24,000 nt of DNA from Acidothermaceae bacterium. Its GTDB lineage: Bacteria; Actinomycetota; Actinomycetes; Acidothermales; Acidothermaceae. This document shows, piece by piece, positions 1-24,000 of this stretch. The stretch covers positions 1 through 24,000 of the forward strand of contig JBOGEK010000082.1 of assembly GCA_050743645.1 (NCBI GenBank). The letters run 5' to 3'. The position numbers and the translations under genes were made by a program. The notes below the pieces were generated by a model, which was given only the letters and a program-made list of their open reading frames with translations, was not told the origin of the DNA and did not search any database. Positions within the stretch are counted from its first letter, which is position 1; every line of letters begins with the position of its first letter.

Positions 1-2
1 GT

Positions 3-1085
3 TCCGATGCGTTCTGCTCGGCACACATCGGCGACATGGGCAGCCTCGACACCTTGCGCGCGTTCGAGCGAGCGGTCGAACAGTTGACGACGTTGCACCA
101 GGTGCGCCCGACCATTATTGCGGCCGACGCGCATCCGTCGTATCTGACGCGATCGTGGGCCGAGCGCCATTCCGGCGGCCCCGACGAGCCGGGGTTACAG
201 CTTGTTCAACATCACCACGCACACGTGGTGGCGTTGCTTGCCGAGCACGACCGGCTCGGCGAGCCGGTCATCGGCATCGCCTTCGACGGCACTGGCTACG
301 GCGCCGACGCCACGATCTGGGGTGGCGAGATTTTGCTGCTGGGTAGGGATTCGTCGACGTATGAACGTGTCGGCCATCTCGACACGGTTGCGCTACCTGG
401 CGGCGATGCGGCCGTGAAAAACCCCTGCCGGACCGCGCTTTCTTACCTCACGTCGGCCGGCCTGGCATGGGACGACGACCTGCCGGCGGTCAACGCAACT
501 AGCGCCGACGAGCGAGCGGCGATGCTTGCGCAGCTCCCCACCGCCGTCCGATGTTCGAGCATGGGGCGGTTGTTCGATGCGGTCGCGTCGCTGCTCGACG
601 TCCGACATCGAGTGGGATACGAGGCGCAGGCGGCCATCGAACTTGAAGTGCTCGCCGAGCAAGGACGCCGCGATTCGCCGGCGACAGAACTGTCCTTTGA
701 CGTCAGCGAGAATCACGTCCTCGACTACCGACGTCTCGTTCGCGGGATTGTGGTTGCGATGCGTGCCGGCGTGGCTGCCCCGGCGCTTGCGTACGCATTT
801 CACGAGGCAGTCGCGGTTGCCGCCACGCGATGTGCGCGATCACTCGCAGCGCAGACAGGCGTGCGCACCGTTGGGCTCACGGGTGGCGTATTCCAGAACG
901 TGTTGCTGTTGCGGCTGATGCGCGAACGTTTGGAGTCTGCCGATCTCGACGTCCTCGTTCACCGGCGGGTGCCTCCGAACGACGGTGGGCTCGCGCTGGG
1001 GCAGGCGGTAGTTGCGGCATTGCGCGGATCGCGCGAGGTGGGCGAGCGCGAAGCGCAGGCGGTCGGTGGAGAGGAGTCGTCATGA
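3..1085 (+). CDS. hypF: [NiFe]-hydrogenase maturation carbamoyltransferase HypF, C-terminal part (5' end outside window)
   Basis: The frame is open back to nt 3 (SDAFCSAHIGDMGSLDT...), so listed ORF 36..1085 is only the tail of a longer gene. Motifs AADAHPSY, VQHHHAH, GIAFDGTGYG..IWGGE and PPNDGGLALGQ fit the Kae1/YrdC-like C-terminal half of HypF. It lies in one operon with hypE/hypC/hypD. Confidence 0.9.
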   Translation, partial: SDAFCSAHIGDMGSLDTLRAFERAVEQLTTLHQVRPTIIAADAHPSYLTRSWAERHSGGPDEPGLQLVQHHHAHVVALLAEHDRLGEPVIGIAFDGTGYGADATIWGGEILLLGRDSSTYERVGHLDTVALPGGDAAVKNPCRTALSYLTSAGLAWDDDLPAVNATSADERAAMLAQLPTAVRCSSMGRLFDAVASLLDVRHRVGYEAQAAIELEVLAEQGRRDSPATELSFDVSENHVLDYRRLVRGIVVAMRAGVAAPALAYAFHEAVAVAATRCARSLAAQTGVRTVGLTGGVFQNVLLLRLMRERLESADLDVLVHRRVPPNDGGLALGQAVVAALRGSREVGEREAQAVGGEESS

Positions 1086-1900
1086 GCACAGTGCTGGACG
1101 CCGGAGGCGCGTCGTCGCAGGTAGATCTCAACGCACCGCCAAACTCACAGGCTGGAAGTTCGCCCGGGATTCCACCCGACATGCTCGATCGCGGGCTCGC
1201 GGACGATCTCGCGGCCGCGTCGCTAGCACTGGCGCGACGCTTCCACGCGGGCGCAACGATGTGGTGTGTGGCGCCGCAATGGGAGCCGCACGCGCACCAC
1301 ATGGCGGTGGAGTTCGTGCACCCGGTGATCGTCGGAAAGCGCGCGCTGCCCGCGCTCGCGTTGACCGACCACGACTTACTTGCGCAGGCGCGCAGCTCTG
1401 TACGTGCCGGCGACATCGTGATTGCCGTTGCGGCGGCGAACGATCCTGCCGTGAACGCCGTCATGCGCCGGACGCCCGCCTGGGGCGCAATGAGTGTGTG
1501 GATCGGTTCGGGGTTGCGCCCGCACGACGGTGCAGCCGACCACGTGTTATGGATCGCCGATACGAATCCCTTGGCGCCGGCCACCGGCAGGTTCGTCATC
1601 ATGTACCACTTGCTGTGGGAACTCACCCATGTCTGCTTCGAACATCCGGGGCTGCTGGCACCGTCGTCGGCCAGCGACACGACGGAGTGTCGCGACGAGG
1701 TGTGCGTGACGTGCAGCGACGAAGGCCGGCCGGCCGAAGTGATCGCGCCACCGGTTGGTGCGTTCGGCGATGCGTTGGTGCGCACCGCGAAAGGCGAGGA
1801 GCGGATCGACGTCAGCGTCGTCGCGCCGGTCGAGGTCGGCGACTTGGTTCTCGTGCATGCCGGCTCGGCTTTGACGAAAGTGGCGGAGGCGACGTCATGA
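1082..1900 (+). CDS. hyp-operon accessory protein: degenerate SIS (GmhA-like) domain fused to a C-terminal HypC/HupF-like domain
   Basis: ATG 1082 overlaps the hypF stop (ATGA). The longer listed start at 830 lies inside hypF and is rejected. Residues ~40-190 align by eye with the SIS protein encoded next (HHMAVEFVHPVIVGKRALPALAL vs DAATFAALFARPITGRALPAVNL), but the GNGGS loop is replaced by APQWEP. Residues ~203-268 (CRDEVCVTCSDEGRPAEVI...VEVGDLVLVHAGSALTKV) resemble HypC (C...PG.V ... GDWVLVHVGFA). Confidence 0.75.
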   Translation: MSTVLDAGGASSQVDLNAPPNSQAGSSPGIPPDMLDRGLADDLAAASLALARRFHAGATMWCVAPQWEPHAHHMAVEFVHPVIVGKRALPALALTDHDLLAQARSSVRAGDIVIAVAAANDPAVNAVMRRTPAWGAMSVWIGSGLRPHDGAADHVLWIADTNPLAPATGRFVIMYHLLWELTHVCFEHPGLLAPSSASDTTECRDEVCVTCSDEGRPAEVIAPPVGAFGDALVRTAKGEERIDVSVVAPVEVGDLVLVHAGSALTKVAEATS

Positions 1901-2589
1901 CACAGACCGAGAGCACCAACTTCCTCTATCCGTTCATCGATTCTGAAGAACGTGACTCGTCGTCGCTACTCACCGATCTCGCAGCCTCTGCTACCGCGAA
2001 AGTGCACGAGAGCTCGGCCATGCAGCAGGCGACGCTGGCTGAATTCGGTGAGCGCATCGAAGAAGCCGCGGAGCAGATGGCGGAGCGGTTCACCGATCGC
2101 GGGCGAATGTACGCGTTCGGCAACGGCGGGAGCTCGACCGACGCCGCCACGTTCGCCGCACTATTCGCCCGGCCGATCACAGGCCGTGCGCTTCCCGCGG
2201 TGAACCTGGCGGCCGACATGTCGGTCATTACTGCGCTGGGTAACGACGTGGGCTTCGAGCTGGTGTTCTCCCGCCAGATAATTGCTCACTCGAGCGGCCA
2301 CGACGTTGCTGTGGCGTTCTCGACGAGCGGCAACTCCGCCGATCTGATGGCTGCGTTGCGTGAGGCAAAGCATCGTGGCCTGCTGACGATCGGCCTTGCC
2401 GGCTACACCGGCGGCGAGATGGCCGAATCAGATGCCGTCGACTTCTGTTTCGTCGTCCGGTCTCAAAGTATTCACCGTATTCAAGAAAGCCAGGCGCTTC
2501 TCGGTTACCAGCTGTGGTCGGCCGTGCAACGAAAGCTCGCCTCCCGGGCTGAGGGCACAGCCGGACACAGGGCGGAGGCGAAGGCATGA
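1897..2589 (+). CDS. SIS-domain protein, GmhA/phosphoheptose-isomerase-like, hydrogenase-cluster associated
   Basis: ATG 1897 overlaps the upstream stop (ATGA). The upstream part of listed ORF 1012..2589 is an Arg-rich out-of-frame artefact. Motifs YAFGNGGSSTDAATFA, ALPAVNL, ITALGNDVGFELVFSRQ, AFSTSGNS, LTIGLAGYTGG and SIHRIQESQ match the GmhA-type SIS fold. Confidence 0.85.
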   Translation: MTQTESTNFLYPFIDSEERDSSSLLTDLAASATAKVHESSAMQQATLAEFGERIEEAAEQMAERFTDRGRMYAFGNGGSSTDAATFAALFARPITGRALPAVNLAADMSVITALGNDVGFELVFSRQIIAHSSGHDVAVAFSTSGNSADLMAALREAKHRGLLTIGLAGYTGGEMAESDAVDFCFVVRSQSIHRIQESQALLGYQLWSAVQRKLASRAEGTAGHRAEAKA

Positions 2590-3701
2590 CCACCGCAGCC
2601 GAACACCCGGTTGCTGAACAGCCGGTCGATAGCCGTGAAGACCGCGTGCTCGAACGAATCTCGGCTTTTCGCAAGCGCCGTCCGCGGTTGATCGATGACC
2701 TCGTGACCCTGTCGCACGGCGCGGGCGGCAAGTCGTCGGCGGCACTCGTAGACTCCGTTTTCCTTGAGGCGTTCAGGAATCCTGAACTAGAGCAGCTCGG
2801 TGACGGCGCTGTTCTCACGTTGCCGTCGGGGGAGCGGCTGGTGCTGAGCACCGACTCATTCGTCGTTTCGCCACGGCGGTTCCCGGGCGGTTCGATCGGC
2901 CACCTTGCGGTGCACGGAACCGTCAACGATCTCGCCGTCAGTGGTGCGCGGCCGCAGTGGTTGTCGGCGGCCTTCGTCATCGAAGAGGGCGTGGCGATTG
3001 CTGAGCTTCGCGAGATCGTGGCCGACATGGCCGATGCCGCCCGCGCGGCCGGCGTTGCGCTGGTCACCGGCGACACGAAGGTGGTGCCGAAAGGCGCGGC
3101 CGACGGGCTTTACATCACGACGACGGGGGTTGGCGTCATCCCGACGGGTCGTCAGCTGTCGGCATCGCTGGTGCAACCCGGCGACCGGTTGGTGCTCTCA
3201 GGGACAATCGGCGACCACGGAATGTCGGTGATGATGGCGCGCGGCGACCTCGATATCGAAGCGGCGATCGAGTCCGACACCGCGCCGGTCAACGAACTCG
3301 TCGAAGCGTTGCTGGCTGCTGCGCCGCAGACGCGTTGGATGCGCGACCCGACGAGAGGCGGGCTCGGCACGATCTGCAACGAACTGGCGCAGGCCTGCGG
3401 TTACGCGGTGATCCTCGACGAGCTCAGCCTGCCGGTCGCACCGATGGTGCAGGGCGCGTGCGACATCCTCGGTATCGACCCGCTGTATGTCGCCAACGAG
3501 GGCAAATTCCTTGCTGTCGTGCCCGAATCGCAAGCCGACGCGGCTGTCGCGGCGCTGCGTGCACGCCCATCCGGCGCGGCGGCCACCGTGGTCGGCGAAG
3601 TCGTCGCCGAGCCCGAAGGGATTGTTGCGCTGCGCACTGGATTCGGCGGTAGTCGGATCGTCGACATGCTGGTCGGCGACCCGTTGCCGCGCATCTGCTG
3701 A
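2586..3701 (+). CDS. hypE: hydrogenase maturation protein HypE (carbamoyl dehydratase, AIR-synthase-like)
   Basis: ATG 2586 overlaps the upstream stop (ATGA). Has LSHGAGGK, PurM/AIR-synthase-like repeats, and the diagnostic C-terminal ...DPLPRIC ending in the thiocyanate-carrying Cys. Confidence 0.95.
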   Translation: MTTAAEHPVAEQPVDSREDRVLERISAFRKRRPRLIDDLVTLSHGAGGKSSAALVDSVFLEAFRNPELEQLGDGAVLTLPSGERLVLSTDSFVVSPRRFPGGSIGHLAVHGTVNDLAVSGARPQWLSAAFVIEEGVAIAELREIVADMADAARAAGVALVTGDTKVVPKGAADGLYITTTGVGVIPTGRQLSASLVQPGDRLVLSGTIGDHGMSVMMARGDLDIEAAIESDTAPVNELVEALLAAAPQTRWMRDPTRGGLGTICNELAQACGYAVILDELSLPVAPMVQGACDILGIDPLYVANEGKFLAVVPESQADAAVAALRARPSGAAATVVGEVVAEPEGIVALRTGFGGSRIVDMLVGDPLPRIC

Positions 3702-3730
3702 CCCGTGGTTACCGAACGGAAGGAACCGCC

Positions 3731-4003
3731 ATGTGCCTAGGAATTCCGGGCCGTGTGGTCGAGATGGTCGATCCCGCCCATCATCTGGCGAAGGTCGACG
3801 TGAACGGCATTCGCCGCACGATCAGCGTGCGACTGCTCGCCGAGGAGAACGTCGCGCTCGACGACTGGGTGCTCGTGCACGTGGGGTTCGCCATGGCGAA
3901 GATCGACCAGCACGAGGCCGACATGACCCTCGAGGCGGTCAAAAACATGGGCAAGACCTATGACGACGAACTCGATGCGTTCGACAAGTCTTCAATCATT
4001 TAG
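3731..4003 (+). CDS. hypC: hydrogenase maturation chaperone HypC/HupF
   Basis: Canonical N-terminus MCLGIPGRVVEM and DDWVLVHVGFAMAKID. SD GGAAGGAA lies 5-12 nt upstream. Confidence 0.95.
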   Translation: MCLGIPGRVVEMVDPAHHLAKVDVNGIRRTISVRLLAEENVALDDWVLVHVGFAMAKIDQHEADMTLEAVKNMGKTYDDELDAFDKSSII

Positions 4004-4012
4004 GAGCCGGCA

Positions 4013-5182
4013 ATGAAGTTCGTCGACGAATTCCGCGATCCCGCGGCCGCCCGTGCCTTGGTCACATCGATCAACGAGTTGGCCGGCGCCGACGAGTTCA
4101 AGTTCATGGAGGTGTGCGGCGGCCACACCCACACGATCTATCGGCACGGCATCGAACACGTCCTGCCGCCCAACGTCGAACTCGTGCACGGGCCGGGTTG
4201 TCCGGTGTGCGTGATCCCGATGGGCCGAGTCGACGACGCGATGTGGTTGGCCGAGCAGCCGAACGTCATCTTGACCACGTTCGGCGACATGATGCGGGTG
4301 CCGGGCAGCAAGGGCAGCATGCTTGACGCCAAGGCGCGCGGCTGCGACATCCGGTTCGTGTACTCACCACTTGACGCGTTGAAGATCGCGGTCGACAACC
4401 CCCACAAGGAAGTCATCTACTTCGCTGTGGGTTTCGAGACGACCGCGCCGTCGACTGCCGTGACGCTGGTGCGCGCAAAGGATCTCGGGGTCACGAACTT
4501 CAAAGTGTTCTGTAACCACGTGACGATCGTGCCGCCGATCAAAGCGATTCTCGAATCACCTGACCTCCGGCTGTCAGGCTTTCTCGGGCCCGGTCACGTG
4601 TCGACCGTCGTCGGCAACCGGCCGTACCGCTTCATCCCCGATGTGTACGGCAAACCGGTCGTGGTCGCAGGTTTCGAACCGCTCGACATCTTGCAGTCGG
4701 TGCGCATGCTGCTCGCGCAGATTCGCGAGAACCGCTGCGAGGTCGAGAACCAGTACAGCCGCGTGGTGCGGCCCGAGGGCAACCCGCAGGCGCTCGCGCT
4801 GCTCGGTGAAGTCTTCGAGCTGCGTCCGCATTTCGAGTGGCGCGGGCTCGGTTTCATCAGCCAGAGCGCGCTCAAACTCAACGCCCACTATGCGGCGTTC
4901 GACGCCGAACTCGCGTACAACATGCCCGGCGTTCGAGTGGCCGACCCGAAGGCCTGTCAATGCGGTGAGGTGTTGAAGGGCGTGCTCAAGCCCTGGGAAT
5001 GCAAGGTTTTCGGCACGGCTTGCACACCTGAGACGCCGATCGGAACCTGCATGGTTTCACCCGAAGGGGCTTGTGCGGCGTACTACAACTTCGGGCGGTT
5101 GCATCGCGAGACCGCGCTCCTCGTCGGCAATTCCAGCCAGACGCGACCCGCGAGCGCAGCGAGCGAACTAGCAAGCACGTGA
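4013..5182 (+). CDS. hypD: hydrogenase maturation protein HypD
   Basis: MKFVDEFRD start, CGGHTH, GPGCPVCV, GFETTAP, and C-terminal CQCGEVLKG / CTPETPIGTCMVSPEGACAAYY cysteine motifs. AGGAG overlaps the hypC stop 6 nt upstream. Confidence 0.95.
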   Translation: MKFVDEFRDPAAARALVTSINELAGADEFKFMEVCGGHTHTIYRHGIEHVLPPNVELVHGPGCPVCVIPMGRVDDAMWLAEQPNVILTTFGDMMRVPGSKGSMLDAKARGCDIRFVYSPLDALKIAVDNPHKEVIYFAVGFETTAPSTAVTLVRAKDLGVTNFKVFCNHVTIVPPIKAILESPDLRLSGFLGPGHVSTVVGNRPYRFIPDVYGKPVVVAGFEPLDILQSVRMLLAQIRENRCEVENQYSRVVRPEGNPQALALLGEVFELRPHFEWRGLGFISQSALKLNAHYAAFDAELAYNMPGVRVADPKACQCGEVLKGVLKPWECKVFGTACTPETPIGTCMVSPEGACAAYYNFGRLHRETALLVGNSSQTRPASAASELAST

Positions 5183-5958
5183 ACTCGGGAGAGCGGCTCT
5201 TCGCCCGGTACGCATACGCACCCAACGACCTCGGATACTGCGGACCTGCCGAAACTGCTGAACTTTTCGAACTCGGTGCTACCAGTCACAGTGCTCGTAG
5301 CATCCGCCCGATAGCCGAACGGTTTTCTGGTGCCTGGCCGTATGCGCAGTTGCTCGCCGAGGTCGCCGGTATCGACGATCCGCTTGACGAACGCGTGATG
5401 CGTGCGTACTGGACGGGCAGCCCGCTGCTCGACGCGATCGACCGTGAGGCATTCGGCATCAAGCTGATCGATCGCTTCGGCTCCGAAGCGGGTCATTACT
5501 GGGCTCATCTGACCCCCGACTTGCTGCCTGAAGCGATGCCTACCCATGGATTCCATGTGTTCGGCGTCTATCCCTGGTCGCGACTGTTGTGTGGCGACAC
5601 GGCGGTCGCGGCGCTGCAGGTGCTCGACAACTGCCGGATCCGCTGGGGTCAGGTAGAACGCGTCGACGGTGCGCACGTGGTCGTGCGGTCGGAGCGCCTG
5701 ACATGGGACGGCCGGGCACTCGCACTCGGGCACCCAGCGACAGAACGTGTTCGACTGAGTATGGGTGGCGTCGGATTCGTCGACGCTCCCGTCGCAGGCG
5801 AATGGCTCGCACTGCACTGGGACTGGGTGTGCGAACGCCTGACCACCCAAGACCTCGATTGCCTACAACGCTGGACGACGTGGCAACTTAGCGCGACGAA
5901 CGCCCGGCTGGCTTCGACCGAGCCGCGTCGAGCTTCGCCGCCGTCGACGAACCATTAG
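5179..5958 (+). CDS. conserved hypothetical protein of the hyp operon (N-terminal RYAYAPNDLGYCGP domain; C-terminal HypC-like segment)
   Basis: GTG 5179 overlaps the hypD stop (GTGA). The listed TTG 5071 start lies inside hypD. High GC3 throughout. I tentatively recall the N-terminal motif from an uncharacterised actinobacterial DUF (possibly DUF6390), unverified. The C-terminal part NCRIRWGQVERVDG...GEWLALHWDWVCERL parallels HypC. Confidence 0.7.
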   Translation: MNSGERLFARYAYAPNDLGYCGPAETAELFELGATSHSARSIRPIAERFSGAWPYAQLLAEVAGIDDPLDERVMRAYWTGSPLLDAIDREAFGIKLIDRFGSEAGHYWAHLTPDLLPEAMPTHGFHVFGVYPWSRLLCGDTAVAALQVLDNCRIRWGQVERVDGAHVVVRSERLTWDGRALALGHPATERVRLSMGGVGFVDAPVAGEWLALHWDWVCERLTTQDLDCLQRWTTWQLSATNARLASTEPRRASPPSTNH

Positions 5959-8036
5959 CCAGCCGGCATGTCGAGGCTGAACCACACGACCTTGCCCCGT
6001 TCTTCGGTCTCGATGCCCCACCGTGACGACAGCAACTCAACGAGTTGGAGTCCGCGGCCCGACGTGTCGTCGGTCCCCGGATCGCTGTAATGGGGCAACC
6101 GGTGTGATTCGTCGTAGACGCCGACTGTTAGAACCGTCGGCGTGCACGAAAGCCGCACGTCGAGAAACGCATCCGACTGTCGTGACGCGTTGGAGACGAG
6201 CTCGGTCACGAGTAACGCAGCCGTTTCTGTGACGTCGGAGGGTACTGACCAGGCAGCCAAGATGTCGGTAAGAAACCATCGGGCGATAGGCGCGGACGAC
6301 GGCAAAGCAGGCAAGCGGCGCACAATGTTCGGGCGGTCATCGACATTCCCGCCAGGCATCCGTAGCAACACCAGGGCGACATCGTCTCGTCGAGGTTGAC
6401 CATCGGTCAGGTCGGCGAGCAACGCATCGGCCAGCACGTCGACGTCGTCGTCAAGACGTTCACTTAGCAGCGCGGCAACCCGATCTAGGCCGGTGTCCGG
6501 CGTCCGGCTGGCTGATTCGACGAGGCCGTCACTGCAGATCGCAAGCAGTGCGTGTGGCGGCAGATGCACAGTTTCTTCTTGCCACTCCGCGAGTTCTTCG
6601 ACTCCGAGCGGGAGTCCGCCACGACCGTCGAGCAGCCGTGGCGCGCGGCCCGGGGCGACGACGACGGTCGGCAAATGACCCGCTCGAACCCACGTCACCA
6701 GACGCGAATCGGGATGCACCTGCAAGTAGCTCATCGTCACCAGGCGATCGCCTGCAGCTTGCGCGACGAAGGAGTTCGCCGCTGCCGCCACTCGCGCGGG
6801 TGGCAGTCCCGATCTCGCATGCGAATGCACGATGGCGCGAACCTGTCCCATCAAGGCAGCCGCTTCGAGGTCATGGCCTTCGACGTCGCCGACGACAACC
6901 GCCATCGCGTTCGATCCCACGAGCAAGGTGTCGTACCAGTCGCCCCCTACTTCGGTGCCTGCATCGGCGGCGCGATATCGCACCGCGAGATCGACGCCCA
7001 ACATCGAACGCTGTGGCTCCGCCGGCAACAAGCTGCGCTGCAGGGTGAGTGCTGCCCGGCGTTGCTCCGAATAGTCGCCGGCATGGGTCAGCGCGATCGC
7101 AGCCCGTTCGGCGAACTGCTCGAGTACCGCCCGATCGCGCGCATCGAACGCTTCTTCACCATGCGGCCGGACGACGGAAAGCGCCCCGAGTCGGCGGGGT
7201 TCGCGACCTATCGGCACCGTGATGAAGTACCTCGGCTGCAGCCGTCTGATGAGTTCGGAGTGTCGCGGTGAAGTCGCCGATGCGATCAGCGCATCGGTGT
7301 CGACGACGCCAATGCGAGTCGTTCCGTTGCGCGCCGCTTGCACTGCATACGATTCGGCCTGCCGGTCGGGCCGACCCGAAACCCGCGGCTGCGTTTTCAT
7401 CTCGTCAATGAGCTCCTGCTTGGCGGGGTCATAATGCGTGGCACCGATACGCAAAAGCGATCCGTCGGGTTGCCAGAGGTCGAGCAGCCCCCAACCAGAA
7501 AACAGCTGGGCGGCGAGCCGGGTGACCGCCGCGGTCACCTGGTCGACGTCGAGCGATCGGGACAGCTCGACACTCACTCGGTCGAGCGCCCGCGCGGCCC
7601 GTAGCCGCTCGTCTTCCGCCGCGGGGTCAGTGACGCTGATCGCTTGGCTGAATACGCCGACAAGGTCGCCATCGAGGTTTCGCAACGGGCTGCATACGGC
7701 GTCGACCAACGTGTGGGGCCGCACATCGTCGGGTTGTCCGACCGGTGCTTGGGTGAACCGCAATTCTTCGCCGCTTGCCCATACCTGCTCGAGCGCCAGC
7801 ACGAAGCGGGGTAGATCAGCGAAGACGTCCCGTGCTGGCCGCCCGACCGCGCGGACACCGTGCAAAGTGCGCGATGCCACGTTCTGATATGCGAGCAGCT
7901 GCTCAGCTCCGGCGAAGATCACGGTGCGCGCTGGGGCGGACTCCAGGGCCGCGAGCATCGGTCGCCATTGCTCGCCGAGCAGCATCGCAGCCTCATCGAG
8001 CGGTTGCGTGTCTTTGCGTGCTGCCGGCACGGTCAC
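5955..8036 (-). CDS. multidomain signalling protein: PAS-like + GAF + PP2C/SpoIIE phosphatase + HATPase_c (RsbW-like anti-sigma kinase) domain
   Basis: PP2C block: LQRSLLP...VRYRAADAGTEVGGDWYD...VVVGDVEGHDLEAAALMG...AGH...DGLVE...DDVALVLL. C-terminal part: LLVTELVSNASRQS...GRGLQLVELLSSRWG is RsbW-like. The preceding ~330 aa look like PAS plus GAF. Start is GTG 8036 (GTG 8030 is also possible). Confidence 0.85.
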   Translation of the reverse strand: MTVPAARKDTQPLDEAAMLLGEQWRPMLAALESAPARTVIFAGAEQLLAYQNVASRTLHGVRAVGRPARDVFADLPRFVLALEQVWASGEELRFTQAPVGQPDDVRPHTLVDAVCSPLRNLDGDLVGVFSQAISVTDPAAEDERLRAARALDRVSVELSRSLDVDQVTAAVTRLAAQLFSGWGLLDLWQPDGSLLRIGATHYDPAKQELIDEMKTQPRVSGRPDRQAESYAVQAARNGTTRIGVVDTDALIASATSPRHSELIRRLQPRYFITVPIGREPRRLGALSVVRPHGEEAFDARDRAVLEQFAERAAIALTHAGDYSEQRRAALTLQRSLLPAEPQRSMLGVDLAVRYRAADAGTEVGGDWYDTLLVGSNAMAVVVGDVEGHDLEAAALMGQVRAIVHSHARSGLPPARVAAAANSFVAQAAGDRLVTMSYLQVHPDSRLVTWVRAGHLPTVVVAPGRAPRLLDGRGGLPLGVEELAEWQEETVHLPPHALLAICSDGLVESASRTPDTGLDRVAALLSERLDDDVDVLADALLADLTDGQPRRDDVALVLLRMPGGNVDDRPNIVRRLPALPSSAPIARWFLTDILAAWSVPSDVTETAALLVTELVSNASRQSDAFLDVRLSCTPTVLTVGVYDESHRLPHYSDPGTDDTSGRGLQLVELLSSRWGIETEERGKVVWFSLDMPAG

Positions 8037-8109
8037 TCGCCTGAGCGTAGTAGCTGCACTGCCGCTTCGGCACCCAAAGCCGAATGAATCGCACGAAACC
8101 GGCGCGACG

Positions 8110-8580
8110 TCAGGAGACGCGGGCGGCCCACACCTTGCTCGTCCAGATGTGTTGCAGCGTGATCGTGGTGCCGCTGTGCCGCGCCACCCACCAGTTGCCG
8201 TTGCCGGCGTAAATGCCCACGTGGTCGATACCGGCGGGGTTTGCGCCGTCCATGTTCATGAAAACGAGGTCACCGGGACGCAGCGCAGCCACCGGAATGT
8301 GCTTGCTGCTGCGGTATTGCGCGGCAGCGTTGTGGGGCAGCGGCTTGCCGAGTTGGCGGTAGACGTAGGCCACCAGTCCCGAGCAGTCGAAGCCGCGAGG
8401 GCCGGCAGCGCCGTAGATGTAGGGCTTGCCGTGCTGGGCGGCGGCAATCGCGACCGCTTGCTGCCCGATGGTGAGCGGCGCGGCTTGTGCGGCGGGTGCC
8501 AACACGGCGATGCCTGCAGAAAGTCCGAGAGTGGCGGTACCAACGGCGATCAGAGTTTTTGCGCGTGACAACAGTGACAT
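8110..8580 (-). CDS. secreted NlpC/P60-family peptidoglycan endopeptidase
   Basis: Signal peptide ...LAPAAQA/AP. Catalytic motifs FDCSGLVAYVY (Cys), IDHVGIYAG (His) and ARHSG. SD GAGGA sits 6 nt upstream of ATG 8580. Preceded by a ydaO-class riboswitch. Confidence 0.92.
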   Translation of the reverse strand: MSLLSRAKTLIAVGTATLGLSAGIAVLAPAAQAAPLTIGQQAVAIAAAQHGKPYIYGAAGPRGFDCSGLVAYVYRQLGKPLPHNAAAQYRSSKHIPVAALRPGDLVFMNMDGANPAGIDHVGIYAGNGNWWVARHSGTTITLQHIWTSKVWAARVS

Positions 8581-8592
8581 GCGTCATCCTCA

Positions 8593-8761
8593 ACCGCCGA
8601 CGAGGTGAGCTGTCGGGTTCGGGCCTGATGCTGGCCCGGCCGCCCGGTTGTGACCGGAAGCGGCTTCACCCCAAGAGTCCTTCGTCGAAGGACCCAAAAT
8701 GTGGGTTCCCCGCTCCCGCCCCAACCTGTTGTGGCACTTGCCGGAGGGCGAGATTAGGCGT
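8593..8761 (-). promoter_or_regulatory. c-di-AMP riboswitch (ydaO/yuaA motif class, Rfam RF00379-like) controlling the NlpC/P60 gene
   Basis: Read on the - strand: ACGCCUAAUC ... GAGCGGGGAACCCA ... hairpin GUCCUU-CGACG-AAGGAC ... UUGGGGUGAAGCC ... hairpins CCGGU-CACA-ACCGG and GGGCC-AGCAUCA-GGCCC ... CCCGAACCCGACAGCUCACCUCGUCGGCG. These are the conserved blocks of the ydaO motif, in the right order, closed by a CGCC/GGCG P1. The 3' end is 1-3 nt from the SD. Boundaries are +/- ~5 nt. Confidence 0.88.
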
Positions 8762-8905
8762 TCCGGCAAGCCGCCCCACCCGGTCAGGTGAGGACTCCCT
8801 CACAACTTCGGGGCGTTCGCGCGGTGACCCAAGGGCTTGCGGCTCGAACCACCCGAGAGGGCCATCCTTGTTCGCCGCCGCACCCTCCCGACGGGCCATG
8901 CGCCG

Positions 8906-8939
8906 CTGACGGAGGACCGCTCTGCGAGCCGGCCGTCAG
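8906..8939 (-). terminator. GC-rich stem-loop overlapping the stop codon of the GGDEF-EAL gene (possible U-tract-less terminator or attenuator)
   Basis: Outer arms CTGACGG (8906-8912) / CCGTCAG (8933-8939). Inner arms CCGCTC (8917-8922) / GAG(C)CGG (8926-8932) with a 3-nt loop. No U tract follows on the - strand, so function is uncertain. Confidence 0.3.
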
Positions 8940-11341
8940 GCTTGGACGGCGACGTCAGGCGCCGCGGCCGTGCGCTCTCGGGCGCCTTCGGCCCTGCCAC
9001 CGACGTCCCCAATGAAATCGCGCGCCGCCAGCACCGGCAATGGCCGCGAGATCAAGTAGCCCTGCGCGCTCTGGCAATGCAGTTGCGTGAGAACATCGCG
9101 CTGCACGCTGCTCTCGACACCTTCAGCGACAGTTGCCATGTCGAGATCGCGCGCGAGGCGCAGGATCATCTGGACGAACGCTGCCCCTTCGGTACCCGGT
9201 TCGGCGAGCGGGTCGACGAATGACTTGTCGATTTTCAGGACGTCGACGGGGAATTCATGGAGATACCCGAGTGAGGAGTAACCCGTTCCGAAGTCGTCGA
9301 TGGCGATCCTGATTCCCAAGTTTCTCAAGGCCGCCAGCGTTTGCGCCGTTCGACCACGATCGACCATCAAAGCGCTCTCGGTGATTTCCAGAACCAGTCG
9401 GCGCGGGTCGAACCCGCTGACGGCGAGTACCTCTTTGACATCCGAAATCAGCGAATGGCTGTCGAGTTGGCGCGCTGAAAGGTTCACCGAGAGCGTCAGG
9501 GCGGTACCGTAGATCGTCGGCCAGGCGGTCGCCTCACTGCAGGCGGCTTCGAGCACCCAACGGCCGAGTTGCACGATGAATCCGGTGTCTTCAGCGAGTG
9601 GGATGAAACGGTACGGGCCGATGTGGCCCAACGTCGGATGTTGCCAGCGCACCAGCGCTTCGAAGCCTTCGAGGTCGCCATCGGCGAGCGAGATCTGTGG
9701 CTGGTACTCGAGAAAGAACTCGCCGCGTTCGATCGCGCCATGAAAAGCGTTTGTGATGGCGACGCGGTCTTCGAGTCGCGAACGCATCCGCGGCTCGAAG
9801 ATCGAGAAGCGGTCTTTGCCCGAAGCTTTTGCTTCGTACATTGCGGTATCGGCTTCGCTCAGCAACTGTTCGGCGCCGACCGCCTCGTCGCTGAATGCCA
9901 CGCCGACGCTCACCGACAGGTTGATCTGCCGGTCGCCGATCGTGATCGGTTCGCGAAGGACGTCGACAATGCGCGCGGCCAATGCGACCGCCACGTCGGC
10001 GCTGTCGACGTTGTCAAGCAGGACAGCGAATTCGTCACCGCCGAGCCGAGCTACGGTGTCGCCGCGACGCACGATCGTCTGCAACCGGTGCGCGGCCGAC
10101 ACCAGCACGTCGTCACCGGTCTGGTGGCCGAGGCTGTCGTTGATCGCCTTGAAACCGTCGAGATCGCAGAAGAACACGCCGATCGTCGTACCGAGTCTTG
10201 AGGTCGATGCGAGCGCATGCTCCACACGGTCATAAAGCAGCGCACGGTTAGGCAGGCCGGTGAGATTGTCGTGAAAGGCCTGATGTCGTAGCTCGTCTTC
10301 GAGCGATCGTTGGGCGTCGAGCGCGAGCTGCAACGATTCGCCACGCTGGGCCAGCAGATCCGCCTGATCGCGAGCGCGCCCATAGAGCCAGGTGAAACGC
10401 AACACCACCAGCGAGAACAGCACAATCGAGGTGCTTGCGAGAACAGGCACATCGGTGCCGAAGTCGAAGATCGCGCCCAACAAGAGGATCGCGGGCGACA
10501 CAAACCCGGCCACTGCTACGAGAGGCACCCAACGCCGTACCGGCTGCCGGTTACCGCTGATGCGCGCGAGCGGATCCGCCATTGTCGGATGGAGGGCGGC
10601 AACCGCTATCAATACGTAGTTGACGAGGAAGCCTGCGTCGACTGGGTTTCCGGCCTCGTAGGTTCCCTTCAACTCCAGTACGTCGTAGACGAAGTCGGCG
10701 ATCAGCATCGCAACGATGGCCAGAATTACGATCTTGTCGGCACTTCGACGGGCGAGCCCCGACAGTAAGGCGCCCGCGACGATCAGCAGAACGCCGAGGT
10801 CCATGATCGGGTACGCCATCGTGACGAGCTTGCCGAACAGGCTGATCGTGTTGTCGTGAGCGTACGAGCTCATCAACGATTGCCACGACAGGGCGAGCGC
10901 GCCGACACAGACGATCGCAGCGTCGGCCCAAATCTCGCGCGAGTGTCGGCTGAACTTCGCGCGGCCAATCCGAAACACGCCGGCGAACAGGAACGGATAG
11001 CCAAGTAAGTAGAGCGCGTCGGCGACCGACGGTACCGGCACGTCCGAATGCCACACCAGGTCGTAGCAGTCGAAGATCCCGTCGCCCAGTACAAAGCAGG
11101 CATTGGCGGCGCCGAGCAGATACCACCCGGCACGCGATCCCGGTCGGTGCAGCCGGACGCCGAAGCACACGCCGACGGTCGACCCGACGCCGATCGCGCT
11201 GTACATGTAGTCCTTGGCGGCGATGCTGGGCAGCGTGAAATAGACGCCTACCGCAACCAAGCCGACCGCCAGTGCGATCTTCCAGAGACCGCGCTTCACC
11301 GGGGCTGCCTGCAGTTCGCCGGCTGCGGTCCGGGCAAGCAA
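8936..11341 (-). CDS. membrane-bound bifunctional-type c-di-GMP protein: ~10-TM N-terminal domain + GGDEF + EAL
   Basis: GGDEF domain: FHDNLTGLPNR, FCDLDGFKAINDSLGH, RRGD-x5-GGDEF (intact I-site and A-site). EAL domain: EALVRW, SVNLS, EITES, DDFGTGYSS, KIDKSF, AEGVES, QGYL, all intact. About ten hydrophobic segments in the first ~320 aa. The start is uncertain: TTG 11341 is the longest, and GTG 11299 gives MKRGLWKIAL... Confidence 0.9.
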   Translation of the reverse strand: MLARTAAGELQAAPVKRGLWKIALAVGLVAVGVYFTLPSIAAKDYMYSAIGVGSTVGVCFGVRLHRPGSRAGWYLLGAANACFVLGDGIFDCYDLVWHSDVPVPSVADALYLLGYPFLFAGVFRIGRAKFSRHSREIWADAAIVCVGALALSWQSLMSSYAHDNTISLFGKLVTMAYPIMDLGVLLIVAGALLSGLARRSADKIVILAIVAMLIADFVYDVLELKGTYEAGNPVDAGFLVNYVLIAVAALHPTMADPLARISGNRQPVRRWVPLVAVAGFVSPAILLLGAIFDFGTDVPVLASTSIVLFSLVVLRFTWLYGRARDQADLLAQRGESLQLALDAQRSLEDELRHQAFHDNLTGLPNRALLYDRVEHALASTSRLGTTIGVFFCDLDGFKAINDSLGHQTGDDVLVSAAHRLQTIVRRGDTVARLGGDEFAVLLDNVDSADVAVALAARIVDVLREPITIGDRQINLSVSVGVAFSDEAVGAEQLLSEADTAMYEAKASGKDRFSIFEPRMRSRLEDRVAITNAFHGAIERGEFFLEYQPQISLADGDLEGFEALVRWQHPTLGHIGPYRFIPLAEDTGFIVQLGRWVLEAACSEATAWPTIYGTALTLSVNLSARQLDSHSLISDVKEVLAVSGFDPRRLVLEITESALMVDRGRTAQTLAALRNLGIRIAIDDFGTGYSSLGYLHEFPVDVLKIDKSFVDPLAEPGTEGAAFVQMILRLARDLDMATVAEGVESSVQRDVLTQLHCQSAQGYLISRPLPVLAARDFIGDVGGRAEGARERTAAAPDVAVQA

Positions 11342-11514
11342 GCGACGCCGGGCCGACGACGCGGCGCGGCGAAGTTCGTCGTGGACGTAGCCATGTCGAC
11401 CCTGTCGGCAGTTGGACGCCGGAATCGAGCGATTCGAGAGGCCGTTTGCGCTTTACTCGGCTACGGATGCTGCGCCGGATGATCGATTCTCTACGGCGCT
11501 GCACGACCGGTTCG

Positions 11515-12291
11515 TTATGCGTCGCGAAGCCGCAGCACCGATCCGCCGAGGATAAGAGACCCTGCGGCCCATAGCGCGACTACGCCGAGGCCGGCCCACG
11601 GGCCGATCACCGGGTCGTCGAGATGGATTGTCGACTGCACGACTAGGCCGGCGTTCATCGGTGCGATCTGCTCGAGGTGGCGCTGCCAGTGCTGGTTGCT
11701 GACGGCGGCGATGAGGATTGGAAATACGAACAGCAGTCCAAGCGCCAATCCGATGCCGACTGCGGAATCCCTGACGGCAGCAGTAAGTCCGAGACTGAGC
11801 AGCGAGACCAACGCTAGGTACAGCACCGATCCCAATGCAGCGCGCGCAGTTGCGGCGTCCGACAAGGACAGCGAAGAGTAACCGTTGTGCGCGTTGAAGC
11901 CCCTGCCCGGCAGCATGAATCGGGCGACCAGCAACGAACCGCCGATGCCGACCACGCCGACGACCAGCGACGATGCCGCGACGAGCATGCCCTTCGCGGC
12001 GAGCACTTGGCTACGCCGCGGCATCGCGGCGAACGTGGTGCGGATCATTCCGGTGTTGTACTCGCTGCCGATCACCGTCACCGCAAGAATCGCGACGATC
12101 ACCTGGCCGAGATAAACACCGATGAGGCTGGTTTTCACGGCGTCCTGGTTGCAGCCCGCTGCAGCGCAGCGCGCTCCAGCGTCAGCGGCGGCACCAAGGC
12201 CGACCGTGACGGCAACGGCGGCAATCAGCAGCCAGCTAAAACCGGGCGCGGTGCGCAGCTTGGTCCACTCGGCGCGCAGGGTGTCGCTCAT
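11515..12291 (-). CDS. ABC-2 family transporter permease
   Basis: N-terminal LRAEWTKLRT motif, shared with the neighbouring permease, followed by six hydrophobic segments. ATG 12291 overlaps the upstream stop (ATGA). Confidence 0.85.
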   Translation of the reverse strand: MSDTLRAEWTKLRTAPGFSWLLIAAVAVTVGLGAAADAGARCAAAGCNQDAVKTSLIGVYLGQVIVAILAVTVIGSEYNTGMIRTTFAAMPRRSQVLAAKGMLVAASSLVVGVVGIGGSLLVARFMLPGRGFNAHNGYSSLSLSDAATARAALGSVLYLALVSLLSLGLTAAVRDSAVGIGLALGLLFVFPILIAAVSNQHWQRHLEQIAPMNAGLVVQSTIHLDDPVIGPWAGLGVVALWAAGSLILGGSVLRLRDA

Positions 12292-13877
12292 GCATCTCGC
12301 TTACGCAACAGGAAAATCGCGAGGCCGAGTGCGAGTGCTGTCCAACCCAACAGGACACCGAATCCCTCCCACGGCGACAGCGGGAAATAGCCGGCCGACG
12401 CTATGTATACGCCGTCGACCTGCGGATAGCGGTGCAGGGTTTGCTGCACGGCGAACCCCGCAGCAGGCGTCAGACGCAACAGCCACTGCAGTGCCCCGAC
12501 CGACGACACCGCGAGAATGTAAGGCAGGACGACGAGGACGATCACCGTCGCGACCGCCGTCGCGCTGCGCCGCAGAATTGTGCCTACGGCCAGCGCGAAA
12601 ACCGAGGTGACGGCAAGCAAGGCGGCGGTGCCAACGATCACTCGTATTTCGGTCTGTGAGCTGGCCGGCAGGATGTACGTGCCATTGTTTCGTCGCTGCC
12701 CGTCGACGAACCACATCGTGAATGCCGACGCTGCGAGACCGAAAACAAATACGACGCTGCCGAGCACAATCGCCTTTGCGGCCAGCACGCGGCCGCGGCG
12801 CGGGCTCGCGACAAGGGTCGTGCGGATCAGGCCGCGACGGTATTCGGCGGTGACGAATAGCGCGCCGAGCACGACCATCGCCATCAGCCCGACGAAAGCG
12901 CCGACCAAGCTGCCGGCGATCGTATTGTTGTCGCCGCCGCTCGATGCCGCCGGTCCGATATCCCCCGAACCGGTGACCGTGAACGTGCGGTCCGACTGGG
13001 TGAACGGTGGCAGATTGCCAACGCCCTCATCGCCGATCTGGGTGCCCTGCCAACTACCGGGCGACTGCCGGCCCTGCACGCTGACATTGTCAAATGCCGC
13101 CGTCGCCTTGGAGGGGCCACCGCTGGTCGAGGTGCCGACGATTTCTTCGGTGGTCACATCGTAATCGGGGGATGTGACGAACAACCCGGCCTGAACGGAC
13201 GCGGGCATGCCGGTGAGCTTGGCCACGCCGACCGTGGTCCAGGTATTTCCGTCGGCAGACTCGTAGCCGGTCAAGGTGTCGCCGGCTCGAGTCAACCGAA
13301 GCCACTGCGGAGATGCCTTCGACACTGGGGTGGCGCTTCCAGCGACATCATGGGTGTAGTCGTATTGCATGCGCACGCCGTGCCGCGACGTAGCCATGAT
13401 CGCTGCGTAGGCAGAACCCTGAGTGGTATTCGCCTTCACGATCAGTCCGGCCTTGGCCCACGGCACGACCCCTGCCTGCCACGAAGCTGACGCGTCAGGG
13501 CCACCACCGCCGCTCGGCGACACCTGCTCGCTCAATGACGTGACTCGCACGGTGATGCTGCCGTCGCCGTCCAGCGTTTGATGCACGAAGTAGAAGTTGT
13601 CGGTGACCGGCTGACCGTCTGGTCCGACGAGCGGTGCCTGGCTGCCACATGCTTTGCCGTGTGCCGAGCCATTCGGCGTCAGACATTCGCGCTGGCTGCC
13701 CGCAGCAGACAGAAAGCCGATCCCGACGATCAAAAGTGCGCCGATCACCAGGGCGGCGATCCAGCCGCGAACCGTGCGCAATTTGGTGAACTCGGCCAGC
13801 AGCACGTGGCGAAAGCCGTCGCGCGCGGGAGGCAAAGTCGATCGATATGACTGCGTCTCGGCGAGGCCGGGGGTCAT
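12288..13877 (-). CDS. ABC-2 family transporter permease with a ~260-aa extracytoplasmic beta-sandwich (ConA-like/DUF1349-like) insert between TM1 and TM2
   Basis: LLAEFTKLRT + TM1 (aa 36-58). The C-terminal ~210 aa (TAEYRRGLIRTTL...) is a paralogue of the 258-aa permease (GSEYNTGMIRTTF...). Insert aa ~61-318 carries WAKAGLIVKAN, WLRLTRAGDTLTGYESADGNTWTTVG, VQAGLFVTSP and AAFDNVSV. ATG 13877 overlaps the ATPase stop (ATGA). Confidence 0.85.
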   Translation of the reverse strand: MTPGLAETQSYRSTLPPARDGFRHVLLAEFTKLRTVRGWIAALVIGALLIVGIGFLSAAGSQRECLTPNGSAHGKACGSQAPLVGPDGQPVTDNFYFVHQTLDGDGSITVRVTSLSEQVSPSGGGGPDASASWQAGVVPWAKAGLIVKANTTQGSAYAAIMATSRHGVRMQYDYTHDVAGSATPVSKASPQWLRLTRAGDTLTGYESADGNTWTTVGVAKLTGMPASVQAGLFVTSPDYDVTTEEIVGTSTSGGPSKATAAFDNVSVQGRQSPGSWQGTQIGDEGVGNLPPFTQSDRTFTVTGSGDIGPAASSGGDNNTIAGSLVGAFVGLMAMVVLGALFVTAEYRRGLIRTTLVASPRRGRVLAAKAIVLGSVVFVFGLAASAFTMWFVDGQRRNNGTYILPASSQTEIRVIVGTAALLAVTSVFALAVGTILRRSATAVATVIVLVVLPYILAVSSVGALQWLLRLTPAAGFAVQQTLHRYPQVDGVYIASAGYFPLSPWEGFGVLLGWTALALGLAIFLLRKRDA

Positions 13878-14806
13878 CGGGGGTCCCCCGACGGATTCGC
13901 CGCTCGGTATTCGACAGCGTCACGGGTGAGTTCCATGTAGGCCTCTTCGAGCGTGGCGCGATGCGCCGAGATTTCCGAGAACGGCAACTGATGGTCGCTG
14001 AGAAGCGCAATGATTTGGTCGGTCGACAGACCCGAAATGGTGAGAGTGTCGGTGCCGGTCGTGGTAACGGTGGCGCCAGCATTCGCCAATACTGTGGTGA
14101 CCTCGAGCCGCGCGAGGGTGCGCACGGCGACGCGCCCTCCCGATGCTTTCGCGATCAGCTCGGCAACGCTGGTGTCGGCGACGACACGACCGCGGCCGAT
14201 CACAACGAGGTGGGTGGCCGCGCCTTCCAACTCGCTCATCAAGTGGCTCGACACGAGCACGGCGCGACCTTGCGCTGCAAGCGATCGTAAGAAGCCGCGA
14301 ATCCAGACGATACCTTCGGGGTCGAGACCGTTGAAAGGCTCGTCGAGCATCAGCGCCGAAGGATCGCCGAGCATCGCCGCTGCGATGCCGAGCCGTTGCC
14401 GCATGCCGAGCGAATAGCCGCCGGCCTTGCGCTGGGCCGCATTCGCCATACCGACCTGCTCGATCACCTCGTCGACCCGCCGACCGGAAAGGCCCTGCGA
14501 ATGTGCCAACCACAACAGGTGGTTTCTTCCGGTGCGGCTCGGCTGCAGCGCTCCGGCGTCCAATAAGGAACCGACATGACTGAGCGGACGACGCAAGCTC
14601 CGGTACGGCTGCCCGGCGATCGTGGTGGTGCCTTCGTCGACCGCGTCGAGGCCGAGGATCGCTCGCATCGTGGTGCTTTTTCCGGCGCCATTCGGGCCGA
14701 CGAAACCTGTGACGTAACCGGGGTTGACCGTGAACGACAGGCCGTCGAGGGCGACCACAGGACCGAATCGCTTGCGCAGGCCGGTGACCGCGATAGTTGC
14801 TTCCAT
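13874..14806 (-). CDS. ABC transporter ATP-binding protein (ABC-2/DrrA-like, with C-terminal extension)
   Basis: Walker A GPNGAGKST, Q-loop, signature GYSLGMRQRL, Walker B LMLDEPFNGLD, H-loop SSHLM. ATG 14806 gives MEATIAVTGLRKRFG. GTG 14818 and TTG 14815 are possible alternative starts. Confidence 0.9.
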   Translation of the reverse strand: MEATIAVTGLRKRFGPVVALDGLSFTVNPGYVTGFVGPNGAGKSTTMRAILGLDAVDEGTTTIAGQPYRSLRRPLSHVGSLLDAGALQPSRTGRNHLLWLAHSQGLSGRRVDEVIEQVGMANAAQRKAGGYSLGMRQRLGIAAAMLGDPSALMLDEPFNGLDPEGIVWIRGFLRSLAAQGRAVLVSSHLMSELEGAATHLVVIGRGRVVADTSVAELIAKASGGRVAVRTLARLEVTTVLANAGATVTTTGTDTLTISGLSTDQIIALLSDHQLPFSEISAHRATLEEAYMELTRDAVEYRAANPSGDPR

Positions 14807-14905
14807 GGTCGGCAACACTAGGAATCGTGCCGCGCGGCGTCGTCACGCAGGCGAGCCATCTTTGCGGTCGCGGCGTCACTCGCGAGGGGGACGTCGCCGT
14901 CCCTG

Positions 14906-16147
14906 GTGCTGGGGACGCGTTCGCGCCTCGGAGGGACGACAATCGACATCGTGAGGCCGATCCGTCAGGTGCTACCGGCCGTCGTGCCCGCAACGCTGCT
15001 CGGGGTGGCTGCGCTGACCGAGTCGGCGGCGCACGCCGCTGCCGACAACGTGAGCGCGCAGGCCGGCCTCGTACTATGCCTGCTGGCGCTCGCCACCACG
15101 TTGCCGCTGCTGGCGAAGTCGACGGGTGGTGCAGCTGTTGCCATCACGGTCGCCAGCATGCTGTCGCTCGTGCCATTTCACCGACTCACGATCGCGGGGG
15201 CGTGCGCGCAGTTGCTCGTCTCGTATCGGGTCGGACGACGTGACGTACAGCCGGTCGCTGGCCTGCTCTTCGTGCCCTTTCTGGTGCTCGCGTTCGCCGC
15301 TGTCGGCGATGGCGAGACCTGGGTGCTTGCGGTATTGCTGGCCTCGCTGACTCCTGCTGCGGCCTGGGCGGGTGCGGCGGCGAGGTCGCGTCGCGAGGCG
15401 TTTGCGCACACGGTCGCGCGAGAAGCAATCGTCGGTAGTTCGTTCGAACACGCAGCGCGTGGTGAGCGCGCCAGGATCGCCCGCGAATTGCACGACGTCG
15501 TGGCCCACCACATCTCGATGGTCGCCGTGCAAGCGGAAACGGCTCGTCTTGCGACTCCTGGCATGCCGGCGGCCGGCGCGCAGCGGCTGTCGGCGATCGG
15601 CGACACCGCGCGTGCGGCACTGACCGAGATGCGGCGGTTACTTGGTGTGCTTCGTGAAGACGTCGGCAACGACGAGACCGTAGTTTTGCAACCACAGCCG
15701 GGAATTGCCCAGCTCAACGAGCTGCTCGACGAAGCCCGTGAGGCCTCAGGTGCGGGTACGCGGCTCATCGTTCGTGGCTCGCCGGTCGTGCTTGATCCCG
15801 GCGTAGAACTTGCGGTTTACCGCATCGCACAGGAGGCGCTGACGAATGCCCGAAGGCACGCGCCCGGTGCGGCCGTCGACGTCGAATTGCACTACGACGA
15901 CGGCGCTTTGCGGCTGCGTGTTCGAGACAACGGGCCGGGACCGTCGTCGTCCGCGGCGAACTCGGCGAACGACGGTGCGATGGCCGAAGGTGATGAGTTG
16001 ATTGCCGGCCACGGGCTGACCGGCATGGGTGAACGGGCGGCGGCTGTCGGTGGTTCGCTGCGCACCGGTGCCGCGATCGGTGGCGGATTCCTCGTAGAGG
16101 CGGAGCTTCCCACGCACATCGAGGCAGACCTGGCCGTGCCGCGATGA
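14906..16147 (+). CDS. sensor histidine kinase, HisKA_3 (NarX/DesK/LiaS-like) family, membrane-embedded sensor without evident ectodomain
   Basis: H-box ERARIARELHDVVAHHISMV. HATPase motifs EALTNARRHA, VRDNGPG and GHGLTGMGERAAAVGG. About six hydrophobic segments with very short loops N-terminally. Start is ambiguous (GTG 14906, 14951 or 14969, all in frame). Confidence 0.88.
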   Translation: MLGTRSRLGGTTIDIVRPIRQVLPAVVPATLLGVAALTESAAHAAADNVSAQAGLVLCLLALATTLPLLAKSTGGAAVAITVASMLSLVPFHRLTIAGACAQLLVSYRVGRRDVQPVAGLLFVPFLVLAFAAVGDGETWVLAVLLASLTPAAAWAGAAARSRREAFAHTVAREAIVGSSFEHAARGERARIARELHDVVAHHISMVAVQAETARLATPGMPAAGAQRLSAIGDTARAALTEMRRLLGVLREDVGNDETVVLQPQPGIAQLNELLDEAREASGAGTRLIVRGSPVVLDPGVELAVYRIAQEALTNARRHAPGAAVDVELHYDDGALRLRVRDNGPGPSSSAANSANDGAMAEGDELIAGHGLTGMGERAAAVGGSLRTGAAIGGGFLVEAELPTHIEADLAVPR

Positions 16148-16806
16148 CGACCATCGTCGTCGCTGACGACCACCAGGTCGTGCGCGCCGGATTCGCCGAA
16201 TTGCTCGACACCCAAGACGATTTCACCGTGGTGGGAGCGGCGGCCGACGGTGCCGAGGCCGTGCGAATCTGTCGTGAGCTGCAGCCCGACGTCGTGCTGA
16301 TGGACGTGCGGATGCCGCGCGTGGACGGCATCGAAGCGACCCGGCAACTCGCGGATGTGGTCGGCGGCGGTCCGCGAGTCATCATGTTGACGACGTTCGA
16401 TCTCGACGAGTACGTATACGACGCCTTGCGTGCGGGCGCGTCGGGATTCTTGCTTAAAGACGTGACAGCCGAGCGACTCTTCGATGCAGTGCGGGTCGTG
16501 GCCGACGGCGAAGCGCTGTTGGCGCCCGGCATCACTCGACGGTTGATCAGCGAATTCGCTTCGCTGCAACCGAAAAGCGATTGTCCTCCCATAATCGACA
16601 CGCTTACTCCGCGCGAAACCGAGGTGTTGCGGCTGGTCGCAGAGGGCTTGTCGAATCCCGAGATCGCGACGCGACTCGTCGTGACCGACGAAACGGTGAA
16701 GACCCACGTGAGCCGGGTGCTTCGAAAGCTCGGGCTTCGCGATCGTACTCAGGCTGTTGTGCTCGCGTATGAATCGGGTCTCGTGGTGCCGCGCGCGCAG
16801 CGATGA
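16144..16806 (+). CDS. response regulator, NarL/LuxR (REC + HTH) family
   Basis: ATG 16144 overlaps the kinase stop (ATGA). Has VADDHQVVR, DVVLMDVRMP (phospho-acceptor Asp), LTTFD, GFLLKD, and a C-terminal LTPRETEVLRLVAEGLSNPEIA...TVKTHV LuxR-type HTH. Confidence 0.93.
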   Translation: MTTIVVADDHQVVRAGFAELLDTQDDFTVVGAAADGAEAVRICRELQPDVVLMDVRMPRVDGIEATRQLADVVGGGPRVIMLTTFDLDEYVYDALRAGASGFLLKDVTAERLFDAVRVVADGEALLAPGITRRLISEFASLQPKSDCPPIIDTLTPRETEVLRLVAEGLSNPEIATRLVVTDETVKTHVSRVLRKLGLRDRTQAVVLAYESGLVVPRAQR

Positions 16807-16810
16807 TGCT

Positions 16811-17437
16811 TTACTGCCCGGCCGGCGCAGGCAGGAGTTGACGCGCGGCTTCTGCTGCGACGTATTGACGCCACTGGGTTGGGCTCCGCCGACGGGTGTG
16901 CACGAGAAGCCAGTGCACTTCATGGCTCAACAACACGTAGAGCCGTTCGGCCGCGTCGTCGAGGAGCAGGCCGGGTGCGAGTTCGCCATCGAGCATCGCG
17001 GCGAAGGCTCGCATCGTCTGCCAGCGTTGTTCCTCGTGTCGATCGAGCACGTCGCGCACCTCGCCGTCGGCGGCGCCGCTGCGCACGATCTCGTACAGCG
17101 GCGCTAGTCGCGCGGTGATGTCACAGGTCACGCTGACGATCCGTCGGAGTCGCTGGAGCGGGTCGGAGAGCTGCGCGATCCGCCTGATGTGGGGCCGATC
17201 GAGCAGCGGCACGGCGGCGACATCTCCGACGATCTCGGTGTCGACGATCGCTGACAGCACGGCCGCCTTCGAGCCGAAGATGAAGTACACCGTCTGGTGA
17301 GCCACGCCTGCTGCGCTTGCGATCTCAGTGATCGTGCTGGCCGCGTAGCCGTTCCTAAGGAACAGCTCCTTTGCCGCATCGCAGATTCGCTGCCGGGTGC
17401 CCTGGGCGCGTTGCTGTCTGATGCTTGACGCCGTCAT
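16811..17437 (-). CDS. TetR/AcrR family transcriptional regulator
   Basis: N-terminal HTH RICDAAKELFLRNGYAASTITEIASAAGVAHQTVYFIFGSK. ATG 17437 is preferred over the listed 17464. A TACTCT -10-like hexamer ends 6 nt upstream of the ATG, suggesting a leaderless mRNA. Confidence 0.88.
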   Translation of the reverse strand: MTASSIRQQRAQGTRQRICDAAKELFLRNGYAASTITEIASAAGVAHQTVYFIFGSKAAVLSAIVDTEIVGDVAAVPLLDRPHIRRIAQLSDPLQRLRRIVSVTCDITARLAPLYEIVRSGAADGEVRDVLDRHEEQRWQTMRAFAAMLDGELAPGLLLDDAAERLYVLLSHEVHWLLVHTRRRSPTQWRQYVAAEAARQLLPAPAGQ

Positions 17438-17451
17438 GCCGCTAGAGTACA

Positions 17452-17471
17452 CACTAGAGCACACTCTAGTG
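17452..17471. promoter_or_regulatory. candidate TetR operator: perfect palindrome CACTAGAG-CACA-CTCTAGTG, plus an extra CTAGAG half-site at 17442-17447
   Basis: The 20-bp inverted repeat lies in the 49-bp divergent intergenic region, the most AT-rich stretch locally. It overlaps -10-like hexamers for both directions. Confidence 0.6.
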
Positions 17472-17486
17472 ACTGAGAAGGACCCG

Positions 17487-18065
17487 ATGGATACCTGGCC
17501 CGACCTGCTCGCCGAGACCTACGACGTTCTCCGGCCGTCGATCGCAATGATCGATGACACGCTGCTCGATCGACCAACGCCATGTGCGGAGTGGACCCTG
17601 CGCCAACTGGTGGCCCACACGGTCAACGCGATCGAGATGTTCGCGGTCGCGGCAGAGCGCGGCGAGCCGGTCGCTGCGTCAACCGAGGGCGAGGGTGCGG
17701 CGCTCGAGCGCTTCGACGCCGCCGTACGACGGAATCTAGCTGCCTGGCGGTCACTGGCAGACCCGACAGCGACGTTGACCTTGCATTTCGGGGAATTCCC
17801 GGCGCAAAACGTTGCCGCGATCAACCAACTCGATTCTTTGCTCCACGGCTGGGACATTGGGGTGGCGCTCGGGTTGCCGATCACCTTGCCCGAAGCGCTG
17901 TCCGAGGTGGCGATGCGCATGGCGCTGGTGCGGGTGCCGCTTGGCCGCGGCAGGGTTTTCGGTACTGAGGTAGCCACCGCTGGCGTCACGTCGAGTGAGA
18001 CTTTGCTGGGGTTCTCCGGGCGCGATCCAGCAGCCTGGCCGAACAAGCAAAGGAGGTCAGCATGA
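17487..18065 (+). CDS. DinB-fold, mycothiol-dependent maleylpyruvate-isomerase-N-like (TIGR03086-type) protein
   Basis: ATG 17487 with SD GAAGGA 6 nt upstream. Motifs LDRPTPCAEWTLRQLVAHTV, QLDSLLHGWDIGVALG and a C-terminal LLGFSGRDPAAW are typical of this actinobacterial family. Confidence 0.8.
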   Translation: MDTWPDLLAETYDVLRPSIAMIDDTLLDRPTPCAEWTLRQLVAHTVNAIEMFAVAAERGEPVAASTEGEGAALERFDAAVRRNLAAWRSLADPTATLTLHFGEFPAQNVAAINQLDSLLHGWDIGVALGLPITLPEALSEVAMRMALVRVPLGRGRVFGTEVATAGVTSSETLLGFSGRDPAAWPNKQRRSA

Positions 18066-18454
18066 CCGCAAAGACCTCGGTCAATCCGTGGAGTTGGCAA
18101 GACGCCCGTGGTTTCACCCAGGCCTGGCGGGTCGAGGGCGCGAGCACGATTGTCTACGTGTCGGGTCAGGTAGCGGTCGACGCCGACGGAAACCTCGTCG
18201 GCGCAGGCGACTTCGAGTTGCAGGCCCGACAGACATTCGAGAACATCGCTACGGTGTTGACTCAGGCGGGCGCCACCTTCGCCGACGTCGTAAAACTCAA
18301 CGTGTACCTGACCGACACCGCGAATCTCCCGGCGTATGGGCGCATCAAAGCCGACTACATCCAGGGCCAGCAGCCAGCCTCTACCGCTGTCGGGGTGACT
18401 GCGCTTGCGATCCCCGGCTTGCTGCTCGAGGTCGAAGCAACAGCTGTGTTTTAA
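18062..18454 (+). CDS. RidA/YjgF/L-PSP family protein
   Basis: ATG 18062 overlaps the upstream stop (ATGA). Has VYVSGQVAVDADGNLVGAGDFELQARQTFENIATVL, VVKLNVYLTD and LEVEATAV. Confidence 0.88.
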   Translation: MTAKTSVNPWSWQDARGFTQAWRVEGASTIVYVSGQVAVDADGNLVGAGDFELQARQTFENIATVLTQAGATFADVVKLNVYLTDTANLPAYGRIKADYIQGQQPASTAVGVTALAIPGLLLEVEATAVF

Positions 18455-18480
18455 GCGATATTCGACCGGCGAACTGCGGG

Positions 18481-18711
18481 CTATTTGCTGGGTTGGGGCA
18501 CGCTGCAGCTGACCTTCGGGTTCACACCCGCATAGTTGAGCGGGCCAGCAAGGATCGTGACGACCGTGGTGCTCGCCTTCGCGCAGTTTTCATTGGACCC
18601 GCTGTAATAGTGGCGCTGGCCAGCGGCGATGGCGCCGATGATGAACCAGATCACCAGCAATACGGGAACGATGCCGCCCCACGTTCGGGTTGGACGTCGA
18701 GCGTAAGCCAT
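18481..18711 (-). CDS. small membrane protein (76 aa, one TM segment, two Cys in the extracytoplasmic tail), function unknown
   Basis: ATG 18711 is preceded by a strong SD AAGGAGG 6 nt upstream. N-terminal MAYARRPTRTWGG is followed by the TM segment IVPVLLVIWFIIGAIAAG. The listed start 18741 has no SD. Confidence 0.65.
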   Translation of the reverse strand: MAYARRPTRTWGGIVPVLLVIWFIIGAIAAGQRHYYSGSNENCAKASTTVVTILAGPLNYAGVNPKVSCSVPQPSK

Positions 18712-18845
18712 CTGCTGCCTCCTTTGACGATGTCCCGGCACCTACGGTCTTCCCGACGCGCGGCGCTAGAACCGTTTCCACGTGTGGGAGCTGACCGCCT
18801 GGGCATGTCGTGTGAGGCCGGATTCGTAAGCCTCGCAGGGGAGAG

Positions 18846-19391
18846 TTGCCAGCGGTGGACGTTATCGAGCAGGTACGGGCGACCGCGCGCACCTTCGCGC
18901 GGGAACAGCAATCCGAGTACAGCCAAGGGCACGACCGTCCGCTCGGCGGCTACCTCAAGGTCATGGGCACGTACGCCGGCCTGGTCGGCGGCCTTTCCGG
19001 CCTCACCTGGAAGCGCCGGCGTCAGCTTCCCTCGACGATCGCGCCGTGGGACGTCGCGCTGATCGCGATCGCCACCCACAAGCTGAGCCGCGTGGTTGCC
19101 AAGGATTCAGTCGTGAGCCCGCTGCGAGCTGCTTTCACCCGCTACGAAGGGGTTTCGGGCCCGGCAGAGCTGGAAGAGGACGTGCGGGCGGAGGGTGTCG
19201 GGAAGTCGATCGGTGAGTTGTTGACGTGCCCGTTCTGCTTGGCCCAGTGGATTGCGACCGGTTTCGGGTTCGGTCTGGTGCTGGCGCCCCGCGCCACCAG
19301 ACTTGTCGCGTCGATCATGGCCGCTCGGGCGGCCTCCGACTACTTGCAGTTCGCCTACGCCGCGGCGCAGCACGTCGCCGAGAAAGAGTAG
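18846..19391 (+). CDS. DUF1360-like membrane protein
   Basis: IAIATHKLSRVVAKDSVVSPLR and CPFCLAQWIATGFGFGL match my recollection of the DUF1360 family pattern. Start is uncertain (TTG 18846 or GTG 18855; GGGGAG at 18838-18843). Confidence 0.7.
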   Translation: MPAVDVIEQVRATARTFAREQQSEYSQGHDRPLGGYLKVMGTYAGLVGGLSGLTWKRRRQLPSTIAPWDVALIAIATHKLSRVVAKDSVVSPLRAAFTRYEGVSGPAELEEDVRAEGVGKSIGELLTCPFCLAQWIATGFGFGLVLAPRATRLVASIMAARAASDYLQFAYAAAQHVAEKE

Positions 19392-19497
19392 ATCGCTGCG
19401 AGTCCGGTGTGGTCGATGAGGGTTTTGCTTCGGATGCTTGGGGTACGGCCGAATTTCGTGCCGCGACAGCGACACTTGCCGACCGGAGGGACACCTC

Positions 19498-19770
19498 ATG
19501 CTGACAATGACCACTGAAGCTGCTCAAGTGATCAACGCACTAGTTGCGGATCAACCGGGCGGCGGCGTACGCATCTCAGAAGTCGTCGCTGATGGCCAGA
19601 TGCAACTCGGACTCTCAGTGGCGGCGGAGCCCTTGCCGTCCGACCAGATCGTCGAGAAGCAGGGGTCGCACGTGTTCGTCGAAGACCAGGTGGTGCCGTT
19701 GCTCGAAGGCAAGATCCTCGACGCGAGCATCACCGAGGATCGTCAGGTCTCGTTCAGCCTGCTTCCCTGA
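19498..19770 (+). CDS. HesB/IscA-like (Fe-S biogenesis fold) protein lacking all cysteines
   Basis: ATG 19498 with SD GGAGGGA 7 nt upstream. The pattern LTMTTEAAQVINALV...GVRIS...LGLSVAAEPLPSDQIVEKQGSHVFVEDQVVPLLEGKILD...FSL follows the IscA/HesB fold, but the protein contains no Cys. Confidence 0.7.
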   Translation: MLTMTTEAAQVINALVADQPGGGVRISEVVADGQMQLGLSVAAEPLPSDQIVEKQGSHVFVEDQVVPLLEGKILDASITEDRQVSFSLLP

Positions 19771-19785
19771 TCCAACTAGGCGGGC

Positions 19786-20628
19786 CTATTGGCCGGCCTT
19801 GATGCCAGCTCCGCCATGCGAGTATTCGATCATGTCGAGGTCCTGGCGTCCTGGCATATTGGCCCCGCCAAACTTGCCGACCGGGATGATCACGCGGCGG
19901 AAGGTGCCCTCGAACATCATCGCGGTCGCGACGAGCCAGGCGAATCCGGCCGAGAACACGAACAGCCATCCGGCGATGCGCTCGACGTCACGGAATCCGC
20001 CCCAGAAGCCGGCGGCGGCGAAACCGGAGCCTGCTGCCAGTGTGCCGAGAACCAGGAACAGGCCAAGGCTTTCGGCCAGCGCCCCGATTGCGCCCGACGT
20101 CGTGATGAGGGCCAAAACCATGAACCACAAAGCAAAGTTGACGTCGACATTGCCGAGTGGCACGGCCTTAACAACGCCAGTGGCCTGCAGGATCGTCAAG
20201 ATTCCGAAGGCGGTCCAAAACGCGCCCCAGGTGCCGTGCATAGCCGTGGCCAGGCCGTCGCGCGCCTTGTACGCCCACATGCCGGCCAGGAATTGCGCGA
20301 CTCCACCGAACGTCAATGCAAACGGAGCCACCACGATCGGCGTGTTCGCGTCGCCGTACCAGCCGGCCATCCAGCCGGCGATCATCAACGTCGCACCCAT
20401 GAAACCGAACAGGCCGAGGATCGACGGCGCGGCAACGGGGGAGAGCACGATCCTGGTGCGACCGCGCCAGACGTCTGCCGGGGCCGCCGGCGACGCCGGT
20501 GCGGCGGGTGCGCGTCGTTCAGTTGGATACGGCGGGGCGTACGTCGCTTCTGGCCCAACGACGGGCCGACTTGCATGCCTAGGAATTCTCATATCGCGCG
20601 GGTACCCGCCCGGGGTTTGATCATGCAT
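19786..20628 (-). CDS. GPR1/FUN34/YaaH family (SatP-like) acetate/succinate channel
   Basis: The core SPVAAPSILGLFGFMGATLMIAG...FGGVAQFLAGMWAYKARDGLATAMHGTWGAFW and six TM segments fit the family. The real start is uncertain: the first ~27 codons from ATG 20628 have poor GC3, and GTG 20448 (MLSPVAAPSILGL) would give an E. coli SatP-like N-terminus. Confidence 0.82.
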   Translation of the reverse strand: MHDQTPGGYPRDMRIPRHASRPVVGPEATYAPPYPTERRAPAAPASPAAPADVWRGRTRIVLSPVAAPSILGLFGFMGATLMIAGWMAGWYGDANTPIVVAPFALTFGGVAQFLAGMWAYKARDGLATAMHGTWGAFWTAFGILTILQATGVVKAVPLGNVDVNFALWFMVLALITTSGAIGALAESLGLFLVLGTLAAGSGFAAAGFWGGFRDVERIAGWLFVFSAGFAWLVATAMMFEGTFRRVIIPVGKFGGANMPGRQDLDMIEYSHGGAGIKAGQ

Positions 20629-20654
20629 ATCGGCCCGGCCGACTTCGTTGCTGG

Positions 20655-21527
20655 CTACGGTGCGGCGGTCACGCAGTACGCGGCGGCCATGTCGTCGTCG
20701 CCGTGTCCCTCGCTGACTGCGCGCACGAACTTTTCATGGACGGCGATGGCCACGTCCGCCGTCACGCCCGCTCTGCGTGCGGCGTCGACGATCAGACCCA
20801 TGTCCTTTGCCGCACCGGCTGTCGGAAAGGACGCGGCGAAGGCACGCTTGATCATCGCCTCGCCTTTGAGGTGCGCGTACGGCGTGTCCATCTGGGAGCC
20901 GGCCAGCGTCGACAAGAACAGTTCGGGATCGAGTCCCAGACCCTCCGCCAGTGCAAGCGCCTCCGCTACCGACGCGGTAATCGCGAGCACCCAACTGTTC
21001 ATCACGAGCTTCAACCGCGAGCCACAGCCAACGGGCCCGATCCAGGTGGCCTTCTGGCCGATGGCGTCGAATATGGGACGGCAGCGCGCTTCGAGTTCGG
21101 CCGCTCCTGAAGCCAAGATATTGAGCTTCGCGTCTTCGGCGGGTTTCTTGGTTCCAAGCACCGGTGCGTCGACGAACGCGATGCCGGCCTTTTCTGCCAA
21201 CTGGGCCAGCCGGTCGGTTGCCTCCACCCCGACGGTCGCGCATTGCAACCAGATTGCGTCGGATCGCATCGCCGGCAGCGCGCCGTCGTCGTCGGTCATC
21301 GCGGACTCTACTGCGGCGCCGTCGCCGAGCATTGTCAGCACGAAGTCGACGCCTGACGCCGCCTCTGCGGCGCTGTTGCAGACCGTCGCGCCGTCGGCGG
21401 CAAGCGGTTCTGCCTTGGCTCGCGTGCGGTTCCATACCCGGACGTTGAAGCCGGCACGGCTGAGATTACGAGCGATCGGCGCTCCCATGATTCCCGTGCC
21501 GAGCACAGCGATCTTCTTACCGGTCAT
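20655..21527 (-). CDS. NAD(P)-dependent beta-hydroxyacid dehydrogenase (3-hydroxyisobutyrate / 6-phosphogluconate dehydrogenase-like)
   Basis: Rossmann motif KIAVLGTGIMGAPIARNL, DAPVLGTKKPAEDAKL, and GSRLKLVMN. SD GGGAAGGGA upstream of ATG 21527. Confidence 0.88.
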   Translation of the reverse strand: MTGKKIAVLGTGIMGAPIARNLSRAGFNVRVWNRTRAKAEPLAADGATVCNSAAEAASGVDFVLTMLGDGAAVESAMTDDDGALPAMRSDAIWLQCATVGVEATDRLAQLAEKAGIAFVDAPVLGTKKPAEDAKLNILASGAAELEARCRPIFDAIGQKATWIGPVGCGSRLKLVMNSWVLAITASVAEALALAEGLGLDPELFLSTLAGSQMDTPYAHLKGEAMIKRAFAASFPTAGAAKDMGLIVDAARRAGVTADVAIAVHEKFVRAVSEGHGDDDMAAAYCVTAAP

Positions 21528-21656
21528 CGGCTATCCCTTCCCGCCGTTGAAATTTGGACGCCGAAGACCTTCCCGACGAGCCGGTCGAGACACCTGAGCC
21601 GGCGACTTGACGCCGCGACGCCGTCGGGCTGCGCTCGGCGGGATCCTTGCGCAAAG

Positions 21657-23573
21657 ATGATCCCGTCCGTCGTCTGGTTGCCGGGGGGACTCGTGCGTCG
21701 CTTGTCAGTGATCGTGTGTGCGGTTCTTGTTGCCGGTGGCATGTCAGCCACGGTGGGTCAAGGCTCCGCGCTCGCGACTGGTTCCGCCGCCAACTGGGCC
21801 GCGGTACAGCCGGTAAAAGTGCCGCCCGCTTCAGCAGCCGCGGGCGCCGTGACCGCGTTCGACCCGGCAACCGGGCAGTTGTTGCTGACGACCGTGTCGA
21901 ACGGCACCTGGAGCTGGGACGGTCTCAGCTGGAACCAGCTAGCGCTCGGAAGCGGTTCGCACGCTCGCAGCAATGGGGCCATGGCGTTTGACGGGACGAC
22001 GAAGCAGATGGTGATGCTCGTGCCACAGTTGCCGCCGGCCTCCGCCCAAACCTGGACCTGGAATGGCTTGGTGTGGAGTCAGCAACTCTCCCCGCACAGC
22101 CCGATCAGCGCAGACTGCATTGGCTACGACGACGCCACGAAGCAACTCGTTGCGCTCGGGCTCGACGACACAACAAGCGCATCGACGTCGACATTTCTTT
22201 GGCAGGGCGGCGACTGGTCGACATTGCCGCCCTCGCCGACCGCGCCGTTGACGACCGAGCCGTTGGAATGCTCGATGGCCTACGACCCGGCGCTCGACGA
22301 GTTGGTTGCAGCCGTGCATTCGCCAATCGACGTCAGTGCGCAGCTACTGAGCTGGGACGGCCAAAGATGGAATACGTTGCTGTCAAGCGTTCCGTGGCTT
22401 GCGGGCGGTCCCGTTGACATCGCTTACGACGATGCGGCCGGCCAGCTCCTCGCGCTCGCCGCGGTAAATACGACGGGCGCCACCGGACCCAACCAGTACA
22501 TCTGGCCGACTATTCAGCCGCAGGCTTGGGCAATGACCGGCGAGTCATGGTCACAGCTCACCCTCACCGCGGCGGATGGCGAGCCAGCTGGTCTTTCTTA
22601 CGACGCTGCGACAGACCAGGCGATCGGTATCGGCCCGAGCGGATCAGCGTTCAACACATTGCTGTACGAGGGCAGTGCGTCGAGCAGCGTTTTGCCGCTG
22701 CGGCTTGCGGGTGCGAATCGAGATGCGACCGCAGTCGCCATATCGCAGAACGCATTTCCCGACGCCGGCTCTGCAGGCGCCGTAGTGCTGGCGCGATCCG
22801 ACGGGTTCGCCGATGCGCTGGCTGGTGGGCCGCTGGCTGCCGCGAAACACGGTCCGTTGCTACTTACGTCGTCCGACTCGCTCGACGGTATGACGAAAGC
22901 CGAGATCCAACGGGTGCTGCCCGTTGGCGGAACGGTCTACGTGCTAGGCAGTACGACCGCCCTGTCTGCCAAGGTTTCCGCGGCAATGACAGCAATCGGT
23001 GACGTGCCCGTACGGCTTGCGGGACCCGACAGGTTCGGCACCGCGATCGCCGTGGCCAACGCGCTCGGCAATCCGTCGACGGTATTCGAGGTCAACGGCC
23101 TCGACTTCCCTGATGCGCTGTCAGCGGTGCCGGCTGCGGTGAGCACCGGTGGCGTCGTCCTGCTGACGCATGGTCCCGCGCAGGCAAAGGCCACGGCGAC
23201 GTACCTGTCTGCGCATCCAGGTTCCCATTACGCCGTAGGCGGATTGGCTGCCGCAGCCGATCCGTCGGCGATCGCACTCGCGGGAGCGAATCGCTACGCG
23301 ACGTCGGACCAGGTAGCGTCCGCCTTTTTCCCCAAAAGTAACGGTGTTACGGCTGCCTCCGGCCTCGGTTTCGCCGATGCGTTAGCTGCTGGCCCGGTCG
23401 CCGGTGCGGCACTGCAACCGTTGCTACTCGTGCCGACATCTGGTCCGTTGCCCGAGCCGATCATCGCCTATCTCGGTACGCGTGACGCCACTGTCACATC
23501 TATCACCGTGGCAGGCGGTACCGCGTCAGTAACTGACGACGTCGAGCAGCAAATCGCCGCCGGCCTCAACTGA
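21657..23573 (+). CDS. secreted protein: Kelch-like beta-propeller repeats (aa ~60-340) + three CWB2 (cell wall binding repeat 2) modules (aa ~349-636)
   Basis: Signal peptide (V)RRLSVIVCAVLVAGGMSATVGQGSALA. Five W-x-W-(D/N/Q)-G-x-x-W-x-x-L repeats alternate with (A/G/S)(F/Y)D...Q(L/M)(L/V) strands. Three repeats begin RLAGANRDATAV, RLAGPDRFGTAI and ALAGANRYATSD, each followed by G(F)(A/P)DAL(A/S)(A/G)GP, as in CWB2. An alternative start is GTG 21693. Confidence 0.85.
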   Translation: MIPSVVWLPGGLVRRLSVIVCAVLVAGGMSATVGQGSALATGSAANWAAVQPVKVPPASAAAGAVTAFDPATGQLLLTTVSNGTWSWDGLSWNQLALGSGSHARSNGAMAFDGTTKQMVMLVPQLPPASAQTWTWNGLVWSQQLSPHSPISADCIGYDDATKQLVALGLDDTTSASTSTFLWQGGDWSTLPPSPTAPLTTEPLECSMAYDPALDELVAAVHSPIDVSAQLLSWDGQRWNTLLSSVPWLAGGPVDIAYDDAAGQLLALAAVNTTGATGPNQYIWPTIQPQAWAMTGESWSQLTLTAADGEPAGLSYDAATDQAIGIGPSGSAFNTLLYEGSASSSVLPLRLAGANRDATAVAISQNAFPDAGSAGAVVLARSDGFADALAGGPLAAAKHGPLLLTSSDSLDGMTKAEIQRVLPVGGTVYVLGSTTALSAKVSAAMTAIGDVPVRLAGPDRFGTAIAVANALGNPSTVFEVNGLDFPDALSAVPAAVSTGGVVLLTHGPAQAKATATYLSAHPGSHYAVGGLAAAADPSAIALAGANRYATSDQVASAFFPKSNGVTAASGLGFADALAAGPVAGAALQPLLLVPTSGPLPEPIIAYLGTRDATVTSITVAGGTASVTDDVEQQIAAGLN

Positions 23574-23675
23574 CGTCGCGGTTGCTATCGACCTAGGCAG
23601 CGCATCAGCGGCGATGAGTTCGCGCCGCGGCTGGAGTCTTAGTCAGCGAAAGCCGTAACGACGTAGGAGAATGCC

Positions 23676-24000
23676 ATGGGAAAGCTCGTAGTAACAGAGT
23701 TCGTGAGCCTCGACGGTGTGATGGAAGACCCGGGCGGATCGGAAGGCACCAAACACGGTGGCTGGACGTTCAGGTTCGACCGTGGAGATTCGGGTGACAA
23801 GTTCAAGCTCGACGAACTGATGGCCGCCGACGCGCAACTGCTCGGTCGCGTGACGTACGACGGATTCGCCGCGGCGTGGCCGACCATCGAGGCCGGCGAG
23901 TTCAGCGTGAAGATGAATGCGATGCCGAAGTTCGTGGTCTCGACGACACTGATGCACCCGACCTGGAACAACACGACGATGCTGCGTGGTGACGTGCGCG
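23676..24000 (+). CDS. dihydrofolate-reductase-like (RibD C-terminal domain) family protein, 3' end outside window
   Basis: Not in the ORF track because no stop is reached. ATG 23676 with SD AGGAGA 6 nt upstream. Translation MGKLVVTEFVSLDGVMEDPGG...LLGRVTYDGFAAAWP...MPKFVVSTTL is typical of the YyaP/RibD_C family. The listed - strand ORFs 23639..23974 and 23643..23957 are its shadows. Confidence 0.85.
   Translation, partial: MGKLVVTEFVSLDGVMEDPGGSEGTKHGGWTFRFDRGDSGDKFKLDELMAADAQLLGRVTYDGFAAAWPTIEAGEFSVKMNAMPKFVVSTTLMHPTWNNTTMLRGDVR

Follow-up and report, generated by a model that had tools for sequence, protein, structure and literature searches.

GmhA (SIS_2, PF13580; B. pseudomallei 2X3Y/5LU5, E. 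coli 2I2W) acts in the heptose pathway and is a homotetramer that has all of the active-site residues in each chain and builds its site across subunits. The Zn ligands of the enzyme, H64, E68, Q175 and H183, are conserved and required for activity, and each site sits between three chains (PMC5705639). One description takes the alpha2 Glu and the alpha6 His from one subunit and the alpha6' Gln from another (PMC4697000); in a second, one monomer supplies the loop residues together with the Gln, and a different monomer supplies the Glu (PMC7705670). The same fold has been put to a job other than heptose synthesis in DiaA, the DnaA initiator-associating protein, a GmhA-fold oligomer that binds DnaA. 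On the side of hydrogenase maturation, the HypC/HupF/HoxL proteins (PF01455) consist of a barrel with an essential Cys at residue 2 and a conserved His, and HypX, the CO-forming accessory enzyme of O2-tolerant hydrogenase maturation, operates in a 1:1:1 complex with HypC and HypD (PMC6802093), which sets a precedent for the arrangement proposed below. GmhA-like genes have been noted in high-affinity hydrogenase loci without a function being assigned (PMC11879354, PMC5900883), just as the earlier note on this DNA had said, and our search of the literature found no published function for SIS genes of this type in hyp operons. SIS genes as neighbours in hyp operons had thus already been noticed; the GmhA fold of one of the two proteins encoded here, and the probable division of an active site between them, are recognised in the present work.

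Layout and distribution of the locus

The window, that is the whole 24,000-nucleotide stretch of DNA that was analysed, begins within hypF, the 3' part of which (1..1085) runs off the window start (Pfam HypF_C_2 8e-76, HypF_C 2e-16), and all of the genes described here lie on its forward strand. Next come gene X (1082..1900), encoding a 272-residue protein in which a cryptic SIS domain of GmhA type is joined to a HypC-like module, and gene GmhAL (1897..2589), encoding a GmhA-like SIS protein of 230 residues. These are followed by hypE (2586..3701; Pfam AIRS and AIRS_C), a canonical hypC (3731..4003) whose product starts MCLGIPG and matches Pfam PF01455 with 86.7 bits, hypD (4013..5182; Pfam HypD 2.6e-154) and a DUF6390 gene (5179..5958), a conserved component of these operons whose GTG start we infer from a GTGA overlap with the hypD stop. 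In existing annotations X is a hypothetical protein or plain HypC.

The two SIS-type genes with ATGA overlaps between hypF and hypE, and the separate canonical HypC at 3731, are exactly where the earlier note had placed them. The hypF stop TGA (1083-1085) overlaps the X ATG at 1082, the X stop (1898-1900) overlaps the GmhAL ATG at 1897, and the GmhAL stop (2587-2589) overlaps the hypE ATG at 2586. Each of the three starts has a purine-rich Shine-Dalgarno-like site, read from the sequence, 5-7 nt upstream: GAGAGGAG (1069..1076) lies 5 nt before X, and GGAGG lies 7 nt before both GmhAL (1885..1889) and hypE (2574..2578). An identical MAG protein in NCBI has X called from Met34, giving 239 aa, but the Shine-Dalgarno-like site, the overlap with the hypF stop and the retention of residues 29-33 among close relatives make the ATG at 1082 the better supported start.

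The X/GmhAL pair stands directly after hypF in all 80 of the 80 species sampled, and the order X, GmhAL and then hypE-hypC-hypD holds in every one of these loci (80/80). The earlier note had suggested a survey of co-occurrence with particular [NiFe]-hydrogenase groups, and the large subunits linked to the pair prove to be of group 1h in 47 loci (best PDB match 5AA5, 1086 bits), of group 2a in 10 (7UTD, 1094 bits) and of SH-type in 1. With group 1h and 2a hydrogenases, soil bacteria can subsist on hydrogen from the atmosphere, and there is demand for these enzymes as oxygen-insensitive catalysts. Their production in other hosts requires that every maturation factor be known, and the pair suggests that assembly of the catalytic metal centre in air-tolerant hydrogenases involves an additional, uncharacterised step. 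Not all hydrogenases of these two groups depend on the module, since gmhA is missing altogether from some of their loci, including those of most Frankia (PMC11879354).

Residues kept and lost in X and GmhAL

GmhAL is readily recognised as a SIS protein, with a Pfam SIS_2 match at 6e-15 and matches to solved GmhA structures at 7e-28 over residues 52-213. Its N-terminal FLYPF motif (1921..1935) is common to hydrogenase-linked SIS proteins and is found neither in E. coli GmhA nor in X. The GNGGS phosphate and sugar loop (residues 75-79; 2119..2133), the GND segment with the Asp94 equivalent (2239..2247) and the STSGNS phosphate loop (residues 142-147; 2320..2337) are each present in 79/79 species, and in E. 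coli numbering N52, G53, G54, S55, D58, D94, S119, T120, S121, S124 and Q172 are all 100% conserved. The metal-binding and catalytic positions have fared differently. In the stretch T85-F-A-A-L89 (2149..2163) a Thr occupies the GmhA His61 position (Thr in 75/79) and nothing acidic stands at the Glu65 position (acidic in 0/79), and in the stretch from Q196 to Y204 (2482..2508) the Gln172 equivalent Q196 is kept in 79/79 while the His180 position is Tyr in 69, Phe in 5, His in 4 and Ala in 1. GmhAL thus lacks three of the four Zn/catalytic positions (Thr85, a non-acidic residue and Tyr204), with only Gln196 kept. The earlier note's statement that this protein keeps the signature is accurate for GNGGS and STSGNS, but with three catalytic positions gone GmhAL cannot be read as an intact enzyme. 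It also falls below the NCBIfam equivalog cut-offs (NF010546, 122.5 bits vs 276; TIGR00441, 107.3 vs 209.45), which these proteins miss widely.

The SIS fold of X is much better hidden: its N-terminal domain has no Pfam SIS match at E<=0.1, and BLASTP against GmhAL reaches only E=0.07. Profile comparison and modelling nevertheless place a GmhA-fold domain at residues 38-190 (1193..1651). By hhalign the domain matches the GmhAL family with 96% probability (E 2.8e-9, 148 columns) and a hydrogenase-linked SIS protein of C. necator with 98.7% (E 1.8e-16; BLASTP 7e-12), and the AlphaFold2 model of X (pLDDT 87.7, pTM 0.83) gives GmhA or DiaA as its top 34 Foldseek matches in the PDB, at E ~1e-9 (down to 9e-10) and an rmsd of 2.4-2.6 A. 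X and GmhAL are therefore paralogues that both have a GmhA-like SIS fold, as had been claimed from the letters alone, GmhAL by way of Pfam and X by way of hhalign and AlphaFold2/Foldseek.

The pattern of loss in X is the reverse of that in GmhAL. The alignments bear out the observation that APQWEP (residues 64-69; 1271..1288) stands in the place of GNGGS; in addition AAAND replaces STSGNS, and the GND segment (alpha3) has been deleted. The helix alpha2 motif H70-A-H-H73-M-A-V-E77-F-V-H80-P (1289..1324) and the last-helix motif Y175-H176-LLW-E180-LT-H183-V-C185-F-E187-H188 (1604..1645) contain H73, E77 and H176, the equivalents of GmhA His61, Glu65 and His180, which occur in 81/81 species. X thus keeps three members of the putative Zn/catalytic set of four, and the remaining one, at the Gln172 position, is T168 (1583..1585), with Thr in 77/81. 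Seven further residues, H70, H80, E180, H183, C185, E187 and H188, are also invariant (81/81), so that, compared with GmhA, there are extra His, Glu and Cys around the site, and few parts of the protein are as well conserved as this domain across the 81 species. The earlier note had judged X to be loop-degenerate and so probably non-catalytic. That verdict is backwards, since the metal and catalytic residues of GmhA survive in X and have been lost from GmhAL.

Beyond this domain, a low-confidence linker (1652..1711; AF2 pLDDT <50 at residues 200-202) carries C203 and C208 and leads into a HypC/HupF-like beta-barrel at residues 211-270 (1712..1891; AF2 strands 216-266). A HypC-like module at the C-terminus had been proposed before, and we find it supported by Pfam HupF_HypC (PF01455), which matches residues 217-270 with 33.5 bits against a gathering score of 28.5, and by hhalign to the canonical HypC family (96.9%, E 1.3e-10), although the module stays under the cut-off of NCBIfam TIGR00074 (23.6 vs 48). 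The hhalign alignment puts T210-C211 on M1-C2 of HypC, in agreement with the earlier equation of Cys211 with HypC Cys2, and puts H259, present in 81/81 species, on the conserved His of the HypC VLVHxG motif. The module differs from HypC in that its Cys is internal, at 211 and not exposed at residue 2 by Met removal, in that a second invariant Cys precedes it, and in the 200-residue enzyme-like domain upstream. Of the C203-x4-C208-x2-C211 cluster that had been described, all three residues are present, but the conserved unit is the CxxC formed by C208-V-T-C211 (1703..1714; both Cys in 81/81), and C203 is optional (60/81). The SIS-HypC fusion occurs in more than 7,900 homologues of about 240-265 aa, and at least 587 stretches in a collection of species-representative genomes encode a relative, which shows that the fusion is not an assembly frameshift, the possible objection named in the earlier note.

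Single-chain and fused relatives

The hyp loci of five Proteobacteria without X (Cupriavidus, Afipia, Methylocystis, Bradyrhizobium and Novosphingobium) encode one SIS protein whose single chain combines all of the features. By sequence, the nearest relative of X and of GmhAL alike is WP_011153996 from the group 1h (AH) locus of C. necator H16 pHG1, whose gene lies between hypC and hypD and which matches GmhAL with 44% identity (1e-53) and X at 7e-12. It shares the motifs HxAVEFxHP and YHxLW(D/E)LxH and an N-terminal LYPF, but it has the loops and all four metal/catalytic residues in one chain, with neither a HypC-like fusion nor a partner gene.

A second group of relatives, the tandem SIS-SIS proteins of 390-404 aa, joins an X-like and then a GmhAL-like domain in one chain and is encoded in hypC-hypD-hypE-[SIS-SIS]-glutaredoxin operons. 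The same pattern of loss and retention is seen in 120/120 of them, with the X-like domain lacking the phosphate loops and keeping His/Glu/His, and the GmhAL-like domain keeping the loops and the Gln. WP_014511321 of Thermus thermophilus pTHTHE1601 (392 aa) divides the labour in the same way, domain for domain; proteins of this type differ from the split pair in being a single chain, in having no HypC-like module and in having a glutaredoxin gene next to them. Proteins closely related to it bear names from Gemmatimonadota and Acidobacteriota. At the three positions "lost" in actinobacterial GmhAL (Thr, a non-acidic residue and Tyr there), the GmhAL-like domain of the tandem family invariantly has Asp, Asp and His, so a description in terms of one live and one dead site may be too simple outside Actinomycetota.

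The pair in the window has the X-like and GmhAL-like domains and the hyp operon setting of a proposed hydrogenase-linked two-SIS module. With the split form in the stretches counted above and the large tandem family in addition, this is a widespread and conserved maturation module. A third arrangement, the SIS-HypC-SIS fusion P0235 (3 cluster members on 4 contigs), lies beside hydrogenase subunits and NifU/DUF5947/DUF6084 accessory genes, as in the C. necator group 1h locus. The AF2 model of a natural fusion (pTM 0.76, pLDDT 82) fits a packed arrangement but is no proof of one.

A candidate composite site and its possible role in maturation

Judged by their residues, neither X nor GmhAL is complete alone: X has the His/Glu/His set, and GmhAL has the loops and the Gln. 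In published GmhA descriptions, one of them a modelling study, from which we take the assignment of residues to chains, these two sets come from different subunits, so an X:GmhAL heteromer would rebuild one composite site per pair. The GmhAL chain would give GNGGS, GND, STSGNS and Gln196, and X would give His73, Glu77 and His176, so that the interface would hold one complete site with a metal beside a bound phosphorylated sugar-like ligand, and the reciprocal site of the pair would be dead. The complementary sets make the (hetero)dimer suggested by the earlier note likely. GmhA keeps all of these residues in each chain, whereas here two genes, and elsewhere two domains, divide the residues of one active site, a clean case of the partition of an active site between paralogues after duplication. 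The split offers concrete point mutants, ligands and complexes as a test set.

We infer that X and GmhAL form a hetero-oligomer with a composite site that docks to HypD. Like HypC, the HypC-type barrel of X (C211, H259), which follows a flexible CxxC linker, probably either binds iron or attaches itself to HypD or to the precursor of the large subunit; this would anchor the composite site at the HypCD scaffold, the place of Fe(CN)2CO assembly. We thus lean, by no wide margin over doubt, towards reading X and GmhAL as a GmhA-type (SIS) enzyme specific to hydrogenases whose two halves have diverged and most likely function only within a hetero-oligomer, tethered by the HypC module and acting as an accessory maturation factor. 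Its clients would be the group 1h and 2a [NiFe]-hydrogenases of aerobic Actinomycetota, enzymes of high affinity that are insensitive to O2. The least certain part of the proposal is the task of this factor; our preferred guess is that, under air, it contributes a required step of ligand supply or iron handling, for example one concerning the carbonyl ligand.

A non-enzymatic role was also considered, in which a GmhA-fold oligomer would gather HypC-like modules into a platform on which HypD, HypE or the large subunit could assemble, with ligand binding by GmhAL being vestigial or regulatory, such as sugar-phosphate sensing that gates maturation. DiaA, which is among the structural matches, is just such a GmhA-fold tetramer that binds a partner and has no isomerase activity (PMC4697000); moreover, the phosphate loops are gone from X, and its HypC-like module is a unit for docking to other proteins. 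We nevertheless consider a scaffold unlikely, because it would have no need for His73, Glu77, His176 and the further invariant His, Glu and Cys of X, nor for the eleven invariant substrate-contacting residues of GmhAL, and because the tandem family keeps the same split. DiaA itself has replaced the catalytic Glu and other active-site residues (PMC4697000, PMC7705670), unlike X and GmhAL, in which catalytic and substrate residues are strictly kept and split over two proteins.

The richness of X in invariant ligands (H70, H80, E180, H183, C185, E187 and H188, with the CxxC beside a HypC-type Cys) might instead point to a metal chaperone, whose His/Glu/Cys site would bind Fe(II) or Ni(II) and pass it through the CxxC to the HypC-like module and HypD, supplying or protecting iron in air, with GmhAL being structural only. 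The GmhA site is a genuine Zn site (PMC5705639) and the iron source of HypCD is not settled (PMC12134894), but we hold this to be quite unlikely, as it leaves unexplained the invariant sugar/phosphate-binding residues and Gln of GmhAL and the full GmhA-type substrate pocket of the single-chain relatives.

Returning to the composite X:GmhAL site, a bolder and rather improbable reading, built on analogy, is that it provides a HypX-independent second route to the carbonyl, or another small ligand or precursor, of NiFe(CN)2CO in air-living bacteria. A metal-bound ketose or aldose phosphate would be opened to an enediol or aldehyde, as in GmhA, the sugar would be cleaved or decarbonylated and not released as an isomer, and the C1 unit would pass to iron that the tethered HypC-like module, sitting on HypD, binds through Cys211 and His259. 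Chemical analogies exist in Ni-acireductone dioxygenase, which releases CO from an enediol, and in HypX, which decarbonylates a formyl group. The likeness to HypX is one of function only: HypX, with its formyltransferase and crotonase-like domains, has no kinship of sequence or fold to X or GmhAL, and no formyltransferase or enoyl-CoA-hydratase-like Pfam domains are found in either protein.

Finally, it is scarcely credible that GmhAL is an ordinary sedoheptulose-7-phosphate isomerase for envelope heptose, placed among hyp genes by accident, with X an extra HypC paralogue with a decayed N-domain, as the database names 'D-sedoheptulose-7-phosphate isomerase' and 'HypC/HybG/HupF family chaperone' and the match of GmhAL to solved GmhA (7e-28) might suggest, since GmhAL is without three of the four residues required for activity (PMC5705639) and with 122 bits stays below the equivalog cut-off of 276, all 80 of the 80 species preserve the gene order and the translational coupling, the N-domain of X is highly conserved and not decayed, and M. 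tuberculosis has a separate, studied GmhA with catalytic Glu66 and Gln173 (PMC7705670).

A hidden GmhA fold and a HypC-like module in X

The protein X (1082-1900) matches no SIS model in Pfam, its sole match there being the C-terminal HupF_HypC. BLASTP of X against its downstream neighbour GmhAL (1897-2589) gave E=0.07, too weak to stand alone, and phmmer against the PDB sequences returned nothing significant, so that comparisons of profiles and structures were called for. A profile built from 147 X N-domains aligned with the GmhAL family over 148 columns (96% probability, E 2.8e-9) and with the SIS protein linked to hydrogenase in Cupriavidus necator (98.7% probability, E 1.8e-16), which plain BLASTP also connects to X (7e-12). 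In our AlphaFold2 model of X, made with 81 sequences (pLDDT 87.7, pTM 0.83), strands and helices succeed one another as in a SIS domain. GmhA structures alone make up its top PDB matches, with DiaA next (E as low as 9e-10, rmsd 2.4-2.6 Å). We regard the homology of the X N-domain to the SIS/GmhA fold as firm. GmhAL itself is readily recognized by Pfam SIS_2 (6e-15) and by solved GmhA structures (7e-28), and it falls well short of all the NCBIfam equivalog cut-offs for GmhA (in one case 122 bits vs 276).

The C-terminal module of X scores 33.5 bits against PF01455 (gathering score 28.5), and its profile matches that of 143 canonical HypC sequences with 96.9% probability (E 1.3e-10). This comparison places T210-C211 of X on Met1-Cys2 of HypC and H259 on the His of the VLVHxG motif; residues around 197-210 form a low-confidence linker in the model. 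Among 81 species-level sequences, C208, C211, D213, G215, R216, E219 and H259 are present in all and E214 in 80. The earlier note had described a cluster of three cysteines, C203-C208-C211, which does not hold up: C203 occurs in only 60 of the 81, so the conserved feature is the CxxC of C208 and C211.

Active-site residues divided between two genes

The Zn site of GmhA consists of His64, Glu68, Gln175 and His183 in B. pseudomallei numbering (PMC5705639), which we checked on the E. coli sequence to be His61, Glu65, Gln172 and His180. GmhA orthologues conserve these residues, activity requires them, and three chains of the tetramer surround each site (PMC5705639). The Glu of helix alpha2 and the His of alpha6 come from one subunit and the Gln of alpha6' from another (PMC4697000, section 11); likewise, the loop residues and the Gln have been assigned to one monomer and the Glu to another (PMC7705670).

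Using E. coli GmhA numbering, we counted the residues at these positions in GmhAL from 79 species and X from 81. GmhAL conserves N52, G53, G54, S55, D58, D94, S119, T120, S121 and S124 at 100%, as it does the Gln at position 172 (its own Gln196), and position 61 is Thr in 75/79, position 65 is never acidic and position 180 is Tyr or Phe in 74/79. In X, the phosphate loops are replaced (APQWEP, AAAND), the GND segment is deleted and position 172 is Thr168 in 77/81, and the equivalents of His61, Glu65 and His180 (His73, Glu77 and His176) are each present in 81/81. His176 was placed in register by gapless alignments, both of the deep-branching homologues P0244 and P0235 (VQEVHEIAYHVLWEL vs E. coli IQEIHIKVIHILIQL) and of the C. 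necator SIS protein; these overturned an alignment by eye that had placed His180 on X His183 and an hhalign comparison with GmhAL that had placed it on X Tyr175.

Set against the published chain assignment, the residues kept by GmhAL are exactly the contribution of one chain to a GmhA site and those kept by X are exactly that of the neighbouring chain, and for this reason we read X:GmhAL as an obligate heteromer. Every chain of the GmhA homotetramer has the full set of residues, whereas here the set is divided between two genes. X had been taken for a probably non-catalytic partner on account of its degenerate loop, and its invariant His73, Glu77 and His176 point the other way. The strict conservation of both metal and substrate residues argues for chemistry rather than mere scaffolding. 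Seven further residues of X (H70, H80, E180, H183, C185, E187 and H188) are invariant in the 81 species, and the extra His, Glu and Cys among them suggest that the metal, or the reaction, is not that of the Zn-dependent isomerisation of GmhA.

Operon context and hydrogenase linkage

The window begins inside hypF, of which the 3' part is present on the plus strand (Pfam HypF_C_2, 8e-76). X is the first of five genes that follow on the same strand, namely X, GmhAL, hypE (2586-3701), hypC (3731-4003) and hypD (4013-5182), neighbours being joined by 4-base overlaps or short gaps. The three ATGA overlaps reported earlier, hypF/X, X/GmhAL and GmhAL/hypE, proved exact when checked on the sequence, and a GGAGG-type site lies 5-7 nt upstream of each of the three overlapping starts. 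In protein sequence the window is 100% identical to a MAG assigned to Acidothermaceae, and the NCBI call for the MAG protein starts X at Met34 (239 aa) instead of the ATG at 1082. Several features favour 1082: a Shine-Dalgarno site lies before it, the hypF stop overlaps it, and close relatives keep residues G29 and I30 downstream of it. The deposited start probably leaves the protein too short. The next gene, encoding a DUF6390 protein (5179-5958), begins at a GTG that overlaps the hypD stop (GTGA). It is a fixed member of these actinobacterial hyp operons (loci L003-L082), located either directly after hypD, as in the window, or between hypF and X.

The protein collection contains more than 7,900 homologues of X, all about 240-265 aa, in 935 clusters at 50% identity, and relatives are encoded in at least 587 stretches of GTDB species-representative genomes. 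The best 80 of these loci are nearly all from Actinomycetota (Mycobacterium, Rhodococcus, Nocardioides, Pseudonocardia, Dactylosporangium and others), and in 80/80 of them hypF lies upstream of X, GmhAL comes directly after X and hypE-hypC-hypD after that. A frameshift or assembly artefact as the origin of the fusion in X is ruled out by the thousands of homologues of the same length and by this synteny. One X locus with 64% identity (L026) lies outside Actinomycetota, in a MAG labelled Candidatus Sericytochromatia, and reflects either horizontal transfer or a binning error.

Co-occurrence of the SIS pair with particular hydrogenases, which had been put forward as worth a survey, was scored as a large subunit within 10 kb in the available DNA of 82 X loci. 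A group 1h large subunit was found in 47 (L1 motif TSRICGICGDNH; best PDB match R. eutropha HofG 5AA5, 1086 bits) and a group 2a subunit in 10 (M. smegmatis Huc 7UTD, 1094 bits). One further locus has an SH-type large subunit, and 24/82, many of them short contigs, have no large subunit within 10 kb. These loci demonstrate the operon position of the pair and its linkage to O2-insensitive, high-affinity hydrogenases. The 24,000-nt window holds no hydrogenase structural genes. The SH-type case is plasmid pHG201 of Rhodococcus opacus DSM 43205 (L020), where X-GmhAL-hypE-hypC-hypD adjoins a HoxH-like large subunit of the soluble-hydrogenase type.

In Acidobacteria and Streptomyces, group 1h loci have been marked as containing gmhA (PMC5900883), and another paper, crediting a thesis, describes the gene as 'often found in group 1h and group 2a hydrogenase operons' (PMC11879354). 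The latter paper calls the preceding gene only 'hypothetical protein gene', which we take to be X from its position between hypC and gmhA, and it also reports some group 1h and 2a loci without the module. In M. smegmatis, MSMEG_2706 of the group 1h (Hhy) hyp region is listed as gmhA, between hypE and hypF (PMC5445863); a proteomic study of A. ferrooxidans placed the product among the maturation proteins (PMC7735108), and a conserved 'SIS domain' neighbour cluster has been noted (PMC12727194). A 2025 review of cofactor assembly makes no mention of gmhA (PMC12134894), and among open-access papers and bioRxiv preprints we found no functional study of gmhA or SIS proteins in hydrogenase loci and no description of a cryptic SIS domain in X or of a split site.

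The hyp operon of the window is flanked by minus-strand genes for GAF-SpoIIE(PP2C)-HATPase_c_2 and GGDEF-EAL proteins (5955-8036 and 8936-11341), and in a related genome (L001) the genes for an anti-sigma-type HATPase_c_2 protein and for a STAS protein lie a short way upstream of hypF (6510-7517). Such signalling genes may control hyp expression by partner switching. The window also encodes a protein of 638 aa with three cell-wall-binding CWB2 repeats (21657-23573, plus strand), which has no bearing on the X-GmhAL pair.

Single, tandem and split forms of the module

Relatives of the pair occur in both unsplit and fused form. Proteobacterial hyp loci without X, as in C. necator pHG1 (AH locus), Afipia, Methylocystis, Bradyrhizobium and Novosphingobium, have one complete SIS protein, encoded between hypC and hypD or, in Methylocystis, between hypF and hypD. 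Its single chain holds GNGGS, GND, STSGN(S/A) and the His, Glu, Gln and His, and it has in common with X the clade-specific motifs HxAVEFxHP and YHILWDLVH. The second form has both halves in one chain, an X-like and then a GmhAL-like domain, as in the 392-aa protein of Thermus thermophilus pTHTHE1601, whose 120 closest relatives (390-404 aa; Thermus, Gemmatimonadota and Acidobacteriota by name) have a first domain without phosphate loops and with invariant H65, E69, H72, Q153, H161, E165 and H168, and a second with invariant GNGGS, ND, STSGGS and Q373. These genes sit in hypC-hypD-hypE-[SIS-SIS]-glutaredoxin-hypA-hypB operons; at one locus (L093), the tandem gene directly follows a hydrogenase large subunit, together with the NifU, DUF5947 and DUF6084 genes also found in the C. 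necator group 1h locus. The same accessory set accompanies a SIS-HypC-SIS fusion of 425 aa (P0235; three cluster members on four contigs), encoded between hypF and hypD. The third form is the split actinobacterial pair, with the HypC-like module on the X half. Taken together, the three forms make the pair in the window the split member of a two-SIS maturation module that is widespread, and the fused forms are classical evidence that both halves act together.

At the GmhA His61, Glu65 and His180 positions, the second domain of the tandem proteins (P0393-P0512) has invariant Asp261, Asp265 and His381, with an invariant Cys266 after Asp265. This suggests a second, different metal site, lost in actinobacterial GmhAL; in the tandem proteins, which keep the Asp, Asp and His, the second site may be live. 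A small glutaredoxin-like gene, annotated in Thermus as an Uxx-star (seleno)protein, always follows the tandem gene (L089 4629-4889, L091 9175-9435, L093 9181-9417). None was noted in passing beside the actinobacterial pairs, whose X carries an invariant CxxC that might stand in for it.

From the sequences and published GmhA structures, we propose that X and GmhAL form a GmhA-like hetero-oligomer with one composite site per X:GmhAL interface, in which a metal on X would lie beside a phosphorylated sugar-like ligand on GmhAL, and that the tethered HypC-type module would bind iron or dock on HypD. HypX makes CO while bound to HypC-HypD (PMC6802093), a precedent by which fusing an enzyme to a HypC adaptor would make sense. 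An AF2 model of a natural fusion (pLDDT 82, pTM 0.76), of which only the GmhAL part gave Foldseek matches, is compatible with a packed arrangement and not decisive. A mixed alignment of fusions, X and GmhAL was set aside because it misplaced GmhAL onto the X domain.

GmhAL also carries an N-terminal F-L-Y-P-F motif (residues 9-13, window 1921-1935). Neither E. coli GmhA nor X has this motif. It is (near-)invariant in GmhAL, in the single proteobacterial SIS form and in the inter-domain linker of the tandem proteins, and it may be a docking peptide.
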